Assembly: GCA_934454405.1 (NCBI GenBank)
Contig: CAKSFN010000006.1
Coordinates: forward strand, 10,503 to 74,502
Length of the DNA: 64,000 nt
Direction of reading: 5' to 3'
Source of the DNA: an uncultured Eubacteriales bacterium
Lineage (GTDB): Bacteria > Bacillota > Clostridia > Oscillospirales > UBA644
The notes under the pieces were generated by a model, which was not told the DNA's origin, did not search any database, and was given only the letters and a program-made list of their open reading frames with translations. Shown one piece after another: positions 1 to 64,000 of this stretch (position 1 is its first letter; each line of letters opens with the position of its first letter). The translations under genes and the position numbers were made by a program.

Positions 1-213
1 TGCGTAAAGCGGAAAAAGCCCGCCTCATTCACGCCGTATGCGCTTGAAGTGCTTGCTTCAAACGGCGATTTTTCGCACGAAACGGCGAGCGAGGAACTCG
101 GATACCGTCCCAGACCGTTAAAAAGAACTCTGTCGGACACTTTGAAATGGCTTCGTTCGAAAGGAGCGAAAAACCGCCGCGTTTTCTTTAAGAAAACGCC
201 GCAAACCCAATGA
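1..213 (+). CDS. 3' end of a gene cut by the window edge; C-terminus resembles NAD-dependent epimerase/dehydratase (SDR) proteins
   Basis: Frame 1 is open from base 1 to TGA 211-213 (...ETASEELGYRPRPLKRTLSDTLKWLRSKG...) and is followed by a strong hairpin. The family call rests only on recollection of typical SDR C-termini. Confidence 0.35.
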   Translation, partial: CVKRKKPASFTPYALEVLASNGDFSHETASEELGYRPRPLKRTLSDTLKWLRSKGAKNRRVFFKKTPQTQ

Positions 214-266
214 TTTTCGGGCAGAAAGCGAGTTTTCGGAAGATTGTTTTTTCCGACGATATATAA

Positions 267-305
267 AAAGGGATGTAAAAAACCGACGTTTTTTACATCC
301 CTTTT
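267..305. terminator. Bidirectional hairpin terminator between convergent genes
   Basis: AAAGGGATGTAAAAAA-CCGACG-TTTTTTACATCCCTTTT: a ~15-bp stem with A/T runs on both sides. Confidence 0.7.
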
Positions 306-317
306 ATCTGCCTTGTC

Positions 318-866
318 TTATTCGGTTGCGTGCATTGTATGCGATATTTCCGGACGTGCGGCTTCAGAACCGTTTCCGCCCGGTTTTTTCTCGCCCGACG
401 CCATGCCGCTCGCAATCATTGCAATATAAATAGCCCACGCTGCGGCGACAATCAAAATCTTCAATATTTTGGGCATTTTTGAACGGACGAGGATAACCGT
501 CAGCGGAACGGGAAAACAGAGTATCCACCCGATAATCCAAAATATACGGCGTTTCTTTCTGTTTTCTTCTTCCCGCGCCGCCCGGATGCGGGCAAGATCC
601 GCTTCCTTTTGCGCCCGTATTCTTTCAAGATCCGCCGCCTGCTGCGCGCGGACTTTCTCTTTTTCCTCTTCAAGCCGCTCTTTTGCGGCGTCCCGACGCG
701 CCTTCATACGCCCCTTTTCAAAATCGTACCCCGCTCTGACGGAACTGTTTTCCGTTTCTTCAAGAAAGACCTGCGAATCGCAGAACGGACACTTTACGGG
801 TTTTGAGCCATTCTCAAATTCAAGGTTTCCGCCGCAGAACGGACATTTTATCCCAACGGTCTTCAT
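318..866 (-). CDS. Zinc-ribbon membrane protein, function unknown
   Basis: 182-aa ORF. It has an N-terminal CPFCGG...CPFC zinc ribbon, a charged Arg/Glu/Lys-rich middle and C-terminal hydrophobic helices. ATGA overlap with the upstream ORF. Confidence 0.7.
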   Translation of the reverse strand: MKTVGIKCPFCGGNLEFENGSKPVKCPFCDSQVFLEETENSSVRAGYDFEKGRMKARRDAAKERLEEEKEKVRAQQAADLERIRAQKEADLARIRAAREEENRKKRRIFWIIGWILCFPVPLTVILVRSKMPKILKILIVAAAWAIYIAMIASGMASGEKKPGGNGSEAARPEISHTMHATE

Positions 867-1135
867 ATCTCGTCCCCGTCTTTTTTATCCCGGTCGGCTG
901 CATTTGCTTCCGACTGTTCTTTTTTCGTTTTACGCAGTTTGAAAAGACTGCTCGTGCCGCTCACTATCATAACAAGCGCAAGCAAAAGCGCGACAACGTA
1001 AGCCTTTATGTCCTCCGCCGTGCGGCAGAGCGCAACGAAAACGGCGATGCCGGCGATGCCGATAACTATTTCCGCCACCGTAAGTATAAAATAAAGCTTT
1101 TTTTTCTTTTCCGCCGTCGTTCTGCCGTCGTTCAT
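863..1135 (-). CDS. Small membrane protein, function unknown
   Basis: ATG at 1135 follows a purine-rich tract (GGGAAAGGCGGAAAATAAAA). Lys-rich N-terminus, then two hydrophobic helices. The track ORF starts at an alternative GTG (1171). Confidence 0.5.
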   Translation of the reverse strand: MNDGRTTAEKKKKLYFILTVAEIVIGIAGIAVFVALCRTAEDIKAYVVALLLALVMIVSGTSSLFKLRKTKKEQSEANAADRDKKDGDEI

Positions 1136-1164
1136 TTTTATTTTCCGCCTTTCCCGCGCCTCTT

Positions 1165-1258
1165 TTTTCACTTTCGTGTTCCGTCCGCGCCGCTGTTTTC
1201 ACTCTCTCGCGCCGTCCGCGCCGCTTATTTTCACCTTCTCGCGCCGTCCGCGCCGCTC
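1165..1258. repeat. 3 x ~32-bp GC-rich tandem repeat (TTTTCAC..TCGCGCCGTCCGCGCCGCT)
   Basis: Direct reading of 1165-1195, 1196-1227 and 1228-1258. Related to the repeat at 10249-10395. Confidence 0.85.
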
Positions 1259-1398
1259 TTTAATTTAATTATACGATATCGGGTATTGAAAAGCAAGAAA
1301 CTTCACAAACAGTTCACACTTTTTGCATATATCGCCGCGCCGCGGCTCTCTTTTTCGCTGTCCTGACCGCAACGTCCCGTTTTTGTCCCTCTTTACGC

Positions 1399-1427
1399 TT
1401 GCAAAAATCCGAAAAAAGATGTATAAT
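1399..1427 (+). promoter_or_regulatory. Sigma-A type promoter
   Basis: TTGCAA-17 nt-TATAAT, about 37 nt upstream of ATG 1464. Confidence 0.6.
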
Positions 1428-1463
1428 GTATGTATCACTATTTACTTGAAATCAGGAGATATT

Positions 1464-2588
1464 ATGACAGACAGAGAAACCGCGGAGATCCGCAGAAGAT
1501 ATAAGCCCGATAAAAACAACGTAACCCGCATTTCGGGGTGTATGGTCACGCAGACGCGCGAGATAGCGTCCGAGTTTGACGTTCCCGTTGCGTCGATGAC
1601 GGAGGACGAAACGGAAGCCGTGTTCGGCGTTTTCAGACGGACGCTTTCCAATACCGGCAGAAACTTTGTTGACGTTTCATTTCCCGCGTCGGAGGTGCCG
1701 AACGGCGACGTATACAAAATGCTTGACGCGCTCCGTTCAAGCGGGTGCAAAGACGAAACGGCGCGCCGCGCGCTTTTTGAAAGGATAGCGACGTGCGTGG
1801 AAAGCGACGGGGGATACGTCGTTCTGCTTGTTCACGAGAACTACGATGTTTTCCGCTTCGGCTCGGACGGCGAAAAGCTTGAGGATTCGACCGATTCTTT
1901 TTCGTACATTCTCTGCGCCGTTTGTCCTCTCAAATCGGGCAGACCCGTTTTGACATTTTCGACGGGGGAGAATGTTTTTGTAAACACCGCCCTGAAATCA
2001 ATCGTAACCGCGCCGACGCTCGGCTTTATGTACCCTGCGTTCAACGACAGAAAGGCGGACATTTACGCTTTGGGCTACTATGCGCGCGACATAAGGAACA
2101 ATCACGCGGAGTTCGCCGCCACCGTTTTCGGCGCGCAGACGCCCATGCCTGCGGCGGAGCAGAAGCAGACGTTCGGCGCCGCGCTTTCGGAATCCGTTTC
2201 GGACGCGCTTGATCTCGACGTCGCTTCAAGCGTTCATTCCGGCATAGCGGAGCTTATCGAGGAGCATAAGCAGAGCAGGGAACGCGACACGCTGACTATC
2301 TCCAAAGGTGCGGTCAAGCGTATTTTGCGCGACGGCGGCGTTGACGAGGAGCGCGTTGAGGCGTTCGGCAGAAAATTCGACGAGGACTTCGGCAAGGGCG
2401 CGGAGCTGCGTCCGAAAAACATTGTGGACACGAAAAAATTCGAGCTGAAAACGCCCGACGTGTCGATAAAGGTCAGCCCCGAAAAGAAAGACCTCGTCGA
2501 AACGCGCGTCATCGACGGCGTAAAGTTCATTCTCGTCCGCGCCGACGGCGGAGTTGAGCTCAACGGCATAAATATCGAAATAAGCTGA
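1464..2588 (+). CDS. DUF4317-like protein
   Basis: ATG 1464 has AGGAGA 5-10 nt upstream. The N-terminus ETAEIRRRYKPDKNNVTRISGCMV resembles Firmicutes DUF4317 proteins as I recall them. The 47 upstream codons of the track ORF were rejected. Confidence 0.65.
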   Translation: MTDRETAEIRRRYKPDKNNVTRISGCMVTQTREIASEFDVPVASMTEDETEAVFGVFRRTLSNTGRNFVDVSFPASEVPNGDVYKMLDALRSSGCKDETARRALFERIATCVESDGGYVVLLVHENYDVFRFGSDGEKLEDSTDSFSYILCAVCPLKSGRPVLTFSTGENVFVNTALKSIVTAPTLGFMYPAFNDRKADIYALGYYARDIRNNHAEFAATVFGAQTPMPAAEQKQTFGAALSESVSDALDLDVASSVHSGIAELIEEHKQSRERDTLTISKGAVKRILRDGGVDEERVEAFGRKFDEDFGKGAELRPKNIVDTKKFELKTPDVSIKVSPEKKDLVETRVIDGVKFILVRADGGVELNGINIEIS

Positions 2589-2596
2589 CGCTTTCG

Positions 2597-3367
2597 CTAA
2601 ATCATATTTTTTATCCGTGTCAGCGCGCTTTTTTCAAGCCGCGACACCTGCGCCTGCGAAATGCCTATTTCAGCGGCGGTCTCCATTTGCGTTTTGCCGT
2701 GCATAAAGCGAAGCGTAACGATGCGTTTTTCCCTGTCTGACAGCGTTTTCAGCGCTTCCCTCAGATTGATTTCCTCGACCCAGCTTGTGTCGCAGTCGCT
2801 TTTGTCGCTGACCTGATCCATAACATAAAGCGTGTCGCTGTCGTCGCTGTATACGGGGTCGAAAAGCGAAACGGGGTCAACTATCGCTTCAAGCGCCAGC
2901 ACAACTTCTTTTCGCGTCAGTCCGAGTTCTTTTGCCGTCTCCTCGGGCGTCGGCTCGCGTCCGAGCTCATTTGTCAGTTTTTCTTTTGCCGTCAGCGCCT
3001 TGTACGCCGTGTCGCGCACCGAACGGCTGACGCGTATCGGGTTGTTGTCCCTCAGATACCGCCGCAGCTCGCCTATTATCATCGGCACGGCGTATGTCGA
3101 AAACCGCACATCCTGCGTCAGATCGAAATTGTCTATCGCTTTTATCAGCCCGATACAGCCGACCTGAAAAAGGTCGTCCGGCTCCTCGCCTCTGCCCGAA
3201 AAACGGCGCAGAACGCTCAGAACAAGCTTCAGATTTCCTCTTATGAACCTCTCCCGCGCCTCCTTGTCTCCCGCCTTGATTTTGAGCATCAGCGCCTTCG
3301 CCTCCGCCGCAGGTATGACTTCGAGCTTTGAGGTGTCTATTCCGCATATAACCACTTTATTCAGCAT
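2597..3367 (-). CDS. sigG: Sporulation sigma factor SigG
   Basis: NKVVICGIDTSKL, DLFQVGCIGLIKAIDNFD, FSTYAVPMIIGELRRYLRDNNPIRVSRS and GISQAQVSRLEK match B. subtilis SigG almost block for block. The start was taken at MLNKV (3367). Confidence 0.9.
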   Translation of the reverse strand: MLNKVVICGIDTSKLEVIPAAEAKALMLKIKAGDKEARERFIRGNLKLVLSVLRRFSGRGEEPDDLFQVGCIGLIKAIDNFDLTQDVRFSTYAVPMIIGELRRYLRDNNPIRVSRSVRDTAYKALTAKEKLTNELGREPTPEETAKELGLTRKEVVLALEAIVDPVSLFDPVYSDDSDTLYVMDQVSDKSDCDTSWVEEINLREALKTLSDREKRIVTLRFMHGKTQMETAAEIGISQAQVSRLEKSALTRIKNMI

Positions 3368-3454
3368 TTTCCGCGCCTGCCTTTCCGAAAAAAGTATCGG
3401 CAAACGGGCGAAAAGTATTCTTCCAAAAAATGTATTTGAAAAAAGAGGACGCTT

Positions 3455-6400
3455 ATGAAAGACTTAAAAATCGTTTACGGCAGAAACGGTTCCGACCTTC
3501 ACCGTCGGATCAGAACGAAAGCCGCGGAGTTTGCGCGCCGCGCCTCCGACGGCGAACGCGCCGTTTTCATTGTGCCGGATCAGTACACGCTGACCGCCGA
3601 GCGTTTTTTGCTCTCCGAACTCGGCGAAAAAGAACTTCACAAGCTTCGCGTCGTTTCATTCAAAAGACTTGCTGCGCTGACCTTTGCCGAATGCGGAAAA
3701 ACCTTTGATTTTGTCGGAGAGGGCGGCAGAGCCGCGCTTGTGTCCGCCGCTTTCGACGATGTTTCGCCGCAGCTGAAATACTACGCCGGATATTCGGATT
3801 TTTACTTCAACGAGGCTCTCTGCGAGCGTATAAAAATGTTCAAGGAATACTCGGTCTCTCCCGACGCGCTGCTTTCGGCAGAAACCTCGGACGCCGTGCG
3901 CGACCTTGCTCTCATTTACGGTATGTACGATTCGCTTCTCGGCGCGGACAGAGCCGATTCCGCCGATAATCTGCGCCTTTTTTCCGAGCTTATCGCCGAG
4001 CGCGGACTGTTCCGCGACGCCACGGTTTTTATTGATTTTTTCAAGGTTCTCAACGCCTCCGAGCTTTCCGTTGTCCGCGCCCTTTGCGAAGCGGGCGCCG
4101 ATATCTGCGTCGGGCTTGTTTCGGACGGCTCCTTTGACGAGAACGGGCTTTTCGCCCCCGTCTGCGCCGTGGAAAAGAAGCTTGCCTCTCTGGCGGCTCG
4201 GCTCGGCGGCAGAGTCATTCGCGAAAAAGCCGAAAACGGAACGGAATACCTGCGCAAAGGCCCCGCGCGCCTTGAAAGTTTTCTTGCAACCGACGCTTTT
4301 TCCGGTTCGGACGACGGCGACGGCGTGGAGATATACAAGGCGACCGATATTTCCGACGAGGTCGATTTCGTCTGCTGCCGCGTCTGCAAACTTGTTCTCG
4401 ACTGCGGCTTCCGCTTTTCGGATATCGCCGTCGTGACCCGCGACGATGCTCGCTACGCCCCGTATTTTGAAAAGATATTTGCGGATTACTCGATCCCGTT
4501 TTTCCGCCATAAAAAAAGCGGCGCGCTCGAAAAAAAGGCGGTTCGCTTCATCGGCTCCCTGTTCGCCGCCGTCCGCTTCGGCTTTCGCCGCGACGATGTT
4601 CTGGATGTTGTCCGCTGCGGCTTTATCAAAGGCGTCGGCGCGTCGGAGCTTGCCGAATTTGAACGCTATGTTCTTATCTGGAATGTGAACGGAAAAGGCT
4701 TTTTCGAGCCGTTTGAACGCAGCGTTCGCGGCTTTTCGGGCAGTGAAACGCCCTCCCCCTCGGACGCCGCGCGCCTGCTCCGCGCCGAAAATGTCAGACA
4801 AAAGGTCTGCGGGATACTTTCGTTCCTCGGCAAAGGGAGCGAAAAAGCGTCCGTTAAGAGCCACGCGGAGCGGCTTTTCGGGCTTTTTGAAACGCTCGAC
4901 CTCGAACGGAGAATAAAGGCGGACTCCGAATCGCTTGCGGCGATGGGAGAAAAGACCCTTGCGGAAGAAAGCGAAAAGCTGTTCGAGCTGCTTGTCCGCG
5001 GACTTGACGAATACGTTCTTGCCGTCGGCGAATCCGAGGTCAGCCTCGATATGTTCGGCAGGATGTATCTGCGCATAATCTCCGAATATTCCGTCGGCTC
5101 CATTCCCACAAGCTCGGACGCTGTTCTCATCGGCGGCGCCGACACGGCTCCTCTTCTTGAAAAACGCGCCGTGTTCGTGCTCGGACTTCGCGAGGGAGCC
5201 TTTCCCAAGACCCCGACCTCTTCGCTGCTCGTGCCCGAAAAGGAACGCGCCGCGCTTGAAGAGCAGGGGATAACCGTGGATATCGCGCCTTTTGAAAAGT
5301 TTCTTTACGAGCAGTTTATCGTTTATTACGCGCTGACAAGCGCCACCGAACGCGTTTATATGTCCTATCCCTCGACCGACGGCGGCGAAAGCGTCGCCTG
5401 CGAAGCGTTCGATCTCTGTCTCGGCGCGTTTCCGCGTTCCGAGATAAAAACAGGCGCGTCCTCCGCGGACAGGCTTTACAGAACCCGCCCCGCCGTGACC
5501 AAGGCGGTCGCCTACGGCATTCGCGACCTTTCGGATTATTTCGGGCTGCGCATTGCCGACGGACGCGAATATCCGCAGTCGCTCTTTTCCGTTCCGAAGG
5601 AGGTCGCCGAAAAGCTTTACGGCTCTCCCGTTTATGTTTCCGCAACAAAAAGCGACACGTTCGCGGAATGTCCCTATCGTTACTTCGTCCGCTTCGGGCT
5701 CGGCGTTGACGAGCTGCAAAAGGCGGAGTTCAGTGCCGTCAACGTCGGCTCTCTTGTCCACGCCGCGCTTGACCGCATCTTCAAAAAGGAAAAAGACCTC
5801 GCCGCTCTTGACAACGAGGCGCTGGCGGCTGTTGCCGAAAAAGAGGTCGGCGCGTATATGCGCGAAGCTTTCGGCGCAGACGCCGAACGCCGGGATATGC
5901 TCGTTTGCGCCGATTCCGTGCGTAAAAGGCTTTTCTCGCTGCTTTGCTCCATGCGCGACGAGCTCCGCGCGACGGGCTACCGCCCCGTTTACACCGAGCT
6001 GGGCATAGGCAGGTCGGAAAACGGTCTGCCCGCGTTCGACCTTGACTGCGAAAACGGCGTAAAAGCGCGCATAACGGGCTCCATAGACCGCGTTGACGCG
6101 CTCGACGACGGCGGCAGGACGTATGTCCGCGTTATCGACTACAAAACGGGGAACAAGGATTTCTCCCTTGCGGACATATATCGCGGACTTTCCGTTCAGC
6201 TTCCGCTTTATCTTGACATTCTCAGCGAAACGGGAGGGGGGCTTTTCTCCTCCGAGCCCAAGCCTGCCGGAATGATGTACTACCTTTTGAACAGGGAGTT
6301 TGAAACAGGCTCTTTCGCCGCGATGTCGGGAAGCGCTTATTTCGCGGAAAACGGCGCGCTGCCCTCTCTGCCCCCGACCCACCGCCGCAGCGGAATGATC

Positions 6401-6742
6401 CTCGAGGGCGAGGAACTGATGAAAAAAGTCGATCCGAGCGGAAAATATTTTGTTGACAAAGACGTTGCGAAATGCTTCTTTTCCGCGGACGAGCGGGATT
6501 TTGAGACCGTATTTTCGGACATCAAAAAGACCGTTCGCGGCATGTGCGTTTCGCTGACGTCCGGCAGGTTTGAAAAAACCCCGAAAAAGAGGTACGGCCG
6601 CGATTGCGGCTACTGCCCGTTCACGGATATATGCGAAAACTCCGAGCGCTGCGTCTCCGACGAAAAGATGAGGAACGAGGACGCTCTCAAACGAATGAGG
6701 GAAGACCTGAAAAACGAAACGGAGGGTGAAAACAATGGCTGA
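3455..6742 (+). CDS. addB: Helicase-nuclease AddAB, subunit B
   Basis: 1095 aa, directly upstream of and overlapping addA. It carries a C-terminal nuclease/Fe-S cysteine pattern (CPYRYF ... CGYCPFTDIC). The N-terminal Walker A is degenerate (YGRNGSD). Confidence 0.88.
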   Translation: MKDLKIVYGRNGSDLHRRIRTKAAEFARRASDGERAVFIVPDQYTLTAERFLLSELGEKELHKLRVVSFKRLAALTFAECGKTFDFVGEGGRAALVSAAFDDVSPQLKYYAGYSDFYFNEALCERIKMFKEYSVSPDALLSAETSDAVRDLALIYGMYDSLLGADRADSADNLRLFSELIAERGLFRDATVFIDFFKVLNASELSVVRALCEAGADICVGLVSDGSFDENGLFAPVCAVEKKLASLAARLGGRVIREKAENGTEYLRKGPARLESFLATDAFSGSDDGDGVEIYKATDISDEVDFVCCRVCKLVLDCGFRFSDIAVVTRDDARYAPYFEKIFADYSIPFFRHKKSGALEKKAVRFIGSLFAAVRFGFRRDDVLDVVRCGFIKGVGASELAEFERYVLIWNVNGKGFFEPFERSVRGFSGSETPSPSDAARLLRAENVRQKVCGILSFLGKGSEKASVKSHAERLFGLFETLDLERRIKADSESLAAMGEKTLAEESEKLFELLVRGLDEYVLAVGESEVSLDMFGRMYLRIISEYSVGSIPTSSDAVLIGGADTAPLLEKRAVFVLGLREGAFPKTPTSSLLVPEKERAALEEQGITVDIAPFEKFLYEQFIVYYALTSATERVYMSYPSTDGGESVACEAFDLCLGAFPRSEIKTGASSADRLYRTRPAVTKAVAYGIRDLSDYFGLRIADGREYPQSLFSVPKEVAEKLYGSPVYVSATKSDTFAECPYRYFVRFGLGVDELQKAEFSAVNVGSLVHAALDRIFKKEKDLAALDNEALAAVAEKEVGAYMREAFGADAERRDMLVCADSVRKRLFSLLCSMRDELRATGYRPVYTELGIGRSENGLPAFDLDCENGVKARITGSIDRVDALDDGGRTYVRVIDYKTGNKDFSLADIYRGLSVQLPLYLDILSETGGGLFSSEPKPAGMMYYLLNREFETGSFAAMSGSAYFAENGALPSLPPTHRRSGMILEGEELMKKVDPSGKYFVDKDVAKCFFSADERDFETVFSDIKKTVRGMCVSLTSGRFEKTPKKRYGRDCGYCPFTDICENSERCVSDEKMRNEDALKRMREDLKNETEGENNG

Positions 6743-9700
6743 AAGATGGACTGAAGCCCAAAAGGCGGCTATTACCGAAAAGGGCAGAAACATCATTGTT
6801 TCCGCCGCCGCGGGAAGCGGAAAAACCTCGGTTCTTTCCGAGCGCGTCTGCCGTTTTGTCGCGGACGGAGGCGATATTGAACGCCTGCTCGTCGTAACCT
6901 TCACCAAAGCGGCGTCGAAGGAGATGCGCTCCCGTATCCGCCGCAAGATAGCCGACCTCTGCCGCGGCGAGACCGACGCCGCCGTAAAAGCGCGTCTGCG
7001 CCGTCAGCTGGTCAAGGTCGGAAACGCAAGAATTTCAACCATAGACAGCTTTTTCGGCGACCTCGTCCGCGAAAACTTCCGCGTTGTCGGCGTCAGCCCC
7101 AACTTCGGTATGGCGGACGCGACCGAGACCGCCGCCGCCGAGCAGGAAGCCCTCGAAAAGGTCATTTCGCGCGCTTTTGAGGAGATGAGCGATGATTTCA
7201 AGACGCTTATCGACCTCGTCGGAGGCGATATCAGAAACGAAAAGATACCGCTCGACGTCAAATATATTTCTTCAAAGCTTGCAACCGTTCCGTTCCGCTC
7301 CGAATGGCTCGAGGAAAAAAAGAAGCTCTACTCCGACCCCGCGTATTTCACGTCGTTCTGCTGCTCGTATATCGCCGACCGCATCGGGGAGGTTCTTCCC
7401 GCTTTTGAGGAGCTTCTCGATTCGGGGCTGATAGGCGGTCAAAACAACGCAAGCGCTCTCGACGAAGTTGTTTTCAAACTCCGCAGCGCTCTTGACGCCG
7501 CCGAAAAGGGCGATTGGGACGGCGCGAGAACTCTCGAGTTTGAGTGTCGCCTGACCCGAAGAACGAAGGACGACGACGTCGCCGCGTTCGACCGCTTTAA
7601 GCAGCTGCGCAAAAAAGTGCGCGACAAAAGCTCGGGAAACGGACTTTTCGACCTTCCTCTGCTCATGCACTCAACGGCTGCCGTCGCAAAGGAGCTTGAA
7701 GTGATGCGCCGCCCCGTTTCCTGCCTGTTCGACCTCGTGGAGGCGTATTCGGAGGAGCTTCGCCGTATCTGCGCCGAGAAAAACAAATATACTTTCGATA
7801 TGATAACGGAAGCCGCGCTTCGCCTTCTCGTAAAAAACTACGACCATAACAGCGGCGCGTTTGAGCCCACCGACCTTGCCCGTGCCGTCGCCGCAGATTT
7901 CGACGGCGTTATGATAGACGAATATCAGGACACAAGTCCCGTTCAGGATCTGTGCTTTGCCGCCGTCGGCAGGGACGATATGTTCGTTGTGGGCGACCTC
8001 AAACAGGCGATTTACGCGTTCCGCGGCACAAGCCCCGAATGCTTCGCGAAAAAGAGGGACGTTTTTTACCGCATCGACCTGAACAGGAATTTCCGCAGCC
8101 GAAAGGGGATTCTCGATTTCGCGAACTTCCTTTTTTCCATGCTTCTTTCGGAAAAGGTCGGCGGCGTTGAATACGACGACGGCGAGTGGCTCAACCACGG
8201 CGAAAAAGCCGAGCCCGAACAGGCGCGCCCCTCTCCCGACGTCGAATTTGACGTTTTGCGGGGGGATTACGAAAACAGCCTGCTCGAAAGCGACGCGCTG
8301 AAGCCCTACGCCTCCCACGCCGCGAGAAGGATTCTCGGGCTTGTCGAAAAAGGAGACTGCGGCAGAAAATACGAGTTTTCCGATATCGCCGTTCTCTGCC
8401 TTTCAAACGGACAATGCGAGCAGATACAGCGCGCCTGCCGCGCTCTCGGCGTGCCGTCTTTTTTTGAAAAGGGGAGCGACCTTTTCGAGTCCAAGACCGT
8501 CGGCGCGGTTGTCCGTGTTCTGCGCGCCCTGAACAATCCGTATTCGGACATCGACCTTTACGCCTGTATGACCTGCGGCATATTCGACGTGCGCGAGAGC
8601 GATGTCGCGCAGGCTGTCGCCGCCTTCGGCAAAGGGGGATATCTTTACGACAAGATCAGCGCTTTCGCCGAAAACTCCGACCGTATTGACGCGTTTTTAT
8701 CGTCTTTCCGCGCTCTCCGCGCGCTGTCCTTCGAGCTGCCGCTGTCCTCTCTCGTGCGCCGTATTTATGACGCGACGGGCTGCGCCGAAAAGGTTCTGCT
8801 GCTGCCCCGCGGCGAAGAACGCCACGAGGATCTGATGAGCTTTGAGGCGTTCACGCTCGGACACGAGCAGGCGTGCGACGGCAGCCTGTCCCGCTTTTTG
8901 AAGCTGATAGACGACTTCATCGCGAGCGGCGAAAAAAACGAGCCCGTCTCCGCGCCGAAGGGCGACTTTGTGCGCGTGATGACCGTTCACGGCTCGAAGG
9001 GGCTTGAATTTCCCGTCTGCATTCTGCCCAACCTCGAAAAGGACTTCACAAAAACCAAACCCGTCAGTCACAATGTTCTTTTCAGCTCCCGTTTCGCCGT
9101 CGGCACGAAACTCCGCGACGAAGAAGGCACCGTTGAAGCCCCGTCGTTTCTGTATTCGCTGAACAAGCTTCTCGACAGAAACGAGAAGGTCTCGGAAGAA
9201 CTTCGCGTGTTTTACGTCGCGGTCACCCGCGCAAAGGAAAAGCTTATCCTCTGCGCCTCAGCGGAAGCCCTGAAACCTGACGAATACGCGTATTTTTATA
9301 ACTATACAGCCGCGCCCGACGGCCCGAAAAAGCTCAAATGCCTTCGGCTTGCGGTCGAAACCTGCAAAAGCTTCGCCGCGTTCGCGTCTCTGGCGATGAC
9401 GCACCGCCCCGACAGCGGCTTTTTCAACTGCGCCGACGTTCCGGCTCTCACCCCCGACGAACCCGTCCGCGTCAACGTCTTCAAAAGCGCGGACGCAAAG
9501 GCGGAGGACGCCGAGCCCGACGGTGAAACGCCGCCCGAGATGCCCGACGGCGGACAGGTCTGTATGTGCGGCGTTCCGAAACAGGAGCTTGACCGTCGCT
9601 TCGGCGCGTCGCTTTCAACCGTTCTTTCCCGTGTTCCCGCCAAAATTTCCGTAACGGAGCTCACAAAGGGCTTTATCGCGGACGAGAACGCCGAGCCGCT

Positions 9701-10247
9701 GTTCCCCCTGCGCGCAAAGCCTTCCGTCACGCCCGAATTTTTGGCTCCCTCGAAGATGAGCGGCGCGGAAAGGGGAACCGCAATCCATCGCTTCGTGTCG
9801 CTCATAGACCCGAACGCCGACCCCGAAAGCGAGATGAAGCGTCTTATCTCGGAAAATGTTCTGACCGAACGCGACGCGGAGGCCGTCAACATCGAAAAGA
9901 TTCGTCTTTTCCTTGCCTCGGATATCGGCGAACTGCTTAAAACCTCGAAAAAGGTATACCGCGAAGAAGCCTTCGTCGTTCGCATTCCGGCAAGCGAGTA
10001 CGCCGCCGACGCGGAAGGGGACGCCGAGATACTTCTGCAAGGCGCGATAGACGCTCTCTGCCGAACGGATAACGGGCTTGTTCTGATAGATTACAAGTCG
10101 GACAGAAAGACGGAGGAGGAACTGACGGAACGCTATTCCGGTCAGCTCAACAGGTACGCCTTCGCCGCCGAAAAAATATTCGGAGAGCCCGTCGTCAAAA
10201 AGTATATCTGGTCATTCTCCCTCGACAGGAAGATAGAGATAATCTGA
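6735..10247 (+). CDS. addA: Helicase-nuclease AddAB, subunit A (UvrD-like helicase + RecB nuclease)
   Basis: Walker A AAAGSGKTS, DEYQDT, a UvrD-type layout and a C-terminal nuclease region (LIDYKSD). ATG 6735 lies 9 nt after GGAGGG. Confidence 0.92.
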   Translation: MAERWTEAQKAAITEKGRNIIVSAAAGSGKTSVLSERVCRFVADGGDIERLLVVTFTKAASKEMRSRIRRKIADLCRGETDAAVKARLRRQLVKVGNARISTIDSFFGDLVRENFRVVGVSPNFGMADATETAAAEQEALEKVISRAFEEMSDDFKTLIDLVGGDIRNEKIPLDVKYISSKLATVPFRSEWLEEKKKLYSDPAYFTSFCCSYIADRIGEVLPAFEELLDSGLIGGQNNASALDEVVFKLRSALDAAEKGDWDGARTLEFECRLTRRTKDDDVAAFDRFKQLRKKVRDKSSGNGLFDLPLLMHSTAAVAKELEVMRRPVSCLFDLVEAYSEELRRICAEKNKYTFDMITEAALRLLVKNYDHNSGAFEPTDLARAVAADFDGVMIDEYQDTSPVQDLCFAAVGRDDMFVVGDLKQAIYAFRGTSPECFAKKRDVFYRIDLNRNFRSRKGILDFANFLFSMLLSEKVGGVEYDDGEWLNHGEKAEPEQARPSPDVEFDVLRGDYENSLLESDALKPYASHAARRILGLVEKGDCGRKYEFSDIAVLCLSNGQCEQIQRACRALGVPSFFEKGSDLFESKTVGAVVRVLRALNNPYSDIDLYACMTCGIFDVRESDVAQAVAAFGKGGYLYDKISAFAENSDRIDAFLSSFRALRALSFELPLSSLVRRIYDATGCAEKVLLLPRGEERHEDLMSFEAFTLGHEQACDGSLSRFLKLIDDFIASGEKNEPVSAPKGDFVRVMTVHGSKGLEFPVCILPNLEKDFTKTKPVSHNVLFSSRFAVGTKLRDEEGTVEAPSFLYSLNKLLDRNEKVSEELRVFYVAVTRAKEKLILCASAEALKPDEYAYFYNYTAAPDGPKKLKCLRLAVETCKSFAAFASLAMTHRPDSGFFNCADVPALTPDEPVRVNVFKSADAKAEDAEPDGETPPEMPDGGQVCMCGVPKQELDRRFGASLSTVLSRVPAKISVTELTKGFIADENAEPLFPLRAKPSVTPEFLAPSKMSGAERGTAIHRFVSLIDPNADPESEMKRLISENVLTERDAEAVNIEKIRLFLASDIGELLKTSKKVYREEAFVVRIPASEYAADAEGDAEILLQGAIDALCRTDNGLVLIDYKSDRKTEEELTERYSGQLNRYAFAAEKIFGEPVVKKYIWSFSLDRKIEII

Positions 10248-10248
10248 C

Positions 10249-10395
10249 GCCGCCGCGCTTTCGTTCCGCCGGACGCTCTGCCGCCGCGATTTCGCTTCGC
10301 CGAACGCTCTGCCGTCACGATTTCACTTCGCAGGACGCTCTGCCGCCGCGTTTTCGCTCCTCCGAACGCTTCGCCGCCGCGTTTTCGCTTCGCCG
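10249..10395. repeat. 5 x 31-bp GC-rich tandem repeat
   Basis: Units of the form CCGCCGCG(A/T)TTTCGCTTCGCCGAACGCTCTG, read directly after the addA stop. Confidence 0.85.
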
Positions 10396-10412
10396 AAAAA
10401 AAATATTAAGAT

Positions 10413-10453
10413 GACTGCGGAAACGTGATAAGCTTCCGCAGTCTGTTTTTTTT
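10413..10453 (+). terminator. Rho-independent terminator of addBA
   Basis: GACTGCGGAA-N11-TTCCGCAGTC followed by a T9 run. Confidence 0.75.
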
Positions 10454-10473
10454 CAAAAATCTTCAAAAAAGGA

Positions 10474-10502
10474 TTGACAAAGCTTTTCGTATGTATTATC
10501 AT
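10474..10502 (+). promoter_or_regulatory. Sigma-A type promoter
   Basis: TTGACA-17 nt-TATCAT upstream of the first lipoprotein gene. Confidence 0.55.
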
Positions 10503-10566
10503 ACAGACAGAGTGTTGCAATAGTCTGTCTTTTACGCTCCCGAAAAAAGGAAAGGATAAAGAAATT

Positions 10567-12111
10567 ATGCTCAAAAGAATATTCTCCGTTCTTCTTGCCG
10601 CCGCCGCGCTGTTCCTTTCCGCTGCCTGCGACCGACAGCCTTCCGCCGCGCCGACGCGGGGCTTCACTCTTGCCGGGCTGCCCGACATCGGCGGGTATAA
10701 ACCGAAAGGCTCTCCGACATATTTCGACACGGCGCTGACCGAGTTCGTCCCGGACGACGGCTACGGAACGCTTGCGCCGTATCTCGGCGACATGTATGAG
10801 TATTATCTCGACGGCGGAATCTCCGGAAGTTCGCGCGCGAAAGATCCGTATACCGTCATTCCGATTTACGGGCTCTGCACCGCCGACGGCAGGATAGTCA
10901 CCGCGCCGATATACAAAAGCGTCGTATACCGGGACGGGTATTATCTTCTCGAGCGGTTCGAGCCTGCGACTGTATCCGTTTTAGCGCAGTCCTTTCCTGT
11001 CGGAGATACGGACGTTACATATCTGATAATACCCTCCGACGGTTCGTTTGTGGCCGAGCTTAAAACGTGCGGCACGGCGAAGTATTGCGGTGACGGAATA
11101 TTCGCGTATTATCACTCTTCTTCAAAAAATTCCGCAAAAACGGCATACTGCACCGCCCGCGGCGAGATATTGTATTTTGACAAAAGCGAATTCTTCGGTT
11201 TCACGCTCTCTTTTTATAACGGCGTCGCGCTTGAAGAAAACTTCGTTTCCGAGTCGGCGGACGGGGAGTCGGAGTACGCATATCGCTTTGTCGATACTTC
11301 TTTCAACACCGTTTCAACCCCCGTCGAAGCCAAAGATTTCAGGTGCGGGCTGTTTTGCGTCGGCGACGGAAACGGCAAATACGGCGTGACGGCGAACGGC
11401 AAAGATATGCTGCTTCCCGTTGAATACGACGGCGTGTTCGGCGACGAAAACGGCATAGTTGCGGTAAAAGGCTCGGCGGCTTACGCGTTTGATCCCGATA
11501 TGAAGTCCCTCGGCACGTTCGACATCGGCGGCGACGGGCTGAAAAACAACGTCGAAGCCGCCCGTATAGTCAGCCCCGACGCCGTTTGTTTTTCGACCTT
11601 GTATACAGGCACGTTTTTGCTTACGAATTCGGGCAAAAGACAGAATATTTCCGGATTTTACGATACGGTTTTTTATCCCGACAGCGGCGTTTACTCCGTT
11701 TCTCTGTCCGACGGCGGAGCGGTTCTCGACCGTGACTTAAACGAGCTTTTCAAAGCACCCGAGGGTTATTCCGTAAATATGTGGGTACTGCCTTGCGACA
11801 TTCTCGTTTTTTACGCTATGCGGTCTTCCGAGGCTATTGTTTACGACCCCGAAAACGGAAAAACGCGTAAATACGAGCTTTCGGCATACTTTGACGGTCT
11901 CGGAGGCTTTTTTCTGACAGGTTCTCCCGAAAAGCGGACGCTTGCGCTCACCGACCCCGTCACGGGCGAACAAAAAACAAAGGTTGACAGTCTGGCGCGC
12001 GCTCTCGGCACCGCTCTCGGCACTCTTGTTTTTTACGATCGCGGCGGTTACGCATATACAGTTGACGAAAATTTCAACACCGTTTGCTGTGCGCCGATAA
12101 ACAGGGACTGA
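10567..12111 (+). CDS. WG-repeat lipoprotein, paralogue A
   Basis: Signal peptide plus lipobox (LFLSAAC). It has GKYG..G...LP.EYD type WG repeats, and its ends are conserved with the two downstream paralogues. Start at MLKRIF. Confidence 0.75.
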   Translation: MLKRIFSVLLAAAALFLSAACDRQPSAAPTRGFTLAGLPDIGGYKPKGSPTYFDTALTEFVPDDGYGTLAPYLGDMYEYYLDGGISGSSRAKDPYTVIPIYGLCTADGRIVTAPIYKSVVYRDGYYLLERFEPATVSVLAQSFPVGDTDVTYLIIPSDGSFVAELKTCGTAKYCGDGIFAYYHSSSKNSAKTAYCTARGEILYFDKSEFFGFTLSFYNGVALEENFVSESADGESEYAYRFVDTSFNTVSTPVEAKDFRCGLFCVGDGNGKYGVTANGKDMLLPVEYDGVFGDENGIVAVKGSAAYAFDPDMKSLGTFDIGGDGLKNNVEAARIVSPDAVCFSTLYTGTFLLTNSGKRQNISGFYDTVFYPDSGVYSVSLSDGGAVLDRDLNELFKAPEGYSVNMWVLPCDILVFYAMRSSEAIVYDPENGKTRKYELSAYFDGLGGFFLTGSPEKRTLALTDPVTGEQKTKVDSLARALGTALGTLVFYDRGGYAYTVDENFNTVCCAPINRD

Positions 12112-12321
12112 ACGGCGAACGACGCGAGATCCGACGCCCGCGACAGGCGCAGGGGGAAATAAGCCTATATCCGATTTGCGTTTGTGAATATTTTGCAAAC
12201 TGATGCGTTTTCGCGTCACAAAACCATTTGTAAAACGTTTGATATACTGAACGGGCAAATATCATTATTCAGAATATAAAAATATATTATTCATGCTCTC
12301 TCACATCAAAGGGGTTTTGAA

Positions 12322-13836
12322 ATGAAAAAAGCCGTCTCTTTTATTCTCCTTTTCGCTGTTCTTCTGACGCTGTTCTGCGCCTGCAAGAAAAACGGCGAAA
12401 CACAGCCGACTTCTTCGTCCGAACCGACAACGTGGGGCTTAATTCTCGACGAACTGCCCGACATCGGCAAGTATAAGCCGGCGACTTCGCCGCGAATGTT
12501 TGATAAGTACGTCGATAATCTTATCCCGCGCTCCGATTACGGCGAACTTGTGCCGTATCTCGGCGCCGTCGCGGATTACTTTTTCAATATCTCGGACGCC
12601 GCCGCGAACTACACAACGGTTAAAGACGGAACTTTTGCCGAAACGAAAGGGCTTTTCGGGCTTTGCCGCAAGGACGGAACTATTGTCACCGACCCTGTTT
12701 ATGCGTCCGTTCAATACTGCGACGGTTACTATCTGCTGAAAAAGGCTTCCGTCGATACGACGTATGACCCCTCTGATTTTCGCGGCAATTTTTATGTTGT
12801 TCCGAAAGACGGCTCTTCGATTTTTTCTTTCGGAAAAAACGTTTATGTCGAATACTGGGGCTGCGGAGTATTCCGCGCAATATATGACTGTGAAAACAAT
12901 AACGAAAAATATTATTCCGCGACGGGAAAACTGCTGCTCGACAACTCCGACGGCAATTATTTTCTGACACGTTTCACAAACGGTGTCGCGAGTCTCCTTT
13001 TTGACGGTCAGACACGCTTTGTCGATACTTCCTTTAAGACTTTGCTGACCGTTCCCGATGCGGAAATGCTTTCCGACAACGGATATTTTGCCGTGCTGAC
13101 GGACAGCGGAAAGTATATGATATACAAAGGCACAAAGCCGCTTTCGGACAGAAAATTCGATAAAAAACCCGCATACGATAACGGATATTTCCTTATCCGC
13201 GACGGAGAGTACGCCGTTGTGCTTGACGAAAAACTGAAAGAGGTCTCCCGTTTTCCCGTTGACCCTGCGGAAGAAGATATTTATTTATATTCCGCGAATG
13301 TTCTTTCCGTAGGCGGACGTTTGATAGACAACAGCGGAAAAAAACTTCCGTATGACTCTCTTTCGTATATCCCCGAACTGAAAATGTATGTGGGCGGCAA
13401 TTACGGAAGCGGTGAAAACGGAAGCGTCACATACCGCGTTGTTTCGAAGGACTTAAAAACACTTTATACCGCCCCGAAAGATTGGTATATCACTAATTTT
13501 AATATCGGCAGATATGTCGTTCTGAAACGCTCCCTTGACCCCGCCAACGGCGAAGTTTACGAAAATAGACTTGCGGACACCTCCGATTGGAGCATTGTCG
13601 AAAACGTTTTTCTTATCGACGGCTTTGACGGCTATTCTCTCCCGACCGAGGACGGCAGTCACCGCAACCTCTTTTCGGGCAAGGACGGCAAAGTTCTGCT
13701 GACGTATTCGACATTTTTCGCCGTGTCCGAAACCTCTCTCGGCACTCTGTATTTCTACGACCTCGACGGCTATGCCTATACAACAGACGCAAATCGGAAC
13801 GTGCTTTGCCGCACAACGATGAACGCAACAGACTGA
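12322..13836 (+). CDS. WG-repeat lipoprotein, paralogue B
   Basis: Lipobox LTLFCAC. N-terminal TTWG..LDELPDIGKYK and C-terminal GTLYFYDLDGYAYT..NVLCRTTMN are shared with paralogue C. Confidence 0.8.
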   Translation: MKKAVSFILLFAVLLTLFCACKKNGETQPTSSSEPTTWGLILDELPDIGKYKPATSPRMFDKYVDNLIPRSDYGELVPYLGAVADYFFNISDAAANYTTVKDGTFAETKGLFGLCRKDGTIVTDPVYASVQYCDGYYLLKKASVDTTYDPSDFRGNFYVVPKDGSSIFSFGKNVYVEYWGCGVFRAIYDCENNNEKYYSATGKLLLDNSDGNYFLTRFTNGVASLLFDGQTRFVDTSFKTLLTVPDAEMLSDNGYFAVLTDSGKYMIYKGTKPLSDRKFDKKPAYDNGYFLIRDGEYAVVLDEKLKEVSRFPVDPAEEDIYLYSANVLSVGGRLIDNSGKKLPYDSLSYIPELKMYVGGNYGSGENGSVTYRVVSKDLKTLYTAPKDWYITNFNIGRYVVLKRSLDPANGEVYENRLADTSDWSIVENVFLIDGFDGYSLPTEDGSHRNLFSGKDGKVLLTYSTFFAVSETSLGTLYFYDLDGYAYTTDANRNVLCRTTMNATD

Positions 13837-13988
13837 CGCGCGCCCGAAAAAGAAACGCACCGCCGTGCGGCTCGGTTGCAGCGAAAAAGGCAAGTCCGAA
13901 ACGCGCGATTTTTCAGATGATATATAAAGCGTTCGACAGGTGACCATGCCGTTGAATCGCAGATTTTCATATCAAAGGGGTTTTGACA

Positions 13989-15479
13989 ATGAAAAAAACC
14001 GTCTCTCTTCTTCTCCTTTTCGCGGTTCTTCTGACGCTGTTCTGCGCCTGCAAGAAAAATGAAACGCAGCAGCCAACCTCTTCGCCCGAACCGACAACGT
14101 GGGGCTTCATGCTCGACGAACTGCCCGACATCGGCAAGTATAAGTCGGCGGATTCGCCGCGAATGTTTGATAAGTACGTCGATAATCTTATCCCGCGTTC
14201 CGATTACGGCGAACTTATGCCGTATCTCGGCTCCGTTGTTCAATATGAGACCGCAGAGGTCGAAGATGTATATATGTCGGAAATGATTCGCGGCTACTAC
14301 GGTCTTTGCACCGTTGACGGCGTTATTGTGACCGATCCCGTTTACGACAGCATCGAATATTGCGACGGTTATTATCTGCTTGGAAAAAACCACAGCGGCG
14401 ACGATACCGAGACATCCGAAACTTTCCTGATACCGAAAGACGGTTCGTCAATATTCGAATTTCCGAAAAATAAATCCGTTTCTTATCGAGGAGACGGCAT
14501 TTTCAGTTGCTGTGAGGCTTCGTATGGAGCTGTCGATTCCGACACCTCTTATTATTCCGCAGCGGGAAAATATCTTTTCACGGCAGATGAAAGTTCCTCC
14601 GTTTCCGAGTTCGTCAACGGCACGGCGCTGCTGTACGCATACGGCTCGGACTTTAAGCTTGAATACTACATAATAAACAAGTCGGGCAAAAGAATCAAAA
14701 AATTCGAGTACGGCGTTGCAGGCGCCGCATCTACCGCACCCGGTGAGTTTGTTGTTTACGGTGCCGACGGAAAATGCGGGCTTTATCGCGGAGAAAAACA
14801 GATACTGCCTTGCGAATATGACAGTGTATGCTCCGATGATTACGGCAATATATTTGCGGTAAAGAATAAAACAGTCACCGTCTTTGACGAAAACAAAAAA
14901 GTGAAGACGACATTCGACATTTCGGGCAACTTTAATGCGAAGCGTATCAACCTTGACGGGGATCTCATTTCTGTCGGAGATCGGAACATGGTTTACAATT
15001 TTACGGGAGCTTCCCGTCAATGCGATTATGCGGACGAACTTGGCAATGGACTGTATTTGCTTCACATCGGCAGAAAGCAAACCGTTGTGGATAAAAACCT
15101 GAAAACCGTATGCGACGTGCCCGAAGACGGTCGCCCGCAAGCGTTCTTTGCAAGCGAAAAGTATATTCCGTGCCTGTTCAACGATGACGGAAGCGGTTAT
15201 TATTATCGGCTGCTCGACAAAAACAGCGGCAAACTTTCAGCCGAAGAATATCCTGAATTGCTGAACCGCAAATATCTTTTGAAAAAGAATGAGGACGGCA
15301 GCGGATTTTCCGTTATTGCCCCCGACGACCTCTCCGTTATTCGGACGTATGACACCTTTATTGATTCTGTCGAGACGTCCCGCGGCACATTGTATGTTTA
15401 CGACTGTGACGGCTATGTTTGGACGGTTGACTCCGATTGGAACGTGCTCTGCCGCACAACGATGAACCTCACGGATTAG
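13989..15479 (+). CDS. WG-repeat lipoprotein, paralogue C
   Basis: ATG 13989 has the same GGGGTTTTGA upstream context as paralogue B. Same lipobox, and the first ~230 nt are nearly identical to B. Confidence 0.8.
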   Translation: MKKTVSLLLLFAVLLTLFCACKKNETQQPTSSPEPTTWGFMLDELPDIGKYKSADSPRMFDKYVDNLIPRSDYGELMPYLGSVVQYETAEVEDVYMSEMIRGYYGLCTVDGVIVTDPVYDSIEYCDGYYLLGKNHSGDDTETSETFLIPKDGSSIFEFPKNKSVSYRGDGIFSCCEASYGAVDSDTSYYSAAGKYLFTADESSSVSEFVNGTALLYAYGSDFKLEYYIINKSGKRIKKFEYGVAGAASTAPGEFVVYGADGKCGLYRGEKQILPCEYDSVCSDDYGNIFAVKNKTVTVFDENKKVKTTFDISGNFNAKRINLDGDLISVGDRNMVYNFTGASRQCDYADELGNGLYLLHIGRKQTVVDKNLKTVCDVPEDGRPQAFFASEKYIPCLFNDDGSGYYYRLLDKNSGKLSAEEYPELLNRKYLLKKNEDGSGFSVIAPDDLSVIRTYDTFIDSVETSRGTLYVYDCDGYVWTVDSDWNVLCRTTMNLTD

Positions 15480-15633
15480 AAAACGTAAAAGCCCGAGTGA
15501 GTGTTTTGCCGTAAAAAAACGGAAATCCGCTTTTACGCCGTAGAACACGCTCCGCTGATAAATCATTTGCCGGAATATTTTCCCGTCTCCCGAAATCGGA
15601 CCTTTGCTTTGAATAAAAGCCGCTGAAAAACTC

Positions 15634-15688
15634 CCGTTTTGCCGCCCGATGCAGCGTCGGGGGAGAGCAAAACGGCGGCGCAGCCGTT
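15634..15688. repeat. Structured ~55-bp repeat, copy 1 of 2
   Basis: CCGTTTTGC...GCAAAACGG closing stem plus an ACGGC-N6-GCCGT hairpin. The second copy is at 27557-27612, with a different but still paired interior. Confidence 0.7.
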
Positions 15689-15842
15689 ATCTGTATCGGG
15701 GCAATGCCGTATTTTCCGCGACAAAAACCAAACAAAATTTTATATACTTATTCGCACATTGCAAAAGTTCTGTTATTCCCGCGCCCGATTTAATTATTAC
15801 AAGCACCCAATTAAATTATATAAAAAGAAAGGATTCCCCGCA

Positions 15843-16766
15843 ATGAAAAAACTCGTTTCTCTCGTACTTCTCGCCGCTCTTTTGCTCGGCTGCGTATGTG
15901 CCTGCACAAAGAAAGGCGAACCCTCAACCGCCGCCCCGACAACAACGGAACAGGGCAACACGTTCAAATTCACCGTTGACAACTATCCCAAAATGGGCGG
16001 CTCTCTTGCCTGTCTGCCTCTCGGCGAAGCCGTTACCGCCACCATATGCGGCATCGACCGCGAAAGTGCAAACAAAATGATTTCGTTCGCAGGCTCGACC
16101 ACCGATAACTACAAGTGGATTCTTGACGGCACTTTTGACATCGTTCTTGTCTACGAACCCTCGTCAGACGCGAAAAAGATGATAGAAGACTCGAAAGTCG
16201 GACTTGAAATGACCGCGATAGGCGCTGACGGCCTTGTTTTTATCGGCAACAAGGATAACCCCGTCACCAACCTGACCCGCGAAGATGTTGAAAAAATATT
16301 CAAGGGCGAAATGAAAAATTGGAGCGAACTCGGCGGCGACAAGGTCGATATCGTTCCTTTCCAGCGCAATAAGCAGAGCGGAAGCCAGACCCTTTTCGAC
16401 AAATTCTTCCCGCTCGGCGACGCTCTCATGGAACCCCCGAAAGATCAGATTGTCGGCTCTATGATAGGTCTTCTCGAAGCCATCGCGGGCTATGACGGCT
16501 CCACCGGCGCGCTCGGTTACACCGTTTATTACTATCTGACCAATATGGAAGCGGGCACGCTCGATTCCGCAAAAATATTCGACTTCAACGGCGTTACGCC
16601 CTCCAACAAGACGATAGCCTCCGGCGAATACGAACTTTCCAACGATTTCTATGTCGTTATCCGCGCCGACGAACCCGCCGACAGCCCCGCAAGAATCCTC
16701 TACAACTGGATCTGCTCCGCACAGGGCAAACAGCTCATCGAAAAAGAGAACTACGCCGCAAAATAA
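15843..16766 (+). CDS. PstS-like (PBP_like_2) substrate-binding lipoprotein, orphan
   Basis: Lipobox LLGCVCAC. Periplasmic-binding-protein-like sequence (QRNKQSGSQTLF) with no adjacent ABC permease or ATPase. Start at MKKLVSL. Confidence 0.65.
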   Translation: MKKLVSLVLLAALLLGCVCACTKKGEPSTAAPTTTEQGNTFKFTVDNYPKMGGSLACLPLGEAVTATICGIDRESANKMISFAGSTTDNYKWILDGTFDIVLVYEPSSDAKKMIEDSKVGLEMTAIGADGLVFIGNKDNPVTNLTREDVEKIFKGEMKNWSELGGDKVDIVPFQRNKQSGSQTLFDKFFPLGDALMEPPKDQIVGSMIGLLEAIAGYDGSTGALGYTVYYYLTNMEAGTLDSAKIFDFNGVTPSNKTIASGEYELSNDFYVVIRADEPADSPARILYNWICSAQGKQLIEKENYAAK

Positions 16767-16802
16767 CCTTATCCTGCTCATAATCGGGGGATAGCCTTGT
16801 CT

Positions 16803-16963
16803 TTGCATAACAACAAAACACCCCAAATCTCCGTGTAGTGCGGGATAATGCTATCCCTCGTATGACATAAAAACCACAAATCCCCACATAATGCGAAATA
16901 ATGTTATTCCTTGCATAGCGACAAAACACCACAAATCCCGATAATTTCAATAATTCCTAATCC
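16803..16963. repeat. Degenerate ~50-57-bp tandem repeat (3 units)
   Basis: Units begin TTGCATAACAACAAAACACCCCAAATC, (T)ATGACATAAAAACCACAAATCC and TTGCATAGCGACAAAACACCACAAATCC. Read by eye. Confidence 0.6.
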
Positions 16964-16971
16964 GCATAAAA

Positions 16972-17011
16972 CCCCGCCCGCCCGAAAGACTTCTCTCTCG
17001 GACGGGCGGGG
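16972..17011 (+). terminator. GC-rich hairpin after the PstS-like gene
   Basis: CCCCGCCCG...CGGGCGGGG stem with an inner CCGA/TCGG pair. The T tract after it is weak. Confidence 0.5.
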
Positions 17012-17036
17012 CTCTTGCTTTGTATATCTTTGTTTT

Positions 17037-17136
17037 TTGTGCAGTCAACTGCACAAAGTCGTAAAAATCGTGCGTTTTGTGCAGTCAACCGCACAAATAT
17101 ATAAAAATCATCTGTTTTATGCAATCAACTGCACGA
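17037..17136. promoter_or_regulatory. Three 20-bp palindromes phased exactly 40 bp apart
   Basis: TTGTGCAGTCAACTGCACAA (17037), TTGTGCAGTCAACCGCACAA (17077) and TTATGCAATCAACTGCACGA (17117), with 9-bp arms and a 2-nt centre. Confidence 0.6.
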
Positions 17137-17282
17137 ATTTGCAACAGGGGTTATCGGCAAGAATAAAATATTTTATACTGTTAAATCGTGTGATTTTCGC
17201 TGTTGAATTTACCGTTTATTGCCGATAACGGCAAAGAACGAGCATTGTTTTATTATCCAGCCTTTTTTGTTATTGAAATTGA

Positions 17283-18506
17283 TTATATCAGATTGCTCGG
17301 AATAAAGCAGTTATCTTTGTCTATGGGTATCGGTTCTTCGCACATACAGATGATTCCGCCGTTTCCGCGATTCAGAGAAGCCTTGTCCAATACGCTGTAC
17401 TTTTTGATTTCACGACGGTCGGGTGCCGCGCTTTTTTTGATTTCCAACGGATGAATGACATTGTTTTCTTCAACAAACACATCAATTTCTTTTGCATTGG
17501 AATCTCGGAAGTAGGTGATGTTTACCTTTGACTTTGCGTAGGCATAGTTTTTAACAAGTTCCATTACAACATAGTTTTCATAGTAATGCCCGCTTGCGGC
17601 TCCGTTGCGCAGAGTATCCGGTGTCAGCCACATGGACAGATACGCACAAAGTCCCGTATCGCAGAAATACAGCTTCGGCGTTTTACTCAGCCGTTTGAGT
17701 TCATTGTTTGAATACGGCGCAAGAAGATAGACTATATTCAATCCGACAAGAATTTTCAGCCACTCTTTTGCTGTACTCGGTGCAATGTCGGCAGATTCCG
17801 CCAACGTTGAATAATTGACCTGCTCCGAAACAAGAGATGCGCAGCCCACAAGAAATTTGCGAAAACGAACGGTGTCTGTAATGCCGCCCGCTTCGGTGGC
17901 ATCACGCATAAGGTATGTGTCAATATAGGAATTGAAATACTCCTGTCTGAGTTCGTCCTCCACGCCCTGTATTTGGGGCATACCGCCCTCCCAAATGTGA
18001 TTGAATACTTGAACCACATCATTTTTCGGAAGTTTGCGTTGTCTTGCCTGTAATGTGGCGAGTGAGAAATCCAAATCTGTATCGAACACAAGTCCCGCTT
18101 TTTCTCTTGCGGACAAACTGTACAGTTCCAGAATTCCGATTCTTCCCGCAAGCGTCTCACGCACTTTCTTCATCATATTGTATTGTTGCGAGCCTGTAAG
18201 CCAGATAAGCCCTTTTTCGTTGCTCTCGTCGCAGATGATTTTGATTTGTTCGAACAATTCCGGCGCTTTCTGTACCTCATCAATGAGTATCGGAGGCTTA
18301 TATGTCTGAAAGAACAGCACAGGGTCGGACTGGGCAAGAGCTCTTATCATTGTATCGTCCATGGTGACATAAGTTCTGTCACTCTCTGCAAGGTGCTTTA
18401 ACATCGTCGTTTTGCCGACCTGCCTTGCACCCGTAACAAGAATAACATTGAAAAAATCATTAAGTTTTAAGAACTTGCGTTCAAGTTCCCGTGTAATATA
18501 TGCCAT
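17283..18506 (-). CDS. AAA ATPase with C-terminal PD-(D/E)xK-like module (DUF4143-type)
   Basis: Walker A GARQVGKTT, Walker B ILIDEVQ and a C-terminal EIDVFVE...LEIKKS. Start at MAYITREL (18506); the 88 upstream codons of the track ORF were rejected. Confidence 0.8.
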   Translation of the reverse strand: MAYITRELERKFLKLNDFFNVILVTGARQVGKTTMLKHLAESDRTYVTMDDTMIRALAQSDPVLFFQTYKPPILIDEVQKAPELFEQIKIICDESNEKGLIWLTGSQQYNMMKKVRETLAGRIGILELYSLSAREKAGLVFDTDLDFSLATLQARQRKLPKNDVVQVFNHIWEGGMPQIQGVEDELRQEYFNSYIDTYLMRDATEAGGITDTVRFRKFLVGCASLVSEQVNYSTLAESADIAPSTAKEWLKILVGLNIVYLLAPYSNNELKRLSKTPKLYFCDTGLCAYLSMWLTPDTLRNGAASGHYYENYVVMELVKNYAYAKSKVNITYFRDSNAKEIDVFVEENNVIHPLEIKKSAAPDRREIKKYSVLDKASLNRGNGGIICMCEEPIPIDKDNCFIPSNLI

Positions 18507-18546
18507 AATACACCTCGCATTTTTAGGATAATCTATGGTTAATCGT

Positions 18547-18575
18547 ATTTTATCATAATTTTCCCGTTTCGTCAA
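18547..18575 (-). promoter_or_regulatory. Sigma-A type promoter of the ATPase gene
   Basis: On the minus strand: TTGACG-17 nt-TAAAAT with TGn extension. Confidence 0.55.
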
Positions 18576-18634
18576 GAGGATATACGCAATTATGGTGATT
18601 ACTTTTTCAATTATGATATCGTCTGTTGCCGCTA

Positions 18635-18663
18635 TTGACAACCACCGCCGAATATTGTATAAT
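18635..18663 (+). promoter_or_regulatory. Sigma-A type promoter of nadE
   Basis: TTGACA-17 nt-TATAAT. Confidence 0.65.
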
Positions 18664-18705
18664 AAAATGTAAAATAACAGCAATCTGAAACAAGAGGATA
18701 ATACT

Positions 18706-20268
18706 ATGAAAATTTTGGCTGCGACATTTGTCGTTTCCGTCGGCAGACCGTTCCGCAACGCGGACGCCATGATGAAAGTTATGGACGAAAACGAAGCCGA
18801 TGTTTACCTTTTTCCCGCATACTGCCTGACCGGCGCAAGCTGCTCGGATCTGGCGCACTATAAGTGCTTTGCGGACGAGACCAACGAGGCTCTTGACAAA
18901 CTCTGCGAATATTCCGAAAAAACGGGCAAATGCTTTGTTACCGCCGTTTACGGCTACGATAATATTATCGTCAAGGGCGGCGACCTGATACAGAAACCCA
19001 CCGTAAAGATAGGCGGAAAGACCGTTATGGTCTCCGAGTCGGGCACGGAGACGAACGCCGACGTTCTGCTTCTTCCGACCGCAATGGACGGCTATCCATG
19101 CATTCAGAACGACATCATCGAGTTCTGCGCGGACGCGGCAAACAAACGTCATTGCGTTGTCGCTGTTGCAAACTGCGGCTTCGGCGAAAGTTCCGCGGAC
19201 CGCGTTTACAAGGGCTTTACGGGCATCTTTAACAGCGGCGTTATCGTTGATTTCAAAAGTCAGGAACGTCCCGAGACCGTTATCGCCTGCGCGGACAGCG
19301 ACAAAAAAACGGGACTTATCTACTCCCGCCCGAACAGGGGAACGGAGCGCATACCGTATTACGGCAAAAACGAGCCGTCCCGCTATCTGAACGAACTTTT
19401 CCTGCTTCAAACGCAGGCGCTCTATCAGCGCATAGTCGGTTCGGGACTGAAAAAAGCCGTTATCGGCGTCAGCGGCGGGCTTGATTCCACGCTTGCTCTG
19501 CTTGTTGCGGAAAACGCTTTCCGCATGGCGGGTCTGCCCACGGAAAATATTATCGCCATAACCATGCCCGGCTTCGGCACATCAGCAAGAACCCATTCGA
19601 ACGCCGACAGCCTGATGAAACTTCTCGGCTGCACCTGCCGCGAAATATCCATCGTCGGACCGACCAAAGCGATGTTTGAAGCGCTGGGACACGACGAGGC
19701 AAACAAGAACGTTGTTTACGAAAACGCACAGGCAAGAACCAGAGCGGATATCCTGTTCAACGTCGGCAACGCGGAGGGCGCATTCGTTGTCGGCACGGGC
19801 GACCTTTCGGAAGCCGCACTCGGCTGGTGCACGTTCGGCGGCGACGACCTCGCACATTACAACCCCAACGCTTCCGTTCCCAAAACGCTTGTCCGCGAAC
19901 TTGTAAAGAATATCGCTGCCACCCGCGGCGGCGACCTCGGCAAGGTGCTTACGGACATCGCCGAGACCCCGATAAGCCCCGAACTTGTCGAGGGACAGGA
20001 GACCGAAAAGAGCGTTGGCAAATACGAGCTTATCGACTTTATAATGTTCTTCTTCGCCAAACGCCGCGCCGCATATTCGGATATTAAAAATCTTTGCCTT
20101 GCCGTGTTTGAAGAACTTGACGAGGACGAGATAGTTTCGACGCTTGACCGTTTCTACGACCGTTTCAAGTCCAACCGCTTCAAGCGCGCCGCCGTTTTCG
20201 AGGGCGCGAACCTGCTCGGCTTCTCGCTGCCGTACTTCCCCGCGGATATAGATTACGAACTCATCTGA
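18706..20268 (+). CDS. nadE: Glutamine-dependent NAD+ synthetase
   Basis: N-terminal CN-hydrolase-like domain plus a PP-loop (GVSGGLDSTLAL). Confidence 0.85.
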   Translation: MKILAATFVVSVGRPFRNADAMMKVMDENEADVYLFPAYCLTGASCSDLAHYKCFADETNEALDKLCEYSEKTGKCFVTAVYGYDNIIVKGGDLIQKPTVKIGGKTVMVSESGTETNADVLLLPTAMDGYPCIQNDIIEFCADAANKRHCVVAVANCGFGESSADRVYKGFTGIFNSGVIVDFKSQERPETVIACADSDKKTGLIYSRPNRGTERIPYYGKNEPSRYLNELFLLQTQALYQRIVGSGLKKAVIGVSGGLDSTLALLVAENAFRMAGLPTENIIAITMPGFGTSARTHSNADSLMKLLGCTCREISIVGPTKAMFEALGHDEANKNVVYENAQARTRADILFNVGNAEGAFVVGTGDLSEAALGWCTFGGDDLAHYNPNASVPKTLVRELVKNIAATRGGDLGKVLTDIAETPISPELVEGQETEKSVGKYELIDFIMFFFAKRRAAYSDIKNLCLAVFEELDEDEIVSTLDRFYDRFKSNRFKRAAVFEGANLLGFSLPYFPADIDYELI

Positions 20269-20345
20269 TCTTTCGGGCGGATAACTTTCGTCTTTGTGAA
20301 AAAACAGAACGGGCGGCTCTGTCCGCCGCAACGAAAGGAGTTTTT

Positions 20346-21800
20346 ATGAAAAACAGAGTTTTTGCGTTTTTTCTTTCGCTTATTCTCATAACCGCGGCTT
20401 TTATCAGCCCCTCGCTCGCAAATTCCGCGCCGCGCTTTTGGCAGGGGACGGACACCTCGGGCGTTATCGCCGCGGCAGACGACTGCCCTCTTACCGTAGA
20501 GCGTGAAACGCTGACTTTCGATATCGGAGAGTTTCCGGATACGCATTACGAAAGCGAAAAGGGCTTTCTTGCTTACGCGGGAAAGGTTTCCGCCGAATAC
20601 GTTTTTCGCAATCCGACCGATTACAAGGTGACCGCAAAACTTGTCTTTCCTTTCGGAAATCCGCCGTTTTACGGAGAATTTTCGGACTCTGCCGCCGATA
20701 AGATATCCGTATCTTTTCCCGATACGGAAAAATACGGCGTCGCGGTTGACGGCAAACCTGCGGAGGCGACGGTTCGTTACACTTTCAAAAACAGGTATAC
20801 AGCCTTTTCTCTTGAAGAGGATATGCCGAGACTTTCGGACGGCTTTGTCTCCGACCCGTTTTTCCGCCCCGATCTGCCCGTCCGCACTCTTGTATATTCC
20901 GTCGAGGGGCTTGACGAGCGGCACAGCGCCGCAACGGCGGCTTTTGTGTACGGCTCAGATAAGTCCGAAACGCGCGTTCTTTGCGAATCGCAGAGCGGCG
21001 CGAATGTTTTGAAATCCGGCTATCAGATTTCCTGCTGGGTTAAAAACGGCGACACTCTCACGGTTCGTTTTTTCGGGGACCTTCCCGAAAAAGAACTGAA
21101 ATGGACGCTTTATGAAAACGGCGCCTGCGAAGATGTTATCGACGGAACCGTGACCCTGAAACATTCCGACGTCACGGCGTTTTCCGATTACGCTCTCGGT
21201 CAGTATTCAGCCGACGCGGAGATCCTTGATGTTGATAAATACAACGCCACGGTCGCTTTTCTGAATTATCTTTCGGAAGGCTCGGGAAAAGGTGTGATTT
21301 TTTGGGATAAATGGGACTTTTCCCTGATGCGGTGGTACGAGTATGAACTCTCTCTCGAACCGGGACAGACCCTGACGAACACGGTGACCGCGCCTCTTTA
21401 TCCGGACATCGACGCGAGTTATTCTCCGAGCGTTTACAGTTATAAATACCTACTTTCGCCCGCAAAAAAATGGGCGGATTTCGGCGAGTTGAAAATCGTT
21501 GTAAAAACCCCGTATTTTATCACGAAAAGCGGCATTGACGGCTTTTTCAAGACCGACACGGGGTATGAGCTTTCCCTGCCGGGGCTGCCCGATACGGAGC
21601 TGGAATTTTCGCTTTCCGCCTCCGAATCTCCGAAATATGTAAAAACGGGCTTTTTCAGTTCTTTCCCGGGCAAAATCATAGCCGTCGCCGCGCTTGTCCT
21701 TTTTGTGGGGATCCCCCTGCTTGTCGGCGCGACAGTATTCGCCGTGACCCTCCTGAAAAAGAGAAAGCGCGACCGAAAAACCACTTCTTGCGGCGAATGA
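20346..21800 (+). CDS. Secreted, C-terminally anchored protein of unknown function
   Basis: Signal peptide (..SPSLANSAP) and a single C-terminal TM helix followed by KKRKRDRK. Confidence 0.7.
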   Translation: MKNRVFAFFLSLILITAAFISPSLANSAPRFWQGTDTSGVIAAADDCPLTVERETLTFDIGEFPDTHYESEKGFLAYAGKVSAEYVFRNPTDYKVTAKLVFPFGNPPFYGEFSDSAADKISVSFPDTEKYGVAVDGKPAEATVRYTFKNRYTAFSLEEDMPRLSDGFVSDPFFRPDLPVRTLVYSVEGLDERHSAATAAFVYGSDKSETRVLCESQSGANVLKSGYQISCWVKNGDTLTVRFFGDLPEKELKWTLYENGACEDVIDGTVTLKHSDVTAFSDYALGQYSADAEILDVDKYNATVAFLNYLSEGSGKGVIFWDKWDFSLMRWYEYELSLEPGQTLTNTVTAPLYPDIDASYSPSVYSYKYLLSPAKKWADFGELKIVVKTPYFITKSGIDGFFKTDTGYELSLPGLPDTELEFSLSASESPKYVKTGFFSSFPGKIIAVAALVLFVGIPLLVGATVFAVTLLKKRKRDRKTTSCGE

Positions 21801-21852
21801 ACAGCCCCGTTTCGGGATCTTTCTGCCCGATACGGGCGCATAATACCGAAAA

Positions 21853-21885
21853 AAAAGAGATCGCGAGGTCTCTTTTTTCTTTTTG
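21853..21885 (+). terminator. Rho-independent terminator
   Basis: AAAAGAGATC-GCGA-GGTCTCTTTT, then a T-rich tail. Confidence 0.65.
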
Positions 21886-21961
21886 CCCCGTCGCGACGTC
21901 CTCTTTTTCGGTCGAGCCGCGAACAAACTCGCAAAACTTCGCGGCTGTCGCGCAAAAACCG

Positions 21962-21990
21962 TTGACAAACCGCGCGTTCGGTGTTATCTT
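21962..21990 (+). promoter_or_regulatory. Possible promoter of the M64 peptidase gene
   Basis: TTGACA-17 nt-TATCTT. Confidence 0.4.
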
Positions 21991-22027
21991 ATAAGCATAA
22001 TTATAAATTCAATACGGAGCAAAGAAT

Positions 22028-24073
22028 ATGAAAAAAACGGTGCGAAACAAATGCCGCGCGTCGGCGTTTTTTATCTTGTTTTCAATGATGATCGGGCTTT
22101 TTGCTTTTGTTTTGCCGAAAACGGCGGCAGCCGAAACGTCGGGCAACGAAAACGCCGTCCCGTTTCCCGTTCATATCATTCAAAAATGCGGCAGCGACGC
22201 CGAAAACCGCGTAATGCTCTTTTTCGGTGACGGCTATACCGCGTCGGAAAGAGATAAATTTATATCGGACGTGACACGCCGCGTTCGCGGAATGCTTTCT
22301 TATGAGCCGTTCGCGTCCTACGCGACAAAAATCAACATCTATGCCGTCGCGCCGCCGTCCGAGGAAAGCGGAGTAAGCGTTTCTTTCGGAACGGTGAAAA
22401 ACACGTATTTTTCCGTCTCGCATTACGGAAAGACCACGTATATTTCGGAAGACGGTATGAACAAGCTCCGCGCTCTGCGCGACGTCATAGAGGAAAAATA
22501 TCTCGATAAAGGCAGCAGCGCCTGCTCCGTTCATATCCTTTCCAATTCCGAAGAATATTTCGGCTCCGCGGCTCCGCGCGGTTATTTTTCGTATTCGTCG
22601 CTTGCGGAGGACGGTGAAAACGGAGAATCCATGACGCACGAGATAGGTCACGCGATAGGCCGTCTTGCGGACGAGTACGGAAGTTTCAGGGAAAACTCCG
22701 TAAACATCTCAAACACCGCCTCTCAAAGCGACGTTCCGTGGCGCGATTTTCTCGGCTTCCGGGGCGTCGGCATAACGCAGGGCAACGCCTCGTCGACCTA
22801 TATCCCGTCCCGCTCCTGCATTATGGAGGATATCGGAAATTATCGGTTCTGCGAAGTTTGCAAAGCCGAGCTTGTTCGCCGTCTGAACGATTCCGCGTAT
22901 ACCGAAAAACCCGAAAAGATATACGTTGCCGCGCCCGACGTGACAATAGAACATTCCGCAACGGACGCGATAGGCTCTGCCTATGAAAAATACCGCATAA
23001 CAAGCAAAAACCTGCTCCGCGCAAAGGGACACGACCTCGAATTCCGCACCGTCGTTCAAAACCTTTCGTCCGAACCCCGAACGCTGAAACTGACTTTCCG
23101 CATAATATCCGAGGAAAACGAAATAAAACTCGAACGCTCACAAACGTTTGAAATCCCCGCGCTTTCCTCGTGGTACGACTATGCGCCCGCAAGAAAGTCG
23201 CTGTCTCTTGTCATTTCCGCCGCCGACCTGCCGTCCCTTTATTGGAAAGACCGCATCGAGGGCTTTGTCACGGACGCGGAAACGGGCGAGGTGCTTGCCA
23301 CCGACAAAAGCGGCGATTTTGAACGAAAAACGCTTACGGTGACCTGTAAGACGACCGACGGAAAAAATATTCCGAATGTCGGCGAAATGCTTATTCCGCT
23401 GCCCGAAAACGGCAGCCTTCCAACTCCGCCGCAAACACTTTCGGGGCTTATTTTCGCGCGCAGGGAAACCGTTTCGCGGACGGACGCGGGCGTGGAAGAA
23501 GTATGGTATTACGAGCCTCGGACAGCGTCCGAACCTTTCGTTTCAAAACTTCTTCCCGTTTCCGATTATAAATCGACCGATACTCTCCCGACGCTTAAAG
23601 GCAGCGTTTTCGCGGGCTGGTTTGACGACGAAAACTGCACCGAACCCTATCTTAAAACCGACGGCAGCGCCTATGCAAAATTCATTCCCGCCGCAGTTTT
23701 TTCCGTCAAAAGCCAACTCCGTGTCGGCACAGTCCCGACCTCCTCTTCAACCTCTCTGCGCCTGATAACCACCGTTGACGGCGATATGTATTCCTCCGTC
23801 GGCTTCCGCGTTGAATACGGCGGCAAGACCGTCGATGTCGAAACAAAAACCGTCTATTCCTCGCTGTTTGCAACCGACGGCGCCTCCTCTTTTGAATACC
23901 GACCCTCCGATATCTGCTTTGCGTCGAAATATTTCGCCACGTTTGTTCTTTCGTCCGTGCCGTCTTCGGCATTCTCACAAAAAATAACCGTCACGCCCTT
24001 TGTCCGCACCCTTGACGGCTCTTTCGTCCTCGGCACTCCGACCGATATAGTCATTTCCGAAAAACTCGGCTGA
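22028..24073 (+). CDS. M64-family (IgA-protease-like) zinc metallopeptidase, secreted
   Basis: Signal peptide, MLFFGDGYTASERDKF, HEIGHAIGRLADEY and a long beta-rich C-terminal extension. Confidence 0.8.
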   Translation: MKKTVRNKCRASAFFILFSMMIGLFAFVLPKTAAAETSGNENAVPFPVHIIQKCGSDAENRVMLFFGDGYTASERDKFISDVTRRVRGMLSYEPFASYATKINIYAVAPPSEESGVSVSFGTVKNTYFSVSHYGKTTYISEDGMNKLRALRDVIEEKYLDKGSSACSVHILSNSEEYFGSAAPRGYFSYSSLAEDGENGESMTHEIGHAIGRLADEYGSFRENSVNISNTASQSDVPWRDFLGFRGVGITQGNASSTYIPSRSCIMEDIGNYRFCEVCKAELVRRLNDSAYTEKPEKIYVAAPDVTIEHSATDAIGSAYEKYRITSKNLLRAKGHDLEFRTVVQNLSSEPRTLKLTFRIISEENEIKLERSQTFEIPALSSWYDYAPARKSLSLVISAADLPSLYWKDRIEGFVTDAETGEVLATDKSGDFERKTLTVTCKTTDGKNIPNVGEMLIPLPENGSLPTPPQTLSGLIFARRETVSRTDAGVEEVWYYEPRTASEPFVSKLLPVSDYKSTDTLPTLKGSVFAGWFDDENCTEPYLKTDGSAYAKFIPAAVFSVKSQLRVGTVPTSSSTSLRLITTVDGDMYSSVGFRVEYGGKTVDVETKTVYSSLFATDGASSFEYRPSDICFASKYFATFVLSSVPSSAFSQKITVTPFVRTLDGSFVLGTPTDIVISEKLG

Positions 24074-24220
24074 TAACTCTGTCCCTAAAGCGCGCAATCC
24101 GCCCGTGTCGGCAATACGCGTTCGACCGTATTCGGTCCGTGCCGAGTTTTTCCCGTCAAATCAATTTGCTTTTTCGGATTTTATGCCGTATATTTCAGAA
24201 AATATCGCGTAGACGAACAA

Positions 24221-24272
24221 TTCACCCCGTGCTTTTGTCATATCGGACAAGAGTACGGGGTGAAGCTTTTTG
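24221..24272. terminator. Bidirectional terminator between the M64 gene and chrA
   Basis: TTCACCCCGT...ACGGGGTGAA stem with an inner CTTTTGTC/GACAAGAG stem, then a T5 run. Confidence 0.65.
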
Positions 24273-24300
24273 ATTTTATTTTAATGTATTGCCGCAAGCG

Positions 24301-24873
24301 TCACAGCGCGTAAAACAGCACGCCCAGCACCGCCGAAAACAGAAGCAGGATTATAGGGGAGAGTTGCTTTTTGCGCAGCAGTTTGTATCCTGCGGCAGCG
24401 GCGCCGATAACCGCAAACATCACAATTCTCTTGATGTTCGGCGCAAAGCCCGAGCCGACGGCGGAAAAGCCGAAAAGCGTTTCAAGCGCCATAATAAGCG
24501 CCGTTGCAAGTATCATCGCGATTATGCACGGGCGAATGCCGTTCAGAAATGCCTGCACGCCGCCGTATTTCATCAGCCGCTTCATCGCAAGCGCAATAAG
24601 CGAAATGATGATAAAAGACGGAAGCACGACCCCGAATGTCGCCGCAAGCGCGCCGAAAAAGCCGCCCTGTGTCGAGCCGACGAACGTCGCCATGTTTATC
24701 GCAAGAGGTCCGGGTGTCGATTCCGAAACCGCTATCATATTAAGAAATTCACTTTCGGCAAGCCACTCATTTGAGATAACGGTCTCGCGTATCAGGGAGA
24801 TCATGCCGTACCCGCCCCCGAAAGAGACCGTGCCTATCATCAGAAAATTGAGAAAGAGTTGAAGATATATCAT
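24301..24873 (-). CDS. chrA: Chromate transporter family protein (second half-size subunit)
   Basis: 190 aa, multi-TM. N-terminal FGGGYGMISL motif typical of the CHR family, paired with 25505-26104. Confidence 0.85.
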   Translation of the reverse strand: MIYLQLFLNFLMIGTVSFGGGYGMISLIRETVISNEWLAESEFLNMIAVSESTPGPLAINMATFVGSTQGGFFGALAATFGVVLPSFIIISLIALAMKRLMKYGGVQAFLNGIRPCIIAMILATALIMALETLFGFSAVGSGFAPNIKRIVMFAVIGAAAAGYKLLRKKQLSPIILLLFSAVLGVLFYAL

Positions 24874-25004
24874 TTTCTATCGCCTCTTTCTGTCGTTAAT
24901 ATAAAATCTTTTATTCATCTTGCGGATTTCTTTTTGTTTTTGTAAAAGGTATTGTTTTTATGGGTTTACGGAAAGATTCATAATATATCTGCTGTGCCTG
25001 AAGA

Positions 25005-25440
25005 GTGCATAGCCTTTTTCTTTCCGCTTTGCGGAGTTTGCGTCGTTTTTCGCAGGCGAAAAGCCGAGCAAACAGTATTATCCGATTTTGGGCGAAGAAA
25101 AGCCCGTTTTCACAAGCCTGACAGTGTTGCTTTTGCCCTGTTTTATTGTCTCGTCGCTTAAAATACGAAAGTATTCTCGCACTCCTCGACTTCAAAACAG
25201 AACAAAATCAAGGCTGTCAGGTCGAAGAGTTTCACGGAGATAATGTTTTTCTCCGTGAAACGGTCACTTTGAAGCAATACTTTGTGTATTGCAAGAAGTG
25301 AACGCAATGCGGAGGGAAAGATTAGCCCGTGAAACCTTATGAGAACGGACTTTTCTTCGCCCTTACGCCGTGCGATAGTTCGTTCCTTCGAACGAACCGC
25401 ACATGGCTAATCGCAAAAAATGCAGCGGCTTTTTTGCGAT
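25005..25440 (+). repeat. Structured interspersed element, family 1, copy A (carries a nested insert)
   Basis: Its 79-nt left part and ~75-nt right part are near-identical to 26421-26585. The right part is the core ACGCCGTGCGA-[hairpin]-CGCACATGGCT-[hairpin]. Confidence 0.8.
25090..25362. repeat. Nested ~273-bp insert closed by an inverted repeat
   Basis: GGGCGAAGAAAAG(C)CCGTT..CAC at 25090 pairs with GTGAAAC...CGGACTTTTCTTCGCCC ending at 25362. It is absent from copy B. Its internal blocks match the insert at 62208-62482. Confidence 0.75.
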
Positions 25441-25508
25441 GCCGTAACCGCCCCGAAAGAGACCGTGCCGATCATCAGAAAATTGAGAAAGAGTTGAAGA
25501 TATATCAT
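25439..25508 (-). pseudogene. Duplicated, frame-broken 5' fragment of the downstream chrA
   Basis: 70 nt matching 24803-24873 with 2 substitutions and a 1-nt deletion. It keeps the ancestral ATGA overlap with the stop of the upstream chrA. Confidence 0.8.
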
Positions 25509-26104
25509 TTTTTGCCCCCTCTTTCCCGACATCTGCCGATAAGGTAGACCGCCACTCCGAGCGCGCCGCATATCAGAATGTAGAAAATCGAGGAGAACGA
25601 AACGGAGAACAGCGAAACCGCTGTCATGGCAGCCGCGACCGCGACAGCCACCGCGATATTGAACGCGTTTTTCTTCATTTCTTTCAGCATTTTCAGCCCT
25701 GCCGAGAATATCAGAAAGACCACTCCGACCCGTATGCCCTCAAATGCATAGCGGACGTATTCAAGCCCGAGGAATCTGTCCAAAAACAGCGAAATGACAT
25801 AGATTATAAAAAACGACGGCATACATATCGCCAAAGTCGCAACCGCCGAACCCGCAAGCCCGGCGATTTTACTTCCGATATAAGTCGCCGCGTTGACCGC
25901 GATGGGTCCCGGCGTCGATTCGGCGATAGCAACTATATCGAGGAACTCATCCTCGTCTATCCAATTCTTTTTGCCGACCAATTCGGCTTCCAGCAGGGCA
26001 ATCATTCCGTAACCGCCGCCGAACGTGAAAGCCCCGACCTTGAAAAAGGTGAGAAAGAGCGTCAAAAGGTTTTTAAGCTTGCTGTTTTTCATATTGTTTG
26101 ACAT
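25505..26104 (-). CDS. chrA: Chromate transporter family protein (first half-size subunit)
   Basis: 199 aa, multi-TM, with the FGGGYGMIALLE motif. Confidence 0.85.
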   Translation of the reverse strand: MSNNMKNSKLKNLLTLFLTFFKVGAFTFGGGYGMIALLEAELVGKKNWIDEDEFLDIVAIAESTPGPIAVNAATYIGSKIAGLAGSAVATLAICMPSFFIIYVISLFLDRFLGLEYVRYAFEGIRVGVVFLIFSAGLKMLKEMKKNAFNIAVAVAVAAAMTAVSLFSVSFSSIFYILICGALGVAVYLIGRCRERGGKK

Positions 26105-26182
26105 CTGTTATTTTATCCGCGAAAATAATATTTATATTCCCGATATTTCGTCTCGCCGCTTCGTCTCCGCTCCGCGGCTTCG

Positions 26183-26234
26183 CCGCCGCTCAACTCTCGC
26201 AACGACGCTTCGCGCCGTCCGAGGTTTCGCGGAA
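26183..26234. repeat. 52-bp GC-rich repeat, copy 1 of 3
   Basis: CCGCCGCTCAACTCTCGCA.CG.C...CGCGCCGTCCGAGGTTTCGCGGAA. Further copies are at 27248 and 27408. Confidence 0.75.
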
Positions 26235-26420
26235 AACAAAAAAGATACCATTGTTCAGAAAAACAAACCAAAAGTAATTGATGTTTTTTTTCGGTTATAT
26301 CGGCAAGTGCGAAAAGTGTTTGCGGAGCAAACAGGGGAATTGCTGAAAAGACGAAGCTATTTGTTAAATACGCAAAGTACGGAATCTGTTAGCTGAAGCA
26401 CACAGGGGACTCCCCGAAAT

Positions 26421-26585
26421 GTGCATAGCCTTTTTCTTTCCGCTGCGCGGAGTTTGCGTCGTTTTTCGCAGGCGAAAAGCCGAGCAAACGGTATTATCCT
26501 ATTTTTATACGCCGTGCGATAGTTCGCGCATACGCGCAAACCGCACATGGCTAATCGCAAAAAATGCAGCGGCTTTTTTGCGATG
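26421..26585 (+). repeat. Structured interspersed element, family 1, copy B (no nested insert)
   Basis: Same left and right parts as copy A. The inner hairpin differs (GCGC-ATAC-GCGC versus GTTCGTTC-CTTC-GAACGAAC) but stays paired. It ends 1 nt before the stop of the next gene. Confidence 0.8.
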
Positions 26586-26586
26586 G

Positions 26587-27099
26587 TTATGCCTTTGTTA
26601 TGTTCGGTATGAGCCAGCTGAACGCCGACGAGCCGCCCGCGCAGATAAGTCCGACCGCTATCGCCGCGCATATAACGCCGCAGCATATCGCGGGAAATGC
26701 GCGCTTGAATTTGATGTCAAGCAGGGAAGCGACGAGCGTTCCCGTCCACGCGCCCGTGCCGGGCAGGGGAATGCCGACAAAGAGAGCCAGCCCGATAAAA
26801 AGCCCGATACCGGTCTTGCCCGAAAGTTTTTTTCCGCCCTTTTCGCCTTTTTCAAGGCAGAACGTGAAGAATTTGCCTATAAATTTTTTGTCCTTGCCCC
26901 AGACAAGCACTTTTCTCGCAAAAAAGTAGATTATCGGAACGGGAACGAGGTTGGCAAGCGCCGAAATTATGCAGACCTGAACTATCGGCAGGTCGTAGCC
27001 GAAAAAGCCCGTCGGAATTGCGCCGCGCAGTTCGACAACGGGAACCATTGAAATAAGAATTATCCAAAGCCACGGGTATTTTGTAAAGAATGCGGACAT
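26587..27099 (-). CDS. COG2426-type small membrane protein (putative small multidrug export protein)
   Basis: Start at MSAFFTKYP, preceded by AGGAGA. Has a VVELRGAIP motif and 4-5 TM helices. Confidence 0.7.
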   Translation of the reverse strand: MSAFFTKYPWLWIILISMVPVVELRGAIPTGFFGYDLPIVQVCIISALANLVPVPIIYFFARKVLVWGKDKKFIGKFFTFCLEKGEKGGKKLSGKTGIGLFIGLALFVGIPLPGTGAWTGTLVASLLDIKFKRAFPAICCGVICAAIAVGLICAGGSSAFSWLIPNITKA

Positions 27100-27247
27100 A
27101 ATTCTCTCCTCTTTTACCTCCGCGCGTGATAAAACGCCTGTTCGAGCGTCTTTTACCGCGCGAAAATGATATAATGTGTCTGTTTTTGTTGCGGTATACT
27201 TGTTTTTTTTAATTTCCCGCGGCTGTTTTTCCTTGACCGCGGCTCCG

Positions 27248-27299
27248 CCGCCGCTCAACTCTCGCATCGGCACGTCGCGCCGTCCGAGGTTTCGCGGAA
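27248..27299. repeat. 52-bp GC-rich repeat, copy 2 of 3
   Basis: Near-identical to 26183-26234. Confidence 0.75.
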
Positions 27300-27407
27300 G
27301 GCCGAACGATACCGCATATATTATATATTAAATCAACGAAAAAAACAAGTTACTGTTTACATAATTCCTGTAAAGATCCTGTAAATTACATAAATCTTTC
27401 CGTTTCT

Positions 27408-27459
27408 CCGCCTCTCAACTCTCGCATCGGCACGTCGCGCCGTCCGGGGTTTCGCGGAA
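27408..27459. repeat. 52-bp GC-rich repeat, copy 3 of 3
   Basis: CTCAACTCTCGCATCGGCACGTCGCGCCGTCCGGGGTTTCGCGGAA. Confidence 0.7.
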
Positions 27460-27556
27460 AGCCGTATCATATATCACTTTTTATGGGCTGTCAAATCAAC
27501 AAAATTCTGTTTTTTGCTTATTTTTGAAGCATAAACCCTGTTTGGTTCTTGGTTTT

Positions 27557-27612
27557 CCGTTTTGCCTCCCGGGGCGCTGCCGAGCGGAGAGCAAAACGGC
27601 GGCGAAGCCGTT
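27557..27612. repeat. Structured ~55-bp repeat, copy 2 of 2
   Basis: Same CCGTTTTGC/GCAAAACGG closing stem and ACGGC/GCCGT hairpin as 15634-15688. Confidence 0.7.
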
Positions 27613-27682
27613 GTCCGAAAGGGCATTCGCGCGGAGAAATTCGACCTTTCGCGAAGCCCTGCCGCCCGCGAATCGCTGACCG

Positions 27683-28282
27683 TTATTTTTCGTCCAGATT
27701 TTTCAAAAAAGACAGCCTGTAAATCGGCGCGATGCCGTGCTTTTTAAGCAGCTCGTAATGCTCTTTCGTAGGGTAGCCCTTGTGCTTTTCAAGCGCGTAC
27801 TGCGGGTATTCCTCCGCGAGTTTTTTCATCAGCCGATCTCTGTAAACCTTTGCCACGACCGAAGCGGACGCTATCGACGCGCTTTTTGCGTCGCCGCCCA
27901 CGACGGTCTCGCACGGCACGGGTATATTGCGCGCCCTGTTGCCGTCGATAAGCGCAAAATCGGGCTTGACGGAAAGATTTTCGATCGCCCTGCGCATCGC
28001 CAGAAACGAGGCGTTGAGTATGTTTATTTCGTCTATCTCCGCAGGAGACGCCACTCCTATCCCGACCGCGACCGCGTTTTCGAGAATGACGGGATACAGC
28101 TTTTCACGCTTCTTTTCGGAAAGCTTTTTCGAGTCGTTTATTCCCTCCGGCACAAAGTCCTCGGGCAGTATCACCGCCGCCGCCGCGACGGGTCCGCACA
28201 GCGGTCCTCTGCCCACTTCGTCAACGCCGCACACAAGCGCCCCGTATTTGGCGTAATATTCCCTGTCAAACGAGTTATCCAT
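27683..28282 (-). CDS. rnhB: Ribonuclease HII
   Basis: GVDEVGRGPLCGPVAAAAV, plus the typical length and layout. Confidence 0.9.
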   Translation of the reverse strand: MDNSFDREYYAKYGALVCGVDEVGRGPLCGPVAAAAVILPEDFVPEGINDSKKLSEKKREKLYPVILENAVAVGIGVASPAEIDEINILNASFLAMRRAIENLSVKPDFALIDGNRARNIPVPCETVVGGDAKSASIASASVVAKVYRDRLMKKLAEEYPQYALEKHKGYPTKEHYELLKKHGIAPIYRLSFLKNLDEK

Positions 28283-29210
28283 GCAGTTTTTTCCTCCGGA
28301 TTTCGGGCAGCTGCGTCAGCACGACCGCCGCAAAAATAAGCGCGCAGCCGATATATTCTCTCGGTGTGAGGCTTTTTTTCAATATTATCGCGCTCGTAAC
28401 CGCGCCGAACACCGATTCAAGGCTCAGCAGCAGCGAAACAATTGCGGGATTCGCGCCCTTCTGCGAAACTATCTGCAGCGTGTAGCCTATGCCGGACGAG
28501 AGTATGCCGAGATAAATCAGGGGCAGCCACGCCTCCGTGATCTCTCCGAGCGACGGCGACTCGAAAACAAACATCGTCGCGCCCGAAAGCACCGTGCAGA
28601 CCGCAAACTGCGCGCAGGAAAGCTTGACGCCGGGCACGTCGTGCGTGAATTTGTCGATAACGAGAATGTGAACCGCGAAGCACACCGCGCTGATGAATAT
28701 CAGCAGGTCGCAGGTTTCGAGCGTAAAATCCTTTTTGATGCAGAGCAGGTAAAAGCCGACGACGGCGATCACAAGACTTATCCACACCTTGACGGGCATT
28801 TTTTTCTTAAAAAACAGTCCGAACAGCGGCACGAGGATCATATAAAGCGCCGTTATAAACGCGCTTTTCCCCGAATCCGCGCCCTGCGAAAAACCGAGCT
28901 GCTGGAACGACTGCGCAACGAAAAGCACGGTTCCGCAGACGAGACCTCCGAGCAGGAGAAGTTTTCGTTCTCTCTTTTTTTCGTCCTCCGTTTTCGCCTG
29001 ACCGCCGCTGCGCTTTTTTCGCGTCGCGAAGTTGTATATTCCCGTTAAAAGAAGCAGGAAAAGAAAAGAAAGAAGCGAGCGGACGGTGTTTATCGTGAAC
29101 GCCTGCGCGTGCCTTGCCGCCGTTTCCTGCGCGACGAAAGCCGTTCCCCAGATAACGGCTGCCAGAAGCGGCAGGACGTTGTGTCTGATTTTGTCAAGAG
29201 TTTTGTTCAT
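28275..29210 (-). CDS. DMT (EamA) family transporter
   Basis: 311 aa with about 10 TM helices and duplicated EamA-like halves. Confidence 0.8.
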   Translation of the reverse strand: MNKTLDKIRHNVLPLLAAVIWGTAFVAQETAARHAQAFTINTVRSLLSFLFLLLLTGIYNFATRKKRSGGQAKTEDEKKRERKLLLLGGLVCGTVLFVAQSFQQLGFSQGADSGKSAFITALYMILVPLFGLFFKKKMPVKVWISLVIAVVGFYLLCIKKDFTLETCDLLIFISAVCFAVHILVIDKFTHDVPGVKLSCAQFAVCTVLSGATMFVFESPSLGEITEAWLPLIYLGILSSGIGYTLQIVSQKGANPAIVSLLLSLESVFGAVTSAIILKKSLTPREYIGCALIFAAVVLTQLPEIRRKKLHG

Positions 29211-29542
29211 GTCTGAAATGTCTTTCGGTCGGAAAAGTCGTTGCTTCGCGCGTCGAAAGGCGGAAACAGGGGACTTTAGAAACCCTGCTCGTCGGCGGAC
29301 GACCTCCGTCCGTCTTCGGCTGAATGCCTTTGTCAGCCCAACCTTCGCGAAAGCGGAAAAACCGCTTCGCGCTTACGCGCTCGATGAATATATTAACATA
29401 TTTAAGTCAATTATTCAATATTGTTCGGAAAAAGTTTGAAAATATCCGCTCCGCGACAGCCGAAAAACGCTTTCCTCTCCGCTTTGCTTTGCCGTCTTTG
29501 CCGTCGTATGGAAATTTTTTATAACATCTTTTATATTCTGCC

Positions 29543-29570
29543 TTGACAACAAGCCTATATATGATATAAT
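29543..29570 (+). promoter_or_regulatory. Sigma-A type promoter of the yicC operon
   Basis: TTGACA-16 nt-TATAAT with TGn extension. Confidence 0.6.
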
Positions 29571-29640
29571 ATATAGTAAAATATTATGCGCGTCAGGCGC
29601 GCGGGATTTGAAAAATCCGCTCCCGAAAGGAAAAGAGAAT

Positions 29641-30519
29641 ATGATAAAAAGCATGACCGGTTACGGCAAGGCTCGAACCGTGACGGACGGAACGGACGTG
29701 ACCGTTGAGATAAAAAGCGTCAACCACAGATATTTTGAAATGTTTGCGCGTATTCCCCGCGCATATATGCAGATAGAGGATATGATACGTTCGTATTTGC
29801 AGACGCGCGTCGTTCGCGGCAAAATCGAGGTAAACGTATCCATCGCCGACAACGGCGCCTCCGTTTCGTCCGTCAAGGTGAACAAGCCGCTTTTCGAAGC
29901 ATATTACGCGGCGCTGAAAGACGTTTCGGAAACGTATTCGCTCCCGTTCGACGCCGGCGCTTCCGTTGCGCTGCGTTTTCCCGACGTGATAGCCGCCGAA
30001 AAGGAGGACGCGGACATAAAAGCCGTCTGGGCTTCCGTTTTTCCCGCGCTCGAAGAGGCGACCGATGCGTTTATCGCCCAGCGTGAGGCCGAGGGCGGCC
30101 GTCTTTCGGATGATATACAGGCAAAATGCGCCGAAATCAAGGAGAACGTCGATTTTATAGCGAGCCGTTCCGCGCAGTTGACGGGCGAATATGAGAAAAA
30201 GCTCCGCGCGAGGATAGAAGAACTGCTCGGCGACGTCAAGGTGGACGAACAGCGGCTTTTGACCGAGGTCGCGATAATGGCGGACAGGATAGCGATAGAC
30301 GAAGAGCTTGTCCGGCTGAACAGCCATTGCAAAACGCTTGCCGATATGTTCGCGGAGGGCGTTTCAAACGGCAAAAAAATGGATTTCTTCATACAGGAGA
30401 TGAACCGCGAGGCGAACACGATATCGTCAAAGATAGGCGACCTTGAAGTCACCGCCCGCGTCATTGAGATAAAAACGTGCATCGAAAAGATTCGCGAACA
30501 GATACAGAACGTTGAATAG
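29641..30519 (+). CDS. yicC: YicC/YloC family stress-induced protein
   Basis: MIKSMTGYGKA N-terminus and a conserved C-terminal EMNREANTI.SK motif. Confidence 0.88.
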   Translation: MIKSMTGYGKARTVTDGTDVTVEIKSVNHRYFEMFARIPRAYMQIEDMIRSYLQTRVVRGKIEVNVSIADNGASVSSVKVNKPLFEAYYAALKDVSETYSLPFDAGASVALRFPDVIAAEKEDADIKAVWASVFPALEEATDAFIAQREAEGGRLSDDIQAKCAEIKENVDFIASRSAQLTGEYEKKLRARIEELLGDVKVDEQRLLTEVAIMADRIAIDEELVRLNSHCKTLADMFAEGVSNGKKMDFFIQEMNREANTISSKIGDLEVTARVIEIKTCIEKIREQIQNVE

Positions 30520-30537
30520 GGAGGGAACGGAAGAGAT

Positions 30538-30807
30538 ATGAAGCTTATCAACATCGGTTTCGGCAATGTTGTCGCCGCGGGCAGGATAGTTGCGATAGTC
30601 AGTCCCGATTCGTCGCCGATAAAGCGTATTATTCAGGACGCGAAGGAAAAATCAACGCTGATAGACGCGACCTACGGCAGACGGACGCGCGCCGTTATCA
30701 TCACGGACAGCGAGCATGTTATTCTGAGCGCCGTTCAGCCCGAGACCGTTGCCGCGAGAGCGGAGCCCGACACCGAGATCGAAGAGGAAAACGAAGATGA
30801 CGAATAA
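30538..30807 (+). CDS. remA: RemA/DUF370 extracellular-matrix regulator
   Basis: [27 protein letters not shown]....[30 protein letters not shown], nearly identical in pattern to B. subtilis RemA. Confidence 0.92.
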
Positions 30808-31372
30808 TCACAGAACAGGTGCCGTATTTGTTGTTTCCGGTCCGTCCGGCGTCGGAAAGGACACGGTTTTGAAAGCGCTTATGCCGCGTCTGGGCGACCG
30901 TGCCGTTATGTCCGTTTCAAACACGACGCGTCCGCCGCGCAAGGGCGAGGTCAACGGCGTCGATTACAATTTTATCAGCGAGGCTGAGTTTCGCCGCGCG
31001 ATAGCCGAGGGCAGAATGCTTGAATATACCGAATACTGCTCCGTGCTTTACGGCACGCCGCTCGACCCGATAAAAAAATGGGTGAGCGAGGGCAAGGCGG
31101 TCATACTCAAAATCGAACGCGAGGGCATGCTCAATGTTCGCCGCCGTATGCCCGAAGCGATAACCGTTTTCATCGCTCCGCCGAATGAGGAGGAACTTGA
31201 AAAGCGGATTCGCGGCAGACGGTCGGACACATCGGCTGCGATAGAAAAGCGGCTTGAACGCGCGCGTTATGAGATAAAAATGAGCGGCGACTATGATCAT
31301 CGTATCATCAACGACGGGGTCGAGGACGCCGTCGGCGAGCTTGAAAAATTAATTCTGAAATATATAGGATAG
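30797..31372 (+). CDS. gmk: Guanylate kinase
   Basis: P-loop GPSGVGKDT and TTRPPR.GE.NG.DY.F. Confidence 0.92.
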
Positions 31373-31382
31373 GTGTTTTATT

Positions 31383-31598
31383 ATGTTATACCCCAGCTTG
31401 AATCAGCTTTTGAAGATCAACAAACACGGAGTTGCGGACAGAAGACAGTGCCGCTATTCGCTCGTTATCGCCGTTGCGAAGCACGCGCGCGATATCTCCG
31501 AAAAGGCGGAAGCCGCGGATATTCGTCTCGAAGACCGCTCCGTTTCTCTTGCCGTTAAGGATTTCGAGGACGGAAAAGCCTACTTCGAGGAAGTCTGA
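31383..31598 (+). CDS. rpoZ: RNA polymerase omega subunit
   Basis: 71 aa, with RYSLVIAVAKHARDI, in the gmk-rpoZ context. Confidence 0.88.
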   Translation: MLYPSLNQLLKINKHGVADRRQCRYSLVIAVAKHARDISEKAEAADIRLEDRSVSLAVKDFEDGKAYFEEV

Positions 31599-31612
31599 GC
31601 GGTAAGCCTGCC

Positions 31613-34057
31613 GTGACCCCGGAAAAAAGCGTCCGCGTTTATATCGAGGGCGTTCCGTTTCAAGCGGATAAACAGTACGAATATCTGCTGCCCGCGGCGC
31701 TTGAAGAAGTTGTCTGCGTCGGCAGTCTTGTGCGGTGTCCGTTCGGCAGAGGCAGCCGCGCCGTCCGCGCGGTCGTTGTCGATATCCGCGAGCCTTCGGG
31801 GGACGCGAAGCTGAAAGAGATCGAGGACGTTTTTTCCGAGGCGCCCGTTCTCGACGAAAAGGGACTGCGCCTTTGCGCATTTATGAAGGAGCGGTATTTC
31901 TGCCCGTTTTTCGAGGCGGCAAAAACGGTTATGGCGCCCGGCACAGTCGGCGGCTTTGACAGGTTTATCCGTATGGACGCGCCTGTTTCCGACGATGAGA
32001 TACGCGGGTTTTTCGAGGCGAACAAAAACGTCGTTTCGCGCAAAAACCTTGCCGAACGGCTCGGAAAAGAAAAATACGCAAAGGTTCTGCGCCTGATAAA
32101 AAGGGGAGAGCTTGTCGAGACCCTCGAAAAAAAATCTACCGTCGCGGACAGCGTTTCCCGCTGCGTTCGTGTTCTGCCGGGAGCGGCGGATTATGTCCGC
32201 CGGGAGCGTCGCAAAAACACGACCGCCGTGCAAAAACGGCTCTCCGTTCTCGATTATCTTCTCGAAAACGGCGAGGCAAGCGTCAAAGACGTCCTCTATA
32301 TGACGGGCGTTTCCGCGAGTGTGCTTAAAACGCTTGAAAAATACGGTGTTCTGGAATTTTTTGAAAAAGAGACCCCGCGCAATCCGCTCAAAAACAAAGA
32401 GAGGGGGCAAAGCCCCGAGCCGCGCGCGCTGAACGCGGAGCAGCAAAAAGCGTTTGGCGAGATCTCGAAAAATCTCGGCAGCGGCGGCGCACATCTGCTT
32501 TACGGCGTCACGGGCAGCGGCAAAACGCACGTTTTCACCGCGCTTGCGGACGAGGTTCTTGCCCGCGGCAAGTCGGTTTTGCTTCTTTTGCCCGAAATAT
32601 CGCTGACGCTTCAGATAATCGACCGTCTTATAAACCGCTACGGCGACCTGCTTGCGGTTCTGCACAGCGGCCTTTCCGTCGGCGAGCGCTACGACGAATA
32701 CAAGCGCATACGCGCGGGCGACGCCCGTTTCGTCGTCGGCACACGCAGCGCCGTTTTCGCGCCTGTCGAAAATCTCGGGCTTGTGATAGTGGACGAGGAG
32801 CAGGAACACACTTATAAATCCGAAAAATCGCCCCGTTACGACGCAAAAGCCGTCGCAGGCTACCGCGTCGCGGAAGAAAAGGCGCTTTTGCTCGTCGCTT
32901 CCGCAACGCCGTCCTTTGAAAGCTTTTACAAGGCAAAAAAGGGCAGAATAGGCTTTTCCGTTCTGCGCGAAAGATACAACGGCGAGCCTCTTCCCAAGGT
33001 GCTTGTGGACGATATGTCGCGCGAGCTTGCGGAGGGCGGACGCAACATCATCGGCTCCGTGCTTGCCGCGGAGATCGCGAAAAACGCCGAAAAACACGAG
33101 CAGACCATTCTTTTTATGAACCGCAGAGGGTATAACTCCTTTGTTCAATGCCCGAAATGCAAGTATGTTTTCACCTGCAAAAGCTGCGGAATCCCGATGA
33201 CCTATCACGCCGCGAACGACCGCCTTGTCTGCCATTACTGCGGCGAAAGCCGTCCCGCCGCCACGGTTTGCCCCGTCTGCGGCTCAAAAACTCTCAAATA
33301 TTCCGGTTACGGCACCCAGCGCGCCGAACGTGAGATAAAAGCGCTTTTCCCCGAGCTTCGCGTATTGCGTATGGACGCGGACACCGTCGGCGGCAAAAAC
33401 AGCCGCGACGAGATTCTTTCGGCGTTCGCCCGCCGCGAATACGACGTGCTGCTCGGCACGCAAATGATAACGAAAGGGCTTGATTTCCCCGATGTAACGC
33501 TCGTCGGCGTTCTTTCGGCGGACTCCATGCTCTATTCCTCCGACTTCCGCGCTTACGAAAAAACATTTTCGCTCCTGACGCAGGTCGTCGGCAGGGCGGG
33601 CCGCGCCGACAAGCAGGGCAGAGCCGTCATTCAGACTTTTTCCCCGACGCATCTCGTGCTTGAACACGCGATAAAACAGGATTACGAGGGCTTTTTTGAG
33701 GAAGAAACCGCGCTCCGAAAACTGCTTGTCTATCCGCCTTTCTGCGACGTTTGCCAATGCGTTTTCACCGCAGACTCCCTTTCGCGCGCCTTTGAAGCTG
33801 CGGAGATGTTCCTCCGCCGCGTCGAGGACGAATTGAAGCGCGAGGAGTTCGCAAAGCTTCCCCTGACGGTGATCCGCGCCCGTCAGACCGCCGTGCCCAT
33901 GGTCGGGGGACGGGACAGGGTTCGAATCCTCGTCAAATGCCGCGACGACGCAAAGACGCGCCGCCTGCTCCGCGAAGTCTATCTCGGAATGCTGACGGAC
34001 AAAAATGCGCGCGACATCACCGTCGGCATCGATATGAACCCGACGAGCATCGTTTAG
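31613..34057 (+). CDS. priA: Primosomal protein N' (PriA helicase)
   Basis: GVTGSGKT, DEEQEH and a Cys-rich zinc region (CPKC...C..CG...CHYCG...CPVCGS). GTG start. Confidence 0.92.
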   Translation: MTPEKSVRVYIEGVPFQADKQYEYLLPAALEEVVCVGSLVRCPFGRGSRAVRAVVVDIREPSGDAKLKEIEDVFSEAPVLDEKGLRLCAFMKERYFCPFFEAAKTVMAPGTVGGFDRFIRMDAPVSDDEIRGFFEANKNVVSRKNLAERLGKEKYAKVLRLIKRGELVETLEKKSTVADSVSRCVRVLPGAADYVRRERRKNTTAVQKRLSVLDYLLENGEASVKDVLYMTGVSASVLKTLEKYGVLEFFEKETPRNPLKNKERGQSPEPRALNAEQQKAFGEISKNLGSGGAHLLYGVTGSGKTHVFTALADEVLARGKSVLLLLPEISLTLQIIDRLINRYGDLLAVLHSGLSVGERYDEYKRIRAGDARFVVGTRSAVFAPVENLGLVIVDEEQEHTYKSEKSPRYDAKAVAGYRVAEEKALLLVASATPSFESFYKAKKGRIGFSVLRERYNGEPLPKVLVDDMSRELAEGGRNIIGSVLAAEIAKNAEKHEQTILFMNRRGYNSFVQCPKCKYVFTCKSCGIPMTYHAANDRLVCHYCGESRPAATVCPVCGSKTLKYSGYGTQRAEREIKALFPELRVLRMDADTVGGKNSRDEILSAFARREYDVLLGTQMITKGLDFPDVTLVGVLSADSMLYSSDFRAYEKTFSLLTQVVGRAGRADKQGRAVIQTFSPTHLVLEHAIKQDYEGFFEEETALRKLLVYPPFCDVCQCVFTADSLSRAFEAAEMFLRRVEDELKREEFAKLPLTVIRARQTAVPMVGGRDRVRILVKCRDDAKTRRLLREVYLGMLTDKNARDITVGIDMNPTSIV

Positions 34058-34144
34058 CGTTCGCGCTGCGAAGCAGGGAACGATTGAATTGTTCTGCGGC
34101 TTTTTTATTTGAAATATAACGACAATCCGAAAGAGGTTATAAAT

Positions 34145-34609
34145 ATGGCGATCCGAAACATAGTAAAAGAGGGAGACGAGCGTCTTGCGAAGGTGTGCCG
34201 CCCCGTCGAAAAGTTTGACAGGCATCTTGAAGAGCTTGTTCACGATATGAAGGACACGTTAAAGCTTTCAGAGGGGCTCGGTCTTGCCGCTCCGCAGGTC
34301 GGCATTCTGCGCCGAGTTGTCATCGTTGTTGACGACAACGGCAAGATGTTTGAGCTTATCAACCCCGAAATCGTCGAAGCCGTCGGCGAGCAGGAGGCTC
34401 AAGAGGGCTGCCTTTCCGTTCCGGGCGTTTTCGGCGTCACGCGCCGCCCCGCGAGGGTGACCGTCCGCGCCAAAAACGTAAAGGGAGAGGACGTGCGGTA
34501 CACGCGCGAGGGCATAACCGCCGTTTGCTTCTGCCATGAGCTTGACCACCTTGACGGAATACTTTTCAGAACTCACGTCGAGCATTATCTCGACCCCGAC
34601 GAGGATTGA
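34145..34609 (+). CDS. def: Peptide deformylase
   Basis: GLGLAAPQVG, EGCLSVPG and HELDHLDG motifs. Start at MAIRNIV, after AAGAGG. Confidence 0.93.
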   Translation: MAIRNIVKEGDERLAKVCRPVEKFDRHLEELVHDMKDTLKLSEGLGLAAPQVGILRRVVIVVDDNGKMFELINPEIVEAVGEQEAQEGCLSVPGVFGVTRRPARVTVRAKNVKGEDVRYTREGITAVCFCHELDHLDGILFRTHVEHYLDPDED

Positions 34610-34627
34610 CGAAAGGAAACCGAAAAT

Positions 34628-35539
34628 ATGCGCATACTTTTTATGGGAACTTCGGATTTTGCCGTTGCGAGCCTTGACGCGCTTGTCAAAGCCGGCAGAA
34701 CCCCCGTCGCCGTTATCACACAGCCCGATAAGCCGAAAGGCAGAGGGTATACACTGACCCCGACGCCCGTGGGCGCGAGAGCCGCGGCGCTCGGCATTCC
34801 CGTTTATAAGCCGACCACGCTGAAAAACGGCGCGATAACCGATTTGCTTTCGGAGATAGACCCCGAACTGAACGTCGTTGTCGCTTACGGAAAAATTCTT
34901 CCGGCGTATGTTCTCGATTATCCGGGGCTCGGCAGCGTCAATGTTCACGGCTCGCTGCTTCCGATGTACCGCGGCGCCGCCCCGATAAACAAAGTTCTTA
35001 TGGACGGCTGCGAAAAGACGGGCGTTACCACGATGTATATGGACACGGGACTTGACACCGGCGATATGATATTCAAAGCGGAAACGGCGATAACGGAGGA
35101 CGACGACTTCGGCACTTTGCACGACCGCTGCGCCGCTCTGGGCGCGGAACTGCTTGTCAAAACCGTTGACGCGATAGAAAAGGGAACCGCTCCGCGCATA
35201 CCGCAGGAGGGGCAGACCTGCTATTCCCCGATGATAGACAACGAAACGCGCCGTCTTGATATGAATATGTCCGCGCGCGATTTTGTCAACCGCGTCCGCG
35301 GATTAAGCCCTGCACCGTGCGCTTTCTGCACTCTTGACGGAAAAAATCTCAAAGTTTACGGCGCGCGCCTTGAACAGGGTTCGTCCGACGCCGAGCCGGG
35401 AACGGTCGTTGACGGCAAACGCTTTGTCGTCAGGGTCGGCGACGGGCTTGTGCGTCTCACGGATATTCAACTCGAAGGCAAAAAACGTATGTCCGCCGAG
35501 GACTTCTGCCGCGGCAGAAAGCCGGAAACGCTTTCGTAA
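34628..35539 (+). CDS. fmt: Methionyl-tRNA formyltransferase
   Basis: MRILFMGT.DFA, NVHGSLLP.YRGAAPI. Confidence 0.93.
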   Translation: MRILFMGTSDFAVASLDALVKAGRTPVAVITQPDKPKGRGYTLTPTPVGARAAALGIPVYKPTTLKNGAITDLLSEIDPELNVVVAYGKILPAYVLDYPGLGSVNVHGSLLPMYRGAAPINKVLMDGCEKTGVTTMYMDTGLDTGDMIFKAETAITEDDDFGTLHDRCAALGAELLVKTVDAIEKGTAPRIPQEGQTCYSPMIDNETRRLDMNMSARDFVNRVRGLSPAPCAFCTLDGKNLKVYGARLEQGSSDAEPGTVVDGKRFVVRVGDGLVRLTDIQLEGKKRMSAEDFCRGRKPETLS

Positions 35540-35640
35540 CGGCGGCAGGCGGCAGGTGAAGACCGAGCCGCGCGCAAAAGACGCTTTCTCGGGTATCAAT
35601 TTCTGATAACGGCTCTGCCGTTTAATAAGGAGATATTAAA

Positions 35641-36333
35641 ATGCCTCTTTTCTTTTATGATTATTGGTATGTTATTCTGGTTGTTCCGATGATAATATTC
35701 TCACTTATCATGAACGCGAACGTCAAGGGAACATACTCCAAATACAAAACCGTCCGCAACCGCAGCGGCATAACAGGCGGAGAAGCCGCCCGCCGTATTC
35801 TGCTTGAAAACGGGATAACCGATGTCCGAATAGAAGTATGCGGCGGAGAACTGACGGATCATTATAACCCGCGCACGAACGTGGTGTCCCTGTCCGCCGA
35901 CGTTTTTAACTCAACGTCCGTCGCCGCAGTCGGCATTGCCGCGCACGAGGTCGGGCACGTCTGCCAGCATTATTCGGACTATGCTCCGATAAAGATAAGA
36001 AACGCCGTGCTTCCCGTTGCGAATATCGGCTCGTCGCTCTCGATTCCGCTTATTATAATCGGTATCTTTTTGAGTTTCAAACCGCTTGTCATGGCAGGCG
36101 TTATCGCGTTTGCCGCCGTCGTTCTTTTCCAGCTTGTCACGCTCCCGGTCGAATTTAACGCGTCGTCCCGTGCGATGAAATCGCTCGTTTCCTGCGGCAT
36201 ACTTTCGGCGGACGAAACCTCCGGCACGCGCAAGGTGCTTTCCGCTGCCGCGATGACATACGTCGCCGCCCTTGCCCTTTCTCTGGCGCAGCTGCTGCGT
36301 CTTATTCTGATAGCAAGAAACAACAGGGATTGA
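35641..36333 (+). CDS. YugP-like membrane zinc metallopeptidase (Zn_peptidase_2)
   Basis: HEVGH motif flanked by TM helices, 230 aa. Confidence 0.75.
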   Translation: MPLFFYDYWYVILVVPMIIFSLIMNANVKGTYSKYKTVRNRSGITGGEAARRILLENGITDVRIEVCGGELTDHYNPRTNVVSLSADVFNSTSVAAVGIAAHEVGHVCQHYSDYAPIKIRNAVLPVANIGSSLSIPLIIIGIFLSFKPLVMAGVIAFAAVVLFQLVTLPVEFNASSRAMKSLVSCGILSADETSGTRKVLSAAAMTYVAALALSLAQLLRLILIARNNRD

Positions 36334-36430
36334 GCGCTTTAACGGTAAATATACAAACTCTGTCCGACGCAGGTGTATGCGCTCGGCGCAGAGTAAAGAA
36401 AACACATTAACAAATCTTTTTATTACGGAT

Positions 36431-37474
36431 ATGACAGACATTTCATCATTGACATTTTCCGATCTCGAAGCGTATATCAGGTCCCTCGGCGAACCTGCGT
36501 TCCGCGCAAAGCAGATATACGCGTGGCTGAGCCGCGGCGTTATGACGTTTGACGGTATGACGGATCTTTCAAAGCCGCTTCGCGAAAAACTGCGAGAGAA
36601 CTGCACCCTTGCCGCGCTGGAGCTGCGCCGCCGTCTCGTTGACCCCGAGGACGGCACGACAAAATATCTTTTTGCTCTCTCCGACGGGCTTCTTATCGAA
36701 ACCGTCGTTATGAAATACAGACACGGCAACAGCGTCTGCATCTCTTCGCAGGCGGGCTGCCGTATGGGCTGCCGCTTTTGCGCAAGCACGCTTTTGGGCA
36801 GGGAGCGCGATCTGACGGCGGGTGAAATGCTTGCGCAGGTCGCTTTCGCAAACGCGGACACGGGTGTGACCAATGTTGTTGTGATGGGTGTCGGCGAACC
36901 GCTGGATAATTTTGACAATCTCTGCGTTTTTCTCGAAAATCTGCACGATCCGCGAGGGCTGAACATCAGCCACCGCCATGTTTCCGTGTCCACCTGCGGC
37001 ATCGTTCCCAAAATCTACGAGCTTGCCGAAAAACGCTTGCAGATAACGCTTTCCGTGTCCCTGCACGCGCCGGACGACGAAACGCGTTCGCGGATAATGC
37101 CGATAAATTCCGCTTATAACATTGAAACTCTGATGAAAGCCTGCGACGCTTATGTCGCGGCAACGAATCGCCGGATCTCTTATGAATATACTCTTATAAA
37201 GGGCGTGAACGACTCCGCCTGCCACGCGCGCCGTCTTGCGTCGCTTATGAAGGGCAGGCTTGCCCACGTCAACCTCATTCCCGTCAATTACGTTTCCGAG
37301 CGCGGACTTATTCCGTCGGACAGAAAAACGGTTGACGAGTTTTGCGAAATACTTCTCGAACGGGGCGTAAATGCCACCAAGCGCCGAACTCTCGGCGACG
37401 GGATTAACGCGGCTTGCGGTCAGCTCCGTCTTGCCGAGGAAAAGGCAAAAGGTAAAGAACAAACATTAAAATAA
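36431..37474 (+). CDS. rlmN: 23S rRNA/tRNA A2503 methyltransferase RlmN (radical SAM)
   Basis: EPAFRAKQIYAWL and a radical-SAM CRMGCRFC motif. Start chosen at MTDISSL; the RBS is weak. Confidence 0.88.
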   Translation: MTDISSLTFSDLEAYIRSLGEPAFRAKQIYAWLSRGVMTFDGMTDLSKPLREKLRENCTLAALELRRRLVDPEDGTTKYLFALSDGLLIETVVMKYRHGNSVCISSQAGCRMGCRFCASTLLGRERDLTAGEMLAQVAFANADTGVTNVVVMGVGEPLDNFDNLCVFLENLHDPRGLNISHRHVSVSTCGIVPKIYELAEKRLQITLSVSLHAPDDETRSRIMPINSAYNIETLMKACDAYVAATNRRISYEYTLIKGVNDSACHARRLASLMKGRLAHVNLIPVNYVSERGLIPSDRKTVDEFCEILLERGVNATKRRTLGDGINAACGQLRLAEEKAKGKEQTLK

Positions 37475-37515
37475 ACATTTTCAAATAAACCAAACACCGG
37501 GGAGGTGTCACAGGC

Positions 37516-38256
37516 TTGAAAGTTTACGGAAAAACCGATGTCGGAAAGGTTCGCGAGTCGAATCAGGACAATATGGTTTTCAAACAGCTGGACGAGGGTT
37601 GTCTTTACGCCGTCGTCTGCGACGGAATGGGCGGCCACAACGGCGGCAACGTCGCTTCCGAGCTTGCAGTGAGAACGTTTGACGCGTCGCTTTCGACAAG
37701 CTACGACGATTTTGCGAGAAGCCGTTCCGTTGAAGAGCTGCTCAAAAAGGTTATCAGGCACGCGAACGATGCCGTTTTCGCAGTCTCTCTCAAGGACGAG
37801 GGGCTTCGCGGAATGGGCACAACGGTCGTTATGGCTTATGTCATTGACGGCAGCGCGTACATAGCGCACGTCGGCGACAGCCGCGCGTATCTTTACGACG
37901 GCTGCGAGCTTTCCCGTCTGACACGGGATCATTCGATAGTTCAGCAAATGCTTGACGACGGCGAAATAAACGAAGAAGAAGCAAAGGTTCATCCCTACCG
38001 CCACGTTATAACCCGCGTTCTCGGCTTCACAAGCGAGGTCGAAGCGGATATAGATAAAACGGAATTTTCTCCGACGGATATCATACTTCTTTGCTCGGAC
38101 GGTCTGACGAATATGCTCGAGGACTCCGAGATCGAAAGCGTCTTTGAAAAATTCCACGCCGAAGAGGTCTGCGACGAGCTTGTCGCCCGCGCCCTGAAAA
38201 ACGGCGGAACGGACAATGTGACCGCAGTCCTTGTCTGCGGCGATGAGATTGAATAA
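37516..38256 (+). CDS. prpC: PP2C Ser/Thr phosphatase (Stp/PrpC)
   Basis: TDVG..R..NQD, DGMGGH and GGTDNVT. TTG start 10 nt after GGAGG. Confidence 0.9.
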   Translation: MKVYGKTDVGKVRESNQDNMVFKQLDEGCLYAVVCDGMGGHNGGNVASELAVRTFDASLSTSYDDFARSRSVEELLKKVIRHANDAVFAVSLKDEGLRGMGTTVVMAYVIDGSAYIAHVGDSRAYLYDGCELSRLTRDHSIVQQMLDDGEINEEEAKVHPYRHVITRVLGFTSEVEADIDKTEFSPTDIILLCSDGLTNMLEDSEIESVFEKFHAEEVCDELVARALKNGGTDNVTAVLVCGDEIE

Positions 38257-38270
38257 GGAGATATTTATAT

Positions 38271-40034
38271 ATGGAAGACAGATTGGTCGGAACCGTCCTT
38301 GACGGTCGTTACGCAGTCAAAGAAGTTATCGGCACGGGCGGTATGAGCGTTGTTTACAAATCCGAGGATACGCAGGAGGGCAGGCTTGTCGCTCTCAAAG
38401 TTCTGAAAGAGGAATTTGTCAGAGAACCGAAGTCCCGCCGCCGTTTTCTCAACGAATCCCGCGCCATCGCCATGCTTTCTCACGAAAACATCGTGGACGT
38501 TTTGGACGTCAATTTCGAGGGTGACGTTCAGTATATCGTTATGGAATACCTCGAAGGTCCCACTCTCAAGGAATATATGGTCGAAAACGGCGCGCTTGAT
38601 GTTTACGACGCGCTGCATATCGTTGAGCAGATACTTTCCGCGCTCAAACACGCCCACGAACGCGGCGTCGTTCACCGCGACATAAAGCCGCAGAACATTA
38701 TTCTGGTGGACGGCAACGAAACGGTAAAGGTTATGGATTTCGGCATCGCGCATGTTCAGAATTACAGCACGATAACCATTTCCGACAAGGCGATAGGCAC
38801 CGTGCATTACATCAGCCCGGAGCAGGCAAAGGGCAGACCCGCCGACGAACGAAGCGACATCTATTCAACGGGCGTCATTCTTTACGAAATGCTGACGGGC
38901 AAGCTCCCGTTCGACGCGGACAGCGCCGTTTCCGTCGCGCTTATGCAGGTTCAGCAAAAAGCGGTTCCGCCGTCGCAGATAGTTCCCGATATACCGCCTG
39001 CCGTTGAGCATATCGTTATGAAGGCGATGCGCAAAAACGTTGAGGCAAGATATCAGAACGCGGGCGAGATGCTTGAAGATATTGAAAAATTCAAAGAAAA
39101 CCCCGACGTCATTCTCGAAACGACACCGCCTTCGGCAGACCCGAATTTTATCGCGGAAGATCCGCTGCCTAAGAAAAAGAGCCGCTATGTCAGAAAACGC
39201 ACCCAGAACCGTTGGCTGTTCGCCGTTGTCGGCATAGGCTGCGCGGCGCTGCTGCTGCTCGTCGTCTTTTTGATAGCGATAGGAATAGTGAACGGGGAAA
39301 AAGGCAACTATGAGCGCGTGCCGACCTATGTGGGTATGATGATAAACGAAGTGCCCGCCGAGGATTCGCAAAAGTTCGTCTTTATTTACTCGTGGAAGGA
39401 TTCCGACGAACCCGAGGGCAGGATATTCGAGCAGGATCCGCCGTCAGGCAAATCCGTTGAGAAGGGCGCGGAGATAACGCTTTACGTTTCAAACGGCAAT
39501 TCGCCCTACACCACCGTTCCCGCGGGGTTGACAAACGTCAACGTGGAGCAGGCAAAAGCCGTTTTGAAGGCGCTCGGAATTGCCTGCAAGACCGAATATA
39601 AATACTCGTCGCCCGACATCGAAACGGATATAGTTATCGAAACTTCTCCGTCCGCAGGCGAAAAGATAGACAGAAACGGCACGATAACGCTTTATCTGAA
39701 TATGAAAAGCGGCACTGCGGATAACTACGTCACCATTCCCACTTCCGTTATCGGCGCGAAGCTGGACACGGTAAAATCTCTTCTCGACGCGCTGGAGATA
39801 AAGTACGTCGTTCAGTACGGTTCGAGCAATCTTGCCGAGGGGCTTGTGACCAAGACTTCACCCGAACCCGGCGAAAAGGTCTTGAAAGGCTCAACCATAA
39901 CCGTGTTTGTCTCAAACGGACAGGGACAGACCGAGCCGCCGACAACGGAGCCCACAACGGAACCCGAACCTCCGACAACGACCGAAACCGAGCCGACGGA
40001 AGACCCGAACCCCGAGCACGGCGGAAATCAGTAA
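38271..40034 (+). CDS. prkC: Ser/Thr kinase with PASTA repeats (PrkC)
   Basis: Kinase motifs HRDIKPQNI and DFGIA, one TM helix, three PASTA-like repeats and a Pro/Thr/Glu-rich tail. Confidence 0.92.
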   Translation: MEDRLVGTVLDGRYAVKEVIGTGGMSVVYKSEDTQEGRLVALKVLKEEFVREPKSRRRFLNESRAIAMLSHENIVDVLDVNFEGDVQYIVMEYLEGPTLKEYMVENGALDVYDALHIVEQILSALKHAHERGVVHRDIKPQNIILVDGNETVKVMDFGIAHVQNYSTITISDKAIGTVHYISPEQAKGRPADERSDIYSTGVILYEMLTGKLPFDADSAVSVALMQVQQKAVPPSQIVPDIPPAVEHIVMKAMRKNVEARYQNAGEMLEDIEKFKENPDVILETTPPSADPNFIAEDPLPKKKSRYVRKRTQNRWLFAVVGIGCAALLLLVVFLIAIGIVNGEKGNYERVPTYVGMMINEVPAEDSQKFVFIYSWKDSDEPEGRIFEQDPPSGKSVEKGAEITLYVSNGNSPYTTVPAGLTNVNVEQAKAVLKALGIACKTEYKYSSPDIETDIVIETSPSAGEKIDRNGTITLYLNMKSGTADNYVTIPTSVIGAKLDTVKSLLDALEIKYVVQYGSSNLAEGLVTKTSPEPGEKVLKGSTITVFVSNGQGQTEPPTTEPTTEPEPPTTTETEPTEDPNPEHGGNQ

Positions 40035-40052
40035 AACGGTAAACAAAAACAA

Positions 40053-40925
40053 GTGAAAGCAACATTGATAAAGGGCGTCGGCGGACTGTATACCGTCAGA
40101 ACATCGGAAGGCGGGCTGCTGTCCGTCCGCGCCCGAGGAATTTTCAGAAAAAACGGGATATCGCCGCTTGTCGGTGATGAGGTCGAGGTCGAAAACGACG
40201 CTTTGACCGCGATATTGCCGCGCAGGAACGCTTTTCCGCGTCCTCCCGTCGCAAACATAGACAAGCTTTTCATCGTCTGCGCCGTTGTCGACCCCGCGCC
40301 CAATCTTTACACGCTTGACAGAATGACCGTTATCGCGCGTTTTCTCGGCGTAACGCCCGTTTTAGTGTTCAATAAGACCGATCTGGACAAAAATTCGGAC
40401 ATCGTTTCGCTGTATGCGTCGCTTCCGATAAAGAGTTACTCTCTTTCGGCGGCGTTTCCGAACGAAAAGACGGTCGAAGAACTGAAAAACGAGATAAAGG
40501 GCTGCACCGTGGCGCTTTCGGGCGTTTCGGGCGTCGGAAAATCGACGCTTATGAACCTTGTCTGCCCCGAAGCGCGCGTTGAAACGGGCGAAATATCCAA
40601 AAAACTCGGACGCGGCAGAAACACGACCCGTCACACCGAGCTTTTCGAGGCCTGCGGCGGACGCGTTGTCGATACTCCCGGCTTTTCCGAGATAGAACCG
40701 CGCGAGTTCGGGCTGGTTGACAGAACCGTTCTGCCCGACCTGTTTCCCGAGTTTGCGGAGCCTATTTCGGACGGCTGCCGCTTTTCCGACTGCCGCCATA
40801 TCGCCGAGCCGGACTGCGCTTTGCGCCGCGCCGCAGACGACGGCAGAGTGCCGAAGACCCGTTACGAATCCTTCGTCCGTCTTTACGAAGAGATAGGCGA
40901 AATGAAAGCGTGGGAAAACAAATGA
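40053..40925 (+). CDS. rsgA: Ribosome small-subunit GTPase RsgA
   Basis: NK.D, GVSGVGKSTLMN and a zinc knuckle CRFSDCRHIAEPDC. GTG start. Confidence 0.9.
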   Translation: MKATLIKGVGGLYTVRTSEGGLLSVRARGIFRKNGISPLVGDEVEVENDALTAILPRRNAFPRPPVANIDKLFIVCAVVDPAPNLYTLDRMTVIARFLGVTPVLVFNKTDLDKNSDIVSLYASLPIKSYSLSAAFPNEKTVEELKNEIKGCTVALSGVSGVGKSTLMNLVCPEARVETGEISKKLGRGRNTTRHTELFEACGGRVVDTPGFSEIEPREFGLVDRTVLPDLFPEFAEPISDGCRFSDCRHIAEPDCALRRAADDGRVPKTRYESFVRLYEEIGEMKAWENK

Positions 40926-41539
40926 GAGCGGTCATATTTGTATGGGCGGAGCTTTCTTCTCTGCCCGTTGAAATCAAGGAAGACGATTTTGTTATATGCG
41001 CCGACGTCGGCTTAAAGACCGCCGAGCGTTTCGGCGTGCGGCCGTCGCTTGTTATAGGGGATTTTGACTCTTACCCCGACGGCAGGCTTTTTGACGGCGA
41101 AAAAATCGTTCTGCCCGTAGAAAAGGACGACACGGACGCGCATTACGCTGTCCGTTACGCTCTTGACCGCGGCTGCGACGAAATAGTTATCGTGGGCGGC
41201 ATCGGCGGCGAGAGAGAGGACCACACCTTTGCCAATATCGCAACGCTGCGGTATATTTACGCGCGAGGCGCGAAGGGGTATATAATAACCGACCGCGCGC
41301 GGATAGATTATCTCGAAAGCGGCGCGCTGACGCTTCCGGCGGAAGAAAAAAGCGTGAACGTCACCGTTTTTCCGCTGACCGAAAAAGCCGTTGTGAGCGA
41401 GCGCGGACTGAAATACAGCGTCGAAAAGGCCGAGTTCTGCGCCGACGTTCCGCTTTGGGCAAGCAACTCAACGCTGCCGAACGCGGAAGCCGTTATAGAG
41501 GTTTTTGAAGGCAAGGTTATCGTTTTTCGGATAAAATAA
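40922..41539 (+). CDS. thiN: Thiamine diphosphokinase
   Basis: GDFDS motif, ~205 aa, ATGA overlap with rsgA. Confidence 0.8.
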   Translation: MRAVIFVWAELSSLPVEIKEDDFVICADVGLKTAERFGVRPSLVIGDFDSYPDGRLFDGEKIVLPVEKDDTDAHYAVRYALDRGCDEIVIVGGIGGEREDHTFANIATLRYIYARGAKGYIITDRARIDYLESGALTLPAEEKSVNVTVFPLTEKAVVSERGLKYSVEKAEFCADVPLWASNSTLPNAEAVIEVFEGKVIVFRIK

Positions 41540-41676
41540 CCGCATTTTTTCGCGTGAACGCATTGTGAACCTCATTTTTTCCGAATTTTCCGCCGACTTT
41601 TACCGGACGTTCACACAGCCGTCACTTTCCGGGGGTATAATCCTCTTGTAAAAACAGGAAAGGACGGTTTTTTGAA

Positions 41677-43236
41677 ATGGACGATTTTGAAAAAAACGAA
41701 CTCAATATAAACGAGGCTGAGTCTGCGGAACGCAAGCGCCTTGACGCGGAGAATGCGGCAGCGGCGGCTTCATCCGCGCAGACAGACGGTCAGGCAGCCC
41801 CTTTGCAGCCCTCCGCTCAACCGCGATACGCCTACGACCCGCAAACGGGCGAGCGCTATGAGGTCGGCACAGGACCCGAACCCCACGCGCCTGCGGCACA
41901 GCTGTCATATCACAGCCCGAGCCCGACTTACGCCGCTCCCGGTCAGACGCGTCCGCAGCCTCCGCGTTATGAATATTCGTATCGCAACGGTCAGCCGCAG
42001 ACCAATTATAATTACGGCGGCGAACACGGCTACGGCAGAGTTGCTCCGAACGGAACGTATTCATATTCCGCTCCGCAGCAGCCTCCGAGACCTCCCAAAA
42101 AGCCGAAAGAGAAAAAGAAGTTCGGCATCGGCGCCGTTTGCGCGCTGCTTGTCGCGGCGGTAATCTTTTCAGCCGGTCTCGGCATCGGCGGCTCGTATAT
42201 GCTTTTCGGCAGAAACGGCACATCGGGCGGCTCGCAGTCCCCGTCGGGCGGCAGCACCGTCATTTACGAAAGCACCGAACCCAAAGTTGACACCTCCTCC
42301 GTCGCGGGCAGCACGGACACCGCAAAAGTCGTCGCGGCTGTCGAAAACTCCGTCGTCGAGATAACAACGGAGACCGTCACCACCTCGAATTTCTTCGGTC
42401 AGTACGTCACACAGGGCGCAGGCAGCGGTGTTGTTGTCAGCTCGGACGGATATATAGTCACGAACAATCACGTCGTTGACGGCGCAACAAATATAAAAGT
42501 CACGCTCGCAAACAAAACGACCTATGACGCCACGGTTGTCGGCACGGACGAAAAAACCGACATCGCCGTTGTGAAAATCAACGCAACGGGTCTGACGCCT
42601 GCGGTATTCGGCGACTCCTCGCAGATAGTTGTCGGACAGGACGTTGTCGTTATCGGCAACCCGCTCGGCTCGCTCGGCGGAAGCGTCACCAAGGGCATTG
42701 TCAGCGCGCTGGACCGTCAGATAACGATAGACAATCAGACGATGACTCTTTTGCAGATTGACGCAGCTGTCAACCCCGGCAACTCCGGCGGCGGCGCGTT
42801 CGACGCAAAAGGTAACCTCATCGGCATAGTCAACGCAAAATCGACGGGCTCGAATATAGACAACCTCGGCTTCGCAATCCCCGTCAACACCGCAAAAGCG
42901 GTTATAAACGATATTATCAAATACGGTTACGTTACGGGCAGGATCTCAACGGGCTTTGAACCCATAGACCTTACCGACCGCGCAACCGCGATAAGTTACC
43001 GTGTTTCAAGAACCGGTATATATGTATACAAGGTCACGGACAACGCCTCCCCGTTCAGAAGCGGCGACCTGCTTGTCAGCATGGACGGCACGGTCATCAG
43101 CTCGATGTCGGACTACAACTCCGTCGTTGACGCCCACAAGATAGGCGACACGATAGACGTAACCGTTATCAGAAACGGCGAACAGAGAACTCTTTCGCTG
43201 ACCTTCGGTGAATACGTCCCGTCGCAGAACGGCTGA
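41677..43236 (+). CDS. HtrA/DegP-like serine protease with PDZ domain
   Basis: Pro/Gln-rich N-terminus and a TM helix. Catalytic TNNHV, DIAVVK and GNSGG, plus a C-terminal PDZ-like region. Confidence 0.88.
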   Translation: MDDFEKNELNINEAESAERKRLDAENAAAAASSAQTDGQAAPLQPSAQPRYAYDPQTGERYEVGTGPEPHAPAAQLSYHSPSPTYAAPGQTRPQPPRYEYSYRNGQPQTNYNYGGEHGYGRVAPNGTYSYSAPQQPPRPPKKPKEKKKFGIGAVCALLVAAVIFSAGLGIGGSYMLFGRNGTSGGSQSPSGGSTVIYESTEPKVDTSSVAGSTDTAKVVAAVENSVVEITTETVTTSNFFGQYVTQGAGSGVVVSSDGYIVTNNHVVDGATNIKVTLANKTTYDATVVGTDEKTDIAVVKINATGLTPAVFGDSSQIVVGQDVVVIGNPLGSLGGSVTKGIVSALDRQITIDNQTMTLLQIDAAVNPGNSGGGAFDAKGNLIGIVNAKSTGSNIDNLGFAIPVNTAKAVINDIIKYGYVTGRISTGFEPIDLTDRATAISYRVSRTGIYVYKVTDNASPFRSGDLLVSMDGTVISSMSDYNSVVDAHKIGDTIDVTVIRNGEQRTLSLTFGEYVPSQNG

Positions 43237-43382
43237 CGCAGTCCCGCGCGCCGCGATAAAACCTGCGGCGTCCCTTTTCCGCCGCGCGGAGTTATTCCGC
43301 GTATGCGGAAAAGACAGTATTCCGTTTCGCGCTCGCAATCACGCGATCGGAAAACTCAAATTGCTTGCTCGTGTTTTTTTCA

Positions 43383-44152
43383 TATTTCTTTCTCTTGGAA
43401 ACTCGGCTCCGCTTCGGTGGGGTCGAGTTTCATTTTAATAATATATATGAAAGTATTTAGTTTGCGCAGGGAAAAATAGTTCGGCGAAATAAATTCGCCG
43501 AAGACCGGTCGATCCGATACGCCGTGCGAAATTGTTGCTGCGCAACACGCACATGGCTGTTCTCAAAACGGCGGCGCGTTTTGAGATTTTCTTTCTCTTG
43601 GAAGAGGGGCTTCACTTCGGTGAAGTTTCTCTTCATTTTAATAATATATATGAAAGTATTTAATTTGCGCAGGGAAACATAGTTCGGCGAAATAAATTCG
43701 CCGAAGATATATTGATTTGATACGCCGTGCGAAATTGTTGCTGCGCAACACGCACATGGCTGTTCTCAAAACGACGGTGCGTTTTGAGAGTTTCTTTCTC
43801 TTGGAAGTGCGGCTCTGCTTTTGCAGGGTCGCGCTTCACTTTATTTATATGTATTGTATTTAAGTGTTTAGTTTTCGCAAGGAGTAATAGTTCGGCGAAC
43901 TAAATTCGCCGAAGACCGGTCGATCCGATACGCCGTGCGAAATTGTTGCTGCGCAACACGCACATGGCTGTTCTCAAAACGGCGGCGCGTTTTGAGAGTT
44001 TCTTTCTCTTGGAAACTCGGCTCCGCTTCGGTGGGGCCGAGTTTCACTTTATTCTCTTGGAAGTGCGGCTCCGCTTCGGTGGGGTCGAGTTTCATTTTAA
44101 TAATATATATGAAAGTATTTAGTTTGCGCAGGGAAACATAGTTCGCCGAAGA
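43383..44152 (+). repeat. Tandem array (about 3.7 units of 203-208 bp) of hairpin-dense, apparently non-coding units
   Basis: CTCTTGGAA recurs at 43392, 43595, 43798, 44006 and 44054. Each unit holds 5 hairpins in a fixed order. The first hairpin has three unrelated but fully paired sequence variants. Confidence 0.9.
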
Positions 44153-44192
44153 GGTGTCTGTTTGCCTGATATGTTTAGCCCAAAACATATTC

Positions 44193-44221
44193 TTGACAAA
44201 TCCTTTTGTTAGGTGTATAAT
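44193..44221 (+). promoter_or_regulatory. Consensus sigma-A promoter of the GNAT gene
   Basis: TTGACA-17 nt-TATAAT. Confidence 0.7.
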
Positions 44222-44265
44222 GTTCTGTAAAATTTGCAACGTATGCTTTATAAAAGGAGAAGATA

Positions 44266-45018
44266 ATGGAATTTATACGTCTCTCTCATGAAAATCTTGA
44301 TACCGAGCATATCTGCTGCGCAATTTCGAACAACAAGGACGTTCAGGTATCGTCGAAAAAAGCGTGGCTTGCGGAACGTCTTGACGAGGGGCTTGTTTTT
44401 CTGAAAGGCAATGTCCGCGGTAAATGTTTTATCGAATATATCCCCGCTGAAAACGCGTGGGCGCCGATAGCCGCCGACGGGTATATGTATATTGACTGTC
44501 TTTGGGTCTCGGGACAATTCAAGGGACACGGATATTCCTCCGAACTGCTTGCCGAATGTATTCGGGACAGCCGCGAAAAAGGGAAAAAGGGGCTTTGCGT
44601 TCTGTCTTCGAAAAAGAAACACGGTTTTTTGTCCGACCCGAAATATCTTCTTTATAAAGGCTTCAAACCTGCCGACGCGGCGTCTCCGTATTTTGAACTT
44701 TGGTATTTGCCGTTTGACGAATCGGCAGAAATTCCGCAATTCCGCGCTTGCGTGAACGAGCCCGCGCCAATGTCCGACGGTTTTACTCTTTTTTACACTT
44801 CGCAATGTCCGTTTACCGCAAAGTATGTTCCTCTGCTATGCGCCGCCGCCGAAAAACGCGGCGTAAAACTGACGTCCGTTCATATTGATACACGCGAAGC
44901 CGCACAAAACGCCCCATGCCCGTTTACGACCTTTTCACTTTGGCACAACAGCAATTTCATCACGCATGAGATTCAGTCCGTCCCCAAATTCGAAAAAATC
45001 ATCGACGGCATAGTCTGA
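44266..45018 (+). CDS. GNAT N-acetyltransferase with YoaP-like C-terminal domain
   Basis: Acetyl-CoA motif region (VSGQFKGHGYSSELL) and a C-terminal ..LFYTSQCPF.. region as in YoaP-type proteins. RBS AAGGAGA. Confidence 0.7.
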   Translation: MEFIRLSHENLDTEHICCAISNNKDVQVSSKKAWLAERLDEGLVFLKGNVRGKCFIEYIPAENAWAPIAADGYMYIDCLWVSGQFKGHGYSSELLAECIRDSREKGKKGLCVLSSKKKHGFLSDPKYLLYKGFKPADAASPYFELWYLPFDESAEIPQFRACVNEPAPMSDGFTLFYTSQCPFTAKYVPLLCAAAEKRGVKLTSVHIDTREAAQNAPCPFTTFSLWHNSNFITHEIQSVPKFEKIIDGIV

Positions 45019-45054
45019 CCCCACTCAACAAAAGTGCTTTTCGCACCGTCCGTA

Positions 45055-45168
45055 AAAAAAATCTTTCGGAATGAAAATCCAAAATCCTGCGGAATGAAAC
45101 CTCGAAATCTTTCGGAATGAAATCACGAAATCCTGCGGAATGAAATCTTGAAATCTTTCGGAATGGTA
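45055..45168. repeat. 5 x 23-bp tandem repeat abutting the -35 box
   Basis: CGGAATGAAA at 45067, 45090, 45113, 45136 and 45159 (the last copy is degenerate: CGGAATGGTA). Units alternate CTTTCGG and CCTGCGG, giving a 46-bp super-unit. Confidence 0.85.
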
Positions 45169-45197
45169 TTGATATTTTTCAAAAATTGTGGTATACT
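45169..45197 (+). promoter_or_regulatory. Sigma-A type promoter
   Basis: TTGATA-17 nt-TATACT. Confidence 0.6.
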
Positions 45198-45226
45198 GTA
45201 ACCGAAAAGATGAAAGAGGTGGTTTG

Positions 45227-46510
45227 ATGAACGCTTCCGAAAGAAATAAATACAGACCGCGGATAATAGATACCCGTGTTGAAAAATATCTGAAAAACTT
45301 CGGTGCCGTCTGCATCGAGGGACCAAAATGGTGCGGCAAAACATGGACTTCCTCCTATCATTGCAAAAGCGAATTTATGATAGGCGACCCTCGGAACGAT
45401 TTTCAGAACAGACAACTTGCGGAAATTTCACCGTCGGTGGTTCTTGACGGAGAAACCCCGCGCCTTTTGGACGAGTGGCAGGAAGTTCCGTCGCTTTGGG
45501 ACGCCGTTCGCTACACCGTTGATAAACGCGCCGAAAAGGGGCAGTTCATTTTAACGGGGTCGTCAACTCCGAAACGCAAGGGAATTATGCATAGCGGCGC
45601 CGGACGCATAGGAAAGATTCGAATGCGAACGATGTCTTTGTATGAGTCGGGCGATTCTTCCGGTAAAGTTTCTCTGCGTGACCTTTGCAACGGAAAAATA
45701 ACTCCCGCCGTAACGGGCGAGGTGGATCTGCATTCTCTCATATATTATATAGTTCGCGGCGGTTGGCCGGGAAATCTCGGCGTTCTGCCCGAAGACGCGC
45801 AGCTTCTGCCCGAATCGTATATAACCGCGATTCTTGACGACGACGCGCAAAGACTTGACGGCAAAAAATACGACAAACGAAAAATGCGTCTGTTGCTTTG
45901 CTCTCTTGCGAGAAACGAAAGCACGACCGCTTCCAACACAAAACTTCTGAACGATATAAAGGGTTTTGAGGACTGCTCCGTTGACAAGGATACGGTCAGC
46001 GATTATCTTGATGTTTTCGACCGCCTGTTTTTGCTTGACGACCAACCCGCATTTTCTTCGAATATAAGGTCGTCCGTTCGCTTGAAACAGTCCGTAAAAC
46101 ACCATTTTTGTGACCCCGCGCTTGCGTGCGCATTGCTGAAAGCGACGCCCGAAAGGCTTCTGAACGATCTTGAAACACTCGGCTTTATGTTTGAAAGTCT
46201 CTGTGAACGGGACTTGAGGATATATGCCGAATCTTTCGGCGCAAACCTTTTCCATTATCAGGATTATCAGGGCAGGGAAGTTGATGCCGTCATTGAGCTT
46301 GACAACGGCGATTGGTGCGCGTTTGAAATAAAACTCGGCGCAAAACAAATCGAAACCGCCGCGCAGAATCTTGTTGCATTGCGGGATTCCGTTGCGGAAA
46401 ACGGCGGCAAAGCTCCGTCCGTTTTGTGCGTTGTCTGCGGCATGAGCAGCGCGGCATACGTTCGTCCCGACGGCGTATTTGTCGTTCCCGTAACCGCGCT
46501 GAAAGATTGA
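45227..46510 (+). CDS. AAA ATPase with C-terminal PD-(D/E)xK-like module (DUF4143-type)
   Basis: Walker A GPKWCGKTWT and a C-terminal EVDAVIE...AFEIKLG. Start at MNASERNK, after GAGGTGG. Confidence 0.8.
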   Translation: MNASERNKYRPRIIDTRVEKYLKNFGAVCIEGPKWCGKTWTSSYHCKSEFMIGDPRNDFQNRQLAEISPSVVLDGETPRLLDEWQEVPSLWDAVRYTVDKRAEKGQFILTGSSTPKRKGIMHSGAGRIGKIRMRTMSLYESGDSSGKVSLRDLCNGKITPAVTGEVDLHSLIYYIVRGGWPGNLGVLPEDAQLLPESYITAILDDDAQRLDGKKYDKRKMRLLLCSLARNESTTASNTKLLNDIKGFEDCSVDKDTVSDYLDVFDRLFLLDDQPAFSSNIRSSVRLKQSVKHHFCDPALACALLKATPERLLNDLETLGFMFESLCERDLRIYAESFGANLFHYQDYQGREVDAVIELDNGDWCAFEIKLGAKQIETAAQNLVALRDSVAENGGKAPSVLCVVCGMSSAAYVRPDGVFVVPVTALKD

Positions 46511-46566
46511 GTTTTTTCAGACTGAATATATTTCTTTCGCGTAACGTGCTTTTTGCAACGCAACTC

Positions 46567-46595
46567 TTGCCATATTCGCAAAGATATGCTATAAT
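46567..46595 (+). promoter_or_regulatory. Sigma-A type promoter
   Basis: TTGCCA-17 nt-TATAAT. Confidence 0.6.
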
Positions 46596-46626
46596 AAATT
46601 GCAGAAGATTTTTTCGGAGGCTGTAT

Positions 46627-47598
46627 ATGCTTAATCTGATAAACGGCGTTAATCATTCGCTCATATATTATCTCGGTGTGATTTTTGCGTTTGTTGCAAC
46701 GTTTTTATTTACAAAACTGCTCAGAAAAAAGCTCCCGCGCGACGGCGGCAGAGAATTTGCCGTTGACGGAAAGCTTTCCGAGGGCAAACCGCGCGGCGCG
46801 GGCATAATTTTCGTGCTTGTGTTTGCGGTTGCGGCGCTCGTGTTCGGCGACCTCAATATCGAATACGGCATTTACATATTCATCGTCATTTCCACCATGC
46901 TCACGGGCTTTTTCGACGACGCGTCGTCCGTGCCGTGGAACGAATACAAAAAAGGCATTCTTGACCTGCTTCTCGCTGTCGCGGTCGCCGTTACGTTCCT
47001 GTCTTACAACGACAGCTCCGCAACGCTTGTTATCGCAAACTTCACGTTCGGCATTCACCCCGTTGTGTTCGGTATTCTGACGGTTATCCTCGTCTGGACG
47101 GCGATCAACGTCACCAACTGCACCGACGGCGTGGACGGTCTTTCCGCAACGCTGACCTCGATAACCCTGCTGACGCTTGTTGCGGTCGATGTTATCCGCA
47201 ACGGCGCCGACGGCTTCAACTTCTCAACGCTGATGTTCGTTGCAACGCTGTTCGCGTATCTTTGGTTCAACGCCAACCCCTCGTCGCTTATGATGGGCGA
47301 CGCCGGTTCGCGCGCCATGGGTATGGTCATCGCGCTTGCCGCACTCAAAACGGGCAGCCCGTTCATTTACATTCCCGCGTCGATAGTTATGCTCGTTGAC
47401 GGCGGTCTCGGACTTGTTAAGGTTTCGATGAAGCGTTTTCTTCACATCAAAATTTTCTGGAACATCAGAACGCCCGTCCACGACCACATGCGCAAAAACC
47501 GCGGCTGGTCAAACACGCAGGTCGATTACCGTTTCGCCGTTGTTCAGGCGGTTGTGTCCGCCGTTACCGTGTTTGTCACGCTCCTTTGGGCAAAGTGA
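46627..47598 (+). CDS. MraY/WecA-family (glycosyltransferase 4) polyprenyl-phosphate sugar-phosphate transferase, divergent paralogue
   Basis: FFDD, NVTNCTDGVDGLSA and MGDAGSRAMG motifs, about 10 TM helices, not in a dcw cluster. Start at MLNLING, after GGAGG. Confidence 0.7.
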   Translation: MLNLINGVNHSLIYYLGVIFAFVATFLFTKLLRKKLPRDGGREFAVDGKLSEGKPRGAGIIFVLVFAVAALVFGDLNIEYGIYIFIVISTMLTGFFDDASSVPWNEYKKGILDLLLAVAVAVTFLSYNDSSATLVIANFTFGIHPVVFGILTVILVWTAINVTNCTDGVDGLSATLTSITLLTLVAVDVIRNGADGFNFSTLMFVATLFAYLWFNANPSSLMMGDAGSRAMGMVIALAALKTGSPFIYIPASIVMLVDGGLGLVKVSMKRFLHIKIFWNIRTPVHDHMRKNRGWSNTQVDYRFAVVQAVVSAVTVFVTLLWAK

Positions 47599-47642
47599 TT
47601 TAACGGTATATTCATAGATTTAGGCATATTCATTCAGAAAAC

Positions 47643-47678
47643 AAATCCCGCAGAGTTTTTTCACTCCGCGGGATTTTT
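47643..47678. terminator. Bidirectional terminator
   Basis: AAATCCCGC..GAG-loop-CTC.GCGGGATTT, then a T run. Confidence 0.7.
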
Positions 47679-47708
47679 GCGTATGTCTGAAATTTTATGA
47701 AAAAGAGC

Positions 47709-48089
47709 TTATTCAACTTCGTGGTCTTTGATCCAGTTAAGTACGTCTTCGTAACAATTTTGCCCGGCAGCAACAGACAATCCGAGCTCTGCGACTTCGG
47801 CGTCTGTTGAAAATATTTTAATACCGTTCACTTCCATGAACGTAATCATAACAAACATACCTATTCGCTTGTTTCCGTCAACAAAAGCGTGATTTGAAAT
47901 CAATGCATATCCGAGTTTTGCAGCCTTTTCTTCAATTGTTTTGAATAATTCTTCTCCGTCGAAAGTTTGAAAAGCACTTGAAATCGCAGATTCAATGAGA
48001 GATTCGTCACGAACTCCGATATCTCCGCCTGTCTGCTCTGAAACTAATTTATGAAGCAGCAGAATTTTGTCTTTCGAAAACTTTATCAT
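47709..48089 (-). CDS. doc: Doc (death-on-curing) Fic-fold toxin
   Basis: NHAFVDGNKRIG motif, 126 aa, 4-nt overlap with the upstream antitoxin. Confidence 0.88.
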   Translation of the reverse strand: MIKFSKDKILLLHKLVSEQTGGDIGVRDESLIESAISSAFQTFDGEELFKTIEEKAAKLGYALISNHAFVDGNKRIGMFVMITFMEVNGIKIFSTDAEVAELGLSVAAGQNCYEDVLNWIKDHEVE

Positions 48090-48328
48090 TTTGCCAGTTC
48101 CTCAAAAGCCTTTCTGTACTTTTTCAAAACTCTTGCCGCAACAATATCAATTCTTTCATCATCAGTCAATTCAAGCTGGGGTTCTTTTTCCGTGTTGACA
48201 AGAATGTATTTTGGCTTTCCGTGCTTAAATACTACCGCTTTACCGTATTTATCCGCAATACGCGTCACTTTTGAGAAGTTTTGGCTTGCGGCTGTTACAG
48301 TTATAACTTGATTAGTGTCAATTATCAT
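48086..48328 (-). CDS. phd: Phd/YefM antitoxin
   Basis: 80 aa with a Phd-like N-terminus (..ITVTAASQNFSKV...GKAVVFKHGKPKYILV), upstream of doc. Confidence 0.82.
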   Translation of the reverse strand: MIIDTNQVITVTAASQNFSKVTRIADKYGKAVVFKHGKPKYILVNTEKEPQLELTDDERIDIVAARVLKKYRKAFEELAK

Positions 48329-48353
48329 TTGTGCATCACACCTTCCTTAATAA

Positions 48354-48382
48354 ATTATACATGTATTATACCTATTTGTCAA
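48354..48382 (-). promoter_or_regulatory. Consensus promoter of phd-doc
   Basis: On the minus strand: TTGACA-17 nt-TATAAT. Confidence 0.65.
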
Positions 48383-48437
48383 TATAAAGTTTTTACTTTT
48401 GTTTTTTTATTATTTTTTTTAAATTTTCGTTTCCCTA

Positions 48438-48466
48438 TTGCATTTTGATACAAGCTATGATATAAT
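48438..48466 (+). promoter_or_regulatory. Sigma-A type promoter of the surface-protein gene
   Basis: TTGCAT-17 nt-TATAAT with TGn extension. Confidence 0.6.
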
Positions 48467-48537
48467 TAATGCATAACCCAATATTAAATTGTGAAACGCG
48501 GCTCTCTTGCGCCGTAACAGATGACGGAGGATTGAAA

Positions 48538-50079
48538 ATGAAGAAACGAGTATTTTGTATTCTGCTTGCCGTAATGCTGTCGTTCGGGCTGTTGGCTCTT
48601 GCTGCCAATGCCGATGGCGAAGAAAGGGAGATCCAGCTGATTTTCGACCTTGACGGCGGCTTTGTTAACGAGGGGTATACGTTGCCGACAAGTTATATTT
48701 TCGGTGAGAATATCCCTTTCCCGACGTCTGCCGACGTTTATAAGCCGGGGCACCGTCTCACGGGTTGGACGTATGTGCCGACGGGTCCGGGCGTTTCGAC
48801 TTACAAAGCAAAATGGTCTGCAATAAAGTATTATGTTTCTTTCGACACGCAAGGCGGAACGTCTGTTCCCGAAAAAACGCTTTACTATTCGGATAAGGTT
48901 CTTGAAGGCGTTTCCGACCCCGTAAGAGAGGGCTTCGAGTTCAAAGGCTGGCGCTTCAAAGATACTTTTGTGACCGCCGATACCGAATTCGGCGACCTTG
49001 AAACAGACGGTTGGCTTCGAATAAAACTTGTCGCAGTTTGGCACGACACGGTTGCGCCCGAGGGCATGATAACGCTCCGCGGCTATAATTGGATTGATTT
49101 TACCACTCCGCTTACCTATGAATGGTACTGTGCAGATACGCAGACCGTCACGGTCACGGCTTACGATAACGGCACCGTCATGATGATAGGCTATATTATT
49201 TCATCGCGGGATATGTCCGTTGCCGACCTGGAAAACGCGGTGTACGCCTCTTATGAAGAGCCTATTGTTCTTGACGAGGACGGCGAATATATCATTTACG
49301 TCATAATAGTTGACGGCGGAATGAATACTCGGTATATCCGCTCCGACCGCATAATAATAGACAAGACCGCGCCCGTTATAAACGGGATCGAGGACGGCAG
49401 AATATACTGCTCCGGGCAAACGTTCACGGTCACTGAGGAATACCTGTACGGCGTATACGTAAACAACGAGGAGATCAAGCCCGAAAACGGCGTTTATACG
49501 CTTCCGTTCGGTAAAAACAGCATCGTTGTTTACGACGAGGCGGGAAACAGAACGACCGCCGACGTGACCGTTTACGACGGGCATACTCCGGGCTTGAACC
49601 TCGGCGACTGCACGATTCCCGTTTACTGCGTATACTGCTCCGAAGTTGTCACCGCCGCGAAAGAACACGATTTCTCCGGCGAGTGGCTCTCCGACGAAAA
49701 CGGTCATTGGCATGAATGCCAAAATGCAGGCTGCGAAATAACCGACGCTGCCGTTGCCCATGCTCCCGATGAAAACGGCATTCGCGCCGACGGGGAAAAA
49801 CATTGGAATGAGTGCATTTGCGGCGTTCGTCTTGATGAAGACGCTCACACCTTTGAGTGGATAACGGACCGCGAGGCGACCGAAGACGAAACGGGCGAAA
49901 AACACGAAGAATGTTCCGTCTGCGGCACAAAAAGAAACGAAGGCACGGAAATTCCCAAAAAGGAAAAAACGCCGCCGACCTCAGACTCCGAAAGCCTTGC
50001 GGCGTGGATCGCTGCCGCGGCTGTTTCTTCACTCTGCCTTGCGGGACTGTACATTTTCGCAAGGAAAAGAGTTTTCTGA
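48538..50079 (+). CDS. Cell-surface protein with Listeria-Bacteroides (InlB B-type) repeats, Ig-like middle, His/Cys-rich repeats and C-terminal TM anchor
   Basis: Signal peptide. Contains F..DGG and V.FDTQGGTSV....Y......P.REGFEFKGW repeats and a C-terminal hydrophobic helix plus RKR. Start at MKKRVF, after GGAGG. Confidence 0.75.
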   Translation: MKKRVFCILLAVMLSFGLLALAANADGEEREIQLIFDLDGGFVNEGYTLPTSYIFGENIPFPTSADVYKPGHRLTGWTYVPTGPGVSTYKAKWSAIKYYVSFDTQGGTSVPEKTLYYSDKVLEGVSDPVREGFEFKGWRFKDTFVTADTEFGDLETDGWLRIKLVAVWHDTVAPEGMITLRGYNWIDFTTPLTYEWYCADTQTVTVTAYDNGTVMMIGYIISSRDMSVADLENAVYASYEEPIVLDEDGEYIIYVIIVDGGMNTRYIRSDRIIIDKTAPVINGIEDGRIYCSGQTFTVTEEYLYGVYVNNEEIKPENGVYTLPFGKNSIVVYDEAGNRTTADVTVYDGHTPGLNLGDCTIPVYCVYCSEVVTAAKEHDFSGEWLSDENGHWHECQNAGCEITDAAVAHAPDENGIRADGEKHWNECICGVRLDEDAHTFEWITDREATEDETGEKHEECSVCGTKRNEGTEIPKKEKTPPTSDSESLAAWIAAAAVSSLCLAGLYIFARKRVF

Positions 50080-50200
50080 TTGCGGAGCGCCGCCGCGTAA
50101 AAACGAACGGCAAATATAATATTGCTCAGAAAAAATTTCTATACAGGCGATAAATTATCCGTCAAAAACAGATAATTTGCTCGTATAACCGATCCTTCGG

Positions 50201-50240
50201 GAACCGCCGCGCGGCAAAGACGCGGCGGTTCTCACTTTTT
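50201..50240 (+). terminator. Rho-independent terminator
   Basis: GAACCGCCGCG-N9-CGCGGCGGTTC, then TCACTTTTT. Confidence 0.6.
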
Positions 50241-50371
50241 GCATATAGGTTGTATCTTTTCCATATTTATCGGTATCAAAGAAAAAGATTTATCGGATAA
50301 CTGCATATATCCGAAATCGGCAGCAGAAAAATTTTCTTCCCGCTGCCGATTTTTAATAGTGTTGTTTTCTG

Positions 50372-51787
50372 TCAGCCCGCTGTTTTATAATCTTTTGTCT
50401 GCAAAACAATGTCTTTGTAACTCACGAGTGTTACATTTCCCATTTTGTTTGCTTCGTCGATACATCCTTTGCTGAACCCCGATTTTGAAAACAGGTACAA
50501 CCGGATATTTTTATATGAAAACAGTTTGCTGCGCTTTGCGAGGGTTTCCAAAACGCTCAAATCAACTTTTTCATTCGTCCATTTGCATTCCGCAAACACT
50601 GCGGTGTCCTTGTCCTGCTCTCCCATGATGTCTATTTCCTCCTGACGCTTTTCAACCGGGTCATTGCCCCACCAACGTCCGAGTGATTTGAACTCAACGG
50701 GACAGTTACCCGTTAAAAGTTGTTTCCAAAGATATTGTTTGCAAATGTCTTCAAAGACTTTTCCCATATAATCGGATAACATCGGCTCGATACGCCTGTA
50801 CACCAAATCTGCGGCGCCTCTGGCGATAACGGAATTGTTTTCGAATACAAAGCGATACCAAAACCGAAACATATTATCCTCAATGGAATACACCGATTTT
50901 CGGGACGCCTTTTCTCCGTAAGGGGTCTCTTTTTGCACAATGCCCAGATTTATCAGGCTTTTGATGTAAGAGGAGCAAACATTTGTATTTTCTCCCACTT
51001 TGCCAGAAATTTCGGATATTCGGGAGGCTCCCGTGGCTATCGCCGTAATGATTGCCGTGTAAACTGCGGGTTCGCGCACTTCCTGTTTCAGCAGGTTGAG
51101 AGGCTCTTCATACAAAAAAGAGACAGGATTCAGAAACGTGTTTTTGATGTTATCTTCAACACTTAACGAATCGTTCATCTGCAACAGATATTGCGGCGTT
51201 CCTCCCGCAATGCCGTATATCAATGCCTTATCTTCATCTGAAAACTTCTTGAAGTAACGGCACGTCTCTTCAAAGTTAAAAGGCAGTATTTTCATTTGCG
51301 CCGTTCTTCTGCCGTATAAAGGCGCTTTGTACGCAAGAACATGATCTTCCATATATGATATCGAAGACCCGCAAAGAATAAGCATCAGTTTGGACGTGTC
51401 TTTATACTTGTCTATCAACAGTTGCAGGGTGGAGGAGAGACTTTTTGACGAACGGGCAACATACGGATATTCGTCTATCGCAAGAATCAGTCTTTCCGTC
51501 TCCGCAAGTTTGAACACATATTCGAGTGCCGCCTGAAATGAGACAAACGAAGTGTCCGCTTCTATTCCTCTGCCGTATTCCAATATACTCTTGCTTAAAT
51601 TTTCAAGGTTTTGGTTTGCGTTGCTTTCCACCCCCGTGAAGTAGATCGCTTTTTTACCGTCGAGAAATTTATTGATAAGCGCAGTTTTTCCGACGCGGCG
51701 CCGCCCGTATATTACCGCAAGCTCAAATTTATCTGACGTATATAATCCTTCCAGAGCGTTCAACTCCCGCTCTCTTCCGATAAACAT
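50372..51787 (-). CDS. AAA ATPase with DUF234/PD-(D/E)xK-like C-terminus (archaeal-ATPase type)
   Basis: Walker A GRRRVGKTA, Walker B LAIDEYPY and a C-terminal EIDIMGE...FAECKW. Confidence 0.8.
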   Translation of the reverse strand: MFIGRERELNALEGLYTSDKFELAVIYGRRRVGKTALINKFLDGKKAIYFTGVESNANQNLENLSKSILEYGRGIEADTSFVSFQAALEYVFKLAETERLILAIDEYPYVARSSKSLSSTLQLLIDKYKDTSKLMLILCGSSISYMEDHVLAYKAPLYGRRTAQMKILPFNFEETCRYFKKFSDEDKALIYGIAGGTPQYLLQMNDSLSVEDNIKNTFLNPVSFLYEEPLNLLKQEVREPAVYTAIITAIATGASRISEISGKVGENTNVCSSYIKSLINLGIVQKETPYGEKASRKSVYSIEDNMFRFWYRFVFENNSVIARGAADLVYRRIEPMLSDYMGKVFEDICKQYLWKQLLTGNCPVEFKSLGRWWGNDPVEKRQEEIDIMGEQDKDTAVFAECKWTNEKVDLSVLETLAKRSKLFSYKNIRLYLFSKSGFSKGCIDEANKMGNVTLVSYKDIVLQTKDYKTAG

Positions 51788-51826
51788 ATTTGTTCACCTC
51801 TGTTTTCAATCTGTCTTTATAAACAT

Positions 51827-51855
51827 AGTATACCACGTTTTTATGATTTAGTCAA
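51827..51855 (-). promoter_or_regulatory. Sigma-A type promoter of the DUF234 ATPase gene
   Basis: On the minus strand: TTGACT-17 nt-TATACT with TGn extension. Confidence 0.6.
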
Positions 51856-51915
51856 GTACGATTTGCCAAATCGTATCTGACTAAATTATGATTTTGCAAA
51901 TCGTATCTGACTAAA
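51847..51915. promoter_or_regulatory. Operator-like 18-bp sites (one inverted pair plus a third direct copy)
   Basis: AAATCGTATCTGACTAAA at 51868 and 51898 is perfect. The inverted partner TTTAGTCAAGTACGATTT at 51847 matches 16/18 and overlaps the -35 box. Confidence 0.65.
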
Positions 51916-52020
51916 CTCCCGATTTTATCCTTTGAGCGCCATATTTTCAATAATAGCCAAAACGCATAAACCTTATTTATGAATATTTAACGATATTGCA
52001 CATTCGGCGCATTTTCAATC

Positions 52021-52049
52021 TTGCATTTATAGGAAATGTGTGATATAAT
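52021..52049 (+). promoter_or_regulatory. Sigma-A type promoter of the etf operon
   Basis: TTGCAT-17 nt-TATAAT with TGn extension. Confidence 0.6.
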
Positions 52050-52112
52050 CTTGTAGAATATGATATAACTCTTATACTTTAATGATATAACCTCAGGAGG
52101 AGACTTCCGAAT

Positions 52113-52901
52113 ATGAATATCGTTGTGTGTGTCAAGCAGGTTCCCGGCACGACAAATGTTGCCGTTGACCCGGAAACGGGCACGCTCGTCCGCGACGGCG
52201 TAGAGAGCAAGCTGAACCCTTACGACCTGTTTGCGCTGGAAACAGCATTTGAGCTGAAAGACCGCTGCGGCGGAACGGTTTCAACCGTGACCATGGGACC
52301 GCCTCAGGCGAAAGAAGCGCTTCTCGAAACCGTTTATATGGGCGCGGACAGGGGAGTGCTGATAAGCGACCGAAAGTTCGCGGGTGCGGACGTTCTGGCG
52401 ACGTCGTACACGCTTGTCGGCGGCATAAAAAAGCTTGATTGCGACCTTGTTATCTGCGGCAAACTGACAACGGACGGCGACACAGCCCAGGTCGGCGCGG
52501 AGATAGCCGAGCATCTCGGCTGCGCCCACGCGGCGAACGTCACGGAAGTGCTTGAAGTGACGGACGAAACGATAACCGTCCGTATGAATCTCGAAACCTC
52601 CACGCAGGTTCAGCGTATGCGTCTGCCGTGCCTTATCTGCGTTGACAAGGACATAAACTCGCCCCGTCTGCCGTCCTGCAGGCGCAAATGGCAGACCGAC
52701 GAGGAAAAACAGATAAGCGTGCTGACGTTTGAAGATATGGAGGACCGCGACCCCGCGCATTACGGGCTTGCGGGCTCACCCACGCAGGTCGATAAGATAT
52801 TCCCGCCCGAAAAAAACGAGAACAAAGAGATTTTCGAAGGCACTTCCTCCGAACTTGCGGACGGCATCTTCGGGCTTTTGAAAACAGGCAAATTTATATA
52901 A
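52113..52901 (+). CDS. etfB: Electron transfer flavoprotein beta subunit
   Basis: MNIVVCVKQVP....V........L.R.......NP.D..ALE, the typical EtfB N-terminus. Confidence 0.9.
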   Translation: MNIVVCVKQVPGTTNVAVDPETGTLVRDGVESKLNPYDLFALETAFELKDRCGGTVSTVTMGPPQAKEALLETVYMGADRGVLISDRKFAGADVLATSYTLVGGIKKLDCDLVICGKLTTDGDTAQVGAEIAEHLGCAHAANVTEVLEVTDETITVRMNLETSTQVQRMRLPCLICVDKDINSPRLPSCRRKWQTDEEKQISVLTFEDMEDRDPAHYGLAGSPTQVDKIFPPEKNENKEIFEGTSSELADGIFGLLKTGKFI

Positions 52902-52914
52902 GGAGGACGGCGAA

Positions 52915-54111
52915 ATGATATCTTTGAAAATAAACAACGCGCTCGTCACTCCGCTTGCGGCGGAAGCGCTTATAAAAGTCTGTCCGTTCTCTGCCATTAC
53001 ATACGAAAACGGAGCGCTTGACATCGGCGCCGGCTGCCGTATGTGCAAACTTTGCGTCAAAAAAGGTCCCGAGGGCGTTGTTTCGCTTGTCGAGACCCAC
53101 GACGAGCTTGTGGATAAATCGCTCTGGAACGGTGTTTGCGTTTACGCGGAAGCCGAGGAAGGAACTCTCCACCCCGTCACATTTGAACTCATCGGCAAAG
53201 CCCGCGAGCTTGCGGCTGTGACAAAACACGAGGTCTATGCGCTGCTTATCGGTCACAACACCGAAAAGAACGTCAAAGCGCTGCTCGAATACGGCGTTGA
53301 CCGCGTTTATGTTTATGATTATCCCGAATTTGAGGATTTCCTGATCCTTCCTTACGCGAACGCTTTCGAGGACTTCATCGAGCGTGTCAAGCCCTCGTCC
53401 GTTCTCGTCGGCGCGACCAATGTCGGACGCTCTCTCGCGCCACGTATCGCCGCCCGTTTCAGAACGGGGCTGACAGCGGACTGCACCGTGCTTGAAATGT
53501 ACGAAAACACAGACCTTGTTCAGATACGCCCTGCGTTCGGCGGCAACATTATGGCAAAGATACTTTGTCCGAAGACCCGTCCGCAGCTCTGCACGGTACG
53601 TTACAAGATTTTCTCCGCGCCCGAAAAGACCGAGCCTCACGGCGAAGTTTTCAAAATGGAACTCGCGCCCGAAAAAAGAGAAACGACGACCGAGGTTCTC
53701 GAAGTCATAAAAAAAGCGAAAGAAAAGGATATATCCGACGCGGAAATAATCGTTGCCGCGGGCAGGGGAATAAAAAAAGAAGAAGATTTTGAGCTTGTCC
53801 GCCGCCTCGCCGACCTTCTCGGCGCGGAAATCGCCGGAACACGCCCGATAATCGAGCTCGGCTGGCTTGACCCCAAGCGTCAGATAGGGCTTTCGGGCAG
53901 AACAGTCAAGCCCAAGCTGATAATAACCGTCGGCATCAGCGGCGCCGTTCAGTTCGCGGCGGGCATGAAAAGCTCCGACCGCATAATCGCGATAAACTCC
54001 GATCCTGCCGCTTCCATATTCAATATCGCGCATTACGGCTTTGTAGGCGACCTTTACGAAATTATGCCCAAACTCATCGAAAAAATCGCGGAGGAAAAAC
54101 AAAATGTATAA
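52915..54111 (+). CDS. etfA: Electron transfer flavoprotein alpha subunit with N-terminal ferredoxin-like domain
   Basis: N-terminal Cys cluster (CPFSAI...GCRMCKLC) and the EtfA FAD-binding C-terminus ([12 protein letters not shown].......IAIN.D). Confidence 0.88.
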
Positions 54112-55495
54112 TAAGGTGACAGACAGCGACATCGAATTTCTCCGCGCCGCGACCTCTCCCGACCGTGTGCTTGTCGGCGATGAGATAAGCGAGGATTACA
54201 GCCACGACGAGCTTGCAGGCGTCAAAGCCATGCCCGAAGTCCTCGTCCGCGTGCTTTATACCGAAGAGGTTTCAAAAATAATGAAACACGCGTACGAACG
54301 CAATATCCCCGTCGTTGTCCGCGGCTCGGGTACGGGGCTTGTCGGCGCGTGCGTCGCGATAAACGGCGGAATTATGATAGAAACCGCCTTTATGAACAAG
54401 ATACTTGAACTTGACACGGAAAACCTCGCCGTCACCGTTCAGCCCGGCGTCCTGCTTATGGAGCTTGCCGCATTCGTCGAAGAGCACGACCTGTTCTATC
54501 CGCCCGACCCCGGTGAAAAAAGCGCGACGATAGGCGGCAACATCAGCACCAACGCAGGCGGAATGCGCGCCGTAAAATACGGCGTCACACGCGATTACGT
54601 CCGCGGTCTTACCGTAGTTCTTCCCAACGGCGAAATCGAAACGTTCGGCGGCAAAGTCGTCAAAAACAGCGCCGGTTACAGCCTCAAAGACCTTATCGTC
54701 GGCTCGGAAGGCACTCTTGCCGTTGTGACGGAAGCAATTTTGAAACTCGTTCCTCTCCCCAAAAAGAGCGTGTCGCTTCTCGCTCCGTTCCCGAGCATAG
54801 ACATGGCGCTTGAAGCCGTGCCCGAAATAATCAAGTCGAAAGCGTCGCTTACCGCAATAGAATTTATGGAGCGCGACACAATACTTTTCGCCGAAGAATA
54901 TCTCGGCAAAAAATTCCCCGACAAAAGCGGCGTTGCGTACCTGCTCCTGACCGTTGACGGCAATATGCCGCTCGCGGTCAACGCGGAGATCGAAAACGTC
55001 GCCCGTCTCTGCGTGGATATGGGCGCGCTCGACGCGTTTATCGTGGACACCGATGAGCGTAAAAATTCCGTCTGGTCAACGCGCGGCGCTTTCCTTGAAG
55101 CGATAAAGGCGTCTGCCGGCGAAATGGACGAGTGCGACGTCGTCGTGCCCCGCAACCGCGTCGCGGATTTTATCAAGTATACGCATAAGATAGCGGAAGA
55201 ACTTGCCATACGCATTCCGAGCTTCGGGCACGCGGGCGACGGCAACTTCCATGTTTATATCTGCCGCGACGACCTATCCAAGGAAGAGTTTGAGAAAAAA
55301 CTCGCGATAGCGTTCGAGCGTATGTACCGCAAAAGTTACGAACTCCGAGGCCTCGTCTCGGGCGAACACGGCATAGGCTACGCAAAAAAATCGTTTATGG
55401 CGGAACAGTACGGCGCGACTCAGGTCGAAATAATGCGCGGCATAAAGCGCGCCTTCGACCCCAAAAACATTCTGAACCCCGACAAGGTTATCTGA
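54104..55495 (+). CDS. FAD-linked oxidase (GlcD / D-lactate dehydrogenase type)
   Basis: FAD-binding PCMH-type domain ([11 protein letters not shown]) and a C-terminal GEHGIG. 8-nt overlap with etfA. Confidence 0.85.
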
Positions 55496-55532
55496 TTGTT
55501 TCGGCTCTCAAAAAAAATATTTACCCGAAGGG

Positions 55533-55571
55533 GCTGTAAAAAGCGCAGGTTTTTACGGCTCCTTTTGTTTT
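55533..55571 (+). terminator. Rho-independent terminator of the etf operon
   Basis: GCTGTAAAAA-N7-TTTTTACGGC, then TCCTTTTGTTTT. Confidence 0.6.
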
Positions 55572-55790
55572 ATGCCCGTTCGATTATTGACATTCAACCG
55601 AATAAATGCTATAATTATATCGGTATATCGGCTGTCGATTCTTTTTTCGGCAGCCCGAAAACTTTCCGCGACGGGGGAGAACAGTTTTCGCGGAGCGGAT
55701 TCTGCCGCGGCGAACGTTCCCGACGGCGTTTCCGCCGCATATAAAAAGAAAAAAATAAAAAACATAAAAAGAGACAAAAGAGGTTTAAAA

Positions 55791-58070
55791 ATGAGCAAAC
55801 ACTTTACACAGGCGGTCGCCGTTATCCTTGCGGCGGTTATGCTTCTCGGCGTGATGGGCGGATGCTCTTCGCAGACAACGGATAACTCTGTTTCAGGCAT
55901 TTTCAGCGACGTGATTTCCGTTGCCGACGACGCGAAGGGAATAGATACGACCGTTTCCCTGAAAAATATGAAATTCGCGGACACCGTTTCCGCGGAACAG
56001 GTAAAACTCGGCGGCGCATTTGCGGAAATGACGCTCCGAACCGTTGAACGCAAGAGCGATACCGAGGTCAAAGTAGTTGCCGACGGCGCGCTTGTCTCAA
56101 ACGAAAAATCAGGTTCTGTCTCATTCTCGGCAGATGCCGTGATTGAAGAAAAAGCCCCCGAACAGGAAAATCTGACCGACGAAGAAAAAGCTGCAAAAGC
56201 GGAACTTGAAGCCGCCGAAAAGGACGCGTTTCCGTATTCCGTCACGATAACCGTGGCGCGTCCGAAAGCGGAAGTCATAATCGAAAACACGGATAATAAG
56301 AACGCCGCGGTCACCGTAAAACTCACGGACGAAACGTTCAAAAACAACATCACCCCCGAATCTTTCACCGTAACGGTAGGAGAAAAAACGCTCTCCGTCG
56401 CATCCGCCGAAAGAAAAGACGACGCAAGCTGTCTTTTAACATTTGCCGAAAACGCAAACGACGCGTTTGCCGCGCTTGGAGACGGAACTCTTCTCATCGC
56501 CGCAGATGCACTTGTCGGCGGCAAAGAGTTGAACGGCTCATTCACCGTTTATGACGCGGTGCTTTCCGCGAAAGTGGACTTTGTCGAAGAACAGGACGAC
56601 GGGTTTGTTGTAACGACCGTTATCCGCGTAGCGAACGGAACGTTTGCGGATATCGACGCCTCCTCGGTAACAGTCAGCGGAGATCTCGGTGAAACGCTTT
56701 CTTTCGAAAAAACTTCCGCAAACGAACTGACGCTGAAAAATACCGTGAAAAAAGACGGCGCGACGCTTGAAAACATCGAGATAGAAGCGACTGTTTCGAT
56801 AAAGGGCGTATATGCGAAAACGCTCTGGGGCGCAGAAAAATCAGATGCCGAAATCAGCCTTGACTATCACGCGACGGAGGAAAAAAAGGAACTTCTCGCC
56901 GTTGAAACAAGCCTTGTTTTCGACCTTATAAAAACCGGAATTGAGGCGCTTGCGACCGAGGCGGGTTCTGTCGGCGCAAAGCGTATATTCTCGTTTATCG
57001 ACGAAGACTCGTTCGAGGACGAGACCGCAAAAGAGTTGAGCAAACTGAACGAGTATCTCAGGTCCATGGACGCAAAGTGGACGGCTGCTCTCAGCGAACT
57101 GAATCTCCAACTCTCCATAATGTCCGACAAACTCGGCAAAAACGATTGCAGCCGCGCGCTTGACGATTTTGACACTCTGGCAGACAGAATTCGTTCTCTT
57201 GTTCTGCACCTCGAAAACAAGAAAAAGGCTGTTGACAGCGCGAAAAAAGGCACGCCCGAATACGAAAAGGCGGCGGCTGAATATGTCAAAGCGGTTGAAA
57301 AGGAAAGCAGTAAAATATATACGGAAGCGCATCTTCTCGGCAGCAAGATACTTTCGGGCTCGGCGGGACTCACTTCCGGTATTATCGGAACTTATGACGA
57401 AATGCTTTCTTACATATACAATTTCGACGTTCAGACATACGATTTGAAAGAGAGTTTCCGCGTATTCGTTCTTTCGCTTTATCTTGAAGCGTATGACGAA
57501 GCGGTTCTCTATTACGAACTGACCGACCCCGAAAACCAACTGCTCCGCGACCTGAAAAGCCAGATAACCAAACTTAATGCCGCCATGAAGAACATAGAAG
57601 TGGTTCGCCGCGCGGATAAGGACGATTACGTTTACTGCTACGCTCTCGGCAAAGAAATGAAACGCTTTGTCGATGCGAGGTACTCTGACGACAAGGATTA
57701 CACGCTTGACGAGGCAAAAGTGCTCAATATGGCAAAACGCGCCGAAAGCCGCGGAACAACGCTTCGCGCCGACCTTGAAAAAAGCGGATTTTACTCCGTC
57801 AGCAGACGCAAAAACAGAGACGGTATTGGATACGACAAACTTTGCTTCAAAATAGAAAATCACAAGGAATTCTCCAAAAAGACGAGAGAATGGTGGACTT
57901 TGACGTCAAGAATAAACATCGACACGCACGAGGTTGAGAAAAACGTCAAAACATATTATCAAAAAGATGAACGCAGCGGCTTCAACGCCTTCTTCGGCAT
58001 CGACCAGTGGGATCAGACCGAGTGCTGGGGCCCATACAAGGTTGCAGGCTTTGCTATACTCGGCAAATAA
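55791..58070 (+). CDS. Large lipoprotein of unknown function (beta-rich N-terminal repeats + ~400-aa helical C-terminal domain)
   Basis: Lipobox LLGVMGGCSS. Start at MSKHFTQ; the 73 upstream codons of the track ORF were rejected. No motif I recognise. Confidence 0.7.
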   Translation: MSKHFTQAVAVILAAVMLLGVMGGCSSQTTDNSVSGIFSDVISVADDAKGIDTTVSLKNMKFADTVSAEQVKLGGAFAEMTLRTVERKSDTEVKVVADGALVSNEKSGSVSFSADAVIEEKAPEQENLTDEEKAAKAELEAAEKDAFPYSVTITVARPKAEVIIENTDNKNAAVTVKLTDETFKNNITPESFTVTVGEKTLSVASAERKDDASCLLTFAENANDAFAALGDGTLLIAADALVGGKELNGSFTVYDAVLSAKVDFVEEQDDGFVVTTVIRVANGTFADIDASSVTVSGDLGETLSFEKTSANELTLKNTVKKDGATLENIEIEATVSIKGVYAKTLWGAEKSDAEISLDYHATEEKKELLAVETSLVFDLIKTGIEALATEAGSVGAKRIFSFIDEDSFEDETAKELSKLNEYLRSMDAKWTAALSELNLQLSIMSDKLGKNDCSRALDDFDTLADRIRSLVLHLENKKKAVDSAKKGTPEYEKAAAEYVKAVEKESSKIYTEAHLLGSKILSGSAGLTSGIIGTYDEMLSYIYNFDVQTYDLKESFRVFVLSLYLEAYDEAVLYYELTDPENQLLRDLKSQITKLNAAMKNIEVVRRADKDDYVYCYALGKEMKRFVDARYSDDKDYTLDEAKVLNMAKRAESRGTTLRADLEKSGFYSVSRRKNRDGIGYDKLCFKIENHKEFSKKTREWWTLTSRINIDTHEVEKNVKTYYQKDERSGFNAFFGIDQWDQTECWGPYKVAGFAILGK

Positions 58071-59894
58071 ATGACTGAAAAAATCAAAAAACTTTTCGCG
58101 CTTGTTCTTGCGCTTGTGTTGTTCGGCGGAACGGTCGCCTGCAAAGGCGGCGAACAAAGCGGCACGGACGGCGCGAAGACCGATGCGGAAATCTCGGATT
58201 TCACGCTGCTTGTCTATATCTGCGGCAGCGACCTCGAACAAAAACGCGGCGCGGCAACGGCAAATATTGCCGAAATGCTGTCGGCGGATATTCCCGACGG
58301 GGTGAACGTAATTCTCCAGACAGGCGGCTCTTCAAAATGGAGAAATTTCGATATCCCGTCCGACAGGTCGAACCGCTACGCCGTCAAAAACGGGACGCTT
58401 GAACTTATAGAGTCGAATCCGCCCGTCAATATGGGCAGCGAGCGCGCCTTTTCGGATTTTTTGAAATTCGGACTTGAAAAATATCCTGCGGAACAGACCG
58501 CCGTGATTTTCTGGAATCACGGCGGCGGTTCCGCTGTCGGCGTCTGCTCGGACGCGCTGAACGGCAACGATTTTCTCACTCTTTCGGAAATCTCGTCCGC
58601 GCTTGAAAGCGTCGGACTGCAAAAGAAACTCGCATTCGTCGGCTTCGACGCGTGCCTTATGGCAAATTACGAAACCGCGCGTATTCTTGCGCCTTACGCC
58701 GAAAAAATGATAGCGTCCGAAGAACTCGAACCCTCAGGCGGCTGGGATTGGAAGAAAACGCTTGAAAATCTTTCCGACCCGACGGAGATTGCGAAAGGCT
58801 ACGCCGAAAAGAACGCCGATACGGATTATTACACCGTGTCCGTAATTGACCTCGAAAAATTCGATATCGTCGAAGACCTGTTTGCGCGTATTGTCGAAAA
58901 GATAGGACGCGGAGAGAAAAACCTGATCGCCCGCGCCGCATATTACGCGCAGGGCTTCGGTTCTTCGTCCGGCAAAGGCGATGCGGGAGACCTTTACGAC
59001 CTCTGCGGCGTTGCGGACTATCTCGACCTTGAATACGACCTTTCGGACTGCGTGACCTGCTTCAACGGCGCCGCTCGGGCGGACGCGGGCGGATTGAGTT
59101 TTTATTTCCCCGTCGGCAGCCAAAAGTATATGGAGGCGTATACGAACGGCATCGCAACTCCCGCTTACGGCGATTTTCTGAAAAAATATTTTTCCTCGGG
59201 CAACGCGGCGCGAATCACGTTTGAAAACCTCGGCGAGGTCAGAAACGGAAAACTGTGGTTCGCCGTCACTCCCGAATCCGAAAGCATTGTCTGCTCCGTT
59301 CGGTACGCGCTTTACCGCATCGACCTTCAAAGCATTTTGCAGGGCAAGGATAAAATGCGGGGCGTGGGGGTCGACACCGACGTGACCGGAAACGGGCACG
59401 AATACGCCGTCAATTTCGTCGGAAACTGGGTGTTTCTGAACGGCTGTCAGTTAAACAGTGACGTTGTTGACGAAACGGAAAGCCATACTTTTTATTCTTC
59501 CGTTATCAGGATAAACGGCGCGCTTTCGTATCTGCTGTTTACCTTTGACAAAAATTCCCGTGAAATAAGCCTTTCAGGCTATGTAAACGCCGATTCCGGG
59601 ATCGACCGCATTGAACCTCTCAAAGACGGCGACGTGATAACGGTGATGTACGATGTTTTTTCGGACGATTGGCAAAGCGACTCCTTCATCGAGGGCGAAA
59701 CATTTGAATATTCGTCCGCCGAAATGCAGCTCTCGATAGGTAGACTTGACAACGCCGTCTACATCTTTCAGGCGCTCGTGACCGATATCTACGGCAAAAC
59801 ATATCCCACAAACTTCGCGCTTGCCGTTATGACCGACGGCAATCTCGAAATAACCGACATCATCGAAAACGACGCAAATCCTGACGATGAATAA
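58071..59894 (+). CDS. Clostripain-family (C11) cysteine peptidase lipoprotein
   Basis: Lipobox (FGGTVAC). FTLLVYICGSDLE, catalytic-type WNHGGG and FDACLMA. Its ATG follows the preceding stop codon directly. Confidence 0.8.
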   Translation: MTEKIKKLFALVLALVLFGGTVACKGGEQSGTDGAKTDAEISDFTLLVYICGSDLEQKRGAATANIAEMLSADIPDGVNVILQTGGSSKWRNFDIPSDRSNRYAVKNGTLELIESNPPVNMGSERAFSDFLKFGLEKYPAEQTAVIFWNHGGGSAVGVCSDALNGNDFLTLSEISSALESVGLQKKLAFVGFDACLMANYETARILAPYAEKMIASEELEPSGGWDWKKTLENLSDPTEIAKGYAEKNADTDYYTVSVIDLEKFDIVEDLFARIVEKIGRGEKNLIARAAYYAQGFGSSSGKGDAGDLYDLCGVADYLDLEYDLSDCVTCFNGAARADAGGLSFYFPVGSQKYMEAYTNGIATPAYGDFLKKYFSSGNAARITFENLGEVRNGKLWFAVTPESESIVCSVRYALYRIDLQSILQGKDKMRGVGVDTDVTGNGHEYAVNFVGNWVFLNGCQLNSDVVDETESHTFYSSVIRINGALSYLLFTFDKNSREISLSGYVNADSGIDRIEPLKDGDVITVMYDVFSDDWQSDSFIEGETFEYSSAEMQLSIGRLDNAVYIFQALVTDIYGKTYPTNFALAVMTDGNLEITDIIENDANPDDE

Positions 59895-59925
59895 AAGAAT
59901 GTTTGTATTTTTTTCGCGTAAACTA

Positions 59926-59954
59926 TTGACATTATAACGGTTTACCGTTATAAT
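59926..59954 (+). promoter_or_regulatory. Consensus promoter whose spacer and -10 box carry a perfect palindromic operator
   Basis: TTGACA-17 nt-TATAAT. TTATAACGGT-TT-ACCGTTATAA (59932-59953) fills the spacer and overlaps the -10 box. Confidence 0.75.
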
Positions 59955-59975
59955 GGTCGTAGGGGGAATGAAAAA

Positions 59976-60545
59976 ATGCTCATATCTTATATGTTGCAAG
60001 AAAAAAACATAACGAAATACCGTTTGTCAAAAATCAGCGGTGTTCCTTATTCGACGGTCTGTGATATTTGTTCCGGCAAGGCGCAAATTGAAAAATGCTC
60101 CGCCGAAACGGTTCTGCGGCTGTCCGATGCCCTCGGGATTTCGATGGAGCAGCTTGTTCGTCCCTGTATCGATCGTCCCGAAAGTTTCGACCTTTTCAGG
60201 AGCAATGTGTGTCATAGACTTAAACTTCTCGGGGACACGGCTTTTATTGCGGAGCTGCTTGAAAACAATGAAATCCGGAAGTATTATAAAGACGGGAGGT
60301 ATGCCGAAAGCCTTTATCTTCTTGCGATGCTTGATTGGCTTTGTCGGGTATGCGGGCTTCCCGTTTGTTCCGAATATGACAGTCTCCGCCGTTGCAAACT
60401 GAAAACAAAAATTTACCCGTCAAGCGTTTTGGCTGCCGCGAAAATATTGAAAAGCGATGCTCCCAAACATTCTGCCGAAAAAAACGCCATACCTGAATTT
60501 CTCAGATTTAATATAGTCGAGAGCGAGGTTCGGGATATTGTATAA
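59976..60545 (+). CDS. XRE-type HTH protein with extra C-terminal domain (putative antitoxin/regulator)
   Basis: N-terminal HTH (ITKYRLSKISGVPYSTVCDI.SGK). Overlaps the downstream gene by 8 nt. Confidence 0.75.
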   Translation: MLISYMLQEKNITKYRLSKISGVPYSTVCDICSGKAQIEKCSAETVLRLSDALGISMEQLVRPCIDRPESFDLFRSNVCHRLKLLGDTAFIAELLENNEIRKYYKDGRYAESLYLLAMLDWLCRVCGLPVCSEYDSLRRCKLKTKIYPSSVLAAAKILKSDAPKHSAEKNAIPEFLRFNIVESEVRDIV

Positions 60546-61260
60546 GCAGAATAATGTATTCACCAAAAAAGATCTTGATCTGTACCTGAAAGAACTTGCA
60601 AAAGAGTTCAGAAAACTTAACGGCGTTGCAATGCCCGCCGAGCTCGTTCTGGTCGGAGGCGCCGCCGTTTTGGCAAATTACGGTTTCCGTGATATGACTG
60701 CCGATATCGACGCCGTTATTCGCGCTTCATCTGCCATGAAGGACGCAATTTCCCGTATTTCCGACCGTTTCGACCTTCCGAGCGGTTGGTTGAACTCCGA
60801 TTTCACAAAAACATCATCGTACTCTCCGCGGCTTGAAGAGGTTTCCGTATATTACAGGACTTTTTCAAATATATTGACAGTTCGCACCGTCAGCGCCGAG
60901 TATCTTGTTGCGATGAAACTGCGTTCCGGCAGAAAGTACAAAAATGATATTTCCGATGTTGTCGGAATACTTGCCGAACACAAAAAAGCCGGCAATCCGC
61001 TGACTTTTGAAAAGATAGACAACGCCGTCGAAACTCTTTACGGAGGGTGGACGGGTTTTCCCTCCGATTCGAAATCTTTTTTGGAACAGGCTCTCAAAAC
61101 TCCTCATATCGAAAAGGTTTTTGACTCTGTCAGAAAAGAGGAACTTTCCGCAAAATCCGAATTGGTCGTCTTTGAAAAAGAAAACCCCGGGGTTGCGGAC
61201 GAAAAAAACATCAATGAAATTCTGGAAATGCTGAAACGAAAGAAAAAAACTGATTTATGA
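60538..61260 (+). CDS. Nucleotidyltransferase-fold protein (AbiEii/DUF6036-like)
   Basis: LVGGAAVLANYGFRDMTADIDAV fits the hG[GS]..D.D NTase signature. TTG start; there is no in-frame ATG nearby. Confidence 0.65.
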   Translation: MYKQNNVFTKKDLDLYLKELAKEFRKLNGVAMPAELVLVGGAAVLANYGFRDMTADIDAVIRASSAMKDAISRISDRFDLPSGWLNSDFTKTSSYSPRLEEVSVYYRTFSNILTVRTVSAEYLVAMKLRSGRKYKNDISDVVGILAEHKKAGNPLTFEKIDNAVETLYGGWTGFPSDSKSFLEQALKTPHIEKVFDSVRKEELSAKSELVVFEKENPGVADEKNINEILEMLKRKKKTDL

Positions 61261-61336
61261 TTTGCGATCGGGCTGAGAATACTTCGCCCGATCGGCGGCT
61301 TTGCCCGAAAAGATAAAAAAAGTTCACACACCCCTA

Positions 61337-61365
61337 TTGACAAAACCGCCGATATGTTGTATAAT
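61337..61365 (+). promoter_or_regulatory. Consensus promoter of the tRNA operon
   Basis: TTGACA-17 nt-TATAAT, about 70 nt before tRNA-Gly. Confidence 0.75.
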
Positions 61366-61434
61366 TATTAAGCCTTGATTGAGAGCAGCGCTCTTTTTCA
61401 AAAAAAACGGAGCGGCGTTCCGTCAACATAATTT

Positions 61435-61508
61435 GCGGGTGTAGTTCAATGGTAGAACCCTAGCCTTCCAAGCTAGTCGCGTGGGTTCGATTCCCATCAC
61501 CCGCTCCA
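61435..61508 (+). tRNA. tRNA-Gly (anticodon TCC)
   Basis: Hand-folded cloverleaf. Acceptor GCGGGTG/CACCCGC, anticodon stem CTAGC/GCTAG with loop CTTCCAA, encoded CCA. Confidence 0.9.
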
Positions 61509-61515
61509 TTTATGT

Positions 61516-61592
61516 GTGCTTGTAGCTCAGCCGGATAGAGCATCTGCCTTCTAAGCAGAGGGTCGGGGGTTCGAGTCCCTTCAAGCACGCCA
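61516..61592 (+). tRNA. tRNA-Arg (anticodon TCT)
   Basis: Acceptor GTGCTTG/CAAGCAC, anticodon stem TCTGC/GCAGA with loop CTTCTAA, GGTTCGAGTCC T-loop, encoded CCA. Confidence 0.9.
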
Positions 61593-61595
61593 TAC

Positions 61596-61673
61596 GGTGG
61601 GTATAGCTTAGTTGGTTAAAGCGCCAGTTTGTGGCACTGGAGATCGAAGGTTCGAATCCCTTTACCCACCCCA
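61596..61673 (+). tRNA. tRNA-His (anticodon GTG) with encoded G-1
   Basis: Extra 5' G, acceptor GTGGGTA/TACCCAC, anticodon stem CCAGT/ACTGG with loop TTGTGGC, encoded CCA. Confidence 0.88.
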
Positions 61674-61679
61674 AAAGAC

Positions 61680-61709
61680 AAAAACAGTCCTCGAAAGAGG
61701 GCTGTTTTT
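61680..61709 (+). terminator. Rho-independent terminator after tRNA-His
   Basis: AAAAACAGTCCTC-GAAA-GAGGGCTGTTTTT. Duplicated at 62153-62182. Confidence 0.75.
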
Positions 61710-61720
61710 GCTTTTGGGAC

Positions 61721-61881
61721 GGGTAAAGGAATTAACGAACCTGTTTCGCGCAGCGAAACAAGGTTCGTCGCAGCAGCGATTTTTGCAAAGCAAAAATCGA
61801 CTGTGAAGTCGCGAGTGAGCAAAAAACTTCGGGCACCGCATCAGCGGTCGAAGTTTTGTGAAACGCAGCGTACCCCTTTAC
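61721..61881 (+). repeat. 161-nt cloverleaf-like structured element, family 2, copy 1
   Basis: Closing stem GGGTAAAGG/CCCCTTTAC around three hairpins: ACGAACCTGTTTCGC.., CGATTTTTGC-AAA-GCAAAAATCG and AAAACTTCG..CGAAGTTTT. Confidence 0.8.
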
Positions 61882-61946
61882 TCGGCGTAAAGTTTTGATA
61901 AGACAAAAATAAATGAAATGTTGCGGTTGTTTTTTATTTTCGGGGT

Positions 61947-62107
61947 GGGTAAAGGAATTAACGAACCTGTTTCGCGCAGCGAAACAAGGTTCGTCGCAAC
62001 AGCGATTTTTGCAAAGCAAAAATCGACTGTGAAGTCGGGAGTGAACAAAAAACTTCGGGCACCGCATCAGCGGTCGAAGTTTTGTGAAACGCAGCGTACC
62101 CCTTTAC
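61947..62107 (+). repeat. Family 2 element, copy 2
   Basis: Differs from copy 1 at 3 positions by eye. Its 5' flank GGGGTGGGTAAAGGA is the complement of the tRNA-His 3' end. Confidence 0.8.
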
Positions 62108-62152
62108 ATTGCATGAAGTTATAACAAGGCAAAAAAGGGAAAATTGACGAAA

Positions 62153-62182
62153 AAAAACAGTCCTCGAAAGAGGGCTGTTTTT
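62153..62182 (+). terminator. Duplicate of the tRNA-operon terminator
   Basis: Identical hairpin and downstream GCTTTTGGGACGGGTAAAGG as at 61680-61729. Confidence 0.7.
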
Positions 62183-62193
62183 GCTTTTGGGAC

Positions 62194-62628
62194 GGGTAAA
62201 GGGATTTGGCTGAAAATGACCGAACTCTCATCGGTTTTGACGGGCTGATTTTCGCCCTGACTTTCGCAAAAGCCTTGTAAATACGTCAAGTATTCACTAC
62301 GGCTTTTTTGTCGTTATGACAAAAATCCGCACCGTGAAAACTGCCGGCACCCGCCACAGAGAAATTTTCGAGGAATTTTTTCTTTTTGAGACGCAGGCGG
62401 GCTGACGCCCGCCAAGACGAAAAGAGAGAAAATAACCGAAAATAGCCTGTGTCGGGCGATAAGAGTTCGGTCATTTTCAGCCGTTAACCTGTTTCGCGCA
62501 GCGAAACAAGGTTCGTCGAAACGGCGGAAAAAGGAACTTTTTCCGACCGTGAAGTCGCGAGTGAGCAAAAACTTCGGGCACCGCATCAGCGGTCGAAGTT
62601 TTGTGAAACGCAGCGTACCCCTTTACCC
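62194..62628 (+). repeat. Family 2 element, copy 3 (swapped middle hairpin, carries a 275-bp nested insert)
   Basis: Same closing stem (GGGTAAAGGG/CCCCTTTACCC) and outer hairpins. The middle hairpin is replaced by CGGAAAAAG-GAA-CTTTTTCCG. Confidence 0.8.
62208..62482. repeat. Nested 275-bp insert with perfect 21-bp terminal inverted repeat
   Basis: GGCTGAAAATGACCGAACTCT (62208-62228) and AGAGTTCGGTCATTTTCAGCC (62462-62482). Its internal blocks match the insert at 25090-25362. Confidence 0.8.
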
Positions 62629-62833
62629 TGCGTAAAGTTTTGATAAGACAAAAATAACGGCAGGATTTCCTGCTCGTGGAAGCGCGACGGCGGCAAGGTC
62701 ACCTTTGAAATAAGCGTTCCTCCCAACACTTCCGCGCGTTTTTGCGCCTGCGGTGTTGACAGGGAGCTCTCTGTCGGCGCGAATGTGATTGAGGCTGAAA
62801 TAAACTGAAACGAACGCGCAATTTAGCTGTTAT

Positions 62834-62880
62834 AGGGAACTTTTTATCTGCTTTCGGGCGAAAAAGTTCCCTGTTTTTTT
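62834..62880 (+). terminator. Hairpin + T-run built from the AGGGAACTTT motif
   Basis: AGGGAACTTTTT-N15-AAAAAGTTCCCT followed by GTTTTTTT. Confidence 0.55.
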
Positions 62881-62989
62881 GTGCTCTCTGTCGTTTATAT
62901 CCGACAGGCTGATTTCGGGTTTCCTTCATATTTTTCGGTATTTCAAACGTTGAAAATTTTGACATTTCCGTGTGCAGAGGGAATATCTA

Positions 62990-63040
62990 TTGCAAAATAG
63001 GGAACTTTATGATATAATAATCTTGAAAAAAGTTCCCTAT
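62990..63040 (+). promoter_or_regulatory. Promoter of the Fic gene embraced by a 12-bp inverted repeat
   Basis: TTGCAA-17 nt-TATAAT (TGn). ATAGGGAACTTT (62997) and AAAGTTCCCTAT (63029) flank the -10 box. Confidence 0.65.
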
Positions 63041-63050
63041 GGAGGCTTAT

Positions 63051-63989
63051 ATGAACAATAATTATTCTCAGATCCGGGAATTGCTTCATCAGAAAGCGGA
63101 TTTTCAGGCGAGATTAAATCTTATTCCGTATGACGGCTCTCCCGAGGTCAAAGAAACGGACGGAAAAAAATATCTGTATGTTCGCAAAAGGGTCGGTTCG
63201 CGGCTTGTTTCAAAGTATGTCGGAGTGTATTCCGACGAATTGTATCAGCTGCTTCTTCGGAATACCCGTGACGCAAAAGAATTCAGAAAAAATATCCGCA
63301 AACTTGACAGGGAGCTTGCTGTTCTCGGATATTCGAATGCCGAGATCTCTCCGAGAGTACAGCTGAATTTGGATTTTGCAAGGGTCAATATGAAATCCAG
63401 CATTTACGATCAGGCAGTACTTGAAGGTGTTGCGACGAGCTTTCCGCAAACCGAGGATATTATTGAAAACGGCGCGGTAAACGGTATGACGGCGAGCGAT
63501 GTTCAGAAGATACTGAATCTTAAACACGCGTGGGAGTTTATCCTTGACCCCGACGTTATCTGCTATCCGTCGGATTATTCCATTCTCTGCCATATCGCAA
63601 ACCTTGTCAACGAGGGCTTTTTTCAGAACGGCGGACGCATACGCGGCGTTCCCGTAACGATAGGCGGCACGGGTTATGTTCCGCCGTTGCCTGTCGAAAC
63701 GGTTGTAAAGGAGAATATAGCAGAGATTCTTCAAGCGGATATTCCGTCCGACGAAAAGGCGATAAATCTGTGTCTTTATTGCATGAAGACGCAGATATTC
63801 AACGACGGCAACAAACGGGCGTCCGTCATTTTTGCAAATCATTATCTCATTTCGCAGGGCGGCGGTCTTCTCATTATTCCCGAAAAAAATGTGCCTGATT
63901 TCAAAAAAATGCTCATAAATTACTATGAGGATAAGGACGGCGGCGAGATAACGGACTTTATGAAGAGGCTGTGCATAAGGACATTTTAG
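63051..63989 (+). CDS. Fic/Doc-fold protein with non-canonical motif (Q in place of catalytic H)
   Basis: The motif region reads TQIFNDGNKRASV where Fic/Doc proteins have HxFx(D/N)GN(G/K)R. Start at MNNNYSQ, 5 nt after GGAGG; the track ORF begins 12 nt earlier. Confidence 0.7.
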   Translation: MNNNYSQIRELLHQKADFQARLNLIPYDGSPEVKETDGKKYLYVRKRVGSRLVSKYVGVYSDELYQLLLRNTRDAKEFRKNIRKLDRELAVLGYSNAEISPRVQLNLDFARVNMKSSIYDQAVLEGVATSFPQTEDIIENGAVNGMTASDVQKILNLKHAWEFILDPDVICYPSDYSILCHIANLVNEGFFQNGGRIRGVPVTIGGTGYVPPLPVETVVKENIAEILQADIPSDEKAINLCLYCMKTQIFNDGNKRASVIFANHYLISQGGGLLIIPEKNVPDFKKMLINYYEDKDGGEITDFMKRLCIRTF

Positions 63990-64000
63990 AAAAAGGGGAA

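Follow-up and report, generated by a model that had tools for sequence, protein, structure and literature searches.

A tandem array of structured elements descended from tRNA-His behind a tRNA operon of a gut Clostridia-like organism, and its likeness to the E. coli RtT repeats

Directly behind the last gene of a tRNA operon in an uncultured Clostridia-like organism of the human gut stands a tandem array of short, strongly folded repeats. What are these repeats, where do they come from, and would they act as RNA, as DNA, or not at all? Herein, we address these questions for the array in the window (i.e., the whole stretch of DNA that was analysed, 64,000 nucleotides) and for its counterparts in related strains. 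The repeated unit is named element A, and a second repeat inserted in one of its copies is named element B. The locus is composed of the following parts, all on the plus strand.

61337..61365, + strand: promoter of the tRNA operon, TTGACA-17-TATAAT (consensus match 12/12)
61435..61673, + strand: tRNA-Gly(tcc), tRNA-Arg(tct), and tRNA-His(gtg), with CCA encoded in each (ARAGORN; Rfam tRNA model 65.7-71.4 bits)
61685..61715, + strand: terminator T1, CAGTCCTC-GAAA-GAGGGCTG then TTTTTGCTTTT (-18.7 kcal/mol, z = -5.6; sequence read directly)
61711..61742, + strand: IR', the T arm, acceptor 3' strand, and trailer of tRNA-His in inverted form (local alignment 38, shuffle maximum 21)
61721..61881, + strand: element A unit 1, carrying allele a of hairpin 2 and allele 1 of hairpin 3 (fold; covariance model R1, 197.7 bits)
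61723-61729 with 61875-61881, + strand: closing stem P1 of unit 1 (fold)
61735-61768, 61769-61805, and 61808-61874, + strand: hairpin H1, hairpin H2, and H3 arm of unit 1 (fold)
61882..61946, + strand: inter-unit spacer with the right half of terminator T2 (61919-61941) and a second IR' from 61942 (module map)
61947..62107, + strand: element A unit 2, differing from unit 1 at 3 positions (R1, 188.4 bits)
62108..62193, + strand: spacer with a second full T1 (stem-loop 62158-62177) and U tract (direct repeat D3)
62194..62207, + strand: left stub of unit 3, the P1 5' strand
62208..62482, + strand: element B, a 275-nt structured repeat inserted in unit 3 (26-bp terminal stem, inverted repeat I4, 96% complementary)
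62483..62626, + strand: right part of unit 3, carrying allele b of hairpin 2 and allele 1 of hairpin 3 (R1, 117.8 bits, model positions 15-154; alignment)
62627..62657, + strand: 3' flank of unit 3, matching that of unit 1 (direct repeat D2)

The initial annotation had placed the array behind a tRNA-Gly/Arg/His operon, in agreement with the ARAGORN calls at 61435-61673, and had described three copies of 161 nt. This holds for units 1 and 2 (161 nt each, 3 differences, 98.1% identity), whereas the third copy is split into 62194-62207 and 62483-62626 by the 275-nt insert. Reading copy 3 as one element from 62194 to 62628 (435 nt) had overlooked element B, whose insertion has deprived hairpin 1 of unit 3 of some of its outer 5' arm. 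In its middle hairpin, copy 3 does have a different, equally paired sequence, as described at the time. The terminator in front of copy 3 is indeed a duplicate, but the duplication (D3, 62153-62206 versus 61680-61733) really spans 54 nt at 98% identity and takes in the 5' strand of the closing stem. A further direct repeat, D2, joins 62567-62657 to 61822-61912 (98% identical). The repeat units of the array measure 226-246 bp and are noncoding, and the three A copies compare with a chance expectation of none (3 matches, 0 expected). In most strains, element B is inserted at this very position. It is a dispersed repeat, with another copy at L018:16344-16617 (91% identity).

A protein-coding reading of the array was considered and rejected: its open reading frames (ORFs) shift frame from unit to unit, and none of their 31 database counterparts has a Pfam domain on record. 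These 31 counterparts are themselves all calls made on these arrays, and in the contig gene tables examined, the array has either no predicted gene or just an ORF of this kind.

How could RNA arise from this locus? Upstream of the array, only the operon promoter is a good one, and no other promoter-like site was found on the plus strand from this promoter to 62990, nor any inside the array. T1 has the features of an intrinsic terminator, namely a G+C-rich hairpin followed by a U tract (UUUUUGCUUUU) on the operon strand, and it is specific to the plus strand because of one U.G pair. It precedes most units and recurs behind nearly every one; most strains end the array with a final T1, and the last unit in the window has none behind it. 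The alternative terminator T2 (seen in the folding analysis of L021) is intact in L021, L026, L030, and L037. With a strong T1 before most units and no promoter in the array, RNA would be made only by read-through. Together, the tRNA 3' end, the terminator, and IR' form a near-perfect palindrome of 79-90 nt that exists in two versions (T1 and T2). With T1, it folds into an 89-nt hairpin at -52.5 kcal/mol (z = -11), which in thermodynamic prediction beats the tRNA cloverleaf.

Unit 1 is predicted to fold into a four-way junction, consisting of a closing stem and three hairpin arms, at -68.4 kcal/mol (z = -6.3). None of 200 shuffles was as stable, and the predicted fold agrees with the junction proposed in the initial annotation. 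The main stems of element A are all pure Watson-Crick. The minus strand folds equally well, a point overlooked earlier: copy 1 reaches -67.8 kcal/mol in this orientation, and over 23 copies the mean difference between the strands is -0.6 kcal/mol, so that energy favors neither. Hints of orientation come from the U.G pair of T1, which suits the plus strand only, and from two pairs of the element, as G.U is invariant at pair 56-90 and U.G is replaced by C:G at pair 102-151.

The origin of the element can be read from its ends: element A descends from the 3' part of tRNA-His. Every unit opens with this part in inverted form, about 25-32 nt long (score 30-38, shuffle maximum 21), and in L030 the inverted match is perfect over 25 nt. 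IR' supplies the 5' strand of P1 and the outer 5' arm of hairpin 1. Short putative direct copies of tRNA-His follow, namely AAGGTTCG and then CCCCTTTAC or, with H3 allele 3, ATCCCTTTAC (unit 3 has CCCTTTACCC). By pairing with the inverted copy, these are predicted to make the basal part of hairpin 1 and the closing stem, and the H2 and H3 arms sit between the two. The direct copy of the 3' end is 8-10 nt long and lacks CCA, and its alignment score of 16-21 lies below the shuffle maximum of 23-28. The inverted copy at the 5' end of each unit had gone unnoticed before.

Like tRNA (RF00005), element A has a four-way junction and a 7-bp closing stem and owes part of its sequence to tRNA. Unlike tRNA, it is double in size, and the signatures of the D, anticodon, and T loops are missing. 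The tRNA covariance model and ARAGORN (default and relaxed) do not call the element, and at very low thresholds ARAGORN gives spurious calls only. The earlier description as tRNA-like is apt for the topology; the real link is descent from tRNA-His.

The element is tied to one place. On approximately 30 gut-metagenome contigs, element A is found only directly after the same tRNA-His. A pattern scan of metagenomes gave six matches, all six at tRNA-His with A directly 3' and in the same orientation, and all contigs recovered via spurious ORF calls have this arrangement too. The search with R1 over approximately 420 kb of this species complex, including the 64-kb window and other loci, found no A copy elsewhere. 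The suggestion that homologues always lie next to tRNA-His is thus borne out in metagenome contigs, where A is known from one species complex. The element belongs to no Rfam family: both with the gathering threshold and with E <= 10 over 61300-63100, the Rfam search returned nothing but the three tRNAs and, on the terminator palindrome, microRNA-type matches that were discarded as chance. A blastn comparison of the unit with phages and plasmids gave no match, and a scan of viral contigs gave 0 matches. A two-block junction pattern run on GTDB hit 10 loci in high-G+C taxa, where R1 returned E values of 0.03-0.5 or nothing, and these are regarded as chance. For more distant relatives, synteny was followed via Peptidase_C11 homologues (51-56% identity), which had no adjoining tRNA operon or lay where the contig ends.

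Within these bounds, the locus is highly variable. The number of A units ranges from 1 to 4 among strains, so that units are gained and lost, in line with the growth by duplication that had been proposed. In L019, one unit is inverted exactly at CCCTTTACCCACCCC, that is, at the tRNA-His/IR' repeat, and there is one similar place; no invertase was identified for this inverted unit. The genes downstream of the array vary as well: Fic in the window, ECF/GntR in L018, and AraC/GH3 in L022, L024, L025, L028, and L031. In L030, and only there, an integrase island (integrase/TetR/FtsK) follows the array. In the window, the array has no neighboring recombinase, and no target-site duplication was seen at the unit borders.

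What is kept amid this variation is the architecture. Hairpin 2 exists in two alleles and hairpin 3 in three, whose stem sequences are unrelated and whose layout of stem, bulge, and loop is preserved; junction and loop sequences are invariant where the stems vary. In an alignment fitted to the structure, pairing holds in 95.4% of the cells, and both sides have changed in 15 of the 61 pairs, a number reached by 0 of 500 shuffles (slid controls gave 2-7). The compensated changes trace to approximately 3-4 allele replacements, not to many independent events. A further sign of constraint on the structure is L022, a recombinant of two H3 alleles that has lost the arm (-11.8 versus -18 to -26 kcal/mol). 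Exceptions are singleton variants with broken pairs in L023, L025, and L035. Among related strains, the junction architecture is conserved through compensated stem replacement.

The closest known parallel is RtT (RF00391) of Escherichia coli. The rtT RNA of the tyrT operon has been reported to be released as a stable RNA by tRNA-maturing nucleases, and termination at tyrT is Rho-dependent and takes place within the repeats. To our knowledge, RtT has been without a clear function since 1991 and is not known outside enterobacteria. The tyrT locus carries 3.1 repeat units, 178 bp each, and a single further unit between tyrT and tyrV. As in our array, the units stand in tandem immediately behind a tRNA gene and in its orientation, and near its 5' end each bears the T arm/acceptor 3' strand in inverted form. 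This stretch makes the closing stem with a direct copy of the tRNA 3' end that lies at the 3' end of the RtT unit and has a putative, shorter counterpart in element A. Each RtT unit at tyrT ends in the terminal 19 nt of tRNA-Tyr (6 occurrences) and has an inverted 22-nt copy that forms its closing stem (inverted-copy score 29, maximum 22). Small Arg/Lys-rich ORFs overlap the units in both systems, tpr over rttR being the protamine-like case in E. coli. The gene rttR is reported to be one repeated unit of the tyrT operon (PMC3318445), and rtT RNA has been tied to the processing of the tyrT transcript and possibly to the stringent response, its mode of action being unknown (bioRxiv 10.1101/2024.07.17.603846).

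The two nonetheless differ in many respects. RF00391 has no match in the window at its gathering score (45 bits), nor at E <= 10 over 61300-63100, whereas as a positive control it finds 4 matches of 133-138 bits at the E. coli tyrT locus; conversely, R1 does not match tyrT, and there is no sequence homology. The source is tRNA-His here and tRNA-Tyr for RtT, and the host a gut Clostridia-like organism instead of Enterobacteria. The body of element A is a four-way junction with three arms as opposed to the simpler fold of the RtT model, and its direct tRNA copy measures 8-10 nt without CCA versus 19 nt with CCA. Most units here follow an intrinsic terminator, unlike in RtT. Finally, expression has been shown for RtT, whereas an RNA from element A is putative. 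Judged by its organization, the array is an independent counterpart of the RtT design, built from another tRNA, and in that sense not without precedent.

The reading that we favor, and to which we give about an even chance, is that the array gives the tRNA-Gly/Arg/His operon a structured trailer RNA of the RtT type. The units are built from tRNA-His (an inverted 3' copy and two short, putative direct copies, with the H2 and H3 arms between the latter), and each would form an autonomous four-way junction of approximately 160 nt. Transcripts from the consensus promoter that pass T1 would carry the units on the plus strand, each unit would fold by itself, and tRNA-maturing nucleases may excise a stable RNA of approximately 160 nt, as with rtT RNA. 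Any function in trans would be modulatory, as for RtT. The folded species could also be single-stranded DNA or the minus strand, given the pure Watson-Crick main stems and the equal folding of both strands. Unequal recombination between the 54-nt repeats of T1 and IR' would expand and contract the array, and recombination between the tRNA-His 3' end and IR' would invert it.

Alternatively, there may be no RNA of consequence at all. Template switching at the terminator hairpin, driven by the palindrome, could have copied the tRNA-His 3' end first in inverted and next in direct orientation. Amplification by unequal crossing-over would then have left a nonfunctional DNA by-product whose hairpins are kept by hairpin-templated correction and not by selection. 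The near-perfect palindrome in its two versions, the pure Watson-Crick stems with strands that fold alike, the terminator before the units with no promoter in the array, the variable copy number, and the uncompensated singleton changes would all fit. However, the three H3 and two H2 alleles preserve their asymmetric bulges, the sizes of their loops, and the interruptions of their basal helices through stem replacement; the kept bulges speak against correction because hairpin-templated correction would erase them. The invariant junction and loops beside variable stems point the same way, and we deem this explanation unlikely. The same conserved architecture bears on the idea of a cis-acting fail-safe terminator or insulator without a role in trans, in which the repeated terminator and a stable structure would stop read-through from a very strong tRNA promoter into the variable genes and block 3' exonucleases. 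Such a role suits the T1 copies behind nearly every unit, the final T1 of most strains, and the perfect consensus of the operon promoter. It leaves unexplained why the H2/H3 architecture is kept through stem replacement, and the last unit of the window is not followed by T1, making this idea very unlikely.

The remaining explanations concern mobility. The array resembles tRNA-gene att sites with tandem accretion in its location at a tRNA 3' end, its tRNA-end repeats, its strain-variable downstream content, and a possible adjacent integrase island (L030). The 3' end of tRNA-His could hence be an att site, the copies secondary att sites or remnants, and the folded body arm-type DNA. The differing downstream genes, the L019 unit inverted exactly at CCCTTTACCCACCCC, and the short direct tRNA-end repeats bounding each unit are in accordance with such an integration hot spot, and island boundaries would then coincide with copies of IR' or CCCTTTAC. 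Yet integration gives a direct duplicate of the tRNA end, whereas the long copy here is inverted; the units are tiny (226-246 bp) and noncoding, and their structure is kept via compensated changes. The window array has no adjacent recombinase, E. coli RtT shows the same design without an integrase, and the rearrangement in L018 is accounted for by the dispersed repeat B, so that we consider a hot spot quite unlikely. Like REP/BIME, ERIC, BOX, and MITEs, on the other hand, element A is short, noncoding, strongly folded, and repeated. It might then be a selfish repeat of the MITE or REP type that landed and multiplied here, with GGGTAAAGG/CCTTTACCC as terminal inverted repeats; the strong palindromes, the complementary ends, and the dispersed neighbor B would agree with that. 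Unlike those families, A is not dispersed: all copies lie at one locus, never away from tRNA-His (all six scan matches, no other R1 copy in approximately 420 kb). There is also no target-site duplication, and the supposed terminal repeats are copies of the adjoining tRNA, rendering this origin highly improbable.

A further and quite doubtful proposal is that palindromic copying of tRNA 3' halves is a recurrent source of structured RNAs behind bacterial tRNA operons, in which case the retained antisense match to the tRNA-His 3' end would be functional. Through this 18-25-nt match, the RNA of a unit or a read-through transcript would pair with the T arm and acceptor strand of pre-tRNA-His. It could in this way adjust the maturation of tRNA-His or serve as a decoy for end-recognizing factors. 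RtT from tRNA-Tyr and element A from tRNA-His would be two cases of the same route. Leaving that proposal aside, a second, independent case of the design in a distant gut lineage suggests a recurring class instead of an E. coli oddity, and the covarying stems with fixed junction sequences are part of the case for it. Inverted and direct tRNA 3'-end copies that close a folded body behind a tRNA operon could serve as a search rule for further examples. The locus lies in a hot spot of rearrangement and is a natural strain marker through its copy number, inversion, and independently assorting hairpin alleles.

Element A is a folded repeat of about 160 nt that occurs in tandem units directly 3' of a tRNA-Gly/Arg/His operon. 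The operon and its array are laid out in the window as follows.

61337-61365: promoter of the tRNA operon, perfect consensus
61435-61673: tRNA-Gly(tcc), tRNA-Arg(tct), and tRNA-His(gtg), by ARAGORN and Rfam
61685-61704: stem-loop of intrinsic terminator T1, -18.7 kcal/mol, U tract ending at 61715
61721-61881: A unit 1
61947-62107: A unit 2
62194-62207 and 62483-62626: A unit 3, in two pieces
62208-62482: element B, a 275-nt insert in A unit 3, terminal stem of 26 bp

Units 1 and 2 differ at 3 positions, as the initial annotation had counted. It was also right about a third copy, but took it as continuous and missed the insertion of B, which leaves unit 3 in two pieces. Likewise, the terminator duplication reported ahead of unit 3 is present, but comprises a 54-nt block (T1 with its U tract plus the first bases of A) at 98% identity.

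Known families do not account for A. Rfam at gathering score returned the three tRNAs alone, and at E <= 10 nothing credible, only microRNA-type chance matches on the terminator palindrome, in agreement with the supposition that A belongs to no known family. A tRNA-like topology had been proposed as well; ARAGORN, relaxed thresholds included, called no tRNA or tmRNA within A. No match to A turned up among phages, among plasmids, or in a scan of viral contigs, and a GTDB genome scan gave chance matches only.

Each unit's 5' end and the bases leading into it repeat the 3' part of tRNA-His in inverted orientation (IR'). CTTTTGGGACGGGTAAAGGAATTAACGAACCT aligned to the reverse complement of AGGTTCGAATCCCTTTACCCACCCCAAAAG scores 38 (shuffle maximum 21), and in L030 (L numbers denote gut-metagenome contigs or strains with related loci) the inverted copy is perfect over 25 nt. 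Two parts of the unit are short direct copies of the same tRNA-His segment: AAGGTTCG, the 3' arm of hairpin 1, and CCCCTTTAC (ATCCCTTTAC in one allele), which makes up the closing stem's 3' strand. Closing stem and hairpin 1 base thus make up a single duplex, in which an inverted copy of the T arm and acceptor strand pairs with a direct one. The hairpin 1 tip breaks this duplex on one side and arms H2 and H3 break it on the other, giving a four-way junction. These copies show that A derives from tRNA-His. The 3' end of tRNA-His, T1, and the inverted copy (window 61650-61738) also form an 89-nt hairpin (-52.5 kcal/mol, z = -11), and in other strains the hairpin is built around a different, unrelated terminator core, T2 (L021:4642-4733, -62.4 kcal/mol). 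Both versions are near-perfect palindromes of 79-90 nt. In the predicted equilibrium fold of tRNA-His, T1, and IR', the palindrome hairpin displaces the tRNA cloverleaf.

Folding of unit 1 reproduces the four-way junction of the initial annotation, with three arms predicted on the closing stem (-68.4 kcal/mol, z = -6.3). The reverse strand is equally stable (-67.8 kcal/mol), and the strand difference averages -0.6 kcal/mol over 23 copies, so folding energy does not decide the strand. Four weak hints favor the plus strand: the orientation of T1, the invariant G.U of pair 56-90, the U.G to C:G change of pair 102-151, and the G.U of pair 103-150 in allele 2.

The middle hairpin, already described as unrelated yet paired among copies, indeed has two alleles, both paired stems, and the H3 arm has three.

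H2: CGATTTTTGC-AAA-GCAAAAATCG
H2: CGGAAAAAG-GAA-CTTTTTCCG
H3 allele 1: AAAACTTCG-GGC-ACCGC-ATCA-GCGGT-CGAAGTTTT
H3 allele 2: ATTTTTTCG-GGC-ACCGC-ATCA-GCGGT-CGAAAAAAT
H3 allele 3: CGAATTGCG-GGA-ACCGT-AACA-ACGGT-CGCAATTCG

The pair flanking H2 switches too (A:U to G:C), and the interrupted basal helix of H3 shows matching changes (e.g., G:C to U:A and C:G to G:C). Folded singly, all H3 alleles give a basal helix, internal loops, an 8-9-bp stem, a 3-nt bulge, a 5-bp stem, and a tetraloop. H2 and H3 alleles assort independently between units, which are therefore mosaics; in L022, where the 5' arm of H3 allele 1 meets the 3' arm of allele 2, the arm is lost (-11.8 kcal/mol). Among 24 distinct copies in a model-based alignment, 95.4% of cells are paired. 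Both-sided changes affect 15 of 61 pairs (reached by 0/500 shuffles; 2-7 in slid controls), counted in an alignment fitted to the structure and tracing to some 3-4 replacement events rather than to numerous independent ones. No covariation is seen in the closing stem or hairpin 1, as expected if they are bound to the tRNA sequence, and several uncompensated singleton variants occur (among them L023, L025, and L035, the last at 3.4x coverage). Together, the common arm layout and the both-sided changes show the modeled architecture of A to be conserved. The replacement of stems while asymmetric bulges, junction, and loop sequences were kept argues for selection on a single-stranded fold, and against a double-stranded protein-binding palindrome.

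A metagenome scan with the two strands of the closing stem as pattern found 6 loci, all six immediately 3' of the same operon. Many further strains came from the contigs of 31 spurious gene calls, retrieved from a protein collection with the translation of a spurious minus-strand ORF spanning the array, and others from exact look-ups of neighboring genes. All related loci stem from human-gut metagenome assemblies. Matches of R1, the covariance model of A, are confined to these arrays, with none elsewhere in the window, in the GTDB chance loci, or in E. coli tyrT; over the loci covered, linkage to tRNA-His, which the initial annotation had proposed checking, is exclusive. Most close homologues of a clostripain-like neighbor gene are ~91% identical, so at least two lineages carry the array; 40%-identical homologues are labeled Saccharofermentanales or Clostridiaceae. 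Gene calling on these arrays (e.g., window 61732-62067, minus strand) has put at least 31 distinct "proteins" (67-195 aa) into public metagenomes, which we judge to be spurious gene calls, though useful handles for fetching homologous noncoding DNA.

Copy number and orientation are polymorphic among strains. There is one unit in L022, L024, L025, and L028, two in L030 and L035, three in the window, L011, L031-L033, and L037, and four in L017 and L036, counts that are approximate as short-read assemblies may collapse copies. In L019 (11060-11425), one unit lies inverted directly 3' of tRNA-His, joined exactly at CCCTTTACCCACCCC, a 14-nt repeat common to the tRNA-His 3' end and IR'; so short a common run makes an assembly artifact unlikely, and the unit seems able to invert; no invertase was identified. 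Where an array has several units, the last one carries B at the same site in most strains. B has a strongly predicted fold, matches nothing in Rfam, and lacks a target-site duplication. A second copy in another intergenic region (L018:16344-16617) is 91% identical, and 3 pairs of its terminal stem show compensated changes; in L018 the array's B is joined to other genes downstream, suggesting that copies of B have recombined.

The genes 3' of the array vary by strain: L030 (1-5700) has an integrase/TetR/FtsK-type island, and the window a Fic/DOC gene (63039-63989). Ahead of the operon, an HTH and DUF6036 nucleotidyltransferase pair (window 59976-61260) is absent from L030 and L031. Immediately past the last unit, a minus-strand terminator-like hairpin, GCAGGAAATCCTGC with a T-rich run (window 62660-62673), would halt transcription entering from the right. 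Farther on, GGGAACTTT occurs four times in alternating orientation, forming two hairpins (window 62832-62885 and 62994-63040), possibly a shared regulatory stem. One of them resembles a terminator, having a T run behind it; the other covers the Fic gene RBS and -10 region (promoter-like site 62990-63018).

The closest parallel is RtT, the repeat RNA of the Escherichia coli tyrT operon (RF00391; gene rttR). The K-12 locus holds 3.1 tandem 178-bp units after tyrV and one between tyrT and tyrV, and RF00391 matches four of four units (133-138 bits). According to PMC3318445, which cites Bosl and Kersten 1991, rttR is one such unit; how it acts is still termed unknown (bioRxiv 10.1101/2024.07.17.603846). 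Each unit terminates in the last 19 nt of tRNA-Tyr (6 occurrences including the two tRNA genes). The 5' strand of its closing stem is supplied by GGGGAAGGAT..., which copies the T arm and acceptor strand in inverted orientation (score 29, shuffle maximum 22). The repeat is overlapped by tpr, an ORF rich in Arg and Lys. Given these inverted and direct tRNA copies, A is, judged from sequence, of the same design as RtT yet outside its family, as RF00391 on the A locus and R1 on tyrT gave no match. They differ in source tRNA, host, and body of the fold; A's direct copy is shorter and lacks CCA, and its units are preceded by an intrinsic terminator.

Other explanations can be weighed against this parallel. 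A neutral product of palindrome-driven duplication is unlikely but deserves some weight: the tRNA-His 3' end, terminator, and IR' form a near-perfect palindrome, but simple hairpin-templated correction fits poorly with bulges, junction, and loops surviving stem replacement. We consider an att or recombination module improbable, the inverted unit of L019 notwithstanding. A pure terminator and insulator array, which leaves the conserved arms unexplained, is more doubtful still. For a dispersed selfish repeat we see very little chance; R1 found no copy elsewhere in the window or in the GTDB chance loci. An RtT-like role fits the allele pattern better than any of these four.

Element A is a real structured element, previously uncatalogued, a tandem repeat derived from tRNA-His, and we give roughly even credence to its being an RtT-like trailer of the tRNA operon. 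As such, it would be transcribed by read-through from the tRNA promoter, its units would fold autonomously and be excised by tRNA-processing nucleases, and its role would be modulatory at most.
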